A stretch of DNA of 64,000 nucleotides, taken from positions 15,860 through 79,859 of the forward strand of contig CAZTWK010000004.1 in NCBI GenBank assembly GCA_964617805.1. The letters run 5' to 3'. Below the pieces are notes generated by a model. That model was not told where the DNA came from. It saw nothing but the letters and a program-made list of their open reading frames with translations, and did no database searches. The position numbers and the translations under genes are program-made. The DNA comes from an uncultured Fibrobacteraceae bacterium (lineage in GTDB: Bacteria > Krumholzibacteriota > Krumholzibacteriia > LZORAL124-64-63). Below are positions 1 through 64,000 of the stretch, in pieces (position 1 is the first letter of the stretch; the number at the start of each line of letters is the position of its first letter).

Positions 1-543
1 TTCCACGCCGCTGGACACGTCCAGGGCGTGGCAGACGACGGCGGCCAGGGCCGCCGGCACGTCCTCCGCGCTCAGCTTGCCCGCCAGGAAGACGGAGCGG
101 CCGCCGGCGACGGCGGCCGCCGCCTCGCGCCACAGCCGGTCGCGCTCGCCGGACGACGGCGCACGCCCCTTGGGCAGGTCGAACAACAGGTAGTCGGCCG
201 CGGCGGAGGCGGTCTCCCCCGCCCGCAGCGCCTTGATCACGGGCAGGCCCGTCCGCGCGGCCACGTCGGCCACCACGTCGTCGGGTTCGGCCCCGTGCAG
301 CTGCACGAGGTCCAGCCGGCAGGCCGACGCGGTCGCCGCCATCTCGTCGGCGGGCTGGTCGGCGAAGACCCCCACCAGCCTGGCTAGCGGCGCGGCCTCG
401 CGGACGGCCGTCGCCCCCGCGATATCCATCAACCGCGGTCCGCCGGCGAAGACCAGCCCCAGGTAGTCGGCGCCGGCCTCGTGGCAGGCGCGGGCCTCGT
501 CGGGCCGGGTCAGGCCGCAGATCTTCACGCGCGTCCGGGTCAT
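1..543 (-). CDS. trpF: phosphoribosylanthranilate isomerase TrpF, 5' part only (C-terminus runs off the left window edge)
   Basis: Reverse-strand translation from ATG at 541-543 reads MTRTRVKICGLTRPDEARAC, a typical PRAI N-terminus. This ATG overlaps the trpC stop (ATGA). Not in the ORF track because no stop falls inside the window. Confidence 0.7.
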   Translation of the reverse strand, partial: MTRTRVKICGLTRPDEARACHEAGADYLGLVFAGGPRLMDIAGATAVREAAPLARLVGVFADQPADEMAATASACRLDLVQLHGAEPDDVVADVAARTGLPVIKALRAGETASAAADYLLFDLPKGRAPSSGERDRLWREAAAAVAGGRSVFLAGKLSAEDVPAALAAVVCHALDVSSGVE

Positions 544-1328
544 CAAGATACGCCTCCCAGCTCGCGCAGCAGGGCGGCGGGATCGTCGGCCTGCAGCAGG
601 GCGCCGCCGATCAGGCAGGCGTCGGCGCCGCAGGCGGCCATCGCCTCCACTTCGGCGCGGGTGCGGATGCCGCTCTCGGCCACCGCCAGGGCGCGGCGGC
701 GCAGCAGGGGCAGCAGGCGGCGCGGCGCGTCGAGATCCACGTCGAGGCTCTCCAGGTCGCGACTGTTGACGCCGATGAGCGGAGCGCCCGCGGTGAGGGC
801 CTTCTGCACGTCGTGCTCGTCGTGGCACTCGACCAGGGCGGTCATGCCCGCGTCGCCGATGGCCGCCAGCAGGCCCGCGAGCTCGCCGGGGGCCAGGGTG
901 CGGGCGATGAGCAGCAGGGCGTCGGCGCCCGCGGCCCGCGCCAGGAGCACCTGCAGCGGATCGAACACGAAGTCCTTGACCAGCAACGGCAGCTCGCAGG
1001 CCGCGCGTGCGGCGCTGGCGTCGGCGAGACTGGTGCCGAAGTTGGGCTCGTCGGTGACAACCGAGAGGGCGGCCGCGCCGTTGGCCGCATAGACGCGGGC
1101 CGTGGCGGCGGGATCGACGCCCCGCGGAAATTCGACCACGCTCGGCGAGCGCCGCTTGAACTCGGCGATGACGGCCACGTCGCCGGGGGCGGCGCGCAGG
1201 GCCGCCGCGAAGTCGCGCACCGGGCGGGCCTCGGCCTCGGCCCGCAGCGCGCCGGCGTCGGCCGCCGCGGCCAGGAACGCGACTTCCTCGCGCTTGGCCG
1301 CCATCACCCGGCTCAGGAATCCGTTCAC
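543..1328 (-). CDS. trpC: indole-3-glycerol phosphate synthase
   Basis: 261-aa ORF with IGPS-like sequence throughout (e.g. IAEFKRRSPS, GVNSRDL). Stop overlaps the trpF start and the start overlaps the trpD stop. Confidence 0.9.
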   Translation of the reverse strand: MNGFLSRVMAAKREEVAFLAAAADAGALRAEAEARPVRDFAAALRAAPGDVAVIAEFKRRSPSVVEFPRGVDPAATARVYAANGAAALSVVTDEPNFGTSLADASAARAACELPLLVKDFVFDPLQVLLARAAGADALLLIARTLAPGELAGLLAAIGDAGMTALVECHDEHDVQKALTAGAPLIGVNSRDLESLDVDLDAPRRLLPLLRRRALAVAESGIRTRAEVEAMAACGADACLIGGALLQADDPAALLRELGGVS

Positions 1329-2350
1329 GATCCGTCCTCCGTCAAAGCCCGCGAGCGGGCCGCCAGGGTGTCAAGGGCCGCGCGCGCGCGGCCGTCGTCC
1401 ACGGCCGCGGCCGCCAGGGCCACACCCTCGGCAGGGTCGTCGGTGCGGCCGGCCAGCACGGCGCAGAAGCCGGCGTTGAGCAGCACGGCGTCGCGACAGG
1501 GGCCCGGGGCGCCGTCGAGCACGTCGCGGATGCAGTCGGCATTGGTCTGCGCGTCGCCGCCGGCCAGGTCGTCCAGCCCGCAGCACGGCAGTCCCACGAA
1601 CCCGGGCGTGAAGCTGTACTCCCGGACCGTGCCGTCGCGCAACTCGGCCACGTGGGTCGGTCCGGTGGCCGACACCTCGTCCACGCCGTCGTGACCGCAG
1701 ACCACGAAGGCCCGCTCGCTGCCCAGCCGCCCCAGCACACGCGCCAGCTTGCCGGCCAGGTCGACTCGGAAGACGCCCAGCAGCTGCCGCCGCACGCTCG
1801 CCGGGTTGGTCAGGGGGCCGAGCACGTTGAAGACCGTGCGCGCGGCCATCTCGCGCCGCACCGGCATGGCGTGGCGCATGGCGGGATGGTGGACCGGGGC
1901 GAACATGAAGCCGACCCCGATCTCGTCCACCAGCTCGGCCACCCGCTCCGGGGGCAGGTCCACGGCCACGCCCAGGGCCTCGAGCACGTCGGCGCTGCCG
2001 CACTGGGACGAGACCGCCCGGTTGCCGTGCTTGGCCACGGGGATGCCCATGCCCGCCGCCACCAGGGCGGTGGCGGTGGAGATGTTGAAGGTGCCGCGGG
2101 CGTCGCCGCCGGTGCCGCAGGTGTCGATGACCCCCTCGCGCGACACGGACACCGGCGCCGCGTGCTCGCGCATGGCCCGGGCGAAGCCGGCGATCTCGTC
2201 CACGGTCTCGCCCCTGACGCGCAGGGCGGCCAGGGCGGCGGCGATCCGGGCCGGGGCCATCTCCCCGTCCATGATGGACGACATGAACGCGCGGGCCTCG
2301 TCGCCCGTGAGGTCGTCGCCGTCGAGCAGGCGTTCCAGCAGGTCGCGCAT
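1325..2350 (-). CDS. trpD: anthranilate phosphoribosyltransferase
   Basis: Internal start MRDLLERLLDGDDLT within ORF 1325..2689. Contains GTGGD and KHGNRAVSS motifs of TrpD. ATG at 2348-2350 overlaps the trpG stop (ATGA). Confidence 0.9.
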   Translation of the reverse strand: MRDLLERLLDGDDLTGDEARAFMSSIMDGEMAPARIAAALAALRVRGETVDEIAGFARAMREHAAPVSVSREGVIDTCGTGGDARGTFNISTATALVAAGMGIPVAKHGNRAVSSQCGSADVLEALGVAVDLPPERVAELVDEIGVGFMFAPVHHPAMRHAMPVRREMAARTVFNVLGPLTNPASVRRQLLGVFRVDLAGKLARVLGRLGSERAFVVCGHDGVDEVSATGPTHVAELRDGTVREYSFTPGFVGLPCCGLDDLAGGDAQTNADCIRDVLDGAPGPCRDAVLLNAGFCAVLAGRTDDPAEGVALAAAAVDDGRARAALDTLAARSRALTEDGS

Positions 2351-2937
2351 CAGCGTCCTCCCCCGACCGCGGCGCAACTCCGCAGGAAGTTGCCCAGCAG
2401 GGTGGGGCCCTCGCCGGTCAGAATCGACTCGGGGTGGAACTGCACGCCCTCGATGGGGAACTCGCGGTGCCGCACGCCCATCACCTCGCCCGCCGAGGTG
2501 AAGGACGACACCTCCAGCTCCGGCGGCAGCGATTCCTCGGGCGCGATCAGCGAGTGGTAGCGGGTGGCCTCGAAGGGATTGCCCAGCCCGTTGTAGAGGG
2601 TGCGGCCGTCGTGGTAGATGCGCGAGGTCTTGCCGTGCATCACGCGCTCGGCCCGCTGCACCACGCCGCCGTAGGCCTCCACGATGCACTGGTGTCCCAG
2701 GCAGATGCCCAGGATGGGCGTCGTGCCGCCCAGGCGGGAGATGAGCTCCAGTGAGATCCCCGCGTCGCTCGGGCGGCCCGGCCCCGGTGAGATGATCAGC
2801 GAGGCGGGCTTCAGCGCCACGGCCTCGTCCACGCCCAGGGCGTCGTTGCGCACCACGTGCACCTCGGCGCCGAGTGTGCCGAGGGCCTGCACCACGTTGT
2901 AGGTGAAGGAATCGTAGTTGTCGACGAGCAGATGCAT
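2350..2937 (-). CDS. trpG: anthranilate synthase component II (glutamine amidotransferase)
   Basis: 195-aa C-terminal segment of ORF 2350..4566, starting MHLLVDNYDSFTYNVV. GICLGHQ catalytic Cys and HPES triad motifs. ATG overlaps the trpE stop (ATGA at 2935-2939). Confidence 0.9.
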   Translation of the reverse strand: MHLLVDNYDSFTYNVVQALGTLGAEVHVVRNDALGVDEAVALKPASLIISPGPGRPSDAGISLELISRLGGTTPILGICLGHQCIVEAYGGVVQRAERVMHGKTSRIYHDGRTLYNGLGNPFEATRYHSLIAPEESLPPELEVSSFTSAGEVMGVRHREFPIEGVQFHPESILTGEGPTLLGNFLRSCAAVGGGR

Positions 2938-4418
2938 CAGAACCCCTCCTCGGCGATGGCCACGGCCCGGCGCAGGGCGCCGATCTTGTCCAGGGTCTCC
3001 TGGTACTCGCGCGCCGGATCGCTGTCGGCCACGATCCCGGCGCCGGCCTGTACGTGGTAGACGCCGTCGCGCACGAAGAGCGTGCGGATGGCGATGCACA
3101 TGTCCATATCCCCGTTGGGACCGAAGTAGCCCGCCGCGCCCGCGTAGGGGCCGCGGCGGCGTCCCTCCAGCTCGCTGATCACCTGCATGGCGCGGATCTT
3201 GGGCGCCCCGCTGACCGTCCCCGCAGGGAAGGAGGCGCGCAGCACGTCGTACATGTCCAGGTCGGGCACCAGATCGCCGGCCACCCGCGAGACGATGTGC
3301 ATCACGTGCGAGTAGCGTTCGATGGACATGAAGGCCTCGGTCTCGACCGTACCCGTCTTGCAGACCCGGCCCAGGTCGTTGCGCCCCAGGTCCACCAGCA
3401 TCACATGTTCGGCCCGCTCCTTCTCGTCCGCCAGCAGTTCGCGCTCCAGGGCCAGGTCGGCCGCGGTGTCCTCGCCGCGCGGCCGCGTGCCGGCGATGGG
3501 GCACAGGCTGACCCGCCCGCCCTCCAGCTTGACCAGCACCTCGGGCGAGGAGCCGACCACCTGCACGTCGCCGTGGTCCATGTAGAACATGTAGGGCGAG
3601 GGGTTGAGAATGCGCAGGGCCCGGTAGATCTGGAAGGGATGGGCCCGCGTCGGACCGCGCAGGCACTGGGAGACGACGATCTGGAAGCAGTCGCCCTCGA
3701 GGATGAACTCCTTGGCGTCGCGGACCATGCGCTCGTACTCGTCCTGCGACATGTTGAACTCGGAGGCCTCGGGGGCGCCGTCCCGGGGCGCGGGCGATGC
3801 GGGCAGCGGCGGCAGGGGCGCGCCCAGGGCGGCCAGCAGCTCGTCGATGCGGCCGGCGGCCGCGTCGTAGGCCGCGGCGCCGCCGCCGTTGGCCGGCAGG
3901 GTCACCAGTTCGATCTCGCACTTCACGTGGTCGAAGACGGCCAGGGTGGTCGGGATCACGAAGCGGTAGTCCGGCAGGTCGTCCAGCCAGCCCCCCTCGG
4001 GCAGGGGCACGCGCTCGAAGCGGCGCACCGTGTCGTAGGCGATGTTGCCCACCGCGCCGGCGAAGGGCGCGGGCAGGTCGTCGCCCTCGAGATCGGCGTA
4101 CTCGGCCAGGGCCGCGCGGACCGGGGCGAAGAGGTCGGCCGGGTCCACCGGCGTGGTCGTCGACGCGCCGTCGCGCGTGATGACGGCCTCGTCCCCGTCC
4201 AGGCGGATCTCGGTGCAGGGCCCCACGCCGATGAAGGAGTAGCGTCCCACCTGGATGCCCTGCTCCACGCTCTCCAGCAGGAAGGCCGCGCCGTGGGGCA
4301 TGAGCTTCAGGTAGGCCGACACGGGCGTGTCGAGGTCGGCGGGTATGCGCCGCCGCAGCGGGGCGCGCCGGCCCCGGGACGTGAGTTCGAGATACGCGTC
4401 GCGCGTCGGTGCGAGCAT
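2937..4418 (-). CDS. trpE: anthranilate synthase component I
   Basis: 493-aa ORF with chorismate-binding enzyme motifs (LLESVE, GAAGYFG, IRTL) and an anthranilate synthase-like C-terminus. Confidence 0.9.
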   Translation of the reverse strand: MLAPTRDAYLELTSRGRRAPLRRRIPADLDTPVSAYLKLMPHGAAFLLESVEQGIQVGRYSFIGVGPCTEIRLDGDEAVITRDGASTTTPVDPADLFAPVRAALAEYADLEGDDLPAPFAGAVGNIAYDTVRRFERVPLPEGGWLDDLPDYRFVIPTTLAVFDHVKCEIELVTLPANGGGAAAYDAAAGRIDELLAALGAPLPPLPASPAPRDGAPEASEFNMSQDEYERMVRDAKEFILEGDCFQIVVSQCLRGPTRAHPFQIYRALRILNPSPYMFYMDHGDVQVVGSSPEVLVKLEGGRVSLCPIAGTRPRGEDTAADLALERELLADEKERAEHVMLVDLGRNDLGRVCKTGTVETEAFMSIERYSHVMHIVSRVAGDLVPDLDMYDVLRASFPAGTVSGAPKIRAMQVISELEGRRRGPYAGAAGYFGPNGDMDMCIAIRTLFVRDGVYHVQAGAGIVADSDPAREYQETLDKIGALRRAVAIAEEGF

Positions 4419-4464
4419 GCCAATCCTCCAGCTCTACGGTTGCCGTCGAATGCCGTCGACGGCG

Positions 4465-4493
4465 CACAAAAAACCGCCATCGTCGGATGGCGG
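4465..4493 (-). terminator. GC hairpin (CCGCCATC-loop-GATGGCGG) followed by a 7-nt U-run on the minus strand: intrinsic terminator or trp attenuator
   Basis: Seen directly: the inverted repeat ccgccatcgtcggatggcgg at 4474-4493 is preceded on the plus strand by cacaaaaaa, i.e. a T-run after the hairpin on the minus strand. It lies between the DUF255 gene end (4712) and the trpE start (4418). Confidence 0.4.
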
Positions 4494-4711
4494 GTCTATC
4501 GGTATCGTCTCTCGTCTGATTAGGGGAGATTCGATCCGCACCTGCCATCCCGACGGCGCATACCATACCATCGCCACCAGCGGTGGTCGACGTGTGCGTC
4601 GCGGTGCAGGTCGTTGCGGGTCATGCGGACGCTCTCCTCCTCGTGGAGCGGACAACGTCGCCGCAAGAGGCGGCGACGTCCAGTAATGATACCGCATCCG
4701 GACGGCCCGGG

Positions 4712-6967
4712 TCAATCCCCCCGCGAGACATCCCCCCGCGAGACACGCCGTTCGCAATGGGGCCAGCGGTTCCGCAGCTGCCCCCGCAGGGTGGCGCCGT
4801 CGGTGGCCGGGGCCTCGCAGGCGCCGAAGCGGCAGACGTAGGCGGCCGGCGCGTCGTCGAGGGCCGTCTTGCCCCGGGCGCCCGGCAGCAGGGCGGCCAG
4901 GTCGTCGCCGGGTCCGCCCGCCGGCACCGCCGACAGCACCGCGTAGTGGGGATCCAGCTCCCAGAAGGCCGCGCGCAGGGCGGCGGTCCGCTCGGCGGCG
5001 GGATCGCCGGCGATCACCACCTCGTAGTGGGGCCCGTGGTACAGGGACGCGGCGTCGGCCCACCAGGCCATCTCCAGGCCCGCGCGGGCCAGCCAGTCGC
5101 CGTGGCGGGCGAGGATCTCCCCCACCCGTTCGCGCCCGGCGGGATCGCCGGCCAGGGCCGCCTCGCGCAGCAGGGCGTGCAGCATGGCCGAGGCCCCCGA
5201 GGGCTCCACGCTGTCGAAGAGGTCCACGCGGCGGCCGAGGGGCGCCTCGCCGCCGGCGGCGGTCAGGAAGAAGCCGCCCGCGGGGTCGGCGAAGAGCTCG
5301 CCGGCGGTGGCGAGCAGCTCCCGCGCCCGACGCAGGTCCCGCGGGTCGCCGCCGGCCTGGTAGAGGTCGAGCAGCCCGCCGGCCAGCAGGGCGTAGTCGT
5401 CGAGGATGCCCTCGCCGCTGCGCACGCCGTCGGTCGACGCGCGGCAGAGGCGGCCGTCGTCGTCGCGGTGCAGCTCCCAGAGGCGGTCGGCGGTGCGGCG
5501 CGCCGCCTCGAGATAACGGGCGTCGCCCAGCACGGCGTGGCCGCGCGCGAAGGCCGACAGGGCCAGGCCGTTCCAGGCGGTCACCAGCTTCCGGTCCAGG
5601 CCCGGCCACGTGCGCGCGGCGCGGTGGTCGTACAGGGCCTGGCGATGGCGATCGAAGAGACCGGCCATCTCGGCCTCGTCGCGGCCGAACTCGGCGGCCA
5701 CTTCCACGGGCGACACACGGCGTGTGAGGATGGACTTGCCCTCGAAGTTGCCCCCCTCGGTCACGCCCAGCAGGCTTGCCAGGACGGGGCCGTCCTCGGG
5801 GCCGGCCACCGCCGCGATCTCCGCCGGCGTCCACACGTAGAAGCTGCCCTCCTCGCCCCCGCTGTCCGCGTCGTAGCTGGCGTAGAAGCCGCCCGCGGGA
5901 TCGCTCAGGTCGCGCAGCATGAAGTCGAGCAGGTCCACGGCGATTTCCCGGTAACGCGCGTCGTCGAAGACCGTGGCGGCCTCCAGGTAGAGGCTGGCGA
6001 GCTGGGCGTCGTCGTAGAGCATGATCTCGAAGTGGGGCACCAACCAGGTGCGCTCGACGGTGTAGCGGTGGAAGCCGCCGCCCAGGTGGTCGTGGATACC
6101 GCCGCTGCCCATGGCCGACAGGGTGTGCCGGATGGCCGCCGCGAGTTCCGGGTCGCCGTTGCGGCGGTACTGGTGCAGCAGGAAGCGCCAGCGCAGCGGG
6201 GTGGGGAACTTCTGCTCCTGGCGGAAGCCGCCCCAGGTCTCGTCGTAGCTCTCGAGGGCCTCGGCGGCCAGGGCAGCCAGGGCCTCCGGTCCGGGCACCG
6301 CGTCCCCCTCGCGGACGATGTCGCGGGACAGGTGCTCGGCCACCCGCTTCGCCTGGCCCACGAGCTCGTCGCGTCGTTCGTCATAGGCGGTCGCGATGCT
6401 GCGGCAGAGGTGCAGGAACGGGTCGCGGGGAAAGTAGGTGCCCCCGAAGAAGGGCTCCAGGTCGGGCGTGAGGAAGGCGGTCAGGGGCCAGCCGCCGCGC
6501 CCGGTCATGGCCTGCACGGCCTCCATGTACACGGCGTCCAGGTCGGGGCGCTCCTCCCGGTCCACCTTGATGCAGACGAAGCGGGCGTTGACCAGGGCCG
6601 CCACCGCGTCGTCCTCGAAGACCTCGTGCTCCATCACGTGGCACCAGTGGCACGAGGCGTAGCCGATGGACAGGAAGATGGGCTTGTCCTCCTCGCGCGC
6701 CCGCGCCAGCGCCGCCTCCCCCCACGGATACCAGTCCACGGGGTTGTGGGCGTGCTGGCGGAGGTAGACGGAGCTCTCGTCGCGCAGGTGGTTGCCCTGG
6801 GCGCGGATCTGCGCGGGCGTGCGAAGCCCGTCGTCGCGGTCGGTCATGGCGGCTCCCGTGCACACGGCCAGGAGCGCCAGGAACGCGGCCGTGCGCAGAA
6901 GTGGCAAGACACGGCGTCGGCGCGAAGGCGCCGCCGCCTTATTGAGAACGGTTTTCATTCTGCACAT
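4712..6967 (-). CDS. thioredoxin-domain protein, DUF255/YyaL family (N-terminal thioredoxin-like fold plus six-hairpin glycosidase-like domain), secreted
   Basis: 751 aa. Signal peptide, then the hallmark DUF255 motif IGYASCHWCHVMEHEVFED. Long alpha-helical C-terminal domain. Confidence 0.8.
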   Translation of the reverse strand: MCRMKTVLNKAAAPSRRRRVLPLLRTAAFLALLAVCTGAAMTDRDDGLRTPAQIRAQGNHLRDESSVYLRQHAHNPVDWYPWGEAALARAREEDKPIFLSIGYASCHWCHVMEHEVFEDDAVAALVNARFVCIKVDREERPDLDAVYMEAVQAMTGRGGWPLTAFLTPDLEPFFGGTYFPRDPFLHLCRSIATAYDERRDELVGQAKRVAEHLSRDIVREGDAVPGPEALAALAAEALESYDETWGGFRQEQKFPTPLRWRFLLHQYRRNGDPELAAAIRHTLSAMGSGGIHDHLGGGFHRYTVERTWLVPHFEIMLYDDAQLASLYLEAATVFDDARYREIAVDLLDFMLRDLSDPAGGFYASYDADSGGEEGSFYVWTPAEIAAVAGPEDGPVLASLLGVTEGGNFEGKSILTRRVSPVEVAAEFGRDEAEMAGLFDRHRQALYDHRAARTWPGLDRKLVTAWNGLALSAFARGHAVLGDARYLEAARRTADRLWELHRDDDGRLCRASTDGVRSGEGILDDYALLAGGLLDLYQAGGDPRDLRRARELLATAGELFADPAGGFFLTAAGGEAPLGRRVDLFDSVEPSGASAMLHALLREAALAGDPAGRERVGEILARHGDWLARAGLEMAWWADAASLYHGPHYEVVIAGDPAAERTAALRAAFWELDPHYAVLSAVPAGGPGDDLAALLPGARGKTALDDAPAAYVCRFGACEAPATDGATLRGQLRNRWPHCERRVSRGDVSRGD

Positions 6968-7054
6968 GATAGTCGCAATGGAACCTTCTGCACCTCCCGG
7001 TTCAACGACGGCAAGCCCTTCCTCGTGGACGGGTCAGCTTTGATCCAACATCAA

Positions 7055-7198
7055 GAACAGATGAGTGGAGACGCTTCAGTCCGGGCGTCGGGAGGGGCCT
7101 GGAGCCACGGATGACGGATGGCCCCGCACGCCGAGCTGCCCGGCGACAGGACGTCGCCGGGCGGCGCCCCGGGCTGAAGCGTCTCCACTCATCTGTTC
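7055..7198. repeat. structured palindromic repeat, copy 3 (inverted orientation): 25-bp perfect outer stem, inner hairpin, diverged core
   Basis: gaacagatgagtggagacgcttcag (7055-7079) is the exact reverse complement of 7174-7198. Inner hairpin cccggcgac-aggac-gtcgccggg at 7139-7161. Core resembles copies at 20.5 kb and 52.1 kb (tggctccag motif). Confidence 0.6.
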
Positions 7199-7233
7199 GT
7201 GTTGATGATCACCAGGCATACGCGTCCACGCGC

Positions 7234-8208
7234 CTAGGACTTGCGCCCGACGATCACCTGGCTGTGCACGGCCACGTCGACGATCTCGAACTCGGCGAAA
7301 CCGGCGGCGCCCAGGGCCGCGACGGTCTCGGCGCGCGTGTAGGAGCGCCCCTGCTCGCTGCCCACCAGCATGTTCACGGCGAAGCGGGCGGCGAAGGGGG
7401 GCGCACAGCGGTCGTCGTCCAGGAAGAAGTCCTTCACCAGGATGCGGCCGCCGGGGACCAGAGCGGCGTGGGCCTTGCGGTAGATCAGGGCGATGGCCTC
7501 GTCGCCGAGGCTGTGGATGATGTTCGACACGTAGACCACGTCGAAGCCCTCGCCGAAGTCGTCCACGAAGTAGTCGCCCTCGACTGCGCGGACGCGGTCG
7601 CCCAGGTCCGTCGCGGCGATCACCTCGCGGGCGATGGCCACCGTCTCGGGCAGGTCGAAGACCACGCATTCGAGATCCGGATGGGCGGCCGCGAAGGTCA
7701 GGGCCGACGTGGCCGGACCGCCGCCGAGGTCCAGCAGGCGGCGGGCGTCGCCCAGGTCGACGCGCTCGACCACCTCGCGGCTCGACCCGCGCGAGATGTC
7801 GCGCATGCCGCAGATGTAGTCGCGGTGCTTGCGGGCCGAGGGGACGCGGGGCACCGGCCGTCCCGTGCGCAACGTCTCCTCGAGGCGCACCCAGCGCTTC
7901 ATGAGGTGGAAGTGGTGGGCGAAGATGTGGGACTGGGAGTTCTCGCCGTCGCGCAGCAGCAGCGCCGCGTTGTCCGGCGGCAGGCCGAAGCGCCCCGTCT
8001 CGTCCCGCGCCAGGACACCGGCCGCCGCCAGGGCGTGTAGCAGGATGTCCACCGCGCGTCCGTCCAGCTCCAAGCGGGCGGCCAGCTCCGCGGGGCGGTG
8101 GGCCTCGCGTCCGAGGGCCTCGATCAGGCCCGTCTGCAGGGCGGTCAGGAGGATGGCGGCGTTCTGATAGCCGTGCGCGAGCGTTTCCAGGCGTTCCTTG
8201 GCGTCCAT
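7234..8208 (-). CDS. class I SAM-dependent O-methyltransferase (with N-terminal dimerisation/winged-helix domain)
   Basis: 324 aa. LDLGGGPAT SAM-binding glycine motif. Overall plant/bacterial O-methyltransferase family architecture. Confidence 0.75.
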   Translation of the reverse strand: MDAKERLETLAHGYQNAAILLTALQTGLIEALGREAHRPAELAARLELDGRAVDILLHALAAAGVLARDETGRFGLPPDNAALLLRDGENSQSHIFAHHFHLMKRWVRLEETLRTGRPVPRVPSARKHRDYICGMRDISRGSSREVVERVDLGDARRLLDLGGGPATSALTFAAAHPDLECVVFDLPETVAIAREVIAATDLGDRVRAVEGDYFVDDFGEGFDVVYVSNIIHSLGDEAIALIYRKAHAALVPGGRILVKDFFLDDDRCAPPFAARFAVNMLVGSEQGRSYTRAETVAALGAAGFAEFEIVDVAVHSQVIVGRKS

Positions 8209-8317
8209 GGCGGGCTCCTTCGGTTGGTCGTCCCGGACCCGATTCTAAGGGCTGTCCCGTGCATGGCAAGACCGCTCTGGACGCCGACGCGCCGGCAGCG
8301 CCGAAAAAACGGGGAGG

Positions 8318-8350
8318 GCCCTGCGGCCCTCCCCTTCGCGTGTCCGTGCG
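8318..8350 (-). terminator. intrinsic terminator downstream of the rhodanese lipoprotein gene
   Basis: Hairpin ggggagggcc-ctgc-ggccctcccc. Read on the minus strand it is followed by TTTTTT. Confidence 0.5.
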
Positions 8351-8357
8351 GGCGAGG

Positions 8358-10223
8358 TTAGGGGATCGGCGTCGTTTCGAGCGGGAAGTCGTTCTGGGCG
8401 CCGGCGCCCCACTTGTGTCCCAACAGGTCGTCGTAGAACAGGTTGTTGGAACCGAACTTCAGCGACAACGCCTCGTAGCCCAGCATGTTCAGCGCCGCGG
8501 TGATCTGGCTGCTGTGCTGTCCGGTCCAGCAGTAGACCACGATGGGCATGTCCGTGGGCAGATGGCCCAGCATGGTCTCCATGCTCATGCTCGCGTAGGG
8601 CGTGAACTGGAAGGCGCCCGGGATGTGGCCCGGCACGCCGTCTTCGCCGACGCCCAGATAATCGTCCTCGTTGAAGTAGTTGACGACGAAGTAGTCCTCG
8701 AGGTTGTCCATGATGTCGGCGTACATCACGCCCTGGAAGCCCTCGCCGAGCATCCAGGCCACGCGGTCGGCCACCACGGTGCCGGCGTCGTAGCCGGCGA
8801 GCTCCGGATAGGCGTAGCCCACGAGGTCGCCGTTGTTGTTGTCGGTCTCGGCCACGGCCAGGGTGTTGTCCACGTTGTTGTTCCACGGACCGCTGAGGGT
8901 CGTGTTCCAGGCGGACATGCCGAACTTGAGGCTGCTCACGTCCTCGTAGCCCAGCAGCTCCAGGGAGATCTTGGCGTGGCCGGCGCTCTGGCCGGTGTAG
9001 CAGGCGACCACCATGGGCAGGTCGACCGGGATGGTCGTGCCCACGTCGGTCAGCAGCGTCGACAGCGACGAGTGGTAGGCGCCCGTGATGTGGCCGGCGT
9101 CGTAGTCGGTCTGGCTGCGGATGTCGATGACCGTGTAGTCCTCGAGGTTGTCGTAGAGGGCCTGCGCGCCCAGCACGCCGGGGCAGTCGCCGTTGTCGTT
9201 GACGTAGTCGACGACGGCGGCTTCCATGGCCGCGAACACCGGCGTCGGCACGCTGCCGATCTCCAGCTCGAAGTCGTAGGAGGCGCTCCACTTGTGGCCG
9301 GTCAGCAGACTGTGGAACAGGTTGTTGGAACCGAACTTGAGCGAGTAGGCCTCGTAGCCCAGCAGATTCAGGTAGGCCGTGATCTGCGAGGAGTGCTGAC
9401 CGGTCCAGCAGTAGACGATGATCGGCGTGTCCGTGGGCAGGTTGTCCAGCATCTGGTCGTCGCCGAGGCTGGCGTAGGGCGTGAACTGGAAGGCGCCGGG
9501 GATGTGGCCCGGCACGCCGTCTTCGCCGTTGCCGAGGTAGTCGTTCTCTCCGAAGTAGTTGAGGATGAAGTAGTCGTCGAGGTTGTCCATGATGTCGGCG
9601 TAGCTCTTGCCCTTGAAGCCCTCGTTGAGCATCCAGGCCACGCGCTCGGCCACCACCGTGCCCGCGTCGTAGCCGCTGAGGGCGGGGAAGTCGTGGGTGC
9701 TCAGGTCGCCGTTGTTGTTGTCGGTCTCGGGCGCGGCGAGGTTGTCGCCGCAGTTGGTGGTCCACTTGTCCAGCGAGGGGCTCCAGGAGGACATGCCGAA
9801 CTTCAGGCTGTTGACGTCGTCGTAGCCCATCAGCTCCATGGCGATCTTGGCGTGGCCGGCGCTCTGGCCGGTGTAGCAGGCCACCACGTAGGGCTTGTCC
9901 GCGGGGATGGCCTTGGCCGCCAAGTCGGCCAGCAGCGTGCCGAGCGACGAGTGGTACGCGCCGGGGATGTGGCCGGCGAGGTAGTCCGCTTCCGAGCGGA
10001 TGTCGATGACCGTGTAGTCCTCGAGGTTGTCGTGGAGGTTCTGGGCGTCGAGCACGCCGGGGCACTGGGCGTTGTCGTTGACGTAGGCCTTGCCAGCCGC
10101 CACCATGGCCTCGAACGCCGTTTCCTCGGGGGTCGGCGACGTGCCGTCGTCGGAGCAACCCCAGACGGCCACCATGGCGATCAGCAGCAATGCCGTCCAC
10201 ATCAAGCGCTTCTGCATTCTCAT
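8358..10223 (-). CDS. lipoprotein with four rhodanese-like sulfurtransferase domains (internal tandem duplication of a two-domain unit)
   Basis: Lipobox VWGC after the signal peptide. Two ~290-aa halves are clearly homologous. Each half carries candidate active-site loops CYTGQSAGHAK and CWTGQHSSQ. Good SD (GAGGAG) before the start. Confidence 0.8.
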   Translation of the reverse strand: MRMQKRLMWTALLLIAMVAVWGCSDDGTSPTPEETAFEAMVAAGKAYVNDNAQCPGVLDAQNLHDNLEDYTVIDIRSEADYLAGHIPGAYHSSLGTLLADLAAKAIPADKPYVVACYTGQSAGHAKIAMELMGYDDVNSLKFGMSSWSPSLDKWTTNCGDNLAAPETDNNNGDLSTHDFPALSGYDAGTVVAERVAWMLNEGFKGKSYADIMDNLDDYFILNYFGENDYLGNGEDGVPGHIPGAFQFTPYASLGDDQMLDNLPTDTPIIVYCWTGQHSSQITAYLNLLGYEAYSLKFGSNNLFHSLLTGHKWSASYDFELEIGSVPTPVFAAMEAAVVDYVNDNGDCPGVLGAQALYDNLEDYTVIDIRSQTDYDAGHITGAYHSSLSTLLTDVGTTIPVDLPMVVACYTGQSAGHAKISLELLGYEDVSSLKFGMSAWNTTLSGPWNNNVDNTLAVAETDNNNGDLVGYAYPELAGYDAGTVVADRVAWMLGEGFQGVMYADIMDNLEDYFVVNYFNEDDYLGVGEDGVPGHIPGAFQFTPYASMSMETMLGHLPTDMPIVVYCWTGQHSSQITAALNMLGYEALSLKFGSNNLFYDDLLGHKWGAGAQNDFPLETTPIP

Positions 10224-10323
10224 CACTCCTCAGTCGAGCCCGCGGGCTCGGGGTTGTGGAGCGGCGCGGGCCGCCCCGTGCTAACGGAGACCGGGCGCGG
10301 CAAACGCCCGGCCGCTATACGCG

Positions 10324-11820
10324 TCATTCTTCCTCTTCCGGAAAGGATTCCGGGATCACGATGCCGACGTTCGCGTCGTGGTCCGGCAACGGCGTGACGC
10401 CGTCCTCGTCGTAGAGATCCGACACGCGCAACAGGTAGCCCTCGGGCGCGTCGGGCGATAGATGGCAGGCGTCGGAGCAGGACTGGCCCGCCTCGACCGT
10501 GGTCTGCGGCGTGTTGCGCAGGATGTTGTGGGGCGACGCGTAGGTCCAGGTCGGCTCGTCGAGATAGCCGGGCAGATCCAGGCCCCAATCCGCGAAGGTG
10601 CCGGGATCGGTGGGCACGTGCCTCACCACGGAGAAGTCGTACTCATCCCGGTACGGGCTCGGATTCCGCGCGATCTTGAACTGGATGCGGCTGGGATCGA
10701 TCTCGAACTTCGCTCCCTCGTCTGCCACCAGGTTGTGGCAGTTCGTGCAGTTCTTGTAGGGTTGCGAATGGCAGACCTGGCACTGGAGGTTCACGTCGGG
10801 CACGCCCACGTGCGCCTCGTGGAACTCGTTGTCCCACGCGCCGTCGAGGCCCTCGCCGTGGCAGTCCTCGCAACGGGGCATGGTGGCCACCTCGTAGCGG
10901 TGCTCGTAGTGGTCGCCGGCGTGCTGGCCATCGCCGTGCATCTCCTCCGCGCTGTGGCAGTTCTCGCACTTCATGCCGGCGCTGCGGTGCAGGTCGGGCA
11001 CGTTGCCCTCGAGTTCGCCCTTGAAATCGACCCCGACACGGCTGCCGTGACAGGCGGTGCACTGCTCGTTCATGTCCGGCGAGGCCCGGAAGCGGTGCGA
11101 GTAGTAGGAGCCGATCTTGGGGAAGCCGCCGCCCACGCTGTTGGGCCGGCCGATGTGGCACTGGCCGCAGGTGGTGTGGCAGCCGCCGCACTTGTTGTCG
11201 AAGTAGGTTTCGTAGCCCGACCCCTCGAAGACGCAGCGCCCGCGCGTCTCGATGGCGCGCTTCTCGCCCCAGAGATTGGTGTGCAGGCTGTTGGCGGTGG
11301 CCGCGGCCTCCGCCTCGTGGCACCCGGCGCAGGCGGAGTCGGCGAAGTCCTCCTCGTGGCAAGCGACGCAGCCGGACGGCCCGACGGCGCTGGGATCGGC
11401 GATCATGCCGTCATGGGCTTCGGCCATGTCGTCGAACGTGTTGTCGGGCTGACCCCCGTGGCAGTGCTGGCACGATAGCGGGTGCGGCACCAGGTCGCCC
11501 TCGTAGTCGGGGCCGTGCGCGCTGGTCAGGAAGCGGGTGGCGTTGGTGCCCCTGATGATGACCTTCTCCCAAGCCTCCAGCTCGGGTACGTCGCCGCCTC
11601 AGCCGTCCTGCTTGTGGGGCACGACCGCCTTGCTGCCCCCCGCGTCGGCCAGGGCCGCCTGGAGCATCTCCTCGCTCTCGTGGCAGCCGAGACAGGTCAG
11701 ATCGGTCAGGTGATCGCCCTCGCCCGGATCGAGCAGTTCGTTGGAGGTGTCGTGTTCGCACCCCCACAGGCAGGCCAGCGCCAGCAACGACATGGCGCTT
11801 ACGGTGATGACTCTGTTCAT
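10324..11820 (-). CDS. multiheme c-type cytochrome lipoprotein (about 12 CXXCH) interrupted by one in-frame TGA at 11599-11601: candidate selenoprotein or readthrough gene
   Basis: ORF 11599..11820 encodes lipoprotein signal MNRVITVSAMSLLALACLWGC plus CLGCH. ORF 10324..11490 encodes 11 further heme motifs (CQHCH, CVACH, CAGCH, CGGCH, CGQCH, CTACH, CENCH, CEDCH, CQVCH, CTNCH, CSDACH) with no signal peptide of its own. The two are in the same frame, separated only by a TGA and 36 sense codons. The downstream ORF start in the track is a GTG. Confidence 0.6.
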
Positions 11821-12464
11821 CGGGCTCTCCCGCGTTGGGCCGCGTCCCGGCTCGTGGAACCGTCGTGGAGTCCGCGAGCGAAGATCGGCACGTTGTTGCA
11901 GATGACCGTTTCGGCGTCGAGCCTGGTTCCGTCCAGGTCGCCCCAGACGTCGGCGCTGAGGGCGCAATCCATGACCATCCCCACGAAGCAGCGTCCGGTG
12001 ATGTAGGGGTCCACCTCGCGGATCTCTCCGGCGGAGATCCGGCGGGACAGTTCGTCGCGCAGGAACTCGATATAGGGCAGCCGGACTTCCTTGAAGAGCA
12101 CCGCGGAGCCCGGGCCGCTGTCCAGACGGTTGAAGTGCATCAGGCGAATCAGTTCGGGATCGCGGTCGGCCAGGGCGAGGATGTGCCTCGCCAGCATGAT
12201 GAGCATCTCCTCGATCCCTTCCCGGTCGGCCCGTCCGCTCAGGTAGGCGCGGATGTCGTGCTGGCGGGCCTTGTCGCGGATCACCTCTTCGTAGAGGTGG
12301 GCCTTGCCGTCGTAGTGGCGATAGATGGCGGCTTCGCTGATGCCGCAGGTGCCGGCGATGAGCCGGATGGAGGTCCCGGCGTAGCCCTTGTCCGCGAACA
12401 GGCGCGAGGCGTTCGCGAGGATCTGACGGCTGCGGCTGCCCGGACTGCCCTTGGCGGTCATCAT
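11817..12464 (-). CDS. TetR/AcrR family transcriptional regulator
   Basis: 215 aa. N-terminal HTH (RQILANASRLFADKGYAGTSIRLIAGTCGISEAAIYRHY). Stop overlaps the downstream cytochrome start (ATGA). Confidence 0.85.
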   Translation of the reverse strand: MMTAKGSPGSRSRQILANASRLFADKGYAGTSIRLIAGTCGISEAAIYRHYDGKAHLYEEVIRDKARQHDIRAYLSGRADREGIEEMLIMLARHILALADRDPELIRLMHFNRLDSGPGSAVLFKEVRLPYIEFLRDELSRRISAGEIREVDPYITGRCFVGMVMDCALSADVWGDLDGTRLDAETVICNNVPIFARGLHDGSTSRDAAQRGRAR

Positions 12465-12473
12465 CGCATCCCC

Positions 12474-14405
12474 CTAGAACCGGCCCGACAGCGCGAGGGT
12501 GTAGAGGTCCAGGATGTAGTCGTCCCACCTGTTCTCGTCGAACTCGTGGCGCCGGAAGGCCGCATGGGCCGTCTTGCCCGGCGAGAACTCCCAGCTCGCG
12601 CGCACGAGCAGGCGATTGTAGTCGGACATGACGTCGTCGGACACGCCGCCGGTCCCCGCGGCGTCCTCGTGCCGCACGCCCTCGTAGTGGCCCTCCACGC
12701 GCAGCGTCTCGCCGAGCTTGAGGGTCGCGCCGGGGGCGAAGCGCAGGGTGGTGCCGTCGTAGACCAGCGGCGCCATGCCCGCTTCCGCGTCCGGGCCGTC
12801 GGTGAGCCGGTACTCCTCGCGGCCCAGCGACACCGTCCCCAGCAGGGTTAGCCGGTCGTTCGCCAACCAGCTCGCCGCCACGTAGCCGCGACGGGCCCGC
12901 CAGGTCGTCTCGGTGTTCTCGAGATCGAGCCGCCGGAAGGTCCGTTCGACGACCCGGTGCCCCAGATCGACGCGCAGGTCGCGCAGGGGCCGCGCCTGCA
13001 GGGCCACCCGGCCGCCGTACTGCTCGCGTTCGCGATCGCCCATCCAGAAGTGCCAGGGCTCGCCGGAGGTCGTATCCCAGGTGTCGAGCTGCTCCACTTC
13101 GGAGCCGCGCCATTCGGCGCGCGCCTTCAGGACGGTGCGGGCGCCGAGGCGTACCCGCCCGCGGAAACCGACCTCCTGGTCCCGCCTGTCCTGGGCGGTG
13201 GTCTGGCTATCGCCCTCCAGGCCGCTGCCGGGGACGCCGTCCAGGGCCCGGGTCTCGTCCAGATCGGAGCTGCGGTACTTGTAGTGGAGCCGGAGACGCG
13301 TCCGGTCCAGCGCCGTAGTCGTCAGCACGGCGCGGAGATCCCGGCTAGACCGGCTGCGATCGGCGGCCTGGAGAGTCGCGTCGCCGAAGTCGACCCGGCC
13401 CTCGCTGTTCAGGCTGCGCAGGCCGGCCGACAGGCGCAGGGTCGAGGCGCGACCCAGCTTCTTGATCAGGCCGAGCCGGCCGGTATCCGTGTTCGCGTCG
13501 CCCGGGGACGTGAGCCGATTTCCCTGGTAGGTCTCGAACTGGGCGCTCTCCAGGCGCGAGGTCGCGGCGGCGCCCAGGACGCGCAACCCGTCGCCCACGT
13601 CCAGGGACGCCTTGAGCCGGGCGCTCCAGAGCTCGCCGTCGGCCTCGTAGGCGTGGCGAGTGTCGAGGGTGCGGGTACCGTCCGCGCCGCGATGGCTCAG
13701 ACGCAGATCGCCCGCGAAACCGCCGCGGGCATAGGCGCCGCGCAACCAGAATTCCCGGGCGGTCGTGTCGAAGGCCCTGGACGCCGGCGGCGCTTCGCCG
13801 GCGACCAGCATGCCCCGGGCCAGGCTGCTCTTCTCGCCCGAGCGCCTGGTCTGCACGGCGCCCGCCGACACGTCGAGACCGTCCCGGACATGGTGGCGCA
13901 CGCTGATCCGGGCGCGGTTCCAGTCGAGGACCGGCGCCGGGTCGAGGGCGGGGGGCGGAGGGTCGAGCCGGAAGACGGGCGCCCGCATCTCGCTGGTATC
14001 GTCGTAGTGGTGGTGGAAGCTGCGGTACGAGGCCGCGATGGCGTACCGGCCGGGCGCGCCCCAGTCCAGGGCGACGGCGCCGCTCGCGCCGGCCCCGCTG
14101 CCGTAGTCGCCCGCGCCCCGCAGGGACAGCCGGCGCCCGTCGTCCCGCACCCGCCGCCAGCCGAAGAGGCCCGCGTGACGGTGCTCGTCCACCCGCCACG
14201 CGTCCTCCGCCGCCTTGGCGCCACTGCCGTAGGCGTCCATGAATTCACCGGCGAGGGCCCAGTGGTTGCCGGTGCCGACCAGGTCGCCCGCGGGCGCCCA
14301 GATCCGGCCGGCCTGGACGGGCAGATCGTCCGCCGCCGCGACGGCGCTCACGATCAGAAGCGCCGCGGCCAGGACCATGCTGTAGGTCGAGCTCGTCGTC
14401 TTCAT
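12474..14405 (-). CDS. outer-membrane beta-barrel of the MtrB/PioB (porin-cytochrome) type
   Basis: 643 aa. Signal peptide. Many alternating amphipathic beta-strand segments rich in R, D, G and aromatics. C-terminal residue F. Begins 13 nt after the decaheme cytochrome gene. Confidence 0.7.
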   Translation of the reverse strand: MKTTSSTYSMVLAAALLIVSAVAAADDLPVQAGRIWAPAGDLVGTGNHWALAGEFMDAYGSGAKAAEDAWRVDEHRHAGLFGWRRVRDDGRRLSLRGAGDYGSGAGASGAVALDWGAPGRYAIAASYRSFHHHYDDTSEMRAPVFRLDPPPPALDPAPVLDWNRARISVRHHVRDGLDVSAGAVQTRRSGEKSSLARGMLVAGEAPPASRAFDTTAREFWLRGAYARGGFAGDLRLSHRGADGTRTLDTRHAYEADGELWSARLKASLDVGDGLRVLGAAATSRLESAQFETYQGNRLTSPGDANTDTGRLGLIKKLGRASTLRLSAGLRSLNSEGRVDFGDATLQAADRSRSSRDLRAVLTTTALDRTRLRLHYKYRSSDLDETRALDGVPGSGLEGDSQTTAQDRRDQEVGFRGRVRLGARTVLKARAEWRGSEVEQLDTWDTTSGEPWHFWMGDREREQYGGRVALQARPLRDLRVDLGHRVVERTFRRLDLENTETTWRARRGYVAASWLANDRLTLLGTVSLGREEYRLTDGPDAEAGMAPLVYDGTTLRFAPGATLKLGETLRVEGHYEGVRHEDAAGTGGVSDDVMSDYNRLLVRASWEFSPGKTAHAAFRRHEFDENRWDDYILDLYTLALSGRF

Positions 14406-14418
14406 GACCTTGCGCCTC

Positions 14419-15336
14419 CTAGTCGCGGAACGTCGGCGAGACGTTCGAACCGTGGATTTCCGTATGGCAGTCGTAGCAACGGGCCTCGCCGCCCAGGTAA
14501 CCGCCGTGATTGGCGTCGCCCAGCTCCCAGTTGTCGTCGGGACCGAAGGACGTCTCGAAATGGCACTGCAGACAGAGCGTGCCGCCGTCGGTGACCAGCA
14601 GCTTGTCGTTCATCGAGCCGTGGGGCCGATGGCAGGCGACGCAATCCTCGCCGGCGACGCCTTCGTGCTCGAAGACGAAGGGGCCGGACATCTCCGTATG
14701 GCAGGCGAGACAGACGTCGCTCATCCCGTTCCAGCCCACGTCGGGGAAGTCCGCGTGGGGATCGTGGCAATCGCCGCAGGTCACGGTGCCTTCCAGCACC
14801 CTGTGCCGGAAGGGCAGCCGGAAGTCGGAGGCCTGCGACCCGTGGCATTGGAGGCAGAACTCCGACGGATTGCGATAGTGCGACGGCGGCGTGACGTCCC
14901 CCGTGAAGTGCATCTGATCGAGGTGGCAGTCGGCGCAGCCCACGCCGCTCCCGGCGTGGGGGCCCGCGTGCCAGTCGACGCGCCGGTTCGCGTGGCACTG
15001 GGTGCACATGGCCGCGCGGTCGGCCTCGGACATCCGGGAGATGGCCTCCGCCCCGAGGATGAACCCGTCCCCCTCCTGCTCCACGTGCAGGCTGCCGGGG
15101 CCGTGGCAGGCCTCGCAGGCGTCGATGCCGGTGCCGGGCACCGTGGCCGCGCGCGACACCGCGTGGGGTGAATGCGCCGCGGGATCCTCGACGTCGTCGT
15201 GGCAGTCGAGGCAGGCGTCAGCGCCCACGTAGGCGGCCTCGGCCGGCACCCCGAGCCCTTCGCTGTACGTGCCAGTCGACGCCTGCGCCGCGATCAGGAC
15301 GAGTATCCCCGCCATCGGCAGGATCAGACGCTGCAT
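14419..15336 (-). CDS. periplasmic decaheme c-type cytochrome, MtrA/PioA-like
   Basis: Start MQRLILPMAGILVLIAAQA with strong SD GGAGGT. Ten CXXCH motifs: CLDCH, CEACH, CTQCH, CADCH, CLQCH, CGDCH, CLACH, CVACH, CLQCH, CYDCH. Confidence 0.85.
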   Translation of the reverse strand: MQRLILPMAGILVLIAAQASTGTYSEGLGVPAEAAYVGADACLDCHDDVEDPAAHSPHAVSRAATVPGTGIDACEACHGPGSLHVEQEGDGFILGAEAISRMSEADRAAMCTQCHANRRVDWHAGPHAGSGVGCADCHLDQMHFTGDVTPPSHYRNPSEFCLQCHGSQASDFRLPFRHRVLEGTVTCGDCHDPHADFPDVGWNGMSDVCLACHTEMSGPFVFEHEGVAGEDCVACHRPHGSMNDKLLVTDGGTLCLQCHFETSFGPDDNWELGDANHGGYLGGEARCYDCHTEIHGSNVSPTFRD

Positions 15337-15408
15337 GGGTGACCTCCACGCGAGAAGTGAACGTTCACTGATCGATTCAACGATATTTCCCGCAGGTGAC
15401 CTGGGCAA

Positions 15409-15480
15409 GCTATTTCGTTGGTATATAAAGGTCTTATATCATATCTAAATACTGGGCTATCGAGTGATTCCGGAGATTTC
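15409..15480. promoter_or_regulatory. AT-rich divergent promoter island between the cytochrome operon and the GT2 gene, with inverted repeat TATATAA-N5-TTATAT
   Basis: ctatttcgttggtatataaaggtcttatatcatatctaaatactgg is strikingly AT-rich against the GC-rich background. The palindrome is a possible operator, perhaps for the TetR encoded in the operon. Confidence 0.4.
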
Positions 15481-15628
15481 CAGGCCGATGAAGCATGTAC
15501 TGGACAGCCCGACATCGCGCCTCGGCCAGGCGGTTTCGACTTCAGGAAAGCCGTTCAGGGCCGATATCATACTCGTCCAGGCGCCCCGCGTGAATCGCCG
15601 TGCGCCGGTGCCCCATTCCGGAGGATAG

Positions 15629-16585
15629 ATGGCCGACACGCCCTTGATCAGCGTCGTCATTCCCTGCTACAAGGCCGCCGACACCCTGCCGGGGACGCTG
15701 GAGTCCGTCCTGTCCCAGGACCACGCCCAGGTGGAAGTCGTCGCGGTGGACGACGGCTCGCCGGACGACACCTCCGGCGTGCTGCTCGGCTACGGCGACC
15801 GCATCACCGCCGTGCGCATCGCCAACAGCGGCGGGCCCGCCCGCCCGCGTAACGTGGGCATCGACCAGGCGCAGGGAGAGTTCGTGGCCCTGCTGGATGC
15901 CGACGACATGATGCTGCCCGGCAAGCTCTCGGCCCAGGCCGCCGTCTTCGCGGCCCTGCCCGAGGTGGACCTGGTCTGCACCGACTTCCGGCGCGTCGAC
16001 GCCGACGGCTCCGTGCTCGCGAACAGCTACCTCGCCGACTACCGCGGCTTCCGGCGCCTGCTTCGCCCCACCGCGCTGCCGGGCGTGTCCCTGCTGTCCG
16101 CAAACGATCTCCACCACGAGTTGCTGCGGGGGAATTTCGTGGGCACCTCGAGCGTGATGGCCCGCCGCGATCGCCTGCGGGCCGTCGGCGGCTTCGACGA
16201 GACCCTGCGCAACGGCGACGACATCGACATGTGGCTCAAGCTGGCCCGCGACGGTGCCGTCTTCGCCTTCCTGGACCGCCCCTATCACGACTACCGCGTC
16301 AACGACGCGGGCATCTCCGCCGGCGGCTGGCGCCGGTTCCCTTCGGTGATCCGGGTGCGCGAGCGCCAGCTCGACCACATCACCGACCCCGAGATGCGCC
16401 GCTACCTCGACGACCGCCTGCTCTACATGCGGCTGGGCTACGCCTGGGGCCTGCGCGGCGACGGCCGCTACGACGAGGCCCTGCCCGCCTACCGCGAAGC
16501 CATCGCCCAGCGCTGGACCTGGCGCGGTTTCAAGGGCCTGGTGATGACGCGAGTGCTTTCGCTGCTGTCGTTTGGACGTCGCTAG
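15629..16585 (+). CDS. family 2 glycosyltransferase
   Basis: 318 aa. N-terminus ISVVIPCYKAADTL, DDGSPDDT and LDADD motifs of GT-A/GT2 enzymes. Confidence 0.85.
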   Translation: MADTPLISVVIPCYKAADTLPGTLESVLSQDHAQVEVVAVDDGSPDDTSGVLLGYGDRITAVRIANSGGPARPRNVGIDQAQGEFVALLDADDMMLPGKLSAQAAVFAALPEVDLVCTDFRRVDADGSVLANSYLADYRGFRRLLRPTALPGVSLLSANDLHHELLRGNFVGTSSVMARRDRLRAVGGFDETLRNGDDIDMWLKLARDGAVFAFLDRPYHDYRVNDAGISAGGWRRFPSVIRVRERQLDHITDPEMRRYLDDRLLYMRLGYAWGLRGDGRYDEALPAYREAIAQRWTWRGFKGLVMTRVLSLLSFGRR

Positions 16586-16600
16586 TGTATCCCGACAGAA

Positions 16601-16633
16601 AACCCCCGGCGACCAAGGCCGCCGGGGGTGTCG
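16601..16633 (-). terminator. hairpin terminator between convergent genes
   Basis: cccccggcg-accaagg-ccgccggggg. Followed by a T-run on the minus strand (ggggttttctgtc). Lies downstream of the porin gene. Confidence 0.45.
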
Positions 16634-16651
16634 CTGTCAGCAGGTGATCGT

Positions 16652-17977
16652 CTACCAGTAGACGGTGGCGGAACTGTACCACCAGCCCTGGCTGTCGGGA
16701 TCGCCGCCGTACATGTCCTTGTTGCGGGAGAACATGCCGTAGCCGGTCTTCCAGCCGAAGTCCGGAGCATTGAACATGACGAAGACGTCGATCTCGCTAC
16801 CGATGGAGGTCTCGTCGTTGCCGGAGCCGGTGAAGGCGCCGCCGATGTCCTCGACCGTGGCGAACTTGTGGAACGCGCCGCCGGCCGTCCAGGAGCCATT
16901 GATGGGGTACTTGGCCATGGCGAAGATGTCCATCAGGCCCGCGAACATGCCCATGGGATTCAGGTTCTGGTCCATGGCGCCCCAGAAGCGGTGGTAGTCC
17001 ATGTACAGGTTGTTGAAGTTCTCGTACTTGTCGTTCGTGGTGGTATCGTCACCGGTAGTGTAGTCCACGCCACCGGCGACCTTGAGGCCGCTGCTGAACT
17101 TCTTCGCGACCTTGCCGTTGAACATCATGCCGGAGAGGTCAGCCCCGTCGTCGTGGGTGCCGCTCTGCATGGCGAACATACCGTCGAACCAGACGTCCGT
17201 TGTAATCTCGCGGTTGGTGTAGGCGCCGAAGGTCATGAATGTGGTGTCGTCGGTGAAGGTCGGCGGCACTGAGAAGCTGCCCGGCATGGGCATCTTCACG
17301 TAGTAGATGAAGAAATCGACATTCTGCTCGGCCATGTTCAGGTTCACACCGTAGACCATGGGATCGGCCTGGGGGTCGTTCTGCCAGGGATCCGTACCGG
17401 TCGGATCGAAGTCCACGCTGGGACTGGTATCGCCGTACTCATCGAGCTGGAAGGCGAAGGCCGTGATGCTGGCATTCTCGTTGAACTGGCGACCGAACAT
17501 CAGACCCTCGAAGGTCCGTCCGACGTTGTCCCAGGGCACGGCGCTGATCAGGCGGCCGTTGTGCAGGGTGACCTCCATGATACCGGCCTTGAGCCAGCCC
17601 TTTTCACAGGGCTTGTACCAGAGGTAGGCCTGATGCGTCTGCAGGTCCATGGTGTTGAAGTTCTGGCTCATGTTGCTACCGATGAAGCGGCTGTCCTGCA
17701 TCTGGAAGAAGGCGCCGGCCTTGTCGTTGGCCTTGGCCTTCACACCCACGCGGGCCCGCGACTCGGTGTACCAGCTGAGAGGCGTGTCGGAGTTGAAGTC
17801 GAAACCTTCCGTGTTGAATCGATAGCGGAACGAACCGGAGACGCTCAGATCAGTCTCGGTCTCGTCGCCACAGCCTCCACACCCAGCACAGCTGCTGCCG
17901 CAGCCAGCCAGTACGTCGTATGCACCGAACGTCATCAGCATGACCATGAACAGCACAAACAGTTTTCGCGAATTCAA
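16652..17977 (-). CDS. outer-membrane beta-barrel lipoprotein/porin (alginate-export-like family), TTG start
   Basis: SD GGAAGGAG then TTG. N-terminus MNSRKLFVLFMVMLMTFGAYDVLAGC (lipobox LAGC). Cys/Gly-rich linker. Beta-barrel-like body ending in aromatic residue W. Confidence 0.6.
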   Translation of the reverse strand: MNSRKLFVLFMVMLMTFGAYDVLAGCGSSCAGCGGCGDETETDLSVSGSFRYRFNTEGFDFNSDTPLSWYTESRARVGVKAKANDKAGAFFQMQDSRFIGSNMSQNFNTMDLQTHQAYLWYKPCEKGWLKAGIMEVTLHNGRLISAVPWDNVGRTFEGLMFGRQFNENASITAFAFQLDEYGDTSPSVDFDPTGTDPWQNDPQADPMVYGVNLNMAEQNVDFFIYYVKMPMPGSFSVPPTFTDDTTFMTFGAYTNREITTDVWFDGMFAMQSGTHDDGADLSGMMFNGKVAKKFSSGLKVAGGVDYTTGDDTTTNDKYENFNNLYMDYHRFWGAMDQNLNPMGMFAGLMDIFAMAKYPINGSWTAGGAFHKFATVEDIGGAFTGSGNDETSIGSEIDVFVMFNAPDFGWKTGYGMFSRNKDMYGGDPDSQGWWYSSATVYW

Positions 17978-18258
17978 GGCGGTCTCCTTCCGGCATAACC
18001 ATGTCGCCGACCGGGCATTCCTTGTATCCGGCGGCAAATTCTGGGCGGTATGTTGGCACCCCTCATCAAGGGTAGCAAGGATTATTTGCCTTATTTGAGA
18101 ATTGATCTCAATTGCCCCCACCCCCCGAATCGCCCGTTTTCAGCCGTTGACAGGCCAGGAGCCCTTCTCTAGCTTGAGTCGCGTAGTCCCTTGTCGATAA
18201 GGACTTGAGTGAGGAAACGCCCCCGGATCGCCGGATCCCCCCCCCGACCCGAGGAGTC

Positions 18259-19827
18259 CGGATGGAATCGCGCCCCTCGAGACCGGCCCCGCCGGCCCCC
18301 CGCCTGATGGTCCTGCTGGGCCTGGCCCTGGCCCTCGTCCTGGCCTGGACGCCGCCCGCCGGCGCCCAGCACGACGAGCACCACGACCCGGCCGCCGCCG
18401 AGGAGACCGTACACGGCGCCGAGACCGCTCACGCCGCCGGGGCCGACGATCATCACGGCCCGGCCCTGGGTGCGCGCCTGCCCTTGTGGAGCGCCCTGCC
18501 GTTCGTGGGCATCCTGCTGTCGATCGCCGTGTTTCCGCTGGTGGCGCCCCATTTCTGGCACCGGCACTTCCCCAAGGTATCCGCCTTCTGGGCCCTGGTC
18601 TTCGCCGTGCCGTTCGTGATCGCCTACCGGAGCGAGGCGGTGCAGTCGATCCTGCACATCTACCTGATCGACTACATCCCCTTCATCGTGCTGCTGTGGG
18701 CCCTGTTCACCATCTCGGGCGGCATCTTCGTGGGCGGGAGTCTGCGGGGCTCGCCCAAGGTCAACCTGGTGCTGCTGCTTATCGGCACCGCCCTGGCCTC
18801 GTGGATCGGCACCACGGGCGCCGCCATGGTCATGATCCGGCCCCTGTTGCGGGCCAACGGCTGGCGCCGGCACAAGGTGCACGTGATCGTCTTCTTCATC
18901 TTCCTGGTGGCCAATATCGGAGGTTCCCTTACACCCCTGGGCGATCCGCCCCTGTTCCTGGGCTTCCTGCACGGGGTGCCCTTCTTCTGGGTGACCAGGG
19001 CCCTGCTGCCGCACATGCTGCTGGTGGTGGGCATCCTGCTGGCGGTCTTCTGGGCCGTGGACACCTACTGGTACCGCAAGGAGGAAGAGCCGCCGCCGGA
19101 CGACGGCAAGGGCGAGGGCATCAGCGTCCAGGGCGCGCACAACCTGATCTTCCTGCTGGGCGTGATGGGCGGCGTTATCTTCTCGGGTTCGGTCAAGCTG
19201 GACGCGCTGACCGTCTACGGGCACGTGTACGTGGAGCTGCAGAACCTGCTGAAGGACGGTTTCCTGATCCTGATGGGCCTGCTATCCCTGCGCACCACCG
19301 CCCGGGTGATCCGCGAGAGGAACGAGTTCGGCTGGTTCCCGATACAGGAGGTCGCCTACCTTTTCGCCGGCATATTCATGACGATCATTCCGGCCCTGGC
19401 CATCCTCCAGGTGGGCACACACGGGGCCCTGGCGGGCCTGATCGAGTTCGTCAAGACGCCCATGCACTACTTCTGGGTGACCGGCGGCCTGTCCAGCTTC
19501 CTGGACAACGCGCCGACATACCTGACATTCTTCAACACGGCGCTGGGCAGCTTCGGCCAGCCCGAGACGGCCGTGCCGGGCATGCTGGGCTACCTCGGCG
19601 AGACGGCCCGCAACACGCACTTCATCCGCGACCTGACGGCCATCTCCGCCGGCGCGGTCTTCATGGGCGCCATGACCTACATCGGCAACGCGCCCAACTT
19701 CATGGTCAAGTCCATCGCCGAGGAGGCCGGCATCCCCATGCCGAGCTTCTTCGGCTTCATGGTCAAGTATTCGTTGCCCATCCTGGTGCCGGTCTTCGTG
19801 ATCGTCACCCTCGTCTTCTTCGTCTAG
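18259..19827 (+). CDS. ArsB/NhaD-superfamily ion transporter (putative Na+/H+ antiporter), His-rich N-terminal periplasmic segment
   Basis: Start MESRPSR with SD GAGGAG. Signal-like LMVLLGLALALVLA. His-rich stretch QHDEHHDPAAAEETVHGAETAHAAGADDHHG. About 11 transmembrane segments. IGGSLTPLGDPPLFLG motif. Confidence 0.65.
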   Translation, partial: RMESRPSRPAPPAPRLMVLLGLALALVLAWTPPAGAQHDEHHDPAAAEETVHGAETAHAAGADDHHGPALGARLPLWSALPFVGILLSIAVFPLVAPHFWHRHFPKVSAFWALVFAVPFVIAYRSEAVQSILHIYLIDYIPFIVLLWALFTISGGIFVGGSLRGSPKVNLVLLLIGTALASWIGTTGAAMVMIRPLLRANGWRRHKVHVIVFFIFLVANIGGSLTPLGDPPLFLGFLHGVPFFWVTRALLPHMLLVVGILLAVFWAVDTYWYRKEEEPPPDDGKGEGISVQGAHNLIFLLGVMGGVIFSGSVKLDALTVYGHVYVELQNLLKDGFLILMGLLSLRTTARVIRERNEFGWFPIQEVAYLFAGIFMTIIPALAILQVGTHGALAGLIEFVKTPMHYFWVTGGLSSFLDNAPTYLTFFNTALGSFGQPETAVPGMLGYLGETARNTHFIRDLTAISAGAVFMGAMTYIGNAPNFMVKSIAEEAGIPMPSFFGFMVKYSLPILVPVFVIVTLVFFV

Positions 19828-19840
19828 GGAGGAACCGGTC

Positions 19841-20440
19841 ATGGCCAGCAAGTCGAGCGGACGGACCCGGACCAGCTACTACGAGGTCGTGCTCTGCGGT
19901 CCCCACGACCTGATCCACGGCCTGCTCACGGGATTGGCCATCGGCGCCGGCCACGAGGCGACCATCGAGTACGGCCACGAGCGCGGCATCTCCGACCGCT
20001 CCCTGCGCGAGAAGCTGGCCGACGTGTTCCGTCCCGGCGGCCACGAGTGCCAGGTGATCCTCGACAACACCACCCGCGGCCTGCTCAAGCGCAAGGCCCG
20101 GCGCCTGGCCCTGGAGACGGGTGTGGAGCTGTGCTCCGAGCGGAGGATCAGCAGCGCGGAATTCAAGTTCCGCTACGTGACCTACGCCCCCCGCTACGCC
20201 GACGAGATCGCCGGCCTGCTCGGCGGCCTGCCCAAGGGCGCGCGCCTGGTCAGCCACGAGCGGGAGGAGAAGATCAATCCCGCGGCCAAGGGCGCCGAGG
20301 GCTACACCCCCGTCCACGACTACGAGGTCAAGGGCGGCGGCGAGATCCGCGGGCGCGTCGATCTGATCCTCGATGCGCACGAAGCGCTCGATCGACATCC
20401 GCTGATCGAGGTCTCCGAGATAGAGCTCGAGACCGTATAG
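19841..20440 (+). CDS. hypothetical protein (199 aa), likely co-transcribed with the transporter
   Basis: SD GGGAGG 6 nt before the ATG. No recognisable family. Confidence 0.55.
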   Translation: MASKSSGRTRTSYYEVVLCGPHDLIHGLLTGLAIGAGHEATIEYGHERGISDRSLREKLADVFRPGGHECQVILDNTTRGLLKRKARRLALETGVELCSERRISSAEFKFRYVTYAPRYADEIAGLLGGLPKGARLVSHEREEKINPAAKGAEGYTPVHDYEVKGGGEIRGRVDLILDAHEALDRHPLIEVSEIELETV

Positions 20441-20476
20441 GCGCACTCAGAAAGCGCATGTTGTACCTCAGGAGCC

Positions 20477-20620
20477 GGATCCTGGGTATGACGCCCTGCT
20501 CCGGGGGCCGCTCACCGCCGACCTCATGTCGGCGGCTCGCTCGAATTCCGGGCCCTTCCGACCTCCATGTCTCCAGGACCCTTCATACGCCCCCGGAGCA
20601 GGGCGTCATACCCAGGATCC
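20477..20620. repeat. structured palindromic repeat, copy 1: 31-bp perfect outer stem, inner hairpin, conserved core
   Basis: ggatcctgggtatgacgccctgctccggggg (20477-20507) is the exact reverse complement of 20590-20620. Inner hairpin ccgccgac-ctcat-gtcggcgg at 20515-20535. Core ctcgctcgaattccgggcccttccgacctccatgtctccaggacccttcatacgc is shared with the copy at 52.1 kb. Confidence 0.65.
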
Positions 20621-20751
20621 TCCTCTCAGGTGCAACACGGCTTCCGAGTGCCCATACGGACCAAGCTCGGGATCGCGAAACCTCGAGGCCGCGCCTGCCT
20701 ACCAGGCACGGCCCGCCTTTCGACCCCGGATATGCTGCAAGCTAGGGAAAG

Positions 20752-20855
20752 AAAAGGGAGAGGGCGATGTGCCCTCTCCCGGAATGCTCCGCGCAGCGCA
20801 AGCGAGCGCAGCGAGCGTGCTGGAGGGAGAGGGCACATCGCCCTCTCCCTTTTCG
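20752..20855. terminator. pair of identical hairpins in opposite orientation (bidirectional terminators) between convergent genes
   Basis: H1 aaaa-gggagagggc-gatgt-gccctctccc (20752-20780) and H2 gggagagggc-acatc-gccctctccc-ttttc (20825-20854) are reverse complements of each other. Each is followed by a T-run on its own strand. Confidence 0.5.
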
Positions 20856-20861
20856 CGTTCC

Positions 20862-23800
20862 CTACTTGATCAGCATCATCTGCTTGGTCTCGGAAAGACC
20901 GTTCGCGTTCAGCTGATAGTAGTAGGTGCCGGAGGCAACCTGGCGACCGGTCAGGTCGCGTCCGTCCCAGACCACGGCGTGTTCGACCGCGGGGAGGTCG
21001 GCGTCGACCAGGGTGCGGACCAGGCGTCCGGCCAGGTCGTAGACCTTCAGGCTCACGTGGCCGGTCTGCGGCACGGCGAACTTGATGGTCGTCGACGGGT
21101 TGAACGGGTTCGGGTAGTTCTCGCCCAGCGTGAAGCGCTGCGCCACGTCCCCGACCGCGGTCGTGCCGCCGCCGTAGGTGATGTTCATGCACCACTCGTT
21201 GAGGGTGCCGATGTCGGCGCCGGCATTGTCGCTGATGGACAGCGTCCAGTCGCCGTCCAGATCGACGCCCGCGAAGCCGGACAGGGCCTCGGCCGGGGCC
21301 AACTCGGTCGGGTACCAGCCGTAGATGTTGTCGGCGCCCGAGCCGCTGCGGTTGTGCAGGCGTACCGTGGTGCCGGTCGGCGAACCCAGATCCACGATCA
21401 GGTCGCCCTGGTAGGTGTGGGTGATGTCCACGAAGACCTCGATGGCGGTCACCGAGGCGCCCAGGCCCAGGGAGACGTTGATCACGTCGCTCACGCCCGT
21501 CGGGTTGTTGTCCGGGATGGCCAGGGCCGGCGTGCTGCAGGCCGAGGTCTCGTAGACGTGGGTCAGGACCATGTCGACGCCGGTCAGGGCCTCGCCCTCG
21601 GCGAGCGTGAAGGTCTCGGCGTCGGTGCTCCAGGAGGGACGCGAGGCCGTCACGGTGTAGCCGGCCGCGTAGAGGCTGGTGAACGCGTAGTCGCCGGAGG
21701 GGCCGGTGGTCACGGTGTCGCCGCCGGGCATGAGTTCCACGAGAATGCCGGAATGGTCGGTCGCGCCCTGCAGGGTCACGGTGCCGCTCACCGACGCTGT
21801 GCCCGGGGCCTCGATGGCCAGCAGCCAGTTCACGGCGTTGTGCAGCAGGCTGAGGCCCTCGGTCACCTCGAGCGCGCCGTAGTCGAAGGCGAAGAACACG
21901 ATCTGTCCGCCCACCGGCGAGGGGGTCGGATCGTAGCAGACCACGCTGCCGAGGCCGCTGTAGTTGCTCCAGTCGCCGACCAGCTGCCCGTCGCCCGCCA
22001 CGGTCACGCGGTCGGCGTCGCCGTAGCCGCTGTAGGCGCAGGCGATGGGACCGACGATCGTGTTGGGCACGCTCATCACGCTGTGCAGGGGATCGGCCAC
22101 GGTCACGTTGCCGCTGCTGTCCCCGTTCCAGTCCGTGATGTGAAGCACTGTCGAGGCGAAGGCCGCCTCGTCGTTGTGGTAGTAGGCGATCTCGCCGCCC
22201 TCGATGAGCAGGTGCCCGCCGGCGTTGACGAAGTCGACCAGCTCGGCGCGGAAGGCCGTGTCGCCCAGCTCCGCCGTCTTGTCGGCCATCGACACCAGGA
22301 TCATGTCGTAGTCGAACCAGGTGCCGGGATCGGTGACGCCGAGATCCTCGAGGACCACACTGTAGCCGAGTCCCTCGAGGTCGGTGACCATGCCGGCCGC
22401 CGTGCGCGACGGGAGCGCGTGGTAGGGCGGGGCGATGAGCTGGCCGGTCTTGGCATCCAGCTTGCCCGGCAGGTCGCGGTCGAACTTGGCGTTGTCGTCG
22501 ATGATCAGGATGTCGCCAGCGGTGGGATCGAGGACGAAGTCCTGGACGACCGCGGGCGCGTCGATCGTCACCGCCACGGTGACGGGCGAGTGGTGGTAGG
22601 CCCGCACGTTCACATCGTAGGTAAAGTAGGTCAGGCCGGTGACGGTGTAGGTGCCGTCCACGCCGCTGACGACCTCGTCGACCAGGGCGCCGTTGTCCGT
22701 GCGGTAGACCTTCACGGTGCCCTCCAGCGGCGTACCGGTGCCGGTCTCGGTGATCACGCCGCTCAGATCGCCGGCCGGGGCCGCGTCGAGAGACGGGTCG
22801 ATCACGTTGGGACCGAAGGTCAGGAAGAACGGCAGCTCGTAATGCAGGAAGCCGAAGTGGTCGATGGACAGGATGTAGTCGTTCACCGCGATGTCACCGC
22901 CGAAGTCGTAGACGCCGCTGCCGTCGGTCACGGTCTCCATCAGGAAGCCGCCCATGTCGTCGAGCAGCTGGACCGTCACGTCGGGCATGGGCAGCGAGCC
23001 ACCGGCGTAGACGGTGCCGGTCAGGGTGCCGAAGGCCTCGACCACGTCGAAGGCCTCGCTGTAGACGTCGTAGCCGCTCACGGCGATGGTGCCGACGACC
23101 TCGCCCAGATCGGCGGGCGTGGCCTCCAGCGAGAGGTCCGTCGTGGACAGCTCGCTGCCGTCGGGCAGGACCACGTACAAGGTATGACCGGGCTCGCCCA
23201 CGGTGACGTGCATCGTGCCGGGCATGTTCTGCCCGTACATGTCGGTCATGCCGAAGGTGGTGGTCACGTTGAGGTCCGGCGCGGTCAGCGGCAGGGCGTT
23301 GACCGTGATGGCCTGCGAGAAGAGCAGGTAGGCCTCGGCCGGGTCCTGGCCCACGATGTCCAGGGTCGGGCCGAAGGGGTAGTCGACGTTGATCACGGCC
23401 ACGCCGTCGACGCCGGTGGCGACCGGGACGGTGCTGTAGCCGAAGCCGTCGGCCCACACGTCGATGCCCTCCAGAGGCGTGATGCCGTCGGGGCCGTAGA
23501 CCGTGACGGTGATGTCCGTCGGCGTGTTGGCGTCGATGACCATGGGATCGATCACGACGACCGAGGGGTTGATGGCCGGCAGATCCGCCTGGTAGGTGCC
23601 CAGGTTGAAGCCGGTGATCGTCAGGGTGACGTCGCCCGGGGTCAGCACGGGCGTGTCGAGTGTGATCGTGGCGAGGCCGGCGCCGTCGGCGTCCGCGACG
23701 CCGTGGGTGACGCCGTCGCGCCACAGGACGGCGCGCGCGCCGGCGGGCAGGCCGCTCACCTCGAAGGTGGCCGCACCCAGGTGCACGACCGGCAGGTGCG

Positions 23801-25532
23801 TCGGCGCCAGCGCCGTCGGCTCGAAGGAGCGGACGACCAGCGAGCAGTCACCGAAGATCTGGTACTGCTCGACCAGGGCGTGGCCCTCGCCGCCGGTACC
23901 GGGATAGGCGTCCAGGGCGGCCATGGAACCGTAGAAGAACAGCGCGCCCAGGGTGCTGGTGGTCTCGGCCACGAAGAGGTCGATGGCCTCGTCCGCCATG
24001 ACCGTGGGCGGCACCCACGCGCAGGTGCCCCAGGAGGAGAACATGCCCACCGCGCCGTAGGGCTCGGTCGGCGAGCCGGCGCGCAGGAAGGCCTCGGCCA
24101 TGCTGGGGTTGAGGCTGGTGGTGCCGTTGGAGCAGGACACGTCGATCACCCAGGGATGCATGCCCGCGTTGGTCAGCAGGGGCATGTCGCCGTTGCTCCA
24201 GGGCGGGTTGCTCCAGCTGGTGCCGCTGCCGTGGCCCATGTAGTACATCAAGCTGCGGCCCTCGTTGACGGCGGCCGCGATCTGGGCGGTGGTGCCGCTG
24301 GGCTGGTAGATCTGGTCCACGTGGGTGAAGCCGTAGGCCAGCAGGTCGTCGCGGATCCAGTTGCAGCGCTCGGCGTCCGAGGGGCTGCCCTCGTTCGACG
24401 CCAGGCCGGCGGCCTTGCTGTACCAGTCGGAGGCCGCGCCGAAGTCGGGATCGCGCTCGTAGGCGATGAACTTGTTGATCTGCGTCTGCAGCTCGGTGCT
24501 GTTGTTGGCCGAGATGCGCGAGACGAAGAGATCGGCGTAGAAGTCGCCGCCGGAGACCATGGCGTAGGTCGCGTCGGAGCCGTTGCCCTCGGCGGTGCCG
24601 GTGTGGGTCGGGATCTGGGCGATGTCGCCCACCAGCACCACGTAGGTCAGGCCGTCGGGGCCGGCGTAGCGGGTGTCGATGGCCGTCTGGATGCCCGCCA
24701 CCGAGCCGCCCACCGAGGAGGTGGTGATGACCTCGACGGGGATGCCCTTCTGCTGCTTCCACTCCACGAAGGGCGTCAGCGGACCCTGCAGCGCGTCGTC
24801 GACGACCACGAGCATGGGGCCGTCGGTGCCCACGGCGACGTACTTGTCGGCGCCGTAGTTGGCGAAGAGGTGGTCGTAGATGCGGTCGAAGGCGGGATCG
24901 ACGGTGCCGGCCTCGACGGCCAGCTCGTTGACGCCGCTGCCCTCGGTGACGATCTCGAGGCGCATGCTGCGCAGGACCATCAGGACGCCGCGGTCGGCGT
25001 CGTAGCGGAAGGCGTTGACCCGGACGGAGACGCCGCGCATGTCGCGCACGATGAAGGCGTCGCCCAGCTCGGTCACGGCCTGGGGATAGACGCCGCCCTC
25101 GCCGTAGAAGGCGCCGTGCCGGTAGGGCACGGTGGAGGGATCCACCTCACGCGAGATGTGTCCCCGGGACGGGACCACGGGATCGACGCTCAGCTCGTTC
25201 CACCGGGCGTCGAGCACGCGGACCGAGGGCATGCCCCGGCCGGCGATCGCGATGCTCTGGGTGATGTACGGGAGTTCGGGGAGTCCGGCCTCCATGTGCC
25301 AGACATGGCCGGGCACGGCGATGAGCGAGTGCGGGGAGCCGTCGATGTCCACGGTGGACAGCTCGAAACCCGGCACCTCGATATCCATGGTCACCGAGGA
25401 CGGCGCGCCGGAGGCGGCGATCCGCGGCTCGACCTGTGTCTGACTGCCCTGGTCGATCCACGCGGCGCTCGCCGTGGCGGTCATACCGAACATCAATACC
25501 AAGGCAAAAATAGCCATAATCCTGGGACGCAT
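20862..25532 (-). CDS. secreted multidomain C25 (gingipain-like) cysteine peptidase with P-domain and T9SS C-terminal sorting domain
   Basis: 1556 aa. SD AAGGAG. Signal peptide. Gingipain propeptide/catalytic region (YVVLVGD, MYYMGHGSGTSW, VIDVSCSNG). Carboxypeptidase-regulatory-like domains. Proprotein-convertase P-domain (THTYQGDLIVDLGSPTGTTVRLHNRSG). C-terminal Por-type secretion domain (ENYPNPFNPSTTIKF...YYYQL). Confidence 0.85.
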   Translation of the reverse strand: MRPRIMAIFALVLMFGMTATASAAWIDQGSQTQVEPRIAASGAPSSVTMDIEVPGFELSTVDIDGSPHSLIAVPGHVWHMEAGLPELPYITQSIAIAGRGMPSVRVLDARWNELSVDPVVPSRGHISREVDPSTVPYRHGAFYGEGGVYPQAVTELGDAFIVRDMRGVSVRVNAFRYDADRGVLMVLRSMRLEIVTEGSGVNELAVEAGTVDPAFDRIYDHLFANYGADKYVAVGTDGPMLVVVDDALQGPLTPFVEWKQQKGIPVEVITTSSVGGSVAGIQTAIDTRYAGPDGLTYVVLVGDIAQIPTHTGTAEGNGSDATYAMVSGGDFYADLFVSRISANNSTELQTQINKFIAYERDPDFGAASDWYSKAAGLASNEGSPSDAERCNWIRDDLLAYGFTHVDQIYQPSGTTAQIAAAVNEGRSLMYYMGHGSGTSWSNPPWSNGDMPLLTNAGMHPWVIDVSCSNGTTSLNPSMAEAFLRAGSPTEPYGAVGMFSSWGTCAWVPPTVMADEAIDLFVAETTSTLGALFFYGSMAALDAYPGTGGEGHALVEQYQIFGDCSLVVRSFEPTALAPTHLPVVHLGAATFEVSGLPAGARAVLWRDGVTHGVADADGAGLATITLDTPVLTPGDVTLTITGFNLGTYQADLPAINPSVVVIDPMVIDANTPTDITVTVYGPDGITPLEGIDVWADGFGYSTVPVATGVDGVAVINVDYPFGPTLDIVGQDPAEAYLLFSQAITVNALPLTAPDLNVTTTFGMTDMYGQNMPGTMHVTVGEPGHTLYVVLPDGSELSTTDLSLEATPADLGEVVGTIAVSGYDVYSEAFDVVEAFGTLTGTVYAGGSLPMPDVTVQLLDDMGGFLMETVTDGSGVYDFGGDIAVNDYILSIDHFGFLHYELPFFLTFGPNVIDPSLDAAPAGDLSGVITETGTGTPLEGTVKVYRTDNGALVDEVVSGVDGTYTVTGLTYFTYDVNVRAYHHSPVTVAVTIDAPAVVQDFVLDPTAGDILIIDDNAKFDRDLPGKLDAKTGQLIAPPYHALPSRTAAGMVTDLEGLGYSVVLEDLGVTDPGTWFDYDMILVSMADKTAELGDTAFRAELVDFVNAGGHLLIEGGEIAYYHNDEAAFASTVLHITDWNGDSSGNVTVADPLHSVMSVPNTIVGPIACAYSGYGDADRVTVAGDGQLVGDWSNYSGLGSVVCYDPTPSPVGGQIVFFAFDYGALEVTEGLSLLHNAVNWLLAIEAPGTASVSGTVTLQGATDHSGILVELMPGGDTVTTGPSGDYAFTSLYAAGYTVTASRPSWSTDAETFTLAEGEALTGVDMVLTHVYETSACSTPALAIPDNNPTGVSDVINVSLGLGASVTAIEVFVDITHTYQGDLIVDLGSPTGTTVRLHNRSGSGADNIYGWYPTELAPAEALSGFAGVDLDGDWTLSISDNAGADIGTLNEWCMNITYGGGTTAVGDVAQRFTLGENYPNPFNPSTTIKFAVPQTGHVSLKVYDLAGRLVRTLVDADLPAVEHAVVWDGRDLTGRQVASGTYYYQLNANGLSETKQMMLIK

Positions 25533-25744
25533 TGACGGACTCCTTCTCGGGAAAGAATGGTCAGCGGGATTGGTTTTCTCTGCGGGACCCTAATTATACA
25601 TCATTTCAGGGTCTTGATACAAGACATACCCTCGTACAACGGTCGGGATATTCCTTCTTCCATCGTCCAATAGAAGATCGAATTTCATGCAGAAAACGCA
25701 AAATAACGGGACAGCCGCCGGTTTCAGGCGACGAAAAGGCGGCG

Positions 25745-25770
25745 ACCCCGGGGGGCCGCCGCCACAACTC
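25745..25770 (-). terminator. intrinsic terminator after the lipoprotein gene
   Basis: ggcggcgacc-ccgg-ggggccgccgcc hairpin, followed by TTTT on the minus strand. Confidence 0.5.
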
Positions 25771-25786
25771 GTTGTCGTGTAAGGAA

Positions 25787-26959
25787 CTACTTCTGGATAT
25801 CATCCACGGCATCCTGATCGCAGAGGGTCGCCCAGCGACCGGCGAAGAAGCCGCCCGGACGATCCGGGATCTGCATGTACTGGCCGCCCAGGACGCCCTC
25901 GACCGTCTCCGCTGCGTTGATCCACTGGCCCTCGAAGAAGCCGTGGCCCTCGCTCGGTCCCGGACCGTAGGTACCCGAGAGCAGCCCGCGGAACTGGCCG
26001 TTGCGGCTGACGTACTTGCCGAAGAACACGTTCTCGCCCATGTCGTCGACGCCGTAGCGCCCGCGCAGCAGACCCTTCACGCGGCCCCAGATGGTCATCC
26101 AGCGCCCCTTGAAGTAGCCGTTGGCGATGAGCGTGCCGTCCTCGTCGTACTGGGGATCGGCGACCCAGATGCCGCTCAGGAAGCCCTTGGGGCACAGGTC
26201 CACGTCGGTCAGCCGGAAGCCCTCGAAGCTCAGGGCGTTGCCCAGCTCGTCCACGGGGTAGGTCTCGTCCAGGCCGGCGACCTCGTCCATGGGGATGTCG
26301 AGGGTGATCTGGGGCGTGACCAGATGCAGCATGTTGGGCTCGGGCAGCGTGCCGTCGGGCTCGGGCTCGACCGGGGGCTCGATGATCTGGATGACCAGGC
26401 CGTCGTAGTGGGGACCGGTGTGCGAGAACCAGGCCACGGTGTGGCGGTCGATGCGCGGGCGCACCAGGCTGTCCCAGGGGCGCTCGAAGAGGATCACCCG
26501 CCGGGCCACGGCGATGCCGCGGTCCACGCGCAGCATGCCGCTCCAGTCCAGGGCGTTGAAGTCGTCGTCGATGTCGTCCACCAGGCCGTCGAGCTGGCCC
26601 CAGAGCAGCCGCACGACGGTGATGCGCGGGCGGGTCGGATCGTCGGGATCGCTGTTGACGAGCTCGTCCTCGTAGTTCGCCACCTCGTCGGCCAGCGCCG
26701 GCTCGACCTCGTCCATGGGATCCTCGGCGTCGGCGTCCGCGTAGAGGTACGCCGTGTCCTCGTAGTAGGCGTCGTCGAAGTTTTCCGCCTCGTCGGTGGC
26801 GGTCAGGCCGCCGTTGGCCTTGCTCATGTCCATCTGGTCGTAGTCGTCGACGGCGATGTCGGCCGTCTCGGTGACGCCGGGCGTCTCCGAACAGCCCGCG
26901 GCGCCCAGGATGATCAGGCCCAGCAGGGTGAGCAGGCCCAGGATTCTCAGGTTCTTCAT
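25787..26959 (-). CDS. hypothetical acidic lipoprotein
   Basis: Start MKNLRILGLLTLLGLIILGAAGC (lipobox) with SD GGGAG. Asp/Glu-rich N-terminal region. No recognised family. Confidence 0.6.
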   Translation of the reverse strand: MKNLRILGLLTLLGLIILGAAGCSETPGVTETADIAVDDYDQMDMSKANGGLTATDEAENFDDAYYEDTAYLYADADAEDPMDEVEPALADEVANYEDELVNSDPDDPTRPRITVVRLLWGQLDGLVDDIDDDFNALDWSGMLRVDRGIAVARRVILFERPWDSLVRPRIDRHTVAWFSHTGPHYDGLVIQIIEPPVEPEPDGTLPEPNMLHLVTPQITLDIPMDEVAGLDETYPVDELGNALSFEGFRLTDVDLCPKGFLSGIWVADPQYDEDGTLIANGYFKGRWMTIWGRVKGLLRGRYGVDDMGENVFFGKYVSRNGQFRGLLSGTYGPGPSEGHGFFEGQWINAAETVEGVLGGQYMQIPDRPGGFFAGRWATLCDQDAVDDIQK

Positions 26960-27186
26960 GATCGTCTCCCTCTTGGTGTGTCCCTGGCCGTGGATCCTCT
27001 CCGCGATCGCGCGGCCGTCGTCCTCTCGTCTGCCCCCCGTCTGCATCTGCGGTGCCAGGCGGGGCTGTGTCAGTCTATCGATTTCAGGACAACGGATTAC
27101 AGAGACGAGGGCCGGGAAATGATTGCTCCGGGGCCCCTGAAGGTGAACCTGTGGGTACGGTCGGCGGTCGGGAGGGTACAGGTGGG

Positions 27187-27639
27187 CTAGCGATCGCGGG
27201 CGCGCAGCTTGAGCGCGATGGTCTCCTCGTGCTTGAGCCCGAGCAGCTTCGACAGCTTGTGGACCAGGGCGTCCTCGTGGGCGTCCAGCACGCCGTCGCT
27301 GTAGACCACGCGCCAGAGGGCCTCCAGCACGCGCAGGCGCTCCTTGCGCGGGAGCTCCTCGCGGATCAGGCGCGTGAACTGGTAGAGGTCGGTGCTGCGC
27401 TCGCGCTCGCGGCGGGCCAGGTCGAGCAGGGTGTCGGTGGCGGCCTCGTCCAGGTCGAAGCGCTCGCGCACCAGGGCGGCCACGGCGTCGCGCTCCTCGT
27501 CGCCGAAGTCCTCGTCGGCCCAGGCGATCTCCAGCAGCAGCGCGCAGGTCGAGAGCCGGATGCGGTGCTCGACGTCGTCGTCGGGGCGGCCGGTGGGCGC
27601 GGCCTCGTCCTGGAACAGCTTGCGGATGGCGTCCAGCAA
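27187..27639 (-). CDS. TerB-family (tellurite-resistance/DjlA N-domain-like) protein, TTG start
   Basis: 150 aa. SD AGGAG then TTG. Acidic helical protein resembling the TerB fold. Confidence 0.55.
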   Translation of the reverse strand: MLDAIRKLFQDEAAPTGRPDDDVEHRIRLSTCALLLEIAWADEDFGDEERDAVAALVRERFDLDEAATDTLLDLARRERERSTDLYQFTRLIREELPRKERLRVLEALWRVVYSDGVLDAHEDALVHKLSKLLGLKHEETIALKLRARDR

Positions 27640-27640
27640 C

Positions 27641-28801
27641 TCAGCTCCTGACCGCGGCGCCGCGGACCACGCGCCGCCACGTGGGACCGGGCAGGGTGAG
27701 CACTTCGTAGGGGATGGTGCCGAGCCAGTCGGCCATCTTCTCGGCGGTGATGCGCTCCTCCCCCTGGGCGCCCAGCAGCACGGCCTCGTCGCCGGCGGCC
27801 ACGCCGGGGATGTGCGTCACGTCGACCATGGTGAGGTTCATGCAGACGCGGCCGCGCACAGGGGCGCGCCGCCCGGCGATCAGGACGTGGGCCTGCTGGG
27901 AGAGGCGGCGCGGGTAGCCGTCGGCGTAGCCCACGGGCAGCACGGCGATCCGGCTGTCGACGGGGGCCTGCCAGGTGCGGCCGTAGCCGACGGTCTCGCC
28001 GGCGGGGACGCGGCGGACCTGGGACACGCCGCAGGACCAGGTGACGGCCGGCTCGAGCTCCAGGTCGGGGTGGTCGCCGGCCCGCGCCGAGACGAGGGTC
28101 TCGCGCGAGGGCCAGATGCCGTAGGCCGCGATGCCGACGCGCACGATGTCGCGGCAGGCCGAGCGCCAGAGGATGGCCGCCGCGCTGCACGACATGTGCC
28201 GCGCCAGCCCGTCGTGCCCGCGCGCGGCGAGGGCCGCGAGCCAGGCCTCGAACCTGTCCGTCTGGGCGTGGGCCCAGCCGTGGTCGGTGGTGTCCTCGAT
28301 GTCGGCGTAGTGGCTGGAGACGCCGGCCAGTTCCAGGCCCGGCGCGCCGGTCAGCAGGTCCAGGGCCTCGTCCAGTTCGTCCTCGACGATGCCCTGGCGG
28401 TTGACGCCGGTCTCCACCTTGAGATGGACGCGCAGGGAGCGGTCGGGCGCGACCGCCGCGGCGGCGTCGGCCGCGGCGGCCAGGGAGCCGACGGTGATCT
28501 CGGCCTGGAGGCGGGCGGCCAGCGCGGCGCCCTCGCGGGTGAGCGGTCCGAGGATGAGCAGCGGAACGCCGACGCCGCCCTCGCGCAGGGCGGCGGCCTC
28601 CTCGACGGCGTGCACGCCGAGCATGTCGGCGCCGCCGGCGAGGAAGGCCGTGGCGGCCGGCAGCAGTCCGTGGCCGTAGCCGTCGGCCTTGACCACGGCG
28701 AGCAGGCGCGCGCGCGGCGGCGCGAGGGCGCGGAAGCGCTCCACGTTCCGCCGCAGCGCGTCATGGTCCGTCTCGAGCCTGAGCCAGCCGGCCTCGATCA
28801 T
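27641..28801 (-). CDS. alr: alanine racemase
   Basis: AVVKADGYGHG PLP-lysine motif. Typical Alr length (386 aa). Confidence 0.85.
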   Translation of the reverse strand: MIEAGWLRLETDHDALRRNVERFRALAPPRARLLAVVKADGYGHGLLPAATAFLAGGADMLGVHAVEEAAALREGGVGVPLLILGPLTREGAALAARLQAEITVGSLAAAADAAAAVAPDRSLRVHLKVETGVNRQGIVEDELDEALDLLTGAPGLELAGVSSHYADIEDTTDHGWAHAQTDRFEAWLAALAARGHDGLARHMSCSAAAILWRSACRDIVRVGIAAYGIWPSRETLVSARAGDHPDLELEPAVTWSCGVSQVRRVPAGETVGYGRTWQAPVDSRIAVLPVGYADGYPRRLSQQAHVLIAGRRAPVRGRVCMNLTMVDVTHIPGVAAGDEAVLLGAQGEERITAEKMADWLGTIPYEVLTLPGPTWRRVVRGAAVRS

Positions 28802-28846
28802 CGCACCGCTCTCCCCGTCCTGGTGGACCCGAATCCGCGGTCGTCG

Positions 28847-29356
28847 CTACTTTTCCTTGAGCCTGCCCTCGCCCTTGGCCTGACGGTAGTTCTCGCAGCT
28901 CTCGACGTCCGTGCAGGATCCGTAGAGTTCCAGGCGGTGACGGTGGATGGTGAACTCGTGCTCGCCGGCCAGCTTCTCCTGCAGGGCCTCGAGCTCCGGG
29001 TTGAAGAACTCGAAGATGCGGCCGCAGTTCTGGCAGATCATGTGGTCGTGGTGCTCGACCTGGGAATGACCTTCGTATCGCGCCAGGCCGTCGCCGAAAC
29101 GGCGCTCCTCGACCAGCCCGCTGCGGACCAGCAGGTGCAGCGTGCGGTAGACCGTGGCGTATCCGATCTTCGGGTTGACGGCCTTGACCTCGCGCAGCAA
29201 CTCCTCGACGGAGATGTGTCCCTTCAGGTTGAAGAACACGTTGACGATGGTGTTGCGCTGGCGGGTGGTCTTCAGACCCTCCGACTGGATGAACTTCTGG
29301 AAGGCCCGTTCCTTCTCCTTGACGGCCTCCGGTAAGACGTCTCGCTTGATGGCCAC
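28847..29356 (-). CDS. fur: Fur family transcriptional regulator
   Basis: 169 aa. Winged helix plus HHDH...C-x2-C metal-binding motifs (HHDHMICQNCGRIFEF). Confidence 0.85.
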   Translation of the reverse strand: MAIKRDVLPEAVKEKERAFQKFIQSEGLKTTRQRNTIVNVFFNLKGHISVEELLREVKAVNPKIGYATVYRTLHLLVRSGLVEERRFGDGLARYEGHSQVEHHDHMICQNCGRIFEFFNPELEALQEKLAGEHEFTIHRHRLELYGSCTDVESCENYRQAKGEGRLKEK

Positions 29357-29394
29357 GTGCTGTTCCTTCCTGTGCAGTGAAGCGTGATTCTGAT

Positions 29395-29445
29395 ATCCAA
29401 AATCAAGGAAATTGATAATTCACCTTCTGACGCCTGTCAAGTCCT
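29395..29445. promoter_or_regulatory. AT-rich Fur-box-like sequence upstream of fur (possible autoregulation)
   Basis: tgattctgatatccaaaatcaaggaaattgataattcacc contains GATAAT/ATTGATAATT elements resembling the Fur-box consensus. Confidence 0.35.
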
Positions 29446-29538
29446 CAACGGTGTGGGGCGCGGGATCTTGCGGAGGCAGCCGCGCGGGAAACGCGCTCCA
29501 GCCCGGTTAAACCGGGCGGGCGGCCACGTGGGGATTTC

Positions 29539-30303
29539 TCAATGAAAATGAATCCGATATGCCACCGAGCCCGGCTGAGGGACCGCCCAGAGGGTCGCTC
29601 CATCCCAGGCCAGTATCACGTCGTGTCCGCGGAAATCGAAGCCCTCGCGCGCGACCGTGCCGCTCCAGCGGCCGGCCCCCCGCGAGAGCCGGTAGAGGCG
29701 TCCGGTCCCGCTGTCGCTGGTCCAGAAGGCGCGCCCGTCGAAACCGACTCCGTAGGGCGAGAAGGCCGGCGCGAGTTGCGAACGGGAGATCTCCTCGGCC
29801 TCGGGATCGAAGCTCTCGAGCCGTCCGCGATCGCGGTCGGTGATCCAGATGTGGCGCCCGTCCCAGGCGAGCCCGCAGGGATGGTGCCCGGGCGTGGGAT
29901 AGACGGCGTCCACGAACAGGGTGTCCGATTCGATCTTGTAGAGCGTGGCCTCGGCCTCCGCCGTGGCGTCGCCGAGACTCCACAGGTACTTGCCGTCGAA
30001 GGCCAGCCCCCGCGACAGGGTGCCGGTGAAATCCTCCTCGCGCACGAGCTCGCCGCGACCGTCGTACCAGGCGAGCGCGACCTTGAGCGGCGGCGCCCCG
30101 GGTACGGTGTCGGGCTGCGCCACCAGCGCCACGTAGTTGAGATCGTCGAGCCAGGCCAGGCCCCGGATCTCACCCTCGGCGACGGTCAACGAATCGCCCC
30201 AGCTCATGCCGATCACGTCGGCGGCCGACGCGAACGCCGGCGCGGCGAGGCAGAGCGCGATCAACAGACAGGACAGGCGGGGGATGTGGGCGACGGTCCT
30301 CAT
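29539..30303 (-). CDS. secreted beta-propeller protein, glutaminyl-cyclase-like
   Basis: Start MRTVAHIPRLSCLLIALCLAAPAFA. Repeated blade motifs LAFDGKYLWSLGD, LAWDGRHIWITD, VGFDGRAFWTSD, LAWDGATLWAV. Confidence 0.5.
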   Translation of the reverse strand: MRTVAHIPRLSCLLIALCLAAPAFASAADVIGMSWGDSLTVAEGEIRGLAWLDDLNYVALVAQPDTVPGAPPLKVALAWYDGRGELVREEDFTGTLSRGLAFDGKYLWSLGDATAEAEATLYKIESDTLFVDAVYPTPGHHPCGLAWDGRHIWITDRDRGRLESFDPEAEEISRSQLAPAFSPYGVGFDGRAFWTSDSGTGRLYRLSRGAGRWSGTVAREGFDFRGHDVILAWDGATLWAVPQPGSVAYRIHFH

Positions 30304-31202
30304 GGGCCCTCCTCGGGCGATGCCTCCGGCGCGTCGGCGGACGCCGTGTCGAGGGCGATCGACACGGCGACGGTGGCGTGGGTGGCGAAGAGACGATCCT
30401 CGGCGTCGGCGAGTCCGCGCATCAGGCCCAGGGTGAGGCCGCGCCCCTCCCCCCAGGGCAGGTCCAGGGTCAGACGCAGCCGCCGGCATTCCCCGGCGCC
30501 CGCGTCCCGCGCGGAGAACCGCAGCTCGGCGGCCGGGGCCAGACGCCACGCCAGCGAGCCGCCCCAGACGGTGAGCTCGGGAAAGGCCTCGTCGGCGAGC
30601 TCCTCGCCGGCGGCGCCCATGTTCATGACCTGCTCGAAGACCAGGGCCCCGCTCAGGCGCTCGCCGAGACGGAAGGCCCGGCGCAGGGCGAGCCGCACGC
30701 TGGTGCTGCGCGCGGCGAAGGGGTAGAGGGCGTTGGGCGCGAAGGGCAGGGCCACCTCGCCGCCGAAGAGGCTGTCGCCGATCAGCGGCAGGCGCAGCGG
30801 GGCGAGGAGCCCCAGCTCGGGCCGCCCCCAGCCGGAGACGCCGTCCTCCCCCGGCCAGTCGAGGTCCGGCGTCTCGCCCTCGGCCACCGGCGGCACGGCC
30901 TCGGGCCAGCGCGCCAGGGCGGAACGCCCGGCCGTGTGGAAGGTGAGATGGCGCCAGCGCAGGTAGATGCGGTTGACGTCGCCCTGGGACATGACGCTGG
31001 TCAGGCCGAAGGCGTCCACCTGCCAGTCGCTCTCGGGGTCGTCGAAACGCTGGACGTCGAAGGTGAAGCCGGTGTCGCCGGTCATGGCCTCCCAGGGCAG
31101 GGGCTCGGCCCAGGGCGCGGCGGCGGGAGCGGCGGCGGGAAGCAGGGCGGCGAGGACCAGGCAGGCGCAGGCGGCGGCGGGGCGGCGCCGGGAGCCGTTC
31201 AC
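30300..31202 (-). CDS. hypothetical secreted protein, GTG start
   Basis: SD GGAGGGAGAGGGG then GTG. Signal peptide AACACLVLAALLPAAAPAAA. Start overlaps the upstream gene stop (GTGA). Confidence 0.45.
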   Translation of the reverse strand: MNGSRRRPAAACACLVLAALLPAAAPAAAPWAEPLPWEAMTGDTGFTFDVQRFDDPESDWQVDAFGLTSVMSQGDVNRIYLRWRHLTFHTAGRSALARWPEAVPPVAEGETPDLDWPGEDGVSGWGRPELGLLAPLRLPLIGDSLFGGEVALPFAPNALYPFAARSTSVRLALRRAFRLGERLSGALVFEQVMNMGAAGEELADEAFPELTVWGGSLAWRLAPAAELRFSARDAGAGECRRLRLTLDLPWGEGRGLTLGLMRGLADAEDRLFATHATVAVSIALDTASADAPEASPEEGP

Positions 31203-31702
31203 GGCCCCTCTCCCTCCTGCTCGATCAGGCGCACGGTGCCGGCCTCGGCGAAGTGGACCTGGACCACGTTGCGGTTGCCGGGAAGCGTCTCCTTGGCCAC
31301 GACCACGCCGTAGTCGTCCCAGGCCAGGTGGTGTATGACGTCGCCCTCGGCGTAGGTCTCCCAGGGCCGGTAGGGCACGGCCTGCGAGACGTCCATGTCG
31401 GCGAGGGGATCGGGCGGCGGCGGTTCGTCCGGCGGGGGTTCCTCCTCCGCGGCCTCTGACGGGGCCGCCTCCGGGTCGGGCGTCGCGGGCGTCTCGGCCG
31501 GGGCCTCCGGGGCCGCGTCCTCGGCGGGCGCGTCGCGCTCGTCGGCGGGCTTGAGGTCGACGCTGGAGCTGACCTTCGGCAGGAATCCCTTGCAGCTCGG
31601 GCACTGGAGCCACACGACGCCGTCGTCGTCCCCGTCCGACGTGGGCACGACCGACATCTCGTACTCCGCCTTGCAGACGGAACAGTACTGCGGAATCTTC
31701 AT
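31199..31702 (-). CDS. hypothetical zinc-ribbon protein with acidic Pro/Glu-rich linker
   Basis: MKIPQYCSVCKAEYEM...LQCPSCKGF (C-x2-C ... C-x2-C), then a PE-rich low-complexity segment and a C-terminal domain. Confidence 0.45.
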   Translation of the reverse strand: MKIPQYCSVCKAEYEMSVVPTSDGDDDGVVWLQCPSCKGFLPKVSSSVDLKPADERDAPAEDAAPEAPAETPATPDPEAAPSEAAEEEPPPDEPPPPDPLADMDVSQAVPYRPWETYAEGDVIHHLAWDDYGVVVAKETLPGNRNVVQVHFAEAGTVRLIEQEGEGP

Positions 31703-31748
31703 GGCGAGGTCCGTGTCAGGGGCGTGTGACGCATGGACGGCCGAACCG

Positions 31749-31931
31749 TCATGGGAGGATCTTGCAGCAGTTCTCCGCATCGTCCTTGTGCAGGTACCGC
31801 ATGCCGCAGACCAGGCACTTGAACTCGCCGTCGATGCGGCCCTCGTTCTCGGCCTTGGTCAGGAGCTGTTCGAACTTAACGTAGGATTTGTCGCGGATCA
31901 GGATCTCCGTTTCTCCCCTGCGTCGCTGCAT
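31749..31931 (-). CDS. small Cys-containing protein (60 aa)
   Basis: Strong SD GGAGGA 5 nt before the ATG. MQRRRGETEILIRDKSYVKFEQLLTKAENEGRIDGEFKCLVCGMRYLHKDDAENCCKILP. Confidence 0.5.
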   Translation of the reverse strand: MQRRRGETEILIRDKSYVKFEQLLTKAENEGRIDGEFKCLVCGMRYLHKDDAENCCKILP

Positions 31932-32077
31932 GGCATCCTCCTTGATCTCCACGGCCCGTGTGGCGGACCGTATCGTGCACAACGTACCGAGCGTTCGGTG
32001 TCGGGCATACTACAAGATCGGCACGGCAGAGTCAACCGGACCGGGTCGAAAGAGTTCCGAATGGATTTGAGGTTGCG

Positions 32078-32926
32078 TCAGCCGGCGGCGTTGGCCTCGA
32101 GCAGGTCGTCGTCCGCGCCGAGATCGCTGCGGGCGTCGATGACGCGGTAGAGATCGCCAAGGGTCTCCGCGCCGAGTTCGCGCGTGGCGGCCAGGGCGCG
32201 GGCCAGCACGCCGGCGGTGGCCAGGGCGTCCTCGCCGGCCCGGTGGGGATGCGTGTGGGCCACGGCGAAGGTGCCCGCCAGGTCCTGCAGGCGCCAGCCG
32301 TCCAGGTCCGGCCAGAGGCTGCGGGAGAGCTGCAGGGTGCAGACCGCGGGCAGGTCCGGCATCACCAGGCCGTGACGTTCCAGCTCCCAGCGCAGGAAAG
32401 GCATGTCGAAGCGCACGTCGTGGGCGACGAAGGCGTGGGCGCCGTGGAGCATGTCCACGACCACGGGCGCCACCTCCGCAAACGGCGGCGCCTCTTTGAG
32501 CTGGCTGGGTTTGATCCCGGTCAGCCGGCGGATGCGCGGCGAGACGTGGCGCTTGCTGTGGCAGAGACTGCTGAACTGCTTGACCACCTGGCCGCGCTCC
32601 AGCACGGCCATGCCGACCTCGATGATCCGGTCCACGCCGGTGAGGCTGCCGGTGGTCTCCAGGTCGACCGCCACCATGCGGATGTCCTTCAGCGGCACGT
32701 CCAGGAAGGGGGCGTCGTAGGACAGCCAGTTGCCGTCGTGGGCGCGTCCGATGTGGAGCAGGGGATCGAGGATGGCGCGCACCAGCAGGGCCGCCACGGG
32801 GTCCTCGTGGCGCTGGGGGCCGAAAATGTGGCGTGCGACGGCCTGCGGGGCGCAGGGGCGGTCGCAGGACTGGAGGAAGTCGGCAGCCTCCATCCGCAAT
32901 TCATGCAATTCAGCAGAAAGCATCAC
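32078..32926 (-). CDS. DnaQ-like 3'-5' exonuclease (DNA polymerase III epsilon family) with N-terminal extension
   Basis: VAVDLETTG (Exo I), HGAHAFVAHDVRFD (Exo II) and HTHPHRAGEDALATA (Exo III-epsilon) motifs. Confidence 0.8.
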   Translation of the reverse strand: MMLSAELHELRMEAADFLQSCDRPCAPQAVARHIFGPQRHEDPVAALLVRAILDPLLHIGRAHDGNWLSYDAPFLDVPLKDIRMVAVDLETTGSLTGVDRIIEVGMAVLERGQVVKQFSSLCHSKRHVSPRIRRLTGIKPSQLKEAPPFAEVAPVVVDMLHGAHAFVAHDVRFDMPFLRWELERHGLVMPDLPAVCTLQLSRSLWPDLDGWRLQDLAGTFAVAHTHPHRAGEDALATAGVLARALAATRELGAETLGDLYRVIDARSDLGADDDLLEANAAG

Positions 32927-32941
32927 TCATTATAACATATA

Positions 32942-33805
32942 TCAAAACGATGACTCAAGACCTCCGAGACAGGGTTCGGCATCCGCCCCGAAACCCAGCA
33001 ATTCCATGATTTCCACCCTCAGCGACGGCGGCGGCGGCTGACGATGGCCGGCGGGTTCGAGCTCCGAACGCGTCTCGGCGCGCTCCGCGGCGTAGGCGAT
33101 CCCCAGGAAGGGCACGTCCGCGTGGACCGCGGCGCTCACTTCCCGCCGGTGGATCTGCAGCATCCGGCCGCGCGGCAGGTCTATGCGCGTCGTGTCGCCG
33201 GCGACCAGGGTGAACTGGTCGCAGAGCAGGTCCGCCTCGCCGACCACGCGCGTGGTCCGGCCCTCCTCGGTGCGGGTGTCGGCCTCGAAATCGGTCTCCA
33301 GGAAGGCGCCGGTCAGGGGATCGTCGCGCCACTGCTCGGGCGGCAGGGTGCGGGCCTCCCCCTCCTGCCACTGCACGACCTCCCGCACGTGGTCGACCAG
33401 CGACCCCGTGCGCGCGGCCAGCCCCTTGTCGAGGGTCAGGCGCAGTCCCTCCCCCGGCACGGGCTCGCGGCCGTCGGGGCTCTCGGCCAGGGGCAGCACC
33501 TCGATCAGCCAGGCCGCCTCCGACTCGCCCACGCACTGGATGCGCACGACCTCCACGCGCCGGCGTCCCCCTTCGAGGGTCGTGGCCTGGTAGTCCGCCC
33601 GGCAGCCGGGCTCGATGCGCATCACCGCCTCGGGCTGGCGCCACAGGGTGAACACGTCCAGGGCCCGGGCGGCGTCGGCCCCGGCCAGCCCCAGCAGGCA
33701 CAGGCCACATAGCGCGACGGCCGTCGCTCGGTGGCTCCGGCCGTCGGCGCGCGCGTCCGCGGGGACGTGCCGCTCAGTGTTCGATCTTGGCCCAGTACGT
33801 GTCAT
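32942..33805 (-). CDS. hypothetical secreted protein (start uncertain, possibly an internal GTG near 33718)
   Basis: 287-aa ORF. Hydrophobic signal-like segment VALCGLCLLGLAGADAARA. Overlaps the upstream gene by 31 nt if the annotated ATG is used. Confidence 0.45.
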   Translation of the reverse strand: MTRTGPRSNTERHVPADARADGRSHRATAVALCGLCLLGLAGADAARALDVFTLWRQPEAVMRIEPGCRADYQATTLEGGRRRVEVVRIQCVGESEAAWLIEVLPLAESPDGREPVPGEGLRLTLDKGLAARTGSLVDHVREVVQWQEGEARTLPPEQWRDDPLTGAFLETDFEADTRTEEGRTTRVVGEADLLCDQFTLVAGDTTRIDLPRGRMLQIHRREVSAAVHADVPFLGIAYAAERAETRSELEPAGHRQPPPPSLRVEIMELLGFGADAEPCLGGLESSF

Positions 33806-35138
33806 AGTCGAAGTCCGGGCTGTTCTCCTGGTCGTGGCAGGTCACGCACGCGTTGCGCGCCTCCTGCTTCCACTTGCCGTCGCGGCTGTGCAGCGTGCCG
33901 TAGCCGTGGCAGGCCTCGCACTGCACGGCGCGCAGGCGGTTGGCCGGCGGCTTGTCGTCGTAACCGCCGATGTAGACGTAACCGGTCGTGTGGCAGACCA
34001 GGCATTCCGGCGCGTCGGTCTGGCCCTTGCGCGCCAGGGTGTTGAAGGCGTCGCTGTGGGCGCTGTCGCGCAGCAGGTCCGCGACGTCCTGGTGGCACTT
34101 GCGGCACTCGCGGTCGGTCAGGAAGGACTCGTCCGCGAAACCCTGGGTCTGCTGGTAGATGCCGCGGGCCGCGACCCGGAACTCCTCGAGCCGCACCTTG
34201 AAGGCCTCCACGCGCTCCAGCATGACGGGATCGTCGGCGACGGAGTCGTTCAACTCGTAGACCTCCAGGGCGAAGGCCTTCATGTCGCCGCTGGCCGGAT
34301 CGAACTGACCGTCCAGGCGGCCGATGTAGCGGCCCTCGAAGGACGAGCAGATCAGGGCGGCGTCGTTCAGGATCCGCTCCGTGCGGTAGGGACGCCGGGA
34401 GTGCCCGACCAGGCAGATGTCCACGCCGTCCACGTCGGCCAGCAGGGCCTCGGTGCCGGCGTCGCCCATGTGCGAGAGCACGATGACCGTCTGGGCGCCC
34501 GCCGCGCGCAGGCGCGGGAGCACTTCGTTGAGGGTCTCCACCGGATCGTCGACCTGGTAGATCTCCTCCTTGGCGGACATGGACATGATGTTCGACGCGG
34601 GGTCGAGCACCGAGCATACGCCGAAGGTGACGCCCCCCCGCTCGATGAGCAGGTACTCGGGCAGGATCAGCTCGCCCGTTTCGGGCAGGCGCACGTTGGC
34701 GCTGGTGAAGGGGAGCTGATAGGTGTCCATCATCTCGCGCAGGAAGTCGAGACCGTAGTTCAGGTCGGCCTCGCCGAGGCCGATCGCGTCGTAGCCGAAC
34801 TCGCTGGTCAGCTCGCAGACGAAACGGGTCTGCTCGCGTTCGATGCGCTTGCGGCGGCCGAAGAGGTCGCCGGCATCGATCATCAGCACGGGATCGCCCG
34901 TATTCCAGATCTCGTCGAGTATCGTGGCCCGCCGGGCCACACCGCCGCGTCGGTTCGACTTTCACCCACAGGGTTCGATCTTGCCGATCACGTCGGAGTT
35001 GTAGACGATCTTCACCGGCGCCCACGTGCCGGCGTCCTGGGCGGAGGACTCGAGCGCCGCGGGGGGCGTGCTCGATACGAGGACCAGCAGGGCCAGCAGC
35101 CCCAGCCAGGCCTTACTTGCCTTGATCAATGACACCAT
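33774..35138 (-). CDS. secreted metallophosphoesterase (5'-nucleotidase-like) fused to a C-terminal tetraheme cytochrome c domain, with one in-frame TGA at 34962-34964: candidate selenoprotein
   Basis: Start MVSLIKASKAWLGLLALLVLVSS (signal) with SD GTGGAG. The upstream ORF ends ...VIGKIEPCG-TGA. The same frame continues KSNRRGGVARRATILDEIW...LMIDAGDLFG (phosphoesterase), and the C-terminus has CRKCH, CLVCH, CEACH, CVTCH. The downstream part has no signal peptide of its own. Confidence 0.6.
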
Positions 35139-35350
35139 CGTAACTCCACGATTGCGGGATTCGTTGCGGACAGGATGACGGGTTCCCATGCGGGGAACCC
35201 AGGATCAAACCAACACGGTGCGTCCGAGTTCCCGCACCGCGGCGTCAATGATACCAGCAGGGGGCGGGCCGATCAAGGACGGTGCGGTTCCCGGGACGAG
35301 ACGAGGGGACGGCACGCGGCCGACCCCTCGTTCGAGTTCCCCGAAGGGAG

Positions 35351-35647
35351 CTACTTCTTCGAGATACGCTCCTTGAGCGACTTGCCCGCGGAGAACGCGG
35401 GATACTTGGTCGCGGGGATCATGATCTCAGCGCCGGTCTGCGGATTGCGGGCCTTGCGCTTCTTGCGGTTGCGTCGTTCAAAAGTACCGAAGCCTGTCAG
35501 CTGTACCCTCTTGCCCTTCGCGACCTCGGTCGCGATGATGCCCTCGCGGGGCACCGTCGAGAAGATGGCGTTGACGGCTGACGTAGCGTCCTTCTTGGAC
35601 AGCCCGGCCTTCTTGGCGACAGCAGTGATCAGTTCAGTCTTATTCAT
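35351..35647 (-). CDS. hup: HU/IHF-family nucleoid-associated DNA-binding protein
   Basis: Start MNKTELI with SD GGAGGTGA. Conserved arm GFGTFERRNRKKRKARNPQTGAEI. Confidence 0.85.
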   Translation of the reverse strand: MNKTELITAVAKKAGLSKKDATSAVNAIFSTVPREGIIATEVAKGKRVQLTGFGTFERRNRKKRKARNPQTGAEIMIPATKYPAFSAGKSLKERISKK

Positions 35648-35745
35648 GATATCACCTCCTTGGACGGAGGAAATCGCGAACACGCGATCCTGTCAACACA
35701 AAAAATGGAGTTTTTCCAGTCCTGGAGCGGGCTTTCGTCCACCCG

Positions 35746-38700
35746 TCAGAAGAGACCGCTGGTGGCTCGCCCGTAACCGCTGACCATGTCCTCCTTGCCG
35801 CGGGTCATCTTCACGTCGGGAATCGCCTTGAGCGAGAGGATGAAACCGAACTGCGAGTCCACGGCGTTCACGGTGCGCGAGAAGCGGATCTGCCAGCAGT
35901 GGAGGTCGCGGGAGAGGTTCCAGGTCTGGTTGGTCAGCGTGCCGCGTTCGATGTCGTAGCTCGTGCGGTAGTCGAACTTCCAGTTGCGCGTCACGGTGGC
36001 GCCGATGCTCAGGCTGACGCGGGCGGTGGTGGCGTCGCCGAGGTGGTCCTTGTTGTAGGAGAAGTTGCTGCCCAGCCGCCAGGGGATGAAGCGGCCGCCC
36101 TCGGTCTCGTCGCGGCCGCCGGTGGCCTCCTCGGCGCCGAAGTGCTCGAAGCCCGGGAAGCCCCCCTGCTCGTCCTGCTCGTCCTCGAAGAGGTATTCGT
36201 CCTCCTCGGCCGCCACGCCGGTGGTGTCGGCCCCCGCGTCGAGCAGGCCGATGGCGCTGTTGAGCGCCTGCTCGGGGGCCCGCACCTGGCCGCCGGTGTC
36301 CACCCGCCCGCTGAAGTTCAGGCCGTAGACGATGCGCGTGCTGGTCACGCGCATGGCGTAGGGATCGATGGACTGGTTGACCGTCAGCTTCAGGTTGCGG
36401 TTCGTGCCCGGCTTCAGCGTGAGCGAGCTGCTGACGGTCTGCCAGCGCTGGTCTTCGGGACGGGCCGGGTTGTAACCCGTGCTCAGGCCCCAGTCGATCA
36501 GGCCGTCGAGCTTGCGGTACTCGGCCGTGGAGTCGGCCTCGCTGCCGGCGAGGTACTTGGCGTCGAAGCGGTTGTTGAGCGACAGGCTGAAGGACTCGCT
36601 GCGGGTCTGCTGCCCGGGGATGCTGGGCGACAGCCGGTGGCCCACGTTGAAGGCGAAGGTGTGCCGGATGGCGCGCAGGCGCCCGATCTTAGGCCGGAAC
36701 AGTCCGTAGAGCTTGGCCGAGACCGCCGAGTTGATGGAGAAGCCCTTGTCGGTGGTCTCCACCACCTCGCGCACCTCCTCGGCCACGTAGTTGGTGTCCG
36801 CGTCGAGGGTGTAGACGGTGCCCGCGTTCTCCTCGCGCGACCAGGCGTAGCTGGCGCTGACGCCGGTGCTGGCCGTCAGGAAGAACAGCCGCTGCTGCTT
36901 GAGCGACATGGAGGCCGAGCCCCGCGCCGAGTGCGTCGTGTTGTCGGTCGTCTCGAAGGACCTGCGCGTGCTGTCGAAGTTGTAGTTGTGGCTGACGTAG
37001 GTGCTGCGCAGCAGGTTGGTGAACACGTTCCCCTTCTCCCCCGTGCGCAGGGCCGGCAGCAGCGAGGTGCTCTTGAAGGTGAGCTTGAGCTGGGGGAAGT
37101 TCGTGGTCGCGAGCAGGTTGTCGGTGCCGAGGTCGTCGTCCTCGCGGTTGACGAACTCGTCGCGCTTGAAGTTGAGGGTGGCGCTGAGGTTCGACCAGTT
37201 GCGGCTGAGGTAGATGGTCGAGGTCTGCTGCCCGCTGATCACCTCCTGGCCCACGTCGTTGATCAGGTCCTCGCGCGAGATGGTCTTGCTGGACATCTGC
37301 ACGCTGGAGCGGAAGCGGTAGTAGTCGAAGAGGGTCTGCTGGTCGTGGTTCCAGCGCAGCTGCCACTCGCGGGTGCCCGCCTGGTCGCCGAGGGTGTTGC
37401 GCCGCGAGTAGTCGACGTTGCCGGTGAAGGCGTAGCGCTTGACGTAGCGGTTGCTGATCCGCCAGGTGAGCTCCCGGTTCTCGTTGTAGTCGCCGCGCAC
37501 GGTGAAGTCGGTGTAGTCGTTGGTCGCCCAGTAGTAGCCCCAGTCGCGGATGTAGCGCCCCGTCCGCTCCGACCAGCCGAAGTTGAAATTGGGAAAGAGG
37601 ATGCCCGACTTGCGGCCCGTCTCCAGCGCCTTGAAGTAGAAGGGCAGCGCGAAGACCGGCACCTCGCCCACCTTCATGACGATGGGCTTGGCGACCACCT
37701 TGTCGCCGGTCCGGATCTTCATCTTGTCGGCCCAAAAGTGGTAGTGGGGTTCGGCCAGGTCGCAGCTGGTCATCTTGCCGGACTCGATCTTCAGGGTGCC
37801 GTCGTCAAAGCGCTTGATCTTCTCGCCCACGTAGAAGAACTCGTCCATGGCCGTGGCGCCCTCGCGCACCGCGCCGGTGCGGTGCTCGAAGCCGTAGCCG
37901 AGCTGGCGGCCCGCGATCTTCTGGGAGGCGTCCACCAGCAGCGGGTTATCCTCGGCGTAGAGCTCCCGGGAATCCAGGTCCATGCGCACCTTGCCGGCGG
38001 TCAGGTCCAGGGTGCCGTAGACCAGATTGCCGTCGCCGGAGATGTCGATGCGCCGGCCGGCAAGGTCGAAGATGGCGGCGTTCCCCTCGTACTCCACCAA
38101 CTGCCGGTTGGCCTCGAAATCCCAGGTGCGCCGGCCGTCCGACAGGGTGTCGCTCACGGCGCGCAGCAGGGTCGCCACCAGGGCGCTGTCGGCCAGGGCG
38201 GCGGACAGGGCCGGGTTGTCGAGCAGGGAAGTGAGGGTCGTGTCGGCCGCCGCGTCGAGGCTGTCGCCCGCGGCCACGGCCGCCAGCAACGCGACCAGTT
38301 CCGGGCTGGGCACGCCGTCGGGCAGCAGGGGCGCGAGGGTGTCGCCGCCCGCGGTGGCCAGGCTGTCCAGGACGGCGCCCGCGCGGTCGGCGACGATCCC
38401 CAGCTCCGCCAGCCGCAGGAAGGAGTAGACGCCGCTCATGCGGCCCTTGACGTCGACCTGGCGCACCTTCCCGTCCTGGAAGTCGATGACGATGGTGTCG
38501 CCCGAGACGTCGTTGTAGGCCACCTCCTCGGCGGCGTCCAGGGGCACGTAGACGCTGCGCGCGTTGCCGATCACCACCGAGCGGTCGGGCACCTCGTCCG
38601 CGAAGTAGACCGTGATGTCGTCGCCGTTCAGCTCGTCGGTGCCGGGCAGGCCCACGTACTGCTCGGCCAGCTCGGCCGGCTTGCGGTCCAGGACCCAGGC

Positions 38701-39594
38701 CTGGCGGCGCAGGTGCACGCGGTCGAGTTCGCCGTCCAGGTAGACGAACTCGATCTCCTCGGCGTCCATGGTGCTGCCCTCGCCGTCGTCGAGCTCCGGG
38801 TCGCCGGTCAGCACCACCCGGTCCTGGCCGTGGACCACGGCGGTGTCGGCGCGGGCGGAAGTGGGGCCCTGCACTATGCGTACGCTGTCCACCATCACTA
38901 CGCGCTCGTCGGCCTGATGGAAGTACATCACCTCGGCGAGGGCGTGGAAGGGTCGCTCGCCCTGCTCCCGGCTCGTCAGCTCCGGGTCGCGGTCGACGAT
39001 GGCCAGGTCCTCCTGGCGGAAGAACAGGGCGTGCTCGCCGGTGACCAGGCTCTGGGCGTCGGGATCGACGATCTTCACGTGGCCGAAGGCCTCGCCGCGT
39101 TCCTCCTCGTCCCACTGGGAGATGGTGTCGGCCCAGACCACGTAGTCCGGCGTGACCAGGCGCGCGTCGTGCATCAGGCTCAGCCGATCGCCCCGCTCGC
39201 GCAGCTCGCCCTCGTCGGCGGTGGCGATCATGTCGCCGTCCTCCACGCGCACCTCGCGGTGGAACTCGGCCTCCTCGGTGTCCCCGTGGTAGATGGCGCC
39301 GCGGCAGGTGAGCACGGTGGCGCCGCGGGTCATGCGCACGGCGCCGAAGAACTCGTACTCGTCGCGGTCGTCGTAGAAGGCGGCGGAATCGCCCGTCACC
39401 GTCAGCGAGTCCCGCGTGACCACCACGTCGCCGATCAGCCAGGTGACCTTCTCGCCGTCGACCATCTCGTCGATGAGGCGCTTGGCGCTGTAGGTGGTGC
39501 GCTGGCGCGCCGGGTCGGACGCGGCGGCCAGGCAGAGGACGGCGCAGACGAGGAGGGCGGCGGCCAGCGCATCGCGCCGGGTCGGCGACCTCAT
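35746..39594 (-). CDS. LptD/OstA-like outer-membrane LPS-assembly protein (unusually long, 1282 aa)
   Basis: Signal peptide. N-terminal OstA-like beta-jellyroll repeats. Very large beta-barrel region with C-terminal F. Start overlaps the ROK gene stop (ATGA). Confidence 0.65.
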   Translation of the reverse strand: MRSPTRRDALAAALLVCAVLCLAAASDPARQRTTYSAKRLIDEMVDGEKVTWLIGDVVVTRDSLTVTGDSAAFYDDRDEYEFFGAVRMTRGATVLTCRGAIYHGDTEEAEFHREVRVEDGDMIATADEGELRERGDRLSLMHDARLVTPDYVVWADTISQWDEEERGEAFGHVKIVDPDAQSLVTGEHALFFRQEDLAIVDRDPELTSREQGERPFHALAEVMYFHQADERVVMVDSVRIVQGPTSARADTAVVHGQDRVVLTGDPELDDGEGSTMDAEEIEFVYLDGELDRVHLRRQAWVLDRKPAELAEQYVGLPGTDELNGDDITVYFADEVPDRSVVIGNARSVYVPLDAAEEVAYNDVSGDTIVIDFQDGKVRQVDVKGRMSGVYSFLRLAELGIVADRAGAVLDSLATAGGDTLAPLLPDGVPSPELVALLAAVAAGDSLDAAADTTLTSLLDNPALSAALADSALVATLLRAVSDTLSDGRRTWDFEANRQLVEYEGNAAIFDLAGRRIDISGDGNLVYGTLDLTAGKVRMDLDSRELYAEDNPLLVDASQKIAGRQLGYGFEHRTGAVREGATAMDEFFYVGEKIKRFDDGTLKIESGKMTSCDLAEPHYHFWADKMKIRTGDKVVAKPIVMKVGEVPVFALPFYFKALETGRKSGILFPNFNFGWSERTGRYIRDWGYYWATNDYTDFTVRGDYNENRELTWRISNRYVKRYAFTGNVDYSRRNTLGDQAGTREWQLRWNHDQQTLFDYYRFRSSVQMSSKTISREDLINDVGQEVISGQQTSTIYLSRNWSNLSATLNFKRDEFVNREDDDLGTDNLLATTNFPQLKLTFKSTSLLPALRTGEKGNVFTNLLRSTYVSHNYNFDSTRRSFETTDNTTHSARGSASMSLKQQRLFFLTASTGVSASYAWSREENAGTVYTLDADTNYVAEEVREVVETTDKGFSINSAVSAKLYGLFRPKIGRLRAIRHTFAFNVGHRLSPSIPGQQTRSESFSLSLNNRFDAKYLAGSEADSTAEYRKLDGLIDWGLSTGYNPARPEDQRWQTVSSSLTLKPGTNRNLKLTVNQSIDPYAMRVTSTRIVYGLNFSGRVDTGGQVRAPEQALNSAIGLLDAGADTTGVAAEEDEYLFEDEQDEQGGFPGFEHFGAEEATGGRDETEGGRFIPWRLGSNFSYNKDHLGDATTARVSLSIGATVTRNWKFDYRTSYDIERGTLTNQTWNLSRDLHCWQIRFSRTVNAVDSQFGFILSLKAIPDVKMTRGKEDMVSGYGRATSGLF

Positions 39595-40556
39595 GCCGCC
39601 TCCAGGCCGTCCCGGGCGAGGCGGGAGGCGCCGAGGGCGGCCGCGAGCGGACCGAGTTCGGCGGGTTCGATGGGCGTGGCGCGGCTGGCCACGCAGAGCA
39701 CGGTCGCGGCGGCGGTCTCGCGGCAGGGCGCGAAGAGGAGCTCGCCCGCCTGGGCCACGCCTCCGCCGATGATGACCTTGTCCGGATCGAGCAGGTTGAG
39801 CAGGTTGCCCACGGCGAGGCCCAGCATGCGCCCCGTGCGGTCGAAGAGGGTCGCGGCGTCGGCGTCGCCGGCGGCGGCCAGGTCGGCCAGGTCGCGGGTC
39901 GAAAACGCCTCGCCGCGCGCCGCGACGAGGTCCCGCAGGGCGGGGCCGGCGCCGGATCCGGCAGCCATGTCCCGCGCCGCGGCCAGCAGGCTGAGCGCGC
40001 CGGCGTAGGCCTCGACGCAGCCCCGGTTGCCGCAGCCGCAGAGGGAGCCCTCCGGATCCAGGATCATGTGGCCGATCTCGCCGGCGCCGTGCCGCGCGCC
40101 GGTGACCAGACGTCCGTCGACCATCACGGCGCCGCCGACGCCGGTACCCAGGGCCAGCATCACGAGATCGCTGCAGCCGCGGCCGGCGCCGAAGCGCGCC
40201 TCCCCGGCCAGGGCGGCGTTCACGTCGTTGGCGAAGACGCCGAGGATGTCGCCGAAGGTCTCGCGCAGGGCGGCGGCGAGGTCGCTGTTCTCCCAGCCGG
40301 GCAGGTTGGGGGCGCGCCCCAGGGTGCCCCGCACCGGATCCACGATGCCGGCGCAGGCCAGGCCCGCGGCGGCCAGCCCCGCACCGCCGGGCAGCCGCTC
40401 GTCGACGGCCGCGGACAGGCGGGCGAAGGTCTCGCGCACGTCGGAGGTATCGGTGGACACCTCGCCAGCGATGCGGTCCGGGTCCTCGGCGCCGCCCACG
40501 ACGTACTTGACCGTCGTGCCGCCGATATCCGCTCCCAGCACCAACCGCTCCGTCAT
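39591..40556 (-). CDS. ROK-family sugar kinase (glucokinase-like)
   Basis: Start MTERLVLGADIGGTTVKYVV (DxGGT ATPase motif). ROK zinc motif GHMILDPEGSLCGCGNRGCVE. Confidence 0.8.
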   Translation of the reverse strand: MTERLVLGADIGGTTVKYVVGGAEDPDRIAGEVSTDTSDVRETFARLSAAVDERLPGGAGLAAAGLACAGIVDPVRGTLGRAPNLPGWENSDLAAALRETFGDILGVFANDVNAALAGEARFGAGRGCSDLVMLALGTGVGGAVMVDGRLVTGARHGAGEIGHMILDPEGSLCGCGNRGCVEAYAGALSLLAAARDMAAGSGAGPALRDLVAARGEAFSTRDLADLAAAGDADAATLFDRTGRMLGLAVGNLLNLLDPDKVIIGGGVAQAGELLFAPCRETAAATVLCVASRATPIEPAELGPLAAALGASRLARDGLEAA

Positions 40557-41956
40557 GTCCTCAATCCCTTCAGCATGGATCCGGCCGCGCGCGTCCCGCG
40601 CGTGTCCTCCAGCGAGCGGAAGCCCAGGGCGTGGAGCACCTCCGCCACCAGGAAGCCCGAGCCGCAGACGAGCAGGGCGTCCCGGGACGCGAGGGTCTCC
40701 GCCAGGGTCCGCAGGGCCGTGACCAGGTTCTCGTGCACCTCGACCGCATTGTGTTCGGCGAGACCCCATCGGTCCATCAACGATTTCAACTGGCCGGGGT
40801 TCCGCGAACGGGGCAGGCCGATGGGCGCCGCCAGCACGGCGTCGGCCCGCGCAAGCAGGCGACCGGTCTCCTCGCCGGGCTCCTTGTCCGCCAGGCCGCC
40901 GAAGAGCACCACGCGCCGGCCGGCGCAGGGCCGCTCCAGGAAGGCCGTCAGGGCCACGCCGAGGGCCTCCGCGTTGTGGGCCGTATCCACCAGGACGTCG
41001 GGTTCCTCCAGCACGCGCTGGAAGCGGCCGGGCAGGAAGGCGGCGCGCAGCGAGGCGGCCGGATCCGGGGGCAGGTCGAGCACCCCGGCCGCGGCGAGCT
41101 CGTCCAGGCAGAGCAGGGCCAGGGCGGCGTTGCGGCGCAGGGCCGGTGGGCGCCAGGCGGGCAGCCCGTCGAAGCGGCGGCGGCGGGTGGCGAGGTCCCA
41201 GGCCTCGCCGCGGTCGTCCACGCGGGCCAACTCGTCGAGGAAGTGGCAGGGGCTGCCGGCGGCCACGGCGGCCTCGAAGACCTGGGCGCGCAGCTCCGGC
41301 GTCACGGCGGTGAACAGGGGCGCGCCCTTGAGCAGGCCCAGCTTCTCGGCGGCGATCTCGGCCACCGTCCCACCCAGGATGTGCTGGTGGTCCAGGGACA
41401 CGCCCGTCAGCAGCAGGGCCTCGTGGGGCAGGGCGTTGCTGGCGTCGAGGCGCCCGCCCAGACCGGTCTCGCAGCAGAAGACGTCCACGCCGGCCTCGCG
41501 GGCCACCGCCAGCGACGTGGCCGTGAGGGTCTCGAACCAGCTCGCCTGGTGGCGGTCCACCGAGGGACGCAACGACTCGGCGGTGCGGCAGAAGAGGTCG
41601 GGATCGACGGGGCGGTCGTCCAGGGCCAGCCGCTCGTAAACCCGCAGCAGGTGGGGACTGGTGAAGCAGGCGACGCGGTGGCCGGCGTCCTGGAGCAGGC
41701 GCGCCAGAAGCCGCGTGGTGCTGCCCTTGCCGTTGGTGCCGGCGGTGACCAGGATCCGGTAGTCGCGTTCGGGATGGCCGAGGTCCTCGAGCAGGCCGCG
41801 GATCCGCTTCAGCCCGGGCCGGATGCCCTTGCGGTTCAGCGCGAAGAGCCAGCGGGTGGTCTCGTTGTCGGCCGCGAAGGGAGGGCGCGCCTCGCCGAGG
41901 CCCGGCTCGCCCGGGTAGCTGATGTCCTCGTAGGGTCTGGCGTCGGGGTCGGCCAT
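40553..41956 (-). CDS. folC: bifunctional folylpolyglutamate synthase/dihydrofolate synthase
   Basis: Internal start MADPDARPYED of the long ORF. VTAGTNGKGST P-loop. Mur-ligase family central and C-terminal domains. Confidence 0.85.
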   Translation of the reverse strand: MADPDARPYEDISYPGEPGLGEARPPFAADNETTRWLFALNRKGIRPGLKRIRGLLEDLGHPERDYRILVTAGTNGKGSTTRLLARLLQDAGHRVACFTSPHLLRVYERLALDDRPVDPDLFCRTAESLRPSVDRHQASWFETLTATSLAVAREAGVDVFCCETGLGGRLDASNALPHEALLLTGVSLDHQHILGGTVAEIAAEKLGLLKGAPLFTAVTPELRAQVFEAAVAAGSPCHFLDELARVDDRGEAWDLATRRRRFDGLPAWRPPALRRNAALALLCLDELAAAGVLDLPPDPAASLRAAFLPGRFQRVLEEPDVLVDTAHNAEALGVALTAFLERPCAGRRVVLFGGLADKEPGEETGRLLARADAVLAAPIGLPRSRNPGQLKSLMDRWGLAEHNAVEVHENLVTALRTLAETLASRDALLVCGSGFLVAEVLHALGFRSLEDTRGTRAAGSMLKGLRT

Positions 41957-41961
41957 GCGGC

Positions 41962-42843
41962 TCAACCGCGGAAGGGCTGCTTGACCGAGACCTCGCGCCC
42001 GTCCACGAACCAGTGCAGGACCTGTCCCAGCCGCTCCTTGAGATCCTTGCGCTCGACGATCATGTCGATCATGCCGTGCTCCAGGAGGAACTCCGAGGAC
42101 TGGAAGCCCTCGGGCAGGTCGCTGTTGATCGTCTGCTGGATCACGCGCGGGCCGGCGAAGCCGATCAGCGCGCCGGGCTCGGCGATGATCACGTCGCCCA
42201 GCGAGGCGTAGCTGGCGGTCACGCCGCCGGTGGTCGGGTGGGTCAGGATGGAGACGAAGGGGATGGCCTCCTCCTTGAGCCGCGCCAGTACGGCGCTGGT
42301 CTTGGCCATCTGCATGAGCGAGAGCAGGGACTCCTGCATGCGCGCGCCGCCCGAGCAGGACACGATGATCGCGGCCTCGCGGTTCTTCAGGCTGTCGAGC
42401 AGCATGCGGGCGATCTTCTCGCCCACGACAGACCCCATGCTGCCGCCCATGAAGTCGAAGTCCATCACGCCCAGGCAGACGGGCAGGCGGTCGATCTCGC
42501 AGCGCCCGGTGAGGATCGCGTCGTCGCGCCCGGTCTTCTTCAGGCCGGCCTTGATGCGGTCCGCGTAGCGCTTGGAATCCTTGAAGTCGAGGGGATCGCG
42601 CGAGGTGATGCCGGCGTGCGTCTCCTGCCAGGTGCCCTCGTCGACCAGCAGTTCGAGGATCTGGATGACGCCGATGCGCAGGTGGTGGTTGCAGCTCGTG
42701 CAGACCCAGTGGTTGCGCGTCAACTCCCGGTGGTAGAGGACCTCGCCGCAGGACGGACACTTGCTCCAGAGATTGTCCGGAATCTCCTTCTTCTGCGTGG
42801 TCAGGGCCTTGATGCCCTTCTTGGCCTGATCTATCCAGGACAT
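41962..42843 (-). CDS. accD: acetyl-CoA carboxylase carboxyltransferase beta subunit
   Basis: N-terminal zinc ribbon CPSCGEVLYHRELTRNHWVCTSCNHH followed by the carboxyltransferase domain. Confidence 0.9.
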   Translation of the reverse strand: MSWIDQAKKGIKALTTQKKEIPDNLWSKCPSCGEVLYHRELTRNHWVCTSCNHHLRIGVIQILELLVDEGTWQETHAGITSRDPLDFKDSKRYADRIKAGLKKTGRDDAILTGRCEIDRLPVCLGVMDFDFMGGSMGSVVGEKIARMLLDSLKNREAAIIVSCSGGARMQESLLSLMQMAKTSAVLARLKEEAIPFVSILTHPTTGGVTASYASLGDVIIAEPGALIGFAGPRVIQQTINSDLPEGFQSSEFLLEHGMIDMIVERKDLKERLGQVLHWFVDGREVSVKQPFRG

Positions 42844-42940
42844 TCCGTACTCCTCGCTGCGGGTCCGCCCGGATCCGTGGGCTCACAAGCCTAGGCGTTC
42901 GGGGGGCCGGGGACAAGTCGAAACCGGGAACGGATCCCTT

Positions 42941-43405
42941 TCAGGGCCTGGCCGCCGCCAGGGAGCGGAACAGCACCAGGGCGTCCTCTCCGGTGTCCCG
43001 GTAATAGCAGGGCCGGCGCTCCAGGGGCTTGAACCCGTGCCGCTCGTAAAAGGCCAGGGCCGGGGCGTTGCCGACGCGCACCTCGAGGGTGGCCGCGGTG
43101 CATCCCTCCGCGACCGCCGCCGCCAGGGACGTATCGAGCAGGCGCGTGCCCACGCCCGACCGGCGCTCGCCGGTGGCCACCGCCAGGTTGATCACGTGCC
43201 ACTCGGCGGCGACCTTCCAGGCCATGAGGTAGCCCACTACCTCGCCGTCGCGCAGGGCGGTCAGCGGGCGCCGCATGCGGTCGGTGCGCAGTTCGGTGAG
43301 CAGGGAGTCGATGGGCCAGGGATCGGAGAAGCTCGCCGCCTCGATGCGCAAGACCGCGGGCAGGTCGGCAGGCAGGGAGCGCCGCAGTTCGAGGCCCTCG
43401 CTCAC
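42941..43405 (-). CDS. rimI: ribosomal-protein-alanine N-acetyltransferase (GNAT), GTG start
   Basis: C-terminal 154 aa of ORF 42941..44176. GNAT motif RRSGVGTRLL...AFYERHGF. GTG overlaps the tsaB stop (GTGA). Confidence 0.7.
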   Translation of the reverse strand: MSEGLELRRSLPADLPAVLRIEAASFSDPWPIDSLLTELRTDRMRRPLTALRDGEVVGYLMAWKVAAEWHVINLAVATGERRSGVGTRLLDTSLAAAVAEGCTAATLEVRVGNAPALAFYERHGFKPLERRPCYYRDTGEDALVLFRSLAAARP

Positions 43406-44181
43406 GAGCCCTCCCCCTCCCCCGGGGCCGGCCGGGGATGTCGCGGCGTGAGGTCGAGTCCGCGCTGGACCTCGGCGTCGGAGACCCGCAGGTAGGCGGG
43501 GGTCAGGGCGAAGGGATGCGTCGGCGCGAAGCCGGCCCGGCCGCGACTGACCGCCCAGGCCAGGGCCCGCGCCGTGGCGGGGTGCGTGGAATCCCAGGGC
43601 CGCAGCCGCGGCTCCCCGGTCTCGCGCAGTTCCGGTCGCAGGTCGGCGCCCTCGCCGAGCAACAGCGGCACGCCGTTGCCGGCGAAGGCCAGCTCCTCGA
43701 CCGGGGGCGTGGCGGCCATCAGGTCCCGCCACCAGGCGTCGTAGCCGGCGGGAGCGGGCGGACGGACCTCCTCCACCCAGTCGCCGCGGCGGCGGTAGAC
43801 GGCGGCGAACACCTCCCCGCGCCGGGCGTCCAGCACCGGCACGGCCCAGTCGCGGGTCCGGTTCTCGGCCAGCATGGCGGCGGCCATGGCTTCCAGGGTC
43901 GAGACGGCGAACAGCGCGCAACCCAGGCTCCAGGCCATGCCCTTGGCCGTCGCGACGCCGATGCGCACGCCGGTGAAGCTGCCCGGCCCGCGGCACACGG
44001 CCACGGCGTCGATGTCCTGCCGGGCGCGACCCGCGGCCGACAGCACGTCGTCCACCACCGGCAACAAGGCGTCTGCGTAGGACCCCGTGACGTTCCAGGG
44101 CTGGTAGCGCAGGACCTCGCCGTCCTCGGCCAGGGCGAAGCGTCCCCAGTTGGTCGAGGTGTCCAGGGCCAGGCACAGCAT
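43402..44181 (-). CDS. tsaB: tRNA threonylcarbamoyladenosine biosynthesis protein TsaB (YeaZ)
   Basis: Start MLCLALDTSTNWGRFALA, typical of inactive Kae1/YeaZ homologues. ATG shares one nucleotide with the tsaE stop. Confidence 0.75.
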   Translation of the reverse strand: MLCLALDTSTNWGRFALAEDGEVLRYQPWNVTGSYADALLPVVDDVLSAAGRARQDIDAVAVCRGPGSFTGVRIGVATAKGMAWSLGCALFAVSTLEAMAAAMLAENRTRDWAVPVLDARRGEVFAAVYRRRGDWVEEVRPPAPAGYDAWWRDLMAATPPVEELAFAGNGVPLLLGEGADLRPELRETGEPRLRPWDSTHPATARALAWAVSRGRAGFAPTHPFALTPAYLRVSDAEVQRGLDLTPRHPRPAPGEGEGS

Positions 44182-44690
44182 CAGGGCGCCTCCCCGTCCG
44201 GGAAGTCCGCCCAGGCGGACGGCAGGTCGGGCACGCCGCGCAGCCGCCAGACGCGCGCGTCCGGCGCGTCGCCCGGGAGCACCAGGAACTCCAGGCGCGC
44301 CGCGAGCCACGGCAGCAGGGGCCCCGGCCACTCGGCCAGCAGCACCGCGCCGCCGTCCTCGACCTCGTCCATCACGGCGTCGATCCCGATGTCGTGCAGG
44401 TCGTCGGTGGCGTCGAGCCGGTAGAAGTCCAAGTGGTGCACGACGAGGCGTCCCGTGTAGCGGTTGGCGAGGGTGAAGGTGGGCGAGACCACATCCTCGG
44501 CGACCCCGAGCCCGCCGCACAGGCCCTGGGTGAAGAGGGTCTTGCCGGCGCCGAGGGGCCCCCACAGCAGCAGCACCTCGCCCCCGGCCAGGCGTTCGGC
44601 GGCGCGGCGTCCCAGCGCCAGCGTCTCCGCGGGCGAGGTCGTGGGGAATCCGGGACCGAAGTCCCGCGCGTCGGGCAGGGCGTGTTCCAT
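44181..44690 (-). CDS. tsaE: tRNA threonylcarbamoyladenosine biosynthesis ATPase TsaE (YjeE)
   Basis: Start MEHALPDAR. Walker A LLLWGPLGAGKTLF. About 169 aa. Confidence 0.8.
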   Translation of the reverse strand: MEHALPDARDFGPGFPTTSPAETLALGRRAAERLAGGEVLLLWGPLGAGKTLFTQGLCGGLGVAEDVVSPTFTLANRYTGRLVVHHLDFYRLDATDDLHDIGIDAVMDEVEDGGAVLLAEWPGPLLPWLAARLEFLVLPGDAPDARVWRLRGVPDLPSAWADFPDGEAP

Positions 44691-44707
44691 GGCGTCGTCC
44701 AGTGCTA

Positions 44708-46261
44708 CTAGCGGGGGCGCATCACGGCGAAGGGAACGACCATCTCCTCGAGACTGATGCCGCCGTGCTGGAAGCTCCCGCGATACAGCCTTTCGTACTC
44801 GTGGTAGTTGGTCGGGTAGACCAGATAATGGTTCTCGGTCGTGATGGCGTAGTTCTCGATGGCGGACTGCCGGGGCAGCATGTACTCCTCCGGCTCCTTC
44901 ATCAGGAACACGGCTTTCTCCTCGACCCCGAGGTTGTCCCCGTACTTGTAGCGCACGTTGCTGCTGGTGTCGCGGTTGCCCTTGATGGTCGTGGCCTTGG
45001 AACACAGGGTCGAGCCGTGGTCGGTGGTGATGAACACGGTCACGTCCTTGCGGGCCAGCATCTTGAGCACCTCGAAGAGCGTCGAGTGCGCGAACCAGCT
45101 GCGCATCAGGGAGCGGAAGGCGGCCACGTCGGGCGCCAGCTCCTTGAGGATCGCCGACTGGGCGCGGCCGTGGGCCATGATGTCCAGGAAGTTGTAGACC
45201 GCGGCCACCAGCTTCACGTCGTCCAGCGAGCCCACGTGGCGCCGCAGGTCGTCGGTGTCGCGGGCGTCGTAGACCTTGTAGTAGCGGAAGTTGTTGGCCG
45301 CCGGCGAGCCCAGGCGCTTGAGCTGCTCGCCCAGCAGCTCCTTCTCGTGGGCGTTCTTGGAATGCTGCTGGACGCTGGAGCCGCGCCACCATTCGGGATA
45401 GCGGGCCGCGATCTCGCTGGGGTAGATCCCGGCGAAGAGGGCGTTGCGCGCGAAGGGCGTGGCCGTGGGCAGGATCGACCAGTAGAGCCGGCGCTCGGTC
45501 TGGTAGTAGGGCTCCAGCACCGCTTCCACGTGTTGCCACTGGTCCAGGCGCATGCAGTCGATGACGATGAAGTAGACCTGCCGGCCGGACTCGATCTCCG
45601 GCGCGACCCAGGTGCGGAACAGGTCGGGGCTGAGCAGCGGGGCCCCGTCGGCGCCGCTGACCCAGCCGGCGTAATGGTCGCGCACGAAGCGCGAGAAGGC
45701 GCGGTTGGCCTCGGAGTACTGTTCCTCGTGGGTGCTGAGCAGGCCGTGGTCGCTGTGGGCGTAGAGGTCCAGCTCCCAGGTCACCAGGTCGCCGTAGAGG
45801 GTTTCCCATTCGGACGGCGTGTCGGCCATGGGCAGGCGCGCGGCGACGTCCTGGTAATGGGACAGGAAGTCGCGGTTGATCTGCTCGCCGCGGATGCGGC
45901 GGCCCTCCAGCAGGCGCTTGAGCGCGGAGACGATCTGCAGGGGCGAGACCGGCTTGACGAGGTAGTCGTCGATGCGCCGGCCGATGGCCCGGTTCATCAG
46001 GTCTTCTTCCTCGCTCTTGGTGATCATCACCACCGGCACGTTGTCGCGGACCTGCTTGAGCTCGCCCAGGGTCTCCAGGCCGCCCATGCCGGGCATCATC
46101 TCGTCGAGCAGGATGGCGTCGTAGGCGGTCTCGCGCAGCATCTCGACGGCATCGCGCCCGTTGCTGGCGCCTTGCACCTCGTAGCCCTTCTCGGTCAGGT
46201 AGACGACGTGTGAGCGGAGTTCCTCTATCTGGTCATCGACCCACAGGATCTTGAACGGCAA
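44708..46261 (-). CDS. porX: response regulator with CheY-like receiver domain and C-terminal PglZ/alkaline-phosphatase-like domain (PorX-like)
   Basis: MPFKILWVDDQIEEL...ILLDEMMPGMGG (receiver Asp pocket), then a ~380-aa PglZ-type domain. Neighbour is a histidine kinase. A T9SS cargo gene lies in the window. Confidence 0.75.
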   Translation of the reverse strand: MPFKILWVDDQIEELRSHVVYLTEKGYEVQGASNGRDAVEMLRETAYDAILLDEMMPGMGGLETLGELKQVRDNVPVVMITKSEEEDLMNRAIGRRIDDYLVKPVSPLQIVSALKRLLEGRRIRGEQINRDFLSHYQDVAARLPMADTPSEWETLYGDLVTWELDLYAHSDHGLLSTHEEQYSEANRAFSRFVRDHYAGWVSGADGAPLLSPDLFRTWVAPEIESGRQVYFIVIDCMRLDQWQHVEAVLEPYYQTERRLYWSILPTATPFARNALFAGIYPSEIAARYPEWWRGSSVQQHSKNAHEKELLGEQLKRLGSPAANNFRYYKVYDARDTDDLRRHVGSLDDVKLVAAVYNFLDIMAHGRAQSAILKELAPDVAAFRSLMRSWFAHSTLFEVLKMLARKDVTVFITTDHGSTLCSKATTIKGNRDTSSNVRYKYGDNLGVEEKAVFLMKEPEEYMLPRQSAIENYAITTENHYLVYPTNYHEYERLYRGSFQHGGISLEEMVVPFAVMRPR

Positions 46262-47507
46262 CGTCTTTCCCCTCTCCCGGTAGCGTGATCAGGAACGTGG
46301 TGCCCGCCGGACCGGTGCGCTCCACCTGGATGCGGCCGCCGTGGTACTGGACGACGATGCGCTTGACGAGCGCGAGTCCCATGCCCCAACCGCGGCGCTT
46401 GGTGGTATACCCCGCCTCGAAGATGCGGTTCCTGTGGGCCGACGGGATGCCGCCGCCGGTGTCGGAAACCCGGATCTGCACGCTCTCGCGGGGACCGTCG
46501 CTCAGCGTCACCCGGAGGGAGCCGCCCTGCTCGGGCAGGGCGTCGATGCCGTTCTTGATCAGGTTCTCGAGCACCCATTCCATGAGATCGCGGTTGTAGC
46601 GGCAGCGGTTCCCCGACGTGCTCTCGCAGGCCAGGTCGATGCGCCCGCCCAGGTGGGGCAGCCGTTTCTCAAAATAAGCCACCGTGGCCTCGACCGCATT
46701 CTGGAGGTCGGTGTCGTCGAGCCGGGGGCGCGATCCGATCTTGCTGAAGCGCTCCGAAACCTTGCCCAGCCGCGCGACGTCGCGGGAGATCTCCTCGACC
46801 ACCTCGCCGTCGGCCGCCTCCTTGTCGCGCAGGATGGCGATCCAGCCCAGGATCGAGGTGATGGGCGTGCCGAGCTGGTGCGCGGTCTCCTTGGCCATGC
46901 CGGCGAAGAGCTTCTGCTCGTCGCCGTCCCACTTGACGTAGAGGGCCCAGACGATGAGCAGGAAGAAGATCGCCAGCAGCGCCAGCTCCAGGTAGGGCAG
47001 CCAGCGGATGTGCCGGCCCAGCACGGAGGCCCCGTAGTGCAGCGTCAGCATGCGCTGGCCGGTGGCCGGATCGTTGATGGCGAAGGGCTCGTTGCGGGCG
47101 TCGTACTCGCGGACCAGCTCGAGGATGCGGTCCAGTTCGGGACCGTTGCCCCCCTCGGGATCGACATTCGCGAGGGTCTCCTGCTCGTCGGGCATGGGGA
47201 TGCCGATCATGGTGCCGTTCCACAGCACCGGCCGTCCCTGGTTGTCGGTGACGATGAAGGGCACGTCGATCTCGCGCGTGCGGGTCAGCACCTCGCCCAG
47301 CTCGGCGATGCGCCCCTGCGACAGGTGCAGGCTCGCGAAGTGGGACAGCAGCCAGGTGGAATGCCGGGCCTGCTGCTCGACCCGGTCGGCGACGCGGAAG
47401 GAGGCCTGGCTGATGGCGATGAAGATGATCAGGCTGCCGACCAGCACGTAGGCCGTGAAGATATGCCGTCGGCGGAACATCACCAGCGACTTGGGCAACC
47501 AGGCCAT
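46233..47507 (-). CDS. porY: sensor histidine kinase (PorY-like), two N-terminal transmembrane segments
   Basis: H-box HQLGTPITSILGW. HATPase motifs NLIKNGIDA, DTGGGIP, GWGMGLALV. Confidence 0.8.
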   Translation of the reverse strand: MAWLPKSLVMFRRRHIFTAYVLVGSLIIFIAISQASFRVADRVEQQARHSTWLLSHFASLHLSQGRIAELGEVLTRTREIDVPFIVTDNQGRPVLWNGTMIGIPMPDEQETLANVDPEGGNGPELDRILELVREYDARNEPFAINDPATGQRMLTLHYGASVLGRHIRWLPYLELALLAIFFLLIVWALYVKWDGDEQKLFAGMAKETAHQLGTPITSILGWIAILRDKEAADGEVVEEISRDVARLGKVSERFSKIGSRPRLDDTDLQNAVEATVAYFEKRLPHLGGRIDLACESTSGNRCRYNRDLMEWVLENLIKNGIDALPEQGGSLRVTLSDGPRESVQIRVSDTGGGIPSAHRNRIFEAGYTTKRRGWGMGLALVKRIVVQYHGGRIQVERTGPAGTTFLITLPGEGKDVAVQDPVGR

Positions 47508-47516
47508 GCCGTCCTC

Positions 47517-48775
47517 CTATTCGAGATATTCCATCCCGTCCAGATAGGGACGGAGGGCGTCCGGCACGGTCATGCGTCCGTCCGCGGTCTGGTAGTTCTC
47601 CATGACGGCCACGATCACGCGGGGCAGCGCCAGCCCCGATCCGTTGAGCGTGTGCACGAAGCCGCCGCCGCCGGCTCCCTTGTAGCGGATGCCCGCGCGG
47701 CGCGCCTGGAAGTCGCCGAAGTTGCTGCAGGAAGAGACCTCCAGCCAGGCGCCGACGCCGGGCGCCCAGGCCTCCAGGTCATAGCACTTGGCGGCCGCGA
47801 AGCTGAGGTCGCCGGTGGCGAGGGTCAGCACGCGGTAGGGCAGCTCCAGGCGGCGCAGGATCTCCTCGGCGTCGTCGGTGAGGGTTTCCAGCACGTCGTA
47901 GGAGTCCTCGGGCCGCACGAACTGCACCATCTCCACCTTGTGGAACTGGTGCACGCGCAGCAGGCCGCGCGTGTCCTTGCCCGCGGCGCCGGCCTCGCGC
48001 CGGAAGCAGGGCGAGAAGGCCACGTACTTCACAGGCAGCCGGTCGGCGACCAGGGTCTCCTGGCGGTGGATGTTGGTGACCGAGACCTCGGCGGTGGGGA
48101 TCAGGAAGAGATCGTCCACGCCGCAGTGGTACATGTCCTCTTCCATCTTGGGCAGTTGGCCGGTGCCGGTCATGGCGTCGCGGTTGACCAGGTAGGGCAC
48201 GTTGACCTCGGTGTAGCCCTGCTCCAGGTGCACGTCGATCATGAAGTTGATCAGCGCCCGCTCCAGGCGCGCGCCGGCGCCGGACAAGACAGTGAAGCCG
48301 GAGCCGGACATGCGACCCGCCGCCTCCAGGTTCATCAGGCCGGCGGCGGCGCCCAGGTCCCAGTGGGGCCGGGGCTCGAAACCGAGCTCGCGCGGCGCGC
48401 CCCATTCGCGCATCAGCAGGTTGTTCTCCTCGCCCCCCTCGGGCACGCTCTCGTGGGGCACGTTGGGGATGCGCAGGTACAGCGCGTCGACCTCCGCCTC
48501 GGCAGCGGCGGCCTCCAGCTTGAGGGCCTTGATGCGGCCCGAGAGCTCCTTCATGCGGGCGATGGCCTCGCCGGTATCCTCGCCGGCCTTGCGGCTGGCG
48601 GCGATGTCCTTGTTGGCCTTGTTGGCCTCGGCCTGCAACGCCTCGAGCTGCTTGAGCGCCGCGCGCCGGGCGGCGTCCTTCTCGTAGTAGATGTCCACGT
48701 CGAAGGACTCGCGTTTGGCCGCGACGGCCCAGGTCACGCGCTCCCGGTTCTCCCGCAGGTATCTTCTGTCCAGCA
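47517..48775 (-). CDS. serS: seryl-tRNA synthetase, TTG start
   Basis: SD GGAGGAA then TTG. N-terminal coiled-coil arm. Class II aaRS motifs (FRRE, GSGLAL). Confidence 0.85.
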
Positions 48776-48950
48776 AGGGGGTTCCTCCAGCCAGCCGGCG
48801 GCTGTTTCGCATTGCAATCGGTCGTGACGGCTGTTAAGAAGGGTATAGACTAACGACCCAGGGCGGGCAAGGCAAATCGCCCTTGGCGGCCCGGGTCATG
48901 GTACGTCCGCGAAGCGGATTGATTCCACGTCGCATCGGAACGGAAACACG

Positions 48951-49706
48951 ATGACGGACACCTCCCCGGCGGCCGCCGCCCTGCGCGACCTGCCCCTGGA
49001 AGAACGGGTGATCACGGCCCTCGACGTGCCCGACCCCCGGGCCGCCTACGATCTCGCGCGGTCCCTCGGCGAGCGGGGACGGATCGTCAAGATCGGCATG
49101 GAGCTCTTCACGGCCGCCGGACCGGCGATCCTCGCGGGCCTGCGCGCGGTGGGCAAGGAGATCTTCCTGGACCTCAAGTTCAAGGACATCCCCAACACCG
49201 TGGCCGGCGCGGTCGGGTCGGCCTGCGGCCTGGGCGTCGCCATGCTGACCCTGCACGCCGACGGGGGACGCCGCATGCTGGAGGCCGCGGTCGCCGCGGC
49301 GGACGAGGCCGCCGCCCGGGGGCTGCGGCGCCCGGCGCTGCTGGCGGTCACCGTCCTGACCAGTCTCACGCCGGAGGAGGCGGAAGAGGCCGCGCCCGGC
49401 GGCGGCCCGATCGCGGACCGCATCGTGCGCCTGGCGCGTCTGGCCCGGGACAGCGGCTGCGACGGCATCGTCTGCTCGCCGCAGGACCTGCCAGCCCTGC
49501 GCGGCGAACTGGGCGGCGGGTTGCTGGCCGTCACGCCCGGCGTCCGGCCCGCGGGCGCCGCCGGCGACGACCAGCGCCGGGTCGCCACACCGGCCGCAGC
49601 CCTGCGCGGCGGCGCGGATTTCCTCGTCGTCGGACGACCCATCACCCGGGCCGACGATCCCGCCGCGGCCCTGACGGAGATCAGCCAGGAGTTGACAACC
49701 GCATGA
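48951..49706 (+). CDS. pyrF: orotidine 5'-phosphate decarboxylase
   Basis: 251 aa. DLKFKDIPNTV and catalytic-Lys region typical of OMPDC. Confidence 0.85.
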   Translation: MTDTSPAAAALRDLPLEERVITALDVPDPRAAYDLARSLGERGRIVKIGMELFTAAGPAILAGLRAVGKEIFLDLKFKDIPNTVAGAVGSACGLGVAMLTLHADGGRRMLEAAVAAADEAAARGLRRPALLAVTVLTSLTPEEAEEAAPGGGPIADRIVRLARLARDSGCDGIVCSPQDLPALRGELGGGLLAVTPGVRPAGAAGDDQRRVATPAAALRGGADFLVVGRPITRADDPAAALTEISQELTTA

Positions 49707-50278
49707 CCGAATCAGAGATCCTCAACCTGATGAGCGAACTGGACGCGCTCAAGCGCGGCCACTTCAAGCTGAGCAGCGGACTGCACAGCGACACCTACTT
49801 CCAGTGCGCCCAGGTGCTGCAGTTCCCCGAGCTCGCCACCGAGCTCGGCCGCCTGATCGCCTCCCGCTTCGAGGCCGACGACGTGGACATGGTCGTCTCC
49901 CCCGCCCTCGGCGCCGTCCTGCTCGGGCACGAGGTCGCGCGGGCCCTGGGCCGCCGCTTCGTCTTCACCGAGCGCAAGGAAGGCGTGATGTGCCTGCGCC
50001 GCGGCTTCGCCATCGCCACAGGCGAGCGCGCCCTGATCGTCGAGGACGTGGTCACCCGCGGCACCTCGACACACGAGGTGGCGGACATCGTCACCGCCGA
50101 GGGCGGCCGGGTCTGCGGCCTGGCCTCGCTGGTCGACCGCACGGCCGACGACGTGGAGCTGCCCGCCCCCCTGCTGTCGCTGCTGCGGGTGGAGGTGGTC
50201 ACCCACGATCCCGACGACTGCCCCCTCTGCGCCGAGGGCCTGCCGCTGGTCAAGCCCGGCAGCCGCCGGGAGAGCTGA
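49703..50278 (+). CDS. pyrE: orotate phosphoribosyltransferase
   Basis: 191 aa. PRPP-binding motif LIVEDVVTRGTS. Start overlaps the pyrF stop. Confidence 0.85.
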   Translation: MTESEILNLMSELDALKRGHFKLSSGLHSDTYFQCAQVLQFPELATELGRLIASRFEADDVDMVVSPALGAVLLGHEVARALGRRFVFTERKEGVMCLRRGFAIATGERALIVEDVVTRGTSTHEVADIVTAEGGRVCGLASLVDRTADDVELPAPLLSLLRVEVVTHDPDDCPLCAEGLPLVKPGSRRES

Positions 50279-50281
50279 GAC

Positions 50282-51754
50282 GTGTCGCGCGCGGCGTCCA
50301 CCCGGCGAACGCTGGCGGCGGCCGCCGCGCTGGCCCTGGCCTTCGCCTGGTGGGCGACGCGCGAGCCGCCCCCCCACGCCTCCGGCAGCGACGTCTACAC
50401 CCACCTCTGCGTGGCGCGCCACCTGGTGCGCGGCGACGGATTCGTCAACGACGTGGTCTATCCCCTGTCCCTGACCTTCCCCTTCGCCGCGCAGGTGCCC
50501 CAGCCCCTGGTGCACCGCCCCCCCGGCTACCCCCTGCTGCTGACGCTCCCGGTGGCGCTGTCGGGCGACGACCCGGCGCGCGCGGAAAGGCTGGCGGGAC
50601 ATCTGGCCCTGCTGCTGCTGGCGGTGATCGCCTGGCGCGGCGCCGCCTGGGCCCTGGGCCGCGGGCGCGGCGACGCGGTCCTGCCCTGGCTGGCCGTGTT
50701 GCTGGTGAATCCGCTGCTGCACATGACCGTGGGCTGGTCCCAGGTGGAGATACCGGCGGCCCTGCTGCTGCTGTGGCTTTGGACGCGGGTGCGCGGACGC
50801 GCGGGACCTCCCGCGCCGGGCGCCGCCGCCGTCGACGGCCTGCTGGCCGCCGCGGTCGCGCTGCTGCGGGCCGACCTCTTCTGGCTGCCCTGGCTGTGGC
50901 TGGTCTGGGCGGGACACCTGCGCGGCCGGCCGCTGCTGGTGGCGGCGGCCTGCTGGGCGGGCGCCCTGGCGCCCTGGTGGATCCGCACCGCCCTGCTGAC
51001 CGGCCACCCCTTCTTCACCCTGCAGGCCTACGCGGAGCACCTCAAGCAGACCCCGGCCTGGCCGGGCTATGCCATCTACGGATCCCTGTCGCCGGAATCC
51101 CTCTGGCATACCCTGCGCCACGACCCCGGGCTCGTCCTCGACAAGACCCTGGCCGGCCTGCGCTACTACCTGACGCGGCTCGACGGCTGGCTGCCCCTGG
51201 TCCTGTGGGTGGGCGGCGGCCTGGCCGCGGCGGCGCACTTCGTGCGGGACCGGCGTCCCGACGCGCCGGCCCCGGTGCTGCTGCTGAGCCTGGTGGCGCT
51301 GACGGTGGCCTACGCCCCCTTCTCCCACACCCTGCGCTACATGGTCGTGCTGCTGCCCGTCCTCTCCCTCGAGCTGTGGCTGGCCGCGGCCGGCGCCCTG
51401 TCCGCCCGCCTGGACGGACGCGGAGGGCCGCTGCTGCGCCACGGCCTGTTGCTGCTCGGGGCGGCCGCCTGCGTCTGGGTCCTGCCCGCCCGCATGCCGG
51501 GCTGGGAGCGGGCGCGGGACGCGGCCGGCGCCGACGCCGACACCCTCCCCGCGGCGCTCGAACGCCTGGCGGACGCGCCGCCCGGACCGGTCTTCACCGA
51601 CAGCGCCGCCCTGCTGTGGCACGGCGGGCGCGCGGGCGTGTGGTGGACGGGGGATCGGGACGTGGAAAAGACGATCCGCGCGACGGTCGCGGACATGGAA
51701 CGGGCCCCGGCGGTGTGCCAGGGCCCGTCGACAGGCGGCTCAGGAGACGACTGA
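50282..51754 (+). CDS. polytopic membrane protein, GT-C fold (ArnT/PMT-like) glycosyltransferase candidate
   Basis: 490 aa. About 11 predicted transmembrane segments. Trp/Arg-rich loops. Immediately follows pyrE. Confidence 0.55.
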   Translation: MSRAASTRRTLAAAAALALAFAWWATREPPPHASGSDVYTHLCVARHLVRGDGFVNDVVYPLSLTFPFAAQVPQPLVHRPPGYPLLLTLPVALSGDDPARAERLAGHLALLLLAVIAWRGAAWALGRGRGDAVLPWLAVLLVNPLLHMTVGWSQVEIPAALLLLWLWTRVRGRAGPPAPGAAAVDGLLAAAVALLRADLFWLPWLWLVWAGHLRGRPLLVAAACWAGALAPWWIRTALLTGHPFFTLQAYAEHLKQTPAWPGYAIYGSLSPESLWHTLRHDPGLVLDKTLAGLRYYLTRLDGWLPLVLWVGGGLAAAAHFVRDRRPDAPAPVLLLSLVALTVAYAPFSHTLRYMVVLLPVLSLELWLAAAGALSARLDGRGGPLLRHGLLLLGAAACVWVLPARMPGWERARDAAGADADTLPAALERLADAPPGPVFTDSAALLWHGGRAGVWWTGDRDVEKTIRATVADMERAPAVCQGPSTGGSGDD

Positions 51755-52006
51755 GAAGACGATGCCGCCCAGAATGCAGAGCGGCAGGGCCACCACCACC
51801 AGCACCAGGGGCAGGGCCGTGGTCAGCAGCACGGCCACGAGGATCAGCAGGGGAATGCCCACGACCAGCGCCAGCAACCCCTTCGTGAGAAAGAGCAGCA
51901 GCTTGAACGGCAGTAGCACCAGCGCGAAGACCACCTTCAACAGGAACAGCCCCACGCTCAGCACCACCAGCAAGGCCAGCAACCCGATTATGAACTCGAT
52001 GATCAT
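51740..52006 (-). CDS. small hydrophobic membrane protein (88 aa)
   Basis: Strong SD GGGAGGGA before the ATG. MIIEFIIGLLALLVVLSVGLFLLKVVFALVLLPFKLLLF... is almost entirely hydrophobic. Confidence 0.5.
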   Translation of the reverse strand: MIIEFIIGLLALLVVLSVGLFLLKVVFALVLLPFKLLLFLTKGLLALVVGIPLLILVAVLLTTALPLVLVVVALPLCILGGIVFSVVS

Positions 52007-52075
52007 GGTCTGATCCCTCCCGTTTATCCGACCGAATCCACCTGACATACGCATCATCTCATCTATTGGTTGCAA

Positions 52076-52209
52076 TGTGCGTGCGGGGGCTATTCCAGGG
52101 GCCGCGAGCCGGTCACCTCCTGTGACCGGCTCGCTCGAATTCCGGGCTCTTCCGCCCTCCATGGCTCCAGAGCCCTTCATACGCCCCTGGAATAGCCCCC
52201 GCACGCACA
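52076..52209. repeat. structured palindromic repeat, copy 2: 26-bp perfect outer stem, inner hairpin, conserved core
   Basis: tgtgcgtgcgggggctattccagggg (52076-52101) is the exact reverse complement of 52184-52209. Inner hairpin gccggtcac-ctcct-gtgaccggc at 52108-52130. Core is about 90% identical to copy 1. Confidence 0.65.
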
Positions 52210-52254
52210 GGGCTTAGCCTTCTACAGACAGTCTCCTTACCGTTCCACCTCTGG

Positions 52255-52335
52255 TTGATATATTGCACTATTGTAATTATTGATGACGTTATTATGTGAT
52301 TTGTGATATAATAACATCAATGAAGAAGCTGCAAC
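52255..52335. promoter_or_regulatory. strongly AT-rich island (promoter region)
   Basis: gttgatatattgcactattgtaattattgatgacgttattatgtgatttgtgatataataacatcaatg contrasts sharply with the GC-rich surroundings. Multiple TATAAT-like hexamers on both strands. Confidence 0.4.
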
Positions 52336-52458
52336 CGTCGGTGACGTCTCGGGATTCGGTTAGGCCTCTCGCTACCTGGGGAACTCGGGTGACCACGGAA
52401 GCGGCTTCTTTTCCAGAGACCCCGTGCGGGGCGGGGACATTGGAATCTTCACCAAGTG

Positions 52459-52492
52459 AAAACGGGCTCCGGAGACCTCCGGAGCCCGTTTC
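52459..52492. terminator. bidirectional intrinsic terminator
   Basis: Perfect 14-bp stem aaacgggctccgga-gacc-tccggagcccgttt, flanked by A-run and T-run. Lies immediately after the M16 peptidase gene. Confidence 0.6.
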
Positions 52493-52513
52493 ACGCTTGC
52501 GGCGGACCGCTCG

Positions 52514-54652
52514 CTACGGCTTGGCGAAGAAGCCGTCGTCCACCTTGGGATTGGGCACGAACTTCTTCAGCTCGCCGGCGGCGAAGTGCTCGCCGTCGTG
52601 CAGGATCGTGATGGTCGACGGACGCTGGTACCCGCCGAAGTCCGCGTAATCCGCGTACATGATCTTCTCCTGGACGGGGCTGCCGGTCATGGGGTCCTGT
52701 CCCTTGCCCTGCTCCATGAGGATCAGTCCGCTCGCGGCGTCCAGGTAGAACAGCTGGAAGTCGCCGTCGCCCTGGTCCACGTAGACGCGATCGCAGAGCA
52801 CGCCGTCGAGCTCTTCCTGGTCGAGGGCCTGGCAGGTCTGCCCGGCGGGGTCGCGCAGGAGACTCATGGTCGCGCCGGTGATCTCCTGCTTCATGTCGCC
52901 GAGGCCATCGGCGGGCACGTCCTGGACGCCCCCGGGGGTCAGCATCCAGCCCGCCTCGCCGTCGAGGACCTGGGTCATCTCGCCGAAGGGCGTCTTCTGG
53001 ACGACCTTCAGCTTGTCCGGGTAGACGATGGTCTGCTCGGCGGTGACGGAGATGGGCATGCCCTGGATCTCCAGGTCCAGCGTCATCTCGCTGACGAAGC
53101 CCTTGAGCGAGGCGAGCTTTTTGCCGCCGATCGCCGCGGCGGCCTTGCCCATCAGGGCCTGGCCCGCGGCCAGCGTCTCCTCGGTCGCCGCGGGCACGTC
53201 CAGGGTCAGCTTGGGCTCCGGGATGGTGATGTCGATGTCGTTCACGGGCCCGTACTTGCTCAGGTCGCCGTCGAAGAGCTCGGGGTTGCCGACCACCAGC
53301 AGGGACAGCTGATCCGGCTTCCAGACGGCCTGGCAGGCGGTGAGCACCGTCTCGGGCGTCAGGGTCAGGACGTTCTCGCGGTAGGTTGTCAGGAAGTCCT
53401 GCGGGTAGCCGTACATCTCGAAGAGCACGGCGCGGTCGAGGACCTCGCGCTTGGTGTCGTAGTTGAAGACGTCGCTGTTCATGATGCCGTCGACGGCGTC
53501 CTGCAGCTCCTTCTCGGTGACCGGCTCGGTGGTCATGAGCTCGATCTGCTCGAGCATCACGTCCAGGGCCTCCTCCGAGGTCTCGCACTTGGTGCCGGTG
53601 AAGGCCACGAATGTGCCGGGGAAACGCCAGCCGGTGCCGGCCTGGCTGCCCGTGGAGTAGGCCAGCCCGCGCTTGCTGCGCACCTCGTTGAACAGGCGCG
53701 ACGAGAAGCCGCCGCCGAGGATCTTGTTGGCGACCTGGATGGCCGCGTAGTGCTCGTTGTCGTTGCGGATGCCCTTGTGCCCCATCAGGACCATGGACTG
53801 GGTCAGGTCCTCCTTGGCCGCCACGTTGACCGTGCGCGGGAAATTGGGGATGTCCGGATCGGGAGGCAGTGGCGCCGTGGCCTTTTCCCAACCGGCGAAG
53901 GTCGTCTCGATCTTGGCGATCATGTCCGCGGTGTCGAAGTCGCCGAGCACGACCAGGTACATGCGGTCGGGATGGAAGAACAGGTCGTGGAACATGACCA
54001 GGTCGTCACGGGTGATGCTGCCGATGGTGTCGTATTCCTTCACACGGGCCAGCTCGTGATCGGCGCCGAAGATGACCTTCGTGAACTCGCGCATGGCGAT
54101 GCTCATGGGTTCGTCGTTGCGGCGCGAGATGCCGGCCTTCTCCTGGGTCTTGGCGAGGGTGATCTTGTCCTCGTCGAAGACCGGGTGCATGAGGATCTGG
54201 CCCAGGATCTCGAGCGCCTGGTCCGCGTCCTCGGTCAGGGCCGACAGGTAGGCCCCGCCGGTGGCGCCGCCGACCCAGGTCTCGACCGCGGCGCCCATGT
54301 TCTCGACTATCTCGTCGATCTCGTCGCCGGTCCACTTCTCGGTACCGCCGGTGCGCAGCACGCTGCCCGTGATCGAGGCCAGACCGGTGAGATGGGCCGG
54401 CTCGTAGATGCTGCCCGCCTTGATGGTGGCCGAAAGCTGCACCAGCGGCAGTTCATCGTCGACGGCCAGGAACAGGATCATGCCGTTGTCCAGCTCGACC
54501 CGCTCGTACTCGGGCATCTTGATCTCGCCCAGATCGGGATATTTGAATTTCTCCCACGGTCGCTTGGCGGCTGCCGCCTCGGGAACCGTGACCGAGGCGA
54601 TCACCAGTGCCAGCAGCAGCAACGCCGTCGTCTTCAACAGAAATCGCTTCAT
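52514..54652 (-). CDS. secreted M16-family (pitrilysin-like) peptidase, non-catalytic/partner subunit, with extra C-terminal domain
   Basis: 712 aa. Signal peptide MKRFLLKTTALLLLALVIASVTVPEAAAA. M16 N and C folds without an HxxEH motif. Confidence 0.75.
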   Translation of the reverse strand: MKRFLLKTTALLLLALVIASVTVPEAAAAKRPWEKFKYPDLGEIKMPEYERVELDNGMILFLAVDDELPLVQLSATIKAGSIYEPAHLTGLASITGSVLRTGGTEKWTGDEIDEIVENMGAAVETWVGGATGGAYLSALTEDADQALEILGQILMHPVFDEDKITLAKTQEKAGISRRNDEPMSIAMREFTKVIFGADHELARVKEYDTIGSITRDDLVMFHDLFFHPDRMYLVVLGDFDTADMIAKIETTFAGWEKATAPLPPDPDIPNFPRTVNVAAKEDLTQSMVLMGHKGIRNDNEHYAAIQVANKILGGGFSSRLFNEVRSKRGLAYSTGSQAGTGWRFPGTFVAFTGTKCETSEEALDVMLEQIELMTTEPVTEKELQDAVDGIMNSDVFNYDTKREVLDRAVLFEMYGYPQDFLTTYRENVLTLTPETVLTACQAVWKPDQLSLLVVGNPELFDGDLSKYGPVNDIDITIPEPKLTLDVPAATEETLAAGQALMGKAAAAIGGKKLASLKGFVSEMTLDLEIQGMPISVTAEQTIVYPDKLKVVQKTPFGEMTQVLDGEAGWMLTPGGVQDVPADGLGDMKQEITGATMSLLRDPAGQTCQALDQEELDGVLCDRVYVDQGDGDFQLFYLDAASGLILMEQGKGQDPMTGSPVQEKIMYADYADFGGYQRPSTITILHDGEHFAAGELKKFVPNPKVDDGFFAKP

Positions 54653-54689
54653 GGTCTATCCTTTCTTTCCGCGCGTTTCGCGGCAGTTT

Positions 54690-56195
54690 CTACTCGGCCT
54701 CGACAGTCTCGATGTAGGCCACGGTGCGATTGTTGGGCACGAAGATCTCCTTGGCCACGCGCTGGACGTCCTCGACCGTGACGGCTTCGATGTCGTCGAG
54801 CTGCACGAACATCTCGCGCCAGTCGCCGGTGAGTCCCTGGTAGGACGCGAGCTGGCGCGCCAGGCCCAGGTTGCCCCGCAGCGAGCGTACGTAGTTGGCC
54901 TTGGCACGGCGCTTCACTCCGGCCAGTTCCTCCTCGGACACGCCCTCATCGACCAGCTTCTGAATCTCCTCGAAGATGGCTTCCTCGATCTCGAGGGCGG
55001 TGACGTCCTTGGACGGTATGCCCAGGAAGGCCAGCAGGGTCGGGTACTTGTTGGCGGGGAAGCCGGCGAAGGACATGACCTGCGCCGCGATCTTGTCCTG
55101 CTTCACCAGGCGCTCGTAGAGACGGCTGGTGCGGCCCTGGCCGATGATGTCGGCGATGGCCTCGTAGACGGCGTAGTCGGCGTCCGCGTAGTTACCGATG
55201 TGAAAGCCGCAGATGTAGAAGGGCTGGGACTCGTCCTCGATGACGATGCGGCGCTCGCCCTTCTGCTCGGGCTCGAAGGTGTCCATGACCGGGGGTTCGG
55301 CGTCGTTGACGTCCGCGAAGTACTTCTTGGCCAGCTTCTTGACCTCGTCGAAATCGACGTCGCCCACCACGGCCACGGTCATGTTCCCGCCCACGTACAA
55401 CTTGTCGTAGAAAGCCCGACAGTCGGCGCGGGTGGCGTTCTGGATGTCGCTCATCCAGCCGATGGTCGAGTGGTGGTAGGGATGGGCCATGAAGGACAGA
55501 TTCTGGAACTGCTCGATGAGCATGCCGATCGGACTGTTGTCCGTGCGCATGCGGCGTTCCTCGGTGACCGGGCCGTGCTTCTCGGTGTAGAACTGGCGCA
55601 GCACGGGGTCGGACATGCGCGTGCCCTCGAGGTAGGCCCACAGCTCGAGGCGGTTGCTCGGGAAGCTGTAGAAGTAGTTCGTGGCGTCGGTCCAGGTGCC
55701 GGCGTTCATGCCGCGGCCACCGTTGTTCTCGACGATCTCGCCGAACTCGTTGCTGTTCACGAATTCCTTGGCCGCTTCCTCGGCGGCGTCGAAGACGGCC
55801 TGCAGCTCGGCCAGCTTGTCGGGATCGGCCTCGTCGCCCTTGTTGCGCTCTTCGAGCAGCGCGAGGAAGGCCGCGTCCTCGGCCTGCATGGCCTTGAGCT
55901 CCTTCTTGATGTCCTTGGTGCCGATCTCGGAGGTGCCCTTGAAGGCCATGTGCTCCAGGATGTGCGCCATGCCCGTGTGCCCGGTCACCTCGTCGGAGCT
56001 GCCGACGTTCATGTAGGTGTTGAAGGAGAAGACGGGCACGTCGTGCCGCTCGAGCACGATGAAGTGGATGCCGTTGTCCAGGGTGAACTCCTGGACCTGG
56101 TCCTGGATCTCCTGGGGGCCGGCCAGGGCGGTCGCCGCCAGCAGCAGCACGGCGCCCAACAGACCTGTCGCCAGTTTCTTGTGGATTACGGGCAT
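54690..56195 (-). CDS. M16-family zinc metallopeptidase (active subunit)
   Basis: Start MPVIHKK with SD GGAGG. Signal peptide. Inverted zinc-binding motif HILEHMAF. Confidence 0.85.
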   Translation of the reverse strand: MPVIHKKLATGLLGAVLLLAATALAGPQEIQDQVQEFTLDNGIHFIVLERHDVPVFSFNTYMNVGSSDEVTGHTGMAHILEHMAFKGTSEIGTKDIKKELKAMQAEDAAFLALLEERNKGDEADPDKLAELQAVFDAAEEAAKEFVNSNEFGEIVENNGGRGMNAGTWTDATNYFYSFPSNRLELWAYLEGTRMSDPVLRQFYTEKHGPVTEERRMRTDNSPIGMLIEQFQNLSFMAHPYHHSTIGWMSDIQNATRADCRAFYDKLYVGGNMTVAVVGDVDFDEVKKLAKKYFADVNDAEPPVMDTFEPEQKGERRIVIEDESQPFYICGFHIGNYADADYAVYEAIADIIGQGRTSRLYERLVKQDKIAAQVMSFAGFPANKYPTLLAFLGIPSKDVTALEIEEAIFEEIQKLVDEGVSEEELAGVKRRAKANYVRSLRGNLGLARQLASYQGLTGDWREMFVQLDDIEAVTVEDVQRVAKEIFVPNNRTVAYIETVEAE

Positions 56196-56352
56196 GATGC
56201 CTCCATCTGTTAGCTCTCCCCGCCCGCGGGACACGGAGAGCGACCGTTTCACGATCCGCTCCGAGCCGGATCCTGTACGAGTGCGATGTGATGTGGGTGG
56301 TGCGGGACCCGGAGAGGCACGCTAGCACCATCACACGGTCCTGTCAAATCCC

Positions 56353-57204
56353 TCACCTGAAGAGTTCCTTGCGTCTCAATAGCCAGCAACCGAGTAGGAT
56401 ACTGACGCCGACCACGGCCAGCAACACCAGCCCCGACTGCCAGGGCGACGGGGGAACCTCGTTGAGCACCATCTGCTTGAGGTGCTGCAACAGATTGGGG
56501 ACGCTCTCCGAATCGGGCGCCGTGTTCTGGAGCAGGTTGCGCAGGTGGAAGACCACCGTCATCTCCTGCAGGCGCAGGGGCGCGTTGCCGCCGATGGACT
56601 CCCAGCCGAAGGCGAAGAGGATGGCCGGCAGCAGGGGCTTCTTCAGCCAGGTGCCCAGGCAGGCGAAGATGGCCGAGTAGACCACGGCGCCGCAGACGAT
56701 CACCACGCAGGCGCCGATGTAGAGCCTCAGGAAATCCCAGGACAGGATGCCGAAGTTGCCGACGATCATCACCAGGAAACAGACCACCAGTGAGCCCGAG
56801 ACCAGCACCGCGGAGACCGCCTGGGCGGCGAAGAGCCGGCCCACGTAGATGGCCTCGCGGCGCAGCGGCCGGGTCCAGTAGTAGATGATGGTGCCCTCGT
56901 CGGCGCTCTCGCCGATGGCCGACAGCCCGAAGGCCAGCGACACCACGGCCACCATGAAGTGCACGTAGACCATGCCGCTGAGATTGGCCAGCAGCAGGTC
57001 CGGCGAGATGAGGCCGTCCTTGTCGAGCAGGCGCCAGGCGACCACGAGCACCACCGGCAGCAGCATGAGCAGCCCCACCGAGAGGATGCGCCGCCGGCGC
57101 ACCATCTCCCGGAAGGAGAAGAAGGCGATCCAGAAGGCCGAGAACCAGATCGAGAGCGGTCGATCGGTGCCGGCGGCGGGAGCGGTCGCGGTCCGGGACG
57201 TCAT
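56353..57204 (-). CDS. ABC-2 type transporter permease
   Basis: 283 aa. Six hydrophobic segments. Follows an ABC ATPase gene. Confidence 0.65.
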   Translation of the reverse strand: MTSRTATAPAAGTDRPLSIWFSAFWIAFFSFREMVRRRRILSVGLLMLLPVVLVVAWRLLDKDGLISPDLLLANLSGMVYVHFMVAVVSLAFGLSAIGESADEGTIIYYWTRPLRREAIYVGRLFAAQAVSAVLVSGSLVVCFLVMIVGNFGILSWDFLRLYIGACVVIVCGAVVYSAIFACLGTWLKKPLLPAILFAFGWESIGGNAPLRLQEMTVVFHLRNLLQNTAPDSESVPNLLQHLKQMVLNEVPPSPWQSGLVLLAVVGVSILLGCWLLRRKELFR

Positions 57205-57205
57205 C

Positions 57206-58153
57206 TCACCCTCCCACCAGATAGTCGAAGACGGCCTGCAGGTTGTCGTCGAGGGTCTGGAACTCGTCGACGGGCAGGTTCTCGGCGAGCAGCCAGCCCG
57301 GCAGTTCGCGGTAGAAGCTCACCGCGTGGTCCGTGCGCACCACGACCCGGCCGAACTCGTCGAGCTCCACGCCGACCACCAGTTCCTGGCCGGCCAGGAA
57401 CGACGAAAGGCGGCGTGGGTCGGGGCTCTTGAAGGCCACGATGGTCGGCCTGTCCTCGATGGCGTCGCGGATCTCGGTGATGTCGCCCTCGGCCATGAGC
57501 TTGCCGTGGTGGATCAGGGCGATCGACCGGGTCATGGTCTCGATCTCGGGCAGGATATGGCTCGAGACGATCACGCAACGGCCCTCACCGCCGAGACGCT
57601 TGACCAGGGACACGATTTCGCGTCGCGAGACCGGATCCATGCCGTTGAGCGGCTCGTCCAGGAAGATGATCTCGGGATCGTGGGCCAGGGCCTGGGCCAT
57701 CTTGATCTTCTGGCGCATGCCCTTGGAGTAGGCGCCGATGCGCGTATCGGCGGCCTCGGTCAGATGCACGAGTTCGAGGGCGTCGCCGGTGCGACGGACG
57801 ACCTCGGGCGTCTCGTAGCCCATCAAGCGGATCATCAGGGAGAGAAACTCGCGTCCGGTCAGCCAGTCGAAGAGCGCGTCGCTCTCCGGACAAAAACCCA
57901 CACCCCTGAACAGGCCCACTTCGCGGCGCAGGCGGTTGCCGCGGATCGTCACCTCGCCCTGGCTGGGCACGATCAGGCCGGACATGAGCTTGAACAGGGT
58001 GGTCTTGCCGGCGCCGTTGAGTCCCAGCAGGCCGGTGACACCGGCGCCCAGGGAAAGAGTGCAGTCGTTGACGGCGATCACTTCGCCGAACCACTTGCTG
58101 ACCCGATCGGCGTGCAGCAGCGGGGAGTTCCGGTCGGCGACGAAACCGCTCAC
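57206..58153 (-). CDS. ABC transporter ATP-binding protein, GTG start
   Basis: SD GGAGGTGGTG then GTG overlapping the upstream stop (GTGA). Walker A GLNGAGKTT. Signature YSKGMRQK. Walker B IIFLDEP. Confidence 0.8.
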   Translation of the reverse strand: MSGFVADRNSPLLHADRVSKWFGEVIAVNDCTLSLGAGVTGLLGLNGAGKTTLFKLMSGLIVPSQGEVTIRGNRLRREVGLFRGVGFCPESDALFDWLTGREFLSLMIRLMGYETPEVVRRTGDALELVHLTEAADTRIGAYSKGMRQKIKMAQALAHDPEIIFLDEPLNGMDPVSRREIVSLVKRLGGEGRCVIVSSHILPEIETMTRSIALIHHGKLMAEGDITEIRDAIEDRPTIVAFKSPDPRRLSSFLAGQELVVGVELDEFGRVVVRTDHAVSFYRELPGWLLAENLPVDEFQTLDDNLQAVFDYLVGG

Positions 58154-59004
58154 GACACCACCTCCACCGGTCGGATACGGGTGCGCAGGATCAACCAGCC
58201 CGCCACGGCGTAGAGCACGACCACCGTCAGGCTGACGACGGGCGCCACACCCTCCAGGTGCCGCGTCGCGCCGAAGAACAGGGTGCCGGCATTGAGAAAC
58301 TGCCCCGGGAAACTCATGATCGCCAGCCGGGCGTCGAACAGGGCATTGATCTCGGCCAGCGCGTCGGTACCCGCGACCAGCAGCACCCACCACATGACCG
58401 AAAAGGCCGTCCGGGTCATCATCGCCGAGATGGACAGCAGGACCAGCGCGTAGACGGATCCCGCCAGCAGACAGTAGGCGGTGGCGCGCAAGGGGATCTC
58501 CAGGAGCATTTCCAGACCGGTGGCGCCGTTGGTCACCAGATAGCCGAAGATACAGAGCGCATAGATGGGAAAAAGCGTGACCGAGAAGTAGTAGGTCATG
58601 ATGATGGCGCCCTTGCCCGCCACGTAGTCGCGCAGGCCGAGCGGGCGCGAGAAATAGAGCGCGAGACCGTTCTCGCGCCGGTCCTTGGTGATCAGGTTCG
58701 CACCGATGATGGCCAGGACGATCAGCACGAACGGCGACTGCCACTTGAGGAACTCGTGGAAACCGGCGGCGGTGATGTCGGTCCAGGCGCCGCCCAGCAG
58801 ACGGGTCAGCTCGCCCATCTTGAAGGTGAAGTAGAGGATGCCGCCCTTGACGATCGCCGGCACCCAGGCCACCACCAGCAGGAAGAGCAGACGACGGCTC
58901 TTGATGGGTTCGGCGATGCCGCGCTTGGCGATCGCCCACCACGCGGGGGCGGCGCGTCGGCCGGAGTATTCCCAGTGACGATAGCCGCGCTCGTAGACCG
59001 GCAT
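58150..59004 (-). CDS. ABC-2 type transporter permease
   Basis: 284 aa. Multiple transmembrane helices. Adjacent to ATPase genes. Confidence 0.65.
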   Translation of the reverse strand: MPVYERGYRHWEYSGRRAAPAWWAIAKRGIAEPIKSRRLLFLLVVAWVPAIVKGGILYFTFKMGELTRLLGGAWTDITAAGFHEFLKWQSPFVLIVLAIIGANLITKDRRENGLALYFSRPLGLRDYVAGKGAIIMTYYFSVTLFPIYALCIFGYLVTNGATGLEMLLEIPLRATAYCLLAGSVYALVLLSISAMMTRTAFSVMWWVLLVAGTDALAEINALFDARLAIMSFPGQFLNAGTLFFGATRHLEGVAPVVSLTVVVLYAVAGWLILRTRIRPVEVVS

Positions 59005-59005
59005 G

Positions 59006-59983
59006 TCACTCCCCCTTCCCGGCGGTTGCAGCCGCGCCGTTGTCCACCAGCCTGAAGAACAGGTCTTCGAGGGTCTCGGTCTTGATCTCGAGTCGCCGCA
59101 GGGCGAATTCGCAGCCCGCAGCCGCCTCCAGGATCAGCCTGGCGCCGTTGGCACGGGGCAGGGTCACCTCCCACAACCGGTCCCTTCGCTCCACGCCTGC
59201 ACCGGCGTCGGTGAGCCCGGCCGCGAAAGCCTGCTCGTCCCCGAACCCCTCCACGATGTACGCCTCCTGATCACCGGTGGTCTCCGCCCTCACGCGGCCG
59301 TGATCCAGCAGCACGCCTTCGCGCAGCACGAGGATCTCATCGCACACGGCGCGCACGTCGGCCAGCAGATGTGTCGAAAGGATCACGCCGAAACCCTTGG
59401 CGCGGGCCAGGTCGCGAACCAGCTCCAGCAGGCTCACGCGGCCGCTGGGGTCGAGACCGCTGGTAGGTTCGTCCAGCAGTAGCCAGTCGGGGTCGTGCAC
59501 CAGGGCCTGGGCGAGCTTCAGACGCTGGCGCATGCCCTGGCTGTAGGTGTCGGCCTTGCGGTAGCGCTCGTCGGCGAGGCCCACGTAGTTCAGCACCTCG
59601 TGGGCGCGCTGCAGGGCGTCGGTGGGCGGCATGCCCGAGAGCTCGCCCAGGTAGGCCACCATGCCCACGCCGCTCATGGCGGGCAGGATGCCGCCGCGCT
59701 CGGGCATCCAGCCGAGGCGGCGACGGGCGGCGTGGGGGTCGGCGGACATGTCGCTGCCGAGCACCGTCACGCTGCCGCGGGGCACCCGCAGATGGCCCAG
59801 CAGGGCGCGCAGCAGGGTGGTCTTGCCTGAGCCGTTGGGCCCCAGCAGGCCGATGGCGCGCTTCTCGAGGGTGAAGCCCACGTCGCTCAGCACGGGGACG
59901 CGCCCGTAGGCGAAGGTCAGGCCGCTGACCTCGATGGCGCCCGTGTCGGTCCGGTTGACTTTGGCGTGTCCAGTCTGCATCAT
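59006..59983 (-). CDS. ABC transporter ATP-binding protein
   Basis: Walker A GPNGSGKTT. Signature YSQGMRQR. Walker B LLLDEPTSGLD. Confidence 0.8.
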   Translation of the reverse strand: MMQTGHAKVNRTDTGAIEVSGLTFAYGRVPVLSDVGFTLEKRAIGLLGPNGSGKTTLLRALLGHLRVPRGSVTVLGSDMSADPHAARRRLGWMPERGGILPAMSGVGMVAYLGELSGMPPTDALQRAHEVLNYVGLADERYRKADTYSQGMRQRLKLAQALVHDPDWLLLDEPTSGLDPSGRVSLLELVRDLARAKGFGVILSTHLLADVRAVCDEILVLREGVLLDHGRVRAETTGDQEAYIVEGFGDEQAFAAGLTDAGAGVERRDRLWEVTLPRANGARLILEAAAGCEFALRRLEIKTETLEDLFFRLVDNGAAATAGKGE

Positions 59984-60121
59984 GGATTCCGTAATTCAAT
60001 CGGTCGTACGCCGGATCACAGAGTCGATCAGGCTGCTTTTACGGCACGCGGCGACCATTGTTTCAGAGACGCAGGGAATTGCAAGGAAGTTCCCTCGCTC
60101 GAACGGGAAGAGGTGGGAGAG

Positions 60122-61319
60122 CATGGCGAAGAAGCCCTTCGGATTCAGCACCCGATGCGTCCACGGTCACGGCCACCAGTCCGACGGACGCTGGCGGACG
60201 GCCCGCCCGGTATCGGTCCCCATCGTGCAGACCTCCACCTTCGCCTTCGACAACGCCGACCACGGCGCGGCCATCTTCGCCGGCGAGGACGACGGCTTCC
60301 TCTACACCCGTCTGGGCAATCCCACCCAGGAGGCCCTGGAGCAGCGCATGGCCGCCCTGGAGGGCGCCGAGGCCGCCCTGGCGGTGGCCAGCGGCATGGC
60401 GGCGGCCACCACGGCGGTGCTGACCCTCTGCGAGTGCGGCGACCACATCGTCTCGGGCGACACCCTCTACGGCGGCACCCACCAGCTCTTCTCCCACACC
60501 CTGCCCCGCCTGGGCATCGAGGTGACCGAGGTCAACGCCACCGATCCCGCCCACTTCGAGGCGGCCATCACCGACAAGACCAAGCTGATCTACGTGGAGA
60601 CCCCGGCCAATCCGACCCTGGTGCTCACGAACATCCCCGCCGTGGCGGAGATCGCCCACGCCCACGGCCTCCCGCTGCTGGTCGACAACACCTTCTGCAC
60701 GCCCGCGCTGCAGCGGCCGGTGGAGATGGGCGCCGACATCATCCTGCACAGCGGCACGAAATACATCGGCGGCCACGGCGACGCCATCGCGGGCCTGCTG
60801 GTCGGCGACGCCGAGTTCATCACCCGCGCCCGCTTCGAGACCCTGCGCGACGTGGGCGGCTGCATCAGCCCCTTCAACGCCTGGCTGCTGATCCGCGGCC
60901 TGAAGACCCTGCCCATCCGCATGGAGAAGCACTGCGAGAACGCCATGACCATGGCCCGCTGGCTGGTCGATCACCCCAAGGTGATCAAGGTCAACCACCC
61001 CGGCCTCGACAGCCACCCGCAGCACGAACTGGCGGTGCGCCAGCAGGACGGCTTCGGCGGCCTGATCACCTTCGAGATCGAGGGCGGCCGCGAAGCCGGC
61101 AAGACCGTCATGGACAACGTGAAGCTCTGCACCCTGGCGGTGAGCCTGGGCGACGTGGACACCCTCATCGAGCACCCGGCGACCATGACGCACTCGACCT
61201 ACAGCGAGGACGAGCTGCGGCACGTGGGGATCGCCCCCGCCATGATACGGCTCTCGGTCGGGCTGGAGGACCCCACGGACATCATGGCGGATCTCGATCA
61301 AGCGATCGCACGGATATAG
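60122..61319 (+). CDS. PLP-dependent Cys/Met-metabolism enzyme (methionine gamma-lyase / cystathionine gamma-synthase / O-acetylhomoserine sulfhydrylase family)
   Basis: Internal start MAKKPFGFSTRCVHG. PLP-lysine region HSGTKYIGGHGD. C-terminus typical of the family. Confidence 0.8.
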
Positions 61320-61352
61320 ACGGGCCATGGCTTGTTCGAGATCAGATGATGT

Positions 61353-61916
61353 TCAGGGCTCCAGAACCGAAGCGCCGGTGGGTTGGGGGTAGCGGCGGAT
61401 GATGAGGGCCGCCAGTTCGGCGCCCAGGCCCAGACCGCTGCCGGTGAGCAGGCCGTTGGTCGTGTTCACCAGCAAGGGTGTCCCGTACTCCGTCCAGCCG
61501 AAGGACTGGGCCAGCATGTACGTCGCCAGCGCGTAGGATCCGGCGCAGAGCACGCCCCAGAGCAGGAACTTGCCGAAGACGAGGCGGGGCAGGTAGGTAT
61601 TGAGGGCCGCGCCGAGGTAGATGGCCAGGGCCAGGGCATGCGCGATGACGACGTCGCGCAGGATCAGCCTGGACGTGTCGGATCCCGTCGTCAGCTTCAT
61701 CAGCACGGCCACGACCAGCACGAGCAGATAGAAACGGGAGGACCGCAAGCGGAACGCGCCCACGACCAGGATGCCGCCCAGCAATCCCAGTGGGACGAAC
61801 TGGAACGCCTGCATCTCCCGGTTGAAGATGAGGGGCCCATACTTCAATGAGCCGGCCCACATGCAACCGGCCCAACACAACAACACCGTCAAGATCACCT
61901 GATACATACCACGCAT
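61353..61916 (-). CDS. hypothetical membrane protein
   Basis: Start MRGMYQVILTVLLCWAGC with SD GGGGAGGGG. Four to five transmembrane segments. Confidence 0.5.
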   Translation of the reverse strand: MRGMYQVILTVLLCWAGCMWAGSLKYGPLIFNREMQAFQFVPLGLLGGILVVGAFRLRSSRFYLLVLVVAVLMKLTTGSDTSRLILRDVVIAHALALAIYLGAALNTYLPRLVFGKFLLWGVLCAGSYALATYMLAQSFGWTEYGTPLLVNTTNGLLTGSGLGLGAELAALIIRRYPQPTGASVLEP

Positions 61917-62027
61917 GGCCCCTCCCCCGATACGATCACGAATATCGAAGCCTGATACGAACTCCAGCCTACAATGTTCGCGGACGGATTGCACAGGCCA
62001 ATGAAGAGACACCGGGACCTTACCTGA

Positions 62028-62115
62028 GCCGATCCGGGTGGACAGAGAGACGCGCCAGAATTGATGCGCTTCGCGGATGCAATTCTGGCGCGTCTCTCTG
62101 TCCACCCGGATCGGC
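62028..62115. repeat. 88-bp hairpin with 36-bp perfect stem and 16-nt loop, abutting the ctp stop codon
   Basis: gccgatccgggtggacagagagacgcgccagaattg (62028-62063) is the exact reverse complement of 62080-62115. No U-run follows on either strand. Confidence 0.6.
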
Positions 62116-62117
62116 CC

Positions 62118-63875
62118 TCAGTGTACGGCCGTGGCAGTCTCATCCTCGGCCTGTGCAACCCTCTCCGCTTCCCACTCCGCGGCGATCGCCAGCAGGTCCG
62201 TGGTGGTCCGGGCCCGCTTGAAGATCTCGAGGGTTTCCTGGAGCTGCACGTCGTCCTCGATGGCCACCTGGTAGGCGGCCTGGGGGCCGAAGTTGCGGCG
62301 CATGAGCTCACGGCGGATACCCTGGCGGATGTAGTCGGCGTTCTCGGCCAGCAGGTCGTCGGTGCGCACCAGTTCGTAGACGCCGAGGTACTCGTCGATC
62401 TTCTCGCGGGTGCCGAGGTGCTCGGCGAAGGTCGCCAGCATGTCCGCGTCGACCACCGCGTCGCGGCCGACCTCGTGGTGGGCCGACCAGGTGGTCGCGA
62501 AGCTGAAGAGGGCGCCGTCGCGCTCCAGCGCCACCTCGAAGTCGGTCAGGAAGGGCTGCTCGATCTCGATGTCCGGGGTGATGCCGCCGCCACCGTAGAC
62601 GATGCGGCCGGCGTCGGTGCTGAACTTCTCCTTCTCGTCGCGCGGGACGTCCTGCTCGATCTCGGCCGCGTCGCCCTGGCCCTCCAGCGGCGCCTCGGTC
62701 AGGTCGATGTCGCTGTCGTCCTCGTGGCGGTCCTTGTGGATGGAGCGGCCCGACGGCGTGTAGTACTTGGCCGTGGTCAGCTTCAGGGCGCGGTCGTCGC
62801 TCAGGGGGAAGACCGTCTGCACGGTGCCCTTGCCGAAGGTGGTCTTGCCCACCACCATGCCCAGGTCGTGATCCTGGATGGCCGCCGAGACGATCTCGCT
62901 GGCCGAGGCGGAGGAGCCGTTGACCATGACGATGGTCGGCAGCTCGGTGCGGCGCTGGGTGCCGGCGTCCTCGGCGTAGTAGCTGCGGTTCTGGCTGCGC
63001 AGGCGGCCCTTGGTGTAGACGATCAGGTCCCCGTCGTCCAGGAAGAGCTCGCTGACGCCGTTGGCCGACTCGAGCAGGCCTCCGGGGTTCCAGCGCAGGT
63101 CCAGGATCAGGCCGCGCGCGCCCTGGCTCTCCAGTTCGGCCAGTTTCTCGACCAGCTCGTCGGTGGTCGTGCGGGAGAAGTTGGCCACGCGGACGTAGCC
63201 GATGTCGTCGATCATGAAGGCGTAGGGAACGCTGTCCACCTGGATGATGTCGCGGGTGATGGTCAGGGGGAAGGGATCGTCGAGCCCCTCGCGTTCGATG
63301 GTGATGGTGACCTGGGTGCCCGGCTCGCCGCGCAGCAGCTTCACGGCGTCGTTGCTCGTGAAGTCGAGGGTCGTCTCCCCCTCGATCTCGATGATCTTGT
63401 CGCCGCCCTGGATGCCCATCAGGAACGCGGGCGTGCCTTCGATGGGCGAGACCACCGTCGGGTAGTGGTCCCGGATGTTGATGGTGATGCCCAGGCCGCC
63501 GAACTCGCCCTCGGTGGACATCATCAGGTCGTCGTAGAAGCTGGGCGGCAGGTACTGGGTGTGCTCGTCCAGGTAGTCGAGCATGCCCTCGATGCCGGAT
63601 TCCAGGAGCTCGTAGGCGTCCACGTCCTCGACGTAGTTGTAGAAAACCCGCTCGTAGACGCTGCCGAGAATCTTCAGTCCGTCCAGGAACTGCTGGCGAT
63701 CAGTGCCCCGGCCGGTGTCTTTGGCCTGCACGGAGCCCTGCCAGATCGGCACCAGCACCAACACCGCAAGCGCCAGCACGGAGCAGGCACGGCGGAGGAT
63801 CGGAGAGTGAAACCTCTTGGCGGCGTTCATTTTGTCTTCATCTTCCGTTGGTGGAGACGGCGCTGTCTTGCCCAC
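62118..63875 (-). CDS. ctp: carboxyl-terminal processing (tail-specific) protease, S41 family
   Basis: 585 aa. PDZ domain. S41 catalytic region GLILDLRWNPGG...TFGKGTVQTV. Signal peptide. Confidence 0.85.
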   Translation of the reverse strand: MGKTAPSPPTEDEDKMNAAKRFHSPILRRACSVLALAVLVLVPIWQGSVQAKDTGRGTDRQQFLDGLKILGSVYERVFYNYVEDVDAYELLESGIEGMLDYLDEHTQYLPPSFYDDLMMSTEGEFGGLGITINIRDHYPTVVSPIEGTPAFLMGIQGGDKIIEIEGETTLDFTSNDAVKLLRGEPGTQVTITIEREGLDDPFPLTITRDIIQVDSVPYAFMIDDIGYVRVANFSRTTTDELVEKLAELESQGARGLILDLRWNPGGLLESANGVSELFLDDGDLIVYTKGRLRSQNRSYYAEDAGTQRRTELPTIVMVNGSSASASEIVSAAIQDHDLGMVVGKTTFGKGTVQTVFPLSDDRALKLTTAKYYTPSGRSIHKDRHEDDSDIDLTEAPLEGQGDAAEIEQDVPRDEKEKFSTDAGRIVYGGGGITPDIEIEQPFLTDFEVALERDGALFSFATTWSAHHEVGRDAVVDADMLATFAEHLGTREKIDEYLGVYELVRTDDLLAENADYIRQGIRRELMRRNFGPQAAYQVAIEDDVQLQETLEIFKRARTTTDLLAIAAEWEAERVAQAEDETATAVH

Positions 63876-63887
63876 AAGATAAGCGGA

Positions 63888-64000
63888 TCAGAGTTTCCGC
63901 AGCAAATCGTGTTCCAGAGAACGCAGAAAGGCCACGGCTTGTTCCAACATCTCCGCGGGACTGCGGGTGGCGTCGACGACCCTGAAGCGGGGATCGCCCG
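63888..64000 (-). CDS. 3' end of an unidentified minus-strand gene (partial)
   Basis: Open frame to the window edge ending ...MLEQAVAFLRSLEHDLLRKL-TGA. No recognisable family in 37 residues. Confidence 0.25.
   Translation of the reverse strand, partial: GDPRFRVVDATRSPAEMLEQAVAFLRSLEHDLLRKL

Follow-up and report, generated by a model that had tools for sequence, protein, structure and literature searches.

The 64,000-nucleotide (nt) stretch of DNA analyzed here (the window) contains three copies of a noncoding, chromosomal palindromic unit of 134 to 144 bp, each consisting of a core of ∼80 nt between two arms of 25 to 32 bp. With a probability of about 0.5, we read this unit as a MITE/REPIN-like dispersed palindrome, selfish or semidomesticated, that carries a functional core, and not as a dedicated RNA gene. 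Judged from sequence comparisons, DNA copying of one arm onto the other, and not selection on an RNA fold, best accounts for its perfect, copy-specific stems, and constraint on sequence appears to be limited to the junction, hairpin 2, and the loop of hairpin 1. The repeat family is undescribed in the libraries searched, and its design is inverted, with a conserved center and free arms, in a poorly known phylum.

A palindromic repeat family with a common fold

The three copies are located at positions 20477 to 20620 (copy 1, 144 bp, plus strand in the reading that gives CCUCC loops), 52076 to 52209 (copy 2, plus strand), and 7055 to 7198 (copy 3, minus strand), in agreement with the original prediction. 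Computed folding gave a common three-way junction formed by a long helix, hairpin 1, and hairpin 2, in which the core of ∼80 nt is flanked by arms of unrelated sequence in copies 1 to 3, and the folding energies were 10 to 15 standard deviations below those of shuffled sequences (z of −10 to −15). Hairpin 1 has a stem of 8, 13, or 10 bp in copies 1, 2, and 3, respectively, and a five-base loop of the form NUCMU, which replaces the stem length of 8 to 9 bp and the Y-T-C-M-T loop described before. In all three copies, hairpin 2 has a lower stem of seven pairs and an upper stem of three pairs, separated by a symmetric internal loop, and ends in a six-base loop. The core loops carry UCC when read on one strand and GGA when read on the complementary one.

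In copy 1, which both folding and the covariance model identify, the arms (20477 to 20508 and 20589 to 20620) pair perfectly over 32 bp and at 95% over 37 nt, and 80 nt separate them. Hairpin 1 (20515 to 20535, plus strand) has an 8-bp stem (20515 to 20522 with 20528 to 20535) and the loop CTCAT (AUGAG on the other strand), and hairpin 2 (20550 to 20581, plus strand) is built from GGGCCCU/AGGACCC, internal loops, GAC/GUC, and the apical loop CUCCAU (ACAUGGAGGU on the other strand). Copy 2 has perfect arms of 27 bp (52076 to 52102 and 52183 to 52209) with 80 nt between them, a hairpin 1 of 13 bp with the loop CTCCT (52104 to 52134), and hairpin 2 at 52144 to 52175; an unpaired terminal motif, GGGCTTAGCCTTC (52210 to 52222, plus strand), is the counterpart of the AAGCCCTGG / CCAGGGCTT outer motif of the subfamily A copies. 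Copy 3, a member of subfamily B, has arms (7055 to 7085 and 7168 to 7198) that pair perfectly over 25 bp and over 31 bp with one C·A mismatch (G·U on the other strand), with 82 nt between them; its hairpin 1 (7138 to 7162) has a stem of 10 bp and the loop GTCCT on the minus strand, and its hairpin 2 lies at 7094 to 7125.

A core of ∼55 nt shared at ∼90% identity by copies 1 and 2 had been pointed out, and 5 of its 55 positions do differ; four of these five differences make up two compensatory pairs in hairpin 2 (GGGCCCU/AGGACCC versus GGGCUCU/AGAGCCC, and GAC/GUC versus GCC/GGC). An 18-mer of the core occurs twice, compared to 0.18 expected occurrences. Subfamily B, comprising copy 3 and a copy in the outgroup L028, has a core divergence of ∼30% and yet retains both the fold and the loop motifs. 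The outer stems had been described as perfect and as wholly different in sequence between copies; the perfect pairing stands (25 to 32 bp), but the innermost 9 to 11 bp (TGTTCCGGGGG / CCCCCGGAACA) are conserved between copies. The inner TGTTCCGGGGG block is common to subfamily A, an outer AAGCCCTGG block (9 bp, shared in one subfamily) is common to six to seven copies, and the ∼12 bp between the two blocks differ; in copies 1 and 3 the entire arm differs. The stem of hairpin 1 exists as two alleles, GGTCAC and GCCGAC, which are shuffled among paralogues: copy 1 carries GCCGAC and its orthologue in the sister species L017 carries GGTCAC, and both recur in paralogues, which suggests exchange between copies.

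Within the window, a covariance model matched exactly copies 1 to 3, also with filters switched off. Seven further loci were found in related uncultured genomes; a search with the core pattern located one in a metagenome-assembled contig among representative genomes (L001) and five in a metagenome assembly (L002 to L006), and a single match in viral contigs was rejected as a chance match. Orthologous regions were retrieved through look-ups of neighboring proteins and cover the window's own species and about six related species. The evidence for the family comprises about 10 independent loci in ∼400 kb of these genomes. On ten distinct loci the model scores 78 to 131 bits. In the ten-locus alignment, 91% of cells pair and 22 of the 38 pairs have changed on both sides, a number reached by none of 500 shuffles and far above that of slid controls, while one-sided changes and G-U intermediates are almost absent. 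The claim that the repeats form a genuine family whose fold is conserved is thereby upheld.

The window is chromosomal DNA with 69% G+C, is 97.7 to 99% identical to a 115-kb JGI metagenome contig, and includes the genes for the Trp operon, seryl-tRNA synthetase, a T9SS-type C25 peptidase, and M16 peptidases. The names under which its homologues are recorded, Krumholzibacteriota and Gemmatimonas-like FCB bacteria, suggest that the source is an uncultured FCB-group bacterium, probably similar to Krumholzibacteriota. Comparison of the whole window with Rfam, another of the checks proposed, gave no match at gathering score; in E-value mode only miRNA precursors, matched as generic long hairpins, and subthreshold members of the CsrB clan appeared. 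BLASTn of copy 1 against plasmids gave no match. The units are intergenic and occur in both orientations relative to their neighbors, as predicted. They usually start a few to ∼35 nt past a stop codon and often form the tip of a longer, older, imperfect hairpin. Copy 1 lies between the stop codon of a gene for a 199-amino-acid protein (20438 to 20440) and a separate bidirectional terminator (20751 to 20854), which is shared with the convergent C25 peptidase gene. Copy 2 is located downstream of the M16 terminator (52445 to 52490) and of an A+T-rich palindrome (52291 to 52320) that contains a promoter-like site on the minus strand, and upstream of a gene for an 88-amino-acid membrane protein that starts at 52007. 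Copy 3 lies between two codirectional genes, which encode a methyltransferase and a DUF255 protein.

Drift and re-matching of the arms

The original prediction took perfect pairing combined with changed sequence as the signature of selection on structure. The stem covariation is real but weak evidence for selection at the RNA level, and the argument is not supported, at least for the long outer stems, given their neutral drift and the existence of hairpins of the same kind that lack the core. Between the window and L017, identity is 88% in coding sequence and 79.5% at third codon positions, 75 to 79% in the stems (79% for the left and 75% for the right arm of copy 1), 74 to 76% in the outer arms and unpaired flanks, 70% in hairpin 1, and 96% (52/54) in the junction with hairpin 2. 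The similarity of the stem values to those of third codon positions and flanks indicates that the long stems change at the neutral rate and are re-matched. Copy 1 has 0 mismatches in 31 bp in the window and 5 in 32 bp in L017; at ∼11% change per lineage and arm, our own estimate from the window-L017 identities, zero mismatches without correction would be very unlikely. Substitutions between the two species appear on both arms (CTGCTCC versus CTCTTCC), as does an indel. The perfect inner stem of copy 1 in the window is closer to the left arm of L017 than to the right arm of L017, as expected if the left arm had recently been copied onto the right. The left and right outer arms of copy 1 differ from each other in ways common to the window and L017, and these differences are old, since both species share them. 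In subfamily A, the middle ∼12 bp of the arms vary more than the segments on either side, a counterpoint to simple drift.

An addition to the earlier description is that the palindrome continues imperfectly for 65 to 85 nt past its perfect part in copies 1 and 3. Pairing is perfect for ∼30 bp from the core and then ∼70 to 75% for another 65 to 85 nt, and this outer stretch is palindromic at z values of 6 to 12 in 7 of 8 copies. In copy 1, copy 3, L028, and L006, the outer arms take in the last 33 to 40 nt of the adjacent coding gene. The outer left arm of copy 1 (20406 to 20476; z = 12) includes the last ∼35 nt of the 199-amino-acid gene, and the outer right arm (20621 to 20686) is an inverted noncoding copy of this gene end and the sequence downstream. 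In copy 3, one outer arm (7199 to 7268; z = 8) extends over the final ∼33 nt of the O-methyltransferase gene (stop codon at 7234 to 7236), and the opposite one (6989 to 7054) is an inverted noncoding copy of the methyltransferase gene end; the same holds for L028, with species-specific matching. Because the outer arms include gene ends, the opposite arm is in each case an inverted, noncoding copy of a gene end that matches its own species' version. We considered that the element itself had made the outer arms by inverted duplication of its flank and rejected this as a general rule, since the empty allele of copy 1 (see below) retains the outer hairpin; hairpins without the core that enter coding ends also speak against it. 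The left arm of L005 does not pair with the rest of its copy 1 orthologue, but its reading as an orthologous, noncomplementary stem was rejected because L017, from the same species, has a matching left arm; L005 is more likely an assembly chimera or a recombinant.

Core-less hairpins served as in-genome controls. Downstream of an S41 protease gene, a hairpin without the core (62028 to 62115) has 36-bp arms in the window, and across four species this hairpin has near-perfect arms of 22 to 36 bp that differ in sequence. Between L035 and the window about nine arm differences are found, all of them compensated, and the 16-nt loop of L035 is the exact reverse complement of the loop in the window; L036 and L038 have other near-perfect arms, and in L036 the outer repeat enters the coding end. 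The bidirectional terminator at 20751 to 20854 has 30-bp perfect arms and a 44-nt spacer that is constant across species, with three different centers in three species.

Replication-linked template switching between the arms of inverted repeats is known to homogenize and extend arms and to invert spacers (PMC8794818, PMC8604942, and PMC13100816; the mechanism is also documented in PMC5941160). We infer the same process at these arms from the patterns described: drift in orthologues, core-less hairpins with similar properties, loop inversion, and palindromes that reach into coding ends all point to arm-to-arm template switching, and with the arms explained in this way, selection on RNA would not be needed. 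During replication, the new strand would fold back beside the core, pair with itself, and copy one arm onto the other. A variable copying distance outward would leave perfect pairing near the core and an identity that decays with distance, and fold-back switching would produce compensated substitutions and indels, an occasional inversion of the loop, and the spread of the palindrome into adjacent gene ends. All long hairpins in these genomes are probably subject to the same switching. The family is a clean example from nature of a pitfall, in that copying at the DNA level can yield textbook compensatory covariation along a long helix without selection on RNA structure, and the genomes provide controls of their own: core-less hairpins with different perfect arms, an inverted loop, palindromes in coding ends, and stems that change at the neutral rate.

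For the junction and hairpin 2, we propose maintenance by purifying selection, and our best guess is that they are recognized as a single-stranded hairpin by whatever spreads or uses the element. This strongly constrained module of ∼55 nt has loops resembling those bound by proteins.

Gain and loss of the unit

Whole units have been gained or lost, as is evident both from comparisons of species and from contigs of the species to which the window belongs. At the site of copy 1, exactly 144 bp are absent from four independent same-species contigs (L040 to L043) that encode an identical 199-amino-acid protein and have identical flanks; the empty junction reads CTCAGGA|TCCTCC, compared to CTCAGGA|GCCGGATCC...CCCAGGA|TCCTCC in the window. 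The polymorphism is bounded by a 5-bp direct repeat, CAGGA (20469 to 20473 and 20613 to 20617). A search for target-site duplications had been suggested, and this repeat is the one candidate obtained, but its meaning is ambiguous because it fits a 5-bp target duplication and a microhomology deletion equally. Long palindromes provoke deletions between short repeats at their base, and the long hairpin would make the unit prone to such deletions. The sister species L017 carries the element at the same place, next to a 199-amino-acid protein that is 84% identical, and by parsimony deletion from some strains is therefore favored over a new insertion. L022 has only fragments of the arms at this site, and L026 and L028 have a plain bidirectional terminator. 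The presence of filled and empty alleles in one species makes direct tests of any effect on the neighboring gene feasible.

At the site of copy 3, the spacer between the methyltransferase and DUF255 genes is 276 bp in the window's species and 32 bp in L016; L022 and L026, like L016, have an empty site. The outgroup L028, in which the neighboring gene product is 69% identical, has a subfamily B copy there in the same orientation, with different stems and with the hairpin 2 stem flipped (GGCCCC/GGGGCC versus GGGGCC/GGCCCC in copy 3). The site of copy 2 is empty in three relatives (L036/L037, L038, and L039), and in L035 it contains a rearranged palindromic sequence that starts with GGGGCGAAGCCCT. 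The empty sites of copies 2 and 3 are too diverged for a clear target duplication to be read, and BLAST searches of the flanks at empty sites for remnants of the element returned nothing significant.

Alternative explanations and relation to known elements

The core might instead belong to a structured regulatory RNA transcribed from the strand opposite to the one first considered, whose GGA motifs (in both hairpin loops, on either side of the hairpin 2 internal loop, and in the junction) would bind a dimer similar to CsrA/RsmA. Each copy would then serve either as a decoy or, in an untranslated region, as a cis site, with the long outer helix as a stabilizing handle or one processed by RNase III. 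We consider this possible but doubtful. On the GGA strand, hairpin 1 reads ACAGGANGU in 10 of 11 copies (with the variants CAGGAUG in L003 and L028, and also CAGGAAG, CAGGAGG, and CAGGACG); hairpin 2 has the apical loop GACAUGGAGGUC in copy 1 and CCACGGAUGA in copy 3, and across copies its loops are ACAUGGAGGU, CCAUGGAGGG, CCACGGAUGA, or ACGGAC. For comparison, the CsrB repeat is CAGGA(U/A/C)G, the SELEX consensus of CsrA is RUACARGGAUGU with a six-base loop closed by AC/GU, and paired CsrA sites lie 10 to 63 nt apart (PMC7652899); the two loops of the element are ∼40 nt apart. CsrA prefers stems shorter than the 8 to 13 bp of hairpin 1, however (PMC7652899). Matches to the CsrB clan of Rfam were obtained on the GGA strand, but their scores are below gathering (26.5 versus 43 bits for TwoAYGGAY and 11 versus 56 bits for rsmX), and the TwoAYGGAY match disappears once the window is trimmed. 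The GGA strand folds more stably in copies 1, 2, and 3, and mismatches in the core are A·C on the written strand (G·U on the GGA strand) in 11 cells versus 1; this count reflects about six independent events, though, the outer arms are even (18:17), and G·T is the most tolerated mismatch in single-stranded DNA too. The 96% conservation of the junction and hairpin 2 between orthologues, as well as the location of copy 2 in GGA sense between the promoter-like site and the 88-amino-acid gene, would suit such an RNA. Against it, the transcript of the neighboring gene would carry UCC and not GGA at five of seven independent loci, no promoter or terminator of the element's own was found, and copy 1 is dispensable within the species. 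tBLASTn searches with CsrA, RsmE, and FliW detected no csrA or fliW in ∼400 kb of related DNA, a result that is uninformative for whole genomes.

Placement just past stop codons raises the alternative of a host cis element at mRNA 3′ ends, a terminator or a barrier to 3′ exonucleases for the upstream gene, in which the core would be a common loop inherited by or exchanged among hairpins, possibly with CCUCC loops resembling anti-Shine-Dalgarno sequences on the sense transcript. Five loci start 5 to 35 nt past a stop codon with the CCUCC strand in the transcript of the upstream gene, and hairpin 1 of copy 2 reads UCACCUCCU; yet only UCC and not CCUCC is conserved (loops AUCCU, GUCCU, and UUCCU). 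Neighboring genes end in long perfect hairpins that are real terminators with T runs (20751 to 20854 and 52445 to 52490), and the older hairpin that has copy 1 at its tip shares its outer pairing CCGTAT/ATACGG with the plain terminator of L026. No T run follows copies 1, 2, or 3, however, and a terminator scan called only a separate hairpin at 20756 to 20780; copy 1 precedes a separate, bona fide bidirectional terminator, copy 2 follows the M16 terminator and precedes the next gene, in opposite sense, and all three sites lack the element in sister species or strains, so that we regard a 3′-end function as distinctly unlikely. An origin of the units as chance palindromes or as metagenome assembly errors at inverted repeats is highly improbable. 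Contigs do break inside the element (L002, L003, and L042 to L046), in L005 a foreign left arm is fused with the copy 1 orthologue, and the core is flipped at a ragged contig end in L044, which was set aside as a possible contig-end artifact. The same sequences nevertheless recur in independent JGI, ENA, and NCBI assemblies, the fold z scores are −10 to −15, and the empty allele was seen in four samples with junction k-mers that are absent from the filled allele.

As stated earlier, the unit does not look like a textbook MITE, because the middle of its arms varies and its center is conserved; a dispersed palindrome similar to MITEs and REPINs is the best reading. Like REP sequences and REPINs, the units are short, noncoding, and intergenic, form single-strand hairpins, occur in both orientations and mostly just past genes, and vary in presence among close relatives. 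In REPINs, however, the arms are conserved (REP sequences with 5′ GTAG) and the center is free, whereas here the conserved part is the center and the arm varies freely over most of its length; no GTAG was found at the ends of the copy-specific arms. REPINs are mobilized by RAYT transposases, and no RAYT gene was seen in the ∼400 kb of these genomes that was covered. The window genes include no transposase, reverse transcriptase, or integrase, and the related loci retrieved include no transposase. Neither a mobilizing enzyme nor a master copy was detected in the DNA covered, nor was any unambiguous target-site duplication, which is a counterpoint to a selfish palindrome.

Correia elements of Neisseria, ERIC/IRU elements of enterobacteria, SMAG, and RUP/BOX are similar in length (100 to 200 bp), in forming long hairpins when cotranscribed, in lying near gene ends, and in having filled and empty sites among strains. 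They have family-wide terminal inverted repeats and defined target duplications (TA for Correia), whereas here only the innermost 9 to 11 bp and, in one subfamily, the outer 9-bp arm block are shared, and the one clean indel is bounded by CAGGA of ambiguous meaning. Template-switch (quasipalindrome) mutation (PMC8794818, PMC8604942, and PMC13100816) matches in its multibase compensated changes and indels, the homogenization and outward growth of arms, spacer inversion, the lack of G-U intermediates, and neutral-rate stems, but it is a process and not an element, and it accounts for the arms and not for the conserved, dispersed core; the literature searched contained no description of template switching in a bacterial repeat family of this design. 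With the CsrB/RsmZ sponge RNAs and TwoAYGGAY (Rfam clan CL00106), the complementary strand of subfamily A shares five GGA motifs, two of them in loops of the form AC-A(N)GGAN-GU closed by AC/GU and three more single stranded. Unlike those RNAs, the unit scores below threshold, has no transcription signals of its own, is embedded in a perfect helix of 25 to 32 bp, and is dispersed, dispensable, and mostly in the wrong orientation relative to neighboring genes. Copies 1 to 3 lack the T run directly after the hairpin that characterizes Rho-independent terminators. They also lack the R″-L″/L′-R′ boxes (GTTRRRY) and the integrase of integron attC sites, being separated by 13 kb and 31 kb and surrounded by housekeeping genes, and no reverse transcriptase lies downstream as in retron msr-msd, the neighbors encoding the 199-amino-acid protein and C25 peptidase, the M16 peptidase and 88-amino-acid protein, and the methyltransferase and DUF255 protein. 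Among bacterial intergenic palindromic repeats, the combination of a conserved center with sequence-free arms that appear to be renewed by template switching is an unusual design.

An unlikely view of the core is that of a self-propagating "hairpin-tip" module that would spread without a transposase between terminator-like hairpins, and/or that its dispersed copies together form a multilocus CsrA-like decoy with GGA loops. Spread could proceed by template switching or gene conversion between hairpins, seeded by the G-rich inner stem, after which switching within the hairpin would rebuild perfect arms from local sequence; a decoy of this kind, if real, would occur in a phylum without any such system known. 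In copy 3 and L028, the core fold and the loop motifs have been kept across deep divergence, a further counterpoint to a selfish palindrome, and this retention looks more like a host-level function than like junk.

Terminator and hairpin structures behind genes

Downstream of copy 1 of the palindromic repeat element lies a bidirectional intrinsic terminator (window positions 20751 to 20854, both strands) with T-runs on each strand. Its 30-bp arms are perfect, its conserved spacer is 44 nt long, and each arm is a hairpin in itself (GGGAGAGGGC-GATGT-GCCCTCTCCC). The terminator of a sister species is 98% identical to the one in the window, and the sole two differences between them constitute one compensating pair; in a third species, the centre differs again (TGGTATA), with the matching still perfect.

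A 36-bp perfect hairpin is located immediately 3' of the S41 protease gene (window positions 62028 to 62115; also 61986 to 62161). Its 16-nt loop is present in exact inversion in one related species (L035), and in two further loci from related species (L036 and L038), its arms are swapped for other near-perfect arms. A contig of the same species (L032) shows a single mismatch in this hairpin, at window position 62053.

Variation at the repeat copies and their sites

Two contigs of the window species stop within copy 1 (L044:1880-1933 and L045:1870-1882), one with a flipped core and the other with a different left arm, which could be inverted-repeat assembly artefacts or real population variants. 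In L035, the site of copy 2 (L035:12430-12530) is occupied by a different, partly palindromic sequence that begins with the same GGGGCGAAGCCCT motif and holds AATTCGGG/CCCGGAAT in both orientations; this sequence may have arisen from the repeat element by rearrangement. The outer left end of the subfamily A copies (L002 to L006 from a metagenome assembly and L001 from a MAG contig) carries GGGGCGAAGCCC, which is able to form a very stable GCGAAGC mini-hairpin. The approximately 12 bp that separate it from the conserved inner stem are far more variable than both flanks.

Candidate regulatory and leader sequences at neighbouring genes

Near copy 2, an A+T-rich palindrome, TTGATGacGTTATTAT...ATAATAACatCAATGAA, was found at window positions 52255 to 52320 in this genome of 69% G+C. 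It contains sigma-70-like promoter matches in divergent directions, its GCAATATATC is kept in relatives, and it is probably an operator-promoter region for the 88-aa gene. At the DUF255/thioredoxin gene, the motif TATCCTGTGCG-N-ATGAAAACCRTTCTCAA (window positions ∼6950 to 6985, minus strand; L016:4603-4635 and L028, ∼5870 to 5900, in related species) is conserved in five species, upstream or at the start of the gene. Since the L028 version, GTGAAAATCGTTCTCAAATAG, includes a stop codon, the motif might not mark the start of the gene; it could represent a non-coding leader or else a very short upstream ORF. The rhodanese-domain gene carries a tandem duplication internal to its coding sequence, consisting of two 840-bp segments (window positions 8403 to 9241 and 9282 to 10120) with a mutual identity of 81%.

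Follow-up and report, generated by a model that had tools for sequence, protein, structure and literature searches.

We identified a gene on the minus strand of the window (the whole 64-kb stretch of DNA analysed) that very probably encodes a selenoprotein. Its single internal TGA is best read as selenocysteine (Sec), which makes the gene a Sec-decoded member of the UshA-like PCGU family, in which a 5'-nucleotidase-like domain is followed by a multiheme cytochrome domain. Within the minus-strand frame 35138..33774, the TGA at 34964..34962 is the sole interruption. It stands in the context ...IEPCG-TGA-KSNRRGGVARRAT, and the peptide on either side reads ...VKIVYNSDVIGKIEPCG-TGA-KSNRRGGVARRATILDEIW...IDAGDLFG. 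The features of the gene and its surroundings are listed in Table 1.

Table 1. Features of the selenoprotein gene and its immediate surroundings (window coordinates)
Feature	Coordinates	Strand	Basis
Complete gene, 454 codons, with one internal UGA very probably read as Sec59	33774..35138	-	Sequence and translation; NF041198, E = 1e-77
Likely start codon, ATG	35138..35136	-	
Stop codon, TGA	33776..33774	-	
Shine-Dalgarno-like GGAG, 5 nt before ATG 35138	35144..35147	-	Direct reading
Promoter-like site TTGATC-17-TATCAT, about 110 nt 5' of the start codon	35248..35276	-	Consensus match alone
Signal-peptide-like region, residues 1 to about 33	35040..35138	-	Translation
P56-C57-G58-U59 motif; probable Sec codon TGA at 34964..34962	34962..34973	-	Family conservation; Cys in full-length homologues
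SECIS-like hairpin GUGGCCC-GGC-GGGCCAC, within the coding sequence	34924..34940	-	Comparison of homologous loci
5'-nucleotidase-type metallophosphoesterase-like domain, residues about 42-286	34281..35015	-	PF00149; NF041198 positions 12-274; alignments
C-terminal cytochrome c554-like tetraheme domain, residues about 335-454	33777..34136	-	PF13435; NF041198; 1bvb
287-aa ORF for a secreted protein with a LolA/RseB-like half-barrel fold, overlapping the end of the gene by 32 nt	32942..33805	-	

A preliminary description of this DNA had placed two ORFs, 34962..35189 and 33774..34940 (both on the minus strand), in one frame, and this is confirmed by sequence and translation. It had also assigned the only signal peptide to the upstream piece, which agrees with our reading: the 388-aa downstream piece begins within the hairpin described below and has no signal-like N-terminus. 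The N-terminus of the upstream piece, MVSLIKASKAWLGLLALLVLVSS, is hydrophobic and by eye resembles a signal peptide, with a K-rich start followed by the hydrophobic core WLGLLALLVLV, and a hydrophobic N-terminus lies 5' of the TGA in all homologous loci. Export and heme attachment need this signal-like region. The proposal that both pieces form one secreted protein, with the UGA encoding Sec in a C-G-U motif, is borne out by the Cys-containing homologues, the conservation of the TGA, a hairpin specific to the TGA forms and the NF041198 model.

The position of the TGA was compared across 81 distinct homologous loci, in which it is occupied by TGA in 59 and by a Cys codon (TGY) in 22. These loci reach down to about 27% identity and belong to Krumholzibacteriota, Latescibacteria and other groups. 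Four full-length homologues (P0049, P0063, P0067 and P0059) carry a CGC peptide with Cys exactly at the TGA position. Across 77 family members the PCGU/C motif is close to invariant, with P in 73, C in 76, G in 76 and U or C in all 77. One Sec form, L036, has A-G-U in place of C-G-U, so that the Cys partner is not absolutely required. TGA is also the terminator in 34 of 57 Sec-form genes, the window gene among them; because TGA terminates the same gene, the genetic code is not reassigned.

We infer that this organism itself inserts Sec. No tRNA was found within the 64-kb window, hence no tRNA-Sec there, and a six-frame regular-expression scan of the window gave no matches to SelA, SelB or SelD signatures, a weak test that says little about the genome. 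A second gene with a conserved in-frame TGA in the window (10324-11820) suggests that the organism decodes Sec. This gene had been described earlier as a parallel case, and the conserved in-frame TGA and an accompanying hairpin were indeed found; its full-length homologues, however, have Trp or Pro rather than Cys at the TGA position, and it is therefore a less clean Sec case than 33774-35138.

The TGA is followed by a SECIS-like hairpin whose 5' arm GUGGCCC (34940..34934), loop GGC (34933..34931) and 3' arm GGGCCAC (34930..34924) are built from V-A-R-R-A-T codons on the minus strand. A 6-bp GC stem had been noted here previously; the stem is present, but it is slightly longer than was claimed, pairing GUGGCCC with GGGCCAC. 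The spacing from UGA to loop is 28 nt in the window gene, and the family falls into two spacing classes, the 28-nt class of the window gene and a second class of 18 nt. At least six of the seven pairs form in 57 of 58 Sec forms versus 4 of 20 Cys forms (Fisher p = 4e-12), and over 35 sequences 90% of cells are paired (0/500 shuffles); these statistics overstate independence, as the sequences are related, the motif served as anchor for the alignment and the Sec forms supplied the pairing registers. Compensatory G-C/C-G changes are present in the stem. In addition, Ala68, whose GCC codon is part of the stem, is found in 54 of 58 Sec forms versus none of 19 Cys forms. The Cys form L020 (TGC), which is 52% identical and has the same LARRAT peptide, illustrates the difference: on folding, the matching stem does not form, and two stem mismatches, counted by reading the sequence, come from GCG Ala codons.

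Against shuffled sequences, the 81-nt stretch that contains the TGA did not fold with unusual energy (z = -0.49), a value that is uninformative because the coding region is G+C-rich. Since this energy is unexceptional, the support for the hairpin comes from the comparison of homologous loci and not from energy. Part of the conservation of the hairpin sequence is at the protein level, because its codons also specify the conserved peptide G-G-x-A-R-R-A. In the bSECIS model of Zhang and Gladyshev, the apical loop reportedly lies 16-37 nt after the UGA and has G residues in the loop. The window hairpin resembles bacterial SECIS elements such as that of E. coli fdhF in lying inside the gene just past the UGA with a G-containing loop, and at 28 nt its loop falls inside the 16-37 nt range. 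Unlike known bacterial SECIS elements, it has no Rfam match (a scan of the window at gathering thresholds returned none), its stem consists of codons for a conserved A-R-R-A peptide, and two registers, 18 and 28 nt, occur within one protein family.

The window protein matches NF041198 (UshA_like_PCGU, "UshA-like (seleno)protein") with 261.8 bits and E = 1e-77, which is 13 bits short of the curated cut-off of 275 bits. Its relatives L049 (347), L084 (333.5), L005 (298.8) and L029 (295.4) score above this cut-off, and L038, L034, L043 and L036 also lie just under it. We therefore place the window protein in the NF041198 homologous family as a diverged member, without claiming it as a certified equivalog. 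It has P-C-G-U after the first strand and the architecture of the model, a 5'-nucleotidase-like N-domain (positions 12-274) followed by a multi-CXXCH part (348-518), and it shares with the family the occurrence of both Sec and Cys forms. It differs in length, falling about 65 residues short of the 519 model positions, of which 275-347 are unmatched, and in its 28-nt hairpin register, whereas L049, the best-scoring relative tested against NF041198, belongs to the 18-nt class. Its clade, of Krumholzibacteriota type, differs in that the public gene calls are all truncated.

Published listings of UshA-like CxU selenoproteins go back to 2008; they appear as "COG0737 UshA-like, CxU" in PMC2398784 and as "UshA-like protein, CxU" in PMC9312934 and PMC13188914. 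The fusion of the two domains, which the preliminary description had called unusual, proved not to be so: NF041198 itself spans the heme part, and at least 473 confirmed relatives were counted in one metagenome scan. Given that the NF041198 architecture matches and that CxU proteins have been listed for so long, the fusion is the normal form of the family. Members of the family occur widely in metagenomes from sediments, soils and marine settings, and the window copy is nothing categorically new for the selenoprotein catalogue. A search of the accessible literature found no functional study of the UshA-like PCGU family, no papers on multiheme proteins together with nucleotidase and selenocysteine or on multiheme cytochromes together with metallophosphoesterases, and no papers on selenocysteine in Krumholzibacteriota.

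The earlier assignment of a phosphoesterase-like N-domain and a tetraheme C-terminus is supported by matches to PF00149, PF13435 and NF041198. In the N-domain, phmmer matched 5'-nucleotidase structures with E = 6e-15, and a structure model of the Cys homologue P0063, standing in for the window protein, matched CD73/5'-nucleotidases in Foldseek with E = 1e-22. The TGA had been placed close to the first metal-ligand motif, and alignment to the Thermus 5'-nucleotidase 2z1a agrees: D49-V-I51 corresponds to D-x-H, with C57 placed 8 and U59 10 residues beyond it. The ligand motifs themselves are degenerate, with D49-V-I51 for D-x-H and G-E123-A124-D for G-N-H-E/D, while G-D91, H223 and G-H246 are retained. 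The full binuclear ligand set with the catalytic Asp-His dyad (D-x-H, G-D, G-N-H-E/D, H, G-H) was not found in the window protein. In the family alignment, P56, C57, G58, U/C59, G65, G66, R69, R70, D88, G90 and N148 show little or no variation, whereas residues differ among members at the UshA ligand positions (D/N/S at D49, K/R/H/G/L at I51, E/Q/D/K at E123 and L/R/K/A at A124).

The window protein thus has the N-domain metallophosphoesterase fold in common with UshA, 5'-nucleotidase and CD73 (COG0737; PDB 1ush, 2z1a, 4h2i). It differs from UshA in that the His of D-x-H and the Asn and catalytic His of G-N-H-E/D are replaced, and in that it has Sec and four hemes and lacks the C-terminal nucleotide-binding domain. 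The window protein is very unlikely to be a nucleotidase. The second-best NCBIfam match is to the SoxB thiosulfohydrolase (TIGR04486; PDB 2wdc, 4uwq), at 70 bits against a cut-off of 550; SoxB is likewise periplasmic and of the 5'-nucleotidase superfamily and acts in sulfur chemistry, but its di-manganese site is intact and it has neither Sec nor hemes. A weak match (37.9 bits, cut-off 140) was also obtained to a CxxU Sec-containing derivative of the same N-terminal fold. In that model, which has 262 positions and a motif other than CxU, positions 1-91 match residues 42-126, and there is no match to the heme domain.

The four heme motifs reported earlier, CRKCH (34106..34092), CLVCH (34004..33990), CEACH (33920..33906) and CVTCH (33848..33834), were all confirmed. 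PF13435 matches this region at 45.9 bits (gathering threshold 20.8, E = 1e-11), and the PDB cytochrome c554 structure 1bvb matches with E = 8e-6. When the heme domain was compared with NF041198 as a separate fragment, model positions 348-518 matched with 113.8 bits. The first three CXXCH motifs, H361 and H417 are conserved in 77 of 77 sequences and the fourth CXXCH in 76 of 77. A tetraheme c554-type domain is common to the window protein and Nitrosomonas cytochrome c554 (PF13435; PDB 1bvb/1ft5); in the former it forms the C-terminal part of a larger selenoprotein, whereas the latter carries electrons as a free protein in the hydroxylamine pathway.

Several other explanations of the internal TGA were weighed against Sec decoding. 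It is extremely unlikely that the TGA is a true stop, dividing a pseudogene or two genes, one for a 58-residue secreted peptide and one for a 388-residue cytochrome starting at GTG 34940. Every public gene call in the clade (P0001 and others, 386-388 aa) does consist of the downstream piece alone, with the start at GTG 34940 and the first 76 codons missed, and Sec machinery was not seen within the 64-kb window. The downstream piece, however, would have no signal peptide even though its four CXXCH motifs need periplasmic maturation, and the proposed GTG start falls within the conserved hairpin. The frame and the peptide 5' of the TGA are kept in 59 loci, to about 27% identity, and the curated selenoprotein model covers both pieces. 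Separate genes among the homologues had been named as an outcome that would speak against a single protein; instead, the Cys-containing homologues run continuously through the TGA point. An error of sequencing or assembly that turned a Cys codon (TGC or TGT) into TGA is even harder to credit, and we give it almost no weight. Such a change takes one base and Cys forms of the family exist, but the identical truncated product P0001 is recorded from three contigs, and the TGA is accompanied by a hairpin specific to TGA forms. An error at 34962-34964, a concern raised earlier, was not upheld, and neither was a chance origin of the TGA, as among the 81 distinct loci TGA occupies the same position in 59 independent metagenomic or genomic sequences.

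Reading of the UGA as Trp, Gly or Cys, by readthrough or reassignment and without selenocysteine, is highly improbable. The Trp or Pro in the full-length homologues of the second TGA gene could be taken in its favour, as could the fact that Sec machinery is not demonstrated for the genome. In the present family, by contrast, the aligned residue in homologues is always Cys, the SECIS-type hairpin with its G-rich loop lies at a conserved distance, and the family stands as a selenoprotein both in a curated model and in published lists; the use of TGA to end this gene, as in 34 of the 57 Sec-form homologues, also speaks against a genome-wide reassignment. A different kind of alternative accepts Sec but holds that the protein is a hydrolytic metallophosphoesterase, a nucleotidase or a SoxB-like thiosulfohydrolase, in which Sec has a regulatory part or supplies an additional metal ligand and the hemes have some other function. 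The 5'-nucleotidase-type fold, the retention of four of seven UshA-type ligand positions (D49, D91, H223 and H246) and the position of SoxB as next-best NCBIfam match, at 70 bits, are all in keeping with such a role, which we nevertheless consider unlikely. The catalytic His of G-N-H-E/D is missing in all 77 members sampled (L/R/K/A/T and others), the His of D-x-H is missing in most members (it is present in 10 of 58 Sec forms), and the remaining ligand positions vary within the family. No 5'-nucleotidase C-terminal substrate-binding domain was detected by Pfam in the window protein, where the c554-like heme domain stands instead, and it is P-C-G-U/C and the heme motifs that are strictly invariant.

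For the Sec-decoded protein, we propose that translation would begin at ATG 35138 and that the internal UGA (34964..34962) would be decoded as Sec via the in-gene bacterial-type SECIS hairpin (34940..34924), because this hairpin lies inside the coding sequence and its loop begins 28 nt on. The TGA at 33776..33774, which has no such hairpin, would end the protein. The N-terminal signal peptide would then direct export of the product, whose C-terminal c554-like domain would receive four hemes c. The N-domain keeps the 5'-nucleotidase fold, but part of its binuclear metal site has gone, the catalytic His with it; its invariant element is the P-C57-G-U59 loop just past strand beta-1. C57 and U59 may form a redox-active selenenylsulfide or selenolate centre that trades electrons with the heme chain. 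Judged from conservation patterns, the chances of this redox mechanism are about even. It would make the protein a Cys-x-Sec oxidoreductase of the periplasm or another extracytoplasmic site, wired to hemes, and not a nucleotidase. Its substrate might, as a guess, be a small anionic chalcogen or sulfur compound, since Arg69 and Arg70 are invariant and there is a weak resemblance to SoxB.

We also considered the surroundings of the gene. The 287-aa ORF is probably co-transcribed with the selenoprotein gene, and its LolA/RseB-like fold points to envelope biogenesis; because of this fold, it was rejected as a candidate redox partner. Within the clade of the window, a syntenic neighbourhood is made up of an LptD-like gene, HU, the gene itself, the LolA-like ORF and an RNase T-like exonuclease. 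When neighbouring genes were compared across clades, none was shared, and the context therefore gives no redox or substrate hint.

These results bear on how such genes are annotated and on what the family may do. In the truncated public calls the Sec residue is lost together with the signal peptide and the first beta-strand, and the resulting protein, cytoplasmic in appearance, is labelled "hypothetical protein" or "multiheme cytochrome"; the right annotation requires a Sec-aware gene caller. More tentatively, the family could represent an uncharacterised class of extracytoplasmic selenoenzyme in which an ancestral binuclear-metal hydrolase site has been turned into a Cys-x-Sec redox centre, or into a Sec-ligated hybrid metal centre, fed by a tetraheme module. 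Such an enzyme might act on a substrate novel to selenoenzymes (polysulfide, thiosulfate, selenite or a metalloid), and its SECIS element would be set in A-R-R-A codons with a register shifted between 18 and 28 nt. The pattern of conservation, in which P-C-G-U and the hemes are invariant and the metal ligands have decayed, provides a testable idea of where the chemistry of these proteins may take place.

The preliminary description had proposed two ORFs joined in one frame across an in-frame TGA, with a signal-like N-terminus only upstream and four CXXCH motifs, and sequence and translation confirmed all of this. The TGA at 34964..34962 (minus strand; residue 59) is the sole interruption of the frame, referred to here as the window gene, and is flanked by ...VKIVYNSDVIGKIEPCG-TGA-KSNRRGGVARRATILDEIW...IDAGDLFG. 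The N-terminus (MVSLIKASKAWLGLLALLVLVSS...) is signal-peptide-like, judged by eye, and CRKCH, CLVCH, CEACH and CVTCH all lie within the C-terminal third of the protein. The gene-caller ORF, a 388-aa product without a signal-peptide-like N-terminus, starts at GTG 34940. This codon opens the 5' arm of a hairpin resembling a SECIS, the element that directs selenocysteine (Sec) insertion at UGA. The best 120 database homologues almost all measure 367-392 aa and start at the equivalent of 'MARRAT', the same cut point. This near-universal N-terminal truncation arises because the start is called at the GTG inside the hairpin, and the window gene and its kin are systematically mis-called in public records.

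Coordinates of the window gene and associated features
Feature	Position	Strand	Remark
Window gene	ATG 35138..35136 to stop TGA 33776..33774	minus	one reading frame
Shine-Dalgarno-like GGAG	5 nt upstream of ATG 35138	minus	from sequence
Promoter-like site	35276..35248	minus	upstream of window gene
SECIS-like hairpin GUGGCCC-GGC-GGGCCAC	34940..34924	minus	28 nt from UGA to loop
287-aa ORF	32942..33805	minus	overlaps window gene end by 32 nt
Lipoprotein-like multiheme cytochrome gene	10324-11820	minus	other in-frame-TGA candidate of the preliminary description
DsbA-like gene	L069 (homologous locus) 5335-5961		also at 11 other Cys-form loci

The window protein carries the Pfam domains PF00149 (Calcineurin-like phosphoesterase) and PF13435 (Cytochrome_C554), and its top NCBIfam match is NF041198 'UshA_like_PCGU', an 'UshA-like (seleno)protein' model of 519 positions (E = 1e-77). 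The score of 261.8 bits falls below the curated cut-off of 275 bits, as do those of other tested relatives, which are just under it, and further relatives recovered with the window protein exceed it (347, 333.5, 298.8 and 295.4 bits). The P-C-G-U of the window protein is the exact motif in the model name. UshA-like CxU selenoproteins have been listed since the 2008 Global Ocean Sampling analysis (PMC2398784), and also in PMC9312934 and PMC13188914, the last citing NF041198; we found no functional study of the family in the literature searched. The window protein is thus a member of an already catalogued selenoprotein family, and a new, slightly diverged one from a Krumholzibacteriota-like lineage. 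The domain fusion, earlier described as unusual, is the normal form of this family: the C-terminal 180 residues, scanned alone, match NF041198 positions 348-518 with 113.8 bits, so that a phosphoesterase-like domain joined to a tetraheme cytochrome is the family's own architecture.

The reading of the TGA as Sec is well supported by comparison with homologues. Four database proteins that continue across the site (P0049, P0063, P0067 and P0059, the last with an internal deletion further on) have Cys exactly at this position, e.g. IDPCGCKAHPRGG. Among 88 homologous loci fetched from genomes and metagenomes we distinguished 81 sites, with identity down to ~27% and records labelled Krumholzibacteriota, Latescibacteria, 'Fibrobacteraceae' and Armatimonadota; the codon is TGA in 59 (Sec forms) and TGC or TGT in 22 (Cys forms). 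Reassignment of TGA throughout the genetic code was ruled out, since TGA also terminates the window gene and 34/57 Sec-form homologues, and its double meaning must be set by context. One Sec form (L036, about 763-2019) has A-G-U instead of C-G-U (IVPAG-TGA-GGNASGGVARRAT), and the Cys two residues ahead of Sec is therefore not absolutely conserved. The deletion in the 317-aa Cys form P0059 is implied by the direct junction of its phosphoesterase-like domain with the second CXXCH motif (...VDICLVCHTTGY...). The longest listed contig for both P0059 and another homologue, P0012, is an ENA record of 99,248 bases; P0059 may be either an assembly artefact or a paralogue with a Sec form as its neighbour in that assembly.

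The GC stem noted downstream of the TGA is indeed present, as GUGGCCC/GGGCCAC, in a register shared by 35 Sec-form sequences. Bacterial SECIS elements are modelled as a hairpin with a G-containing loop 16-37 nt from the UGA. In the 28-nt register, pairing is kept in 90% of cells and without exception at the six inner pairs, with G-C/C-G and G-C/U-G exchanges, and the observed covariation was reached by 0 of 500 column shuffles, for sequences that are mutually related and stem codons that double as code for a conserved peptide. Another set of Sec forms carries CUUGGC-GGUCUG-GCCAGG instead, at a distance of 18 nt from the UGA, with double changes at four pairs. With registers fixed from the Sec forms themselves, at least six of seven pairs form in 57/58 Sec forms vs 4/20 Cys forms. 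Residue 68, whose GCC codon lies in the stem of both registers, is Ala in 54/58 Sec forms and 0/19 Cys forms. L020, with TGC for Cys, retains the LARRAT peptide; both of its Ala codons are GCG and the stem, read base by base, has two mismatches. Raw folding energy around the window TGA is not unusual. These caveats notwithstanding, the pattern looks like a bacterial SECIS. Both registers occur within one protein family, each made from codons of the conserved G-G-L-A-R-R-A peptide: the 28-nt class (window, L001-L034 and others) has a GG(A/C) loop and a 25-nt spacing in three loci that are one codon shorter, and the 18-nt class (L035, L049, L062 and others) has the loop GGUCUG.

It can be inferred that the window organism decodes Sec. 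The 64-kb window holds no tRNA genes, no Rfam match and, by a weak motif test, no SelA/B/D signatures. Indirect support comes from the multiheme cytochrome gene put forward as a second Sec-type case, with TGA at 11601..11599 (DG-TGA-GG.VPELEAWEK) followed by a hairpin (CCCGAGCU-GGA-AGCUUGGG). Here the proposal stood in part: TGA and hairpin are kept in three relatives (L090-L092, 59-66% identity), but full-length homologues carry Trp (P0122, P0145) or Pro (P0170, P0179) and no Cys, which makes it the less clean case. No NCBIfam selenoprotein model matched it. The genes flanking it, in the window as in the three relatives, are a TetR-like one and one for a 620-aa multi-rhodanese protein (window 8358-10226).

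No neighbour gene common to different clades of the family was found. The clade of the window gene has an LptD-like gene and HU upstream and an RNase T-like exonuclease downstream, and the overlapping-ORF arrangement is present in 20 of its loci. The 287-aa ORF encodes a secreted, clade-restricted protein; no Pfam domain occurs in any of its 62 homologues, and its predicted fold is a LolA/RseB/MucB-like open half-barrel (pLDDT 84). A marine clade of Cys forms, with the motif LKPCGCAKEEDQGG, has a gene for a DsbA-like protein (thioredoxin fold, CGHC motif) directly downstream, within ~36 nt, which fits thiol chemistry without proving it.

By Foldseek (E = 1e-22), the structure model of the Cys homologue P0063 (mean pLDDT 79, >90 across most of the N-terminal domain) is closest to CD73 and to 5'-nucleotidases of bacteria. 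As had been suggested, the TGA lies close to the first metal-ligand motif: sequence alignment to the Thermus 5'-nucleotidase places window D49-V-I51 on D-x-H, and C57 and U59 follow D49 by 8 and 10 residues, in the beta-1/helix alpha-1 loop. Retention of metal-dependent hydrolase activity, with Sec serving as an additional ligand, is unlikely. Among 77 members translated from the fetched loci, the classical metal-ligand positions are variable: D/N/S at D49, K/R/H/G/L at the His of D-x-H, E/Q/D/K at the Asn of G-N-H and L/R/K/A at the catalytic His, with H223 and H246 kept in ~80%. A Pfam scan of the window protein found no substrate-binding domain of the 5'-nucleotidase C-terminal type. P56, C57, G58, U/C59, G65, G66, R69, R70, D88, G90, N148, the four CXXCH motifs, H361 and H417 are invariant or nearly so. 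The hydrolase site would thus have decayed, and the functional centre would be the Cys-x-Sec pair, exchanging electrons with the four hemes. In this reading the window protein would be an extracytoplasmic oxidoreductase. Its substrate might, as a guess from the invariant Arg pair and a weak similarity to SoxB (70 bits), be a small, negatively charged compound of sulfur or a chalcogen. The question of interest is the chemistry of the whole family rather than that of the window copy.
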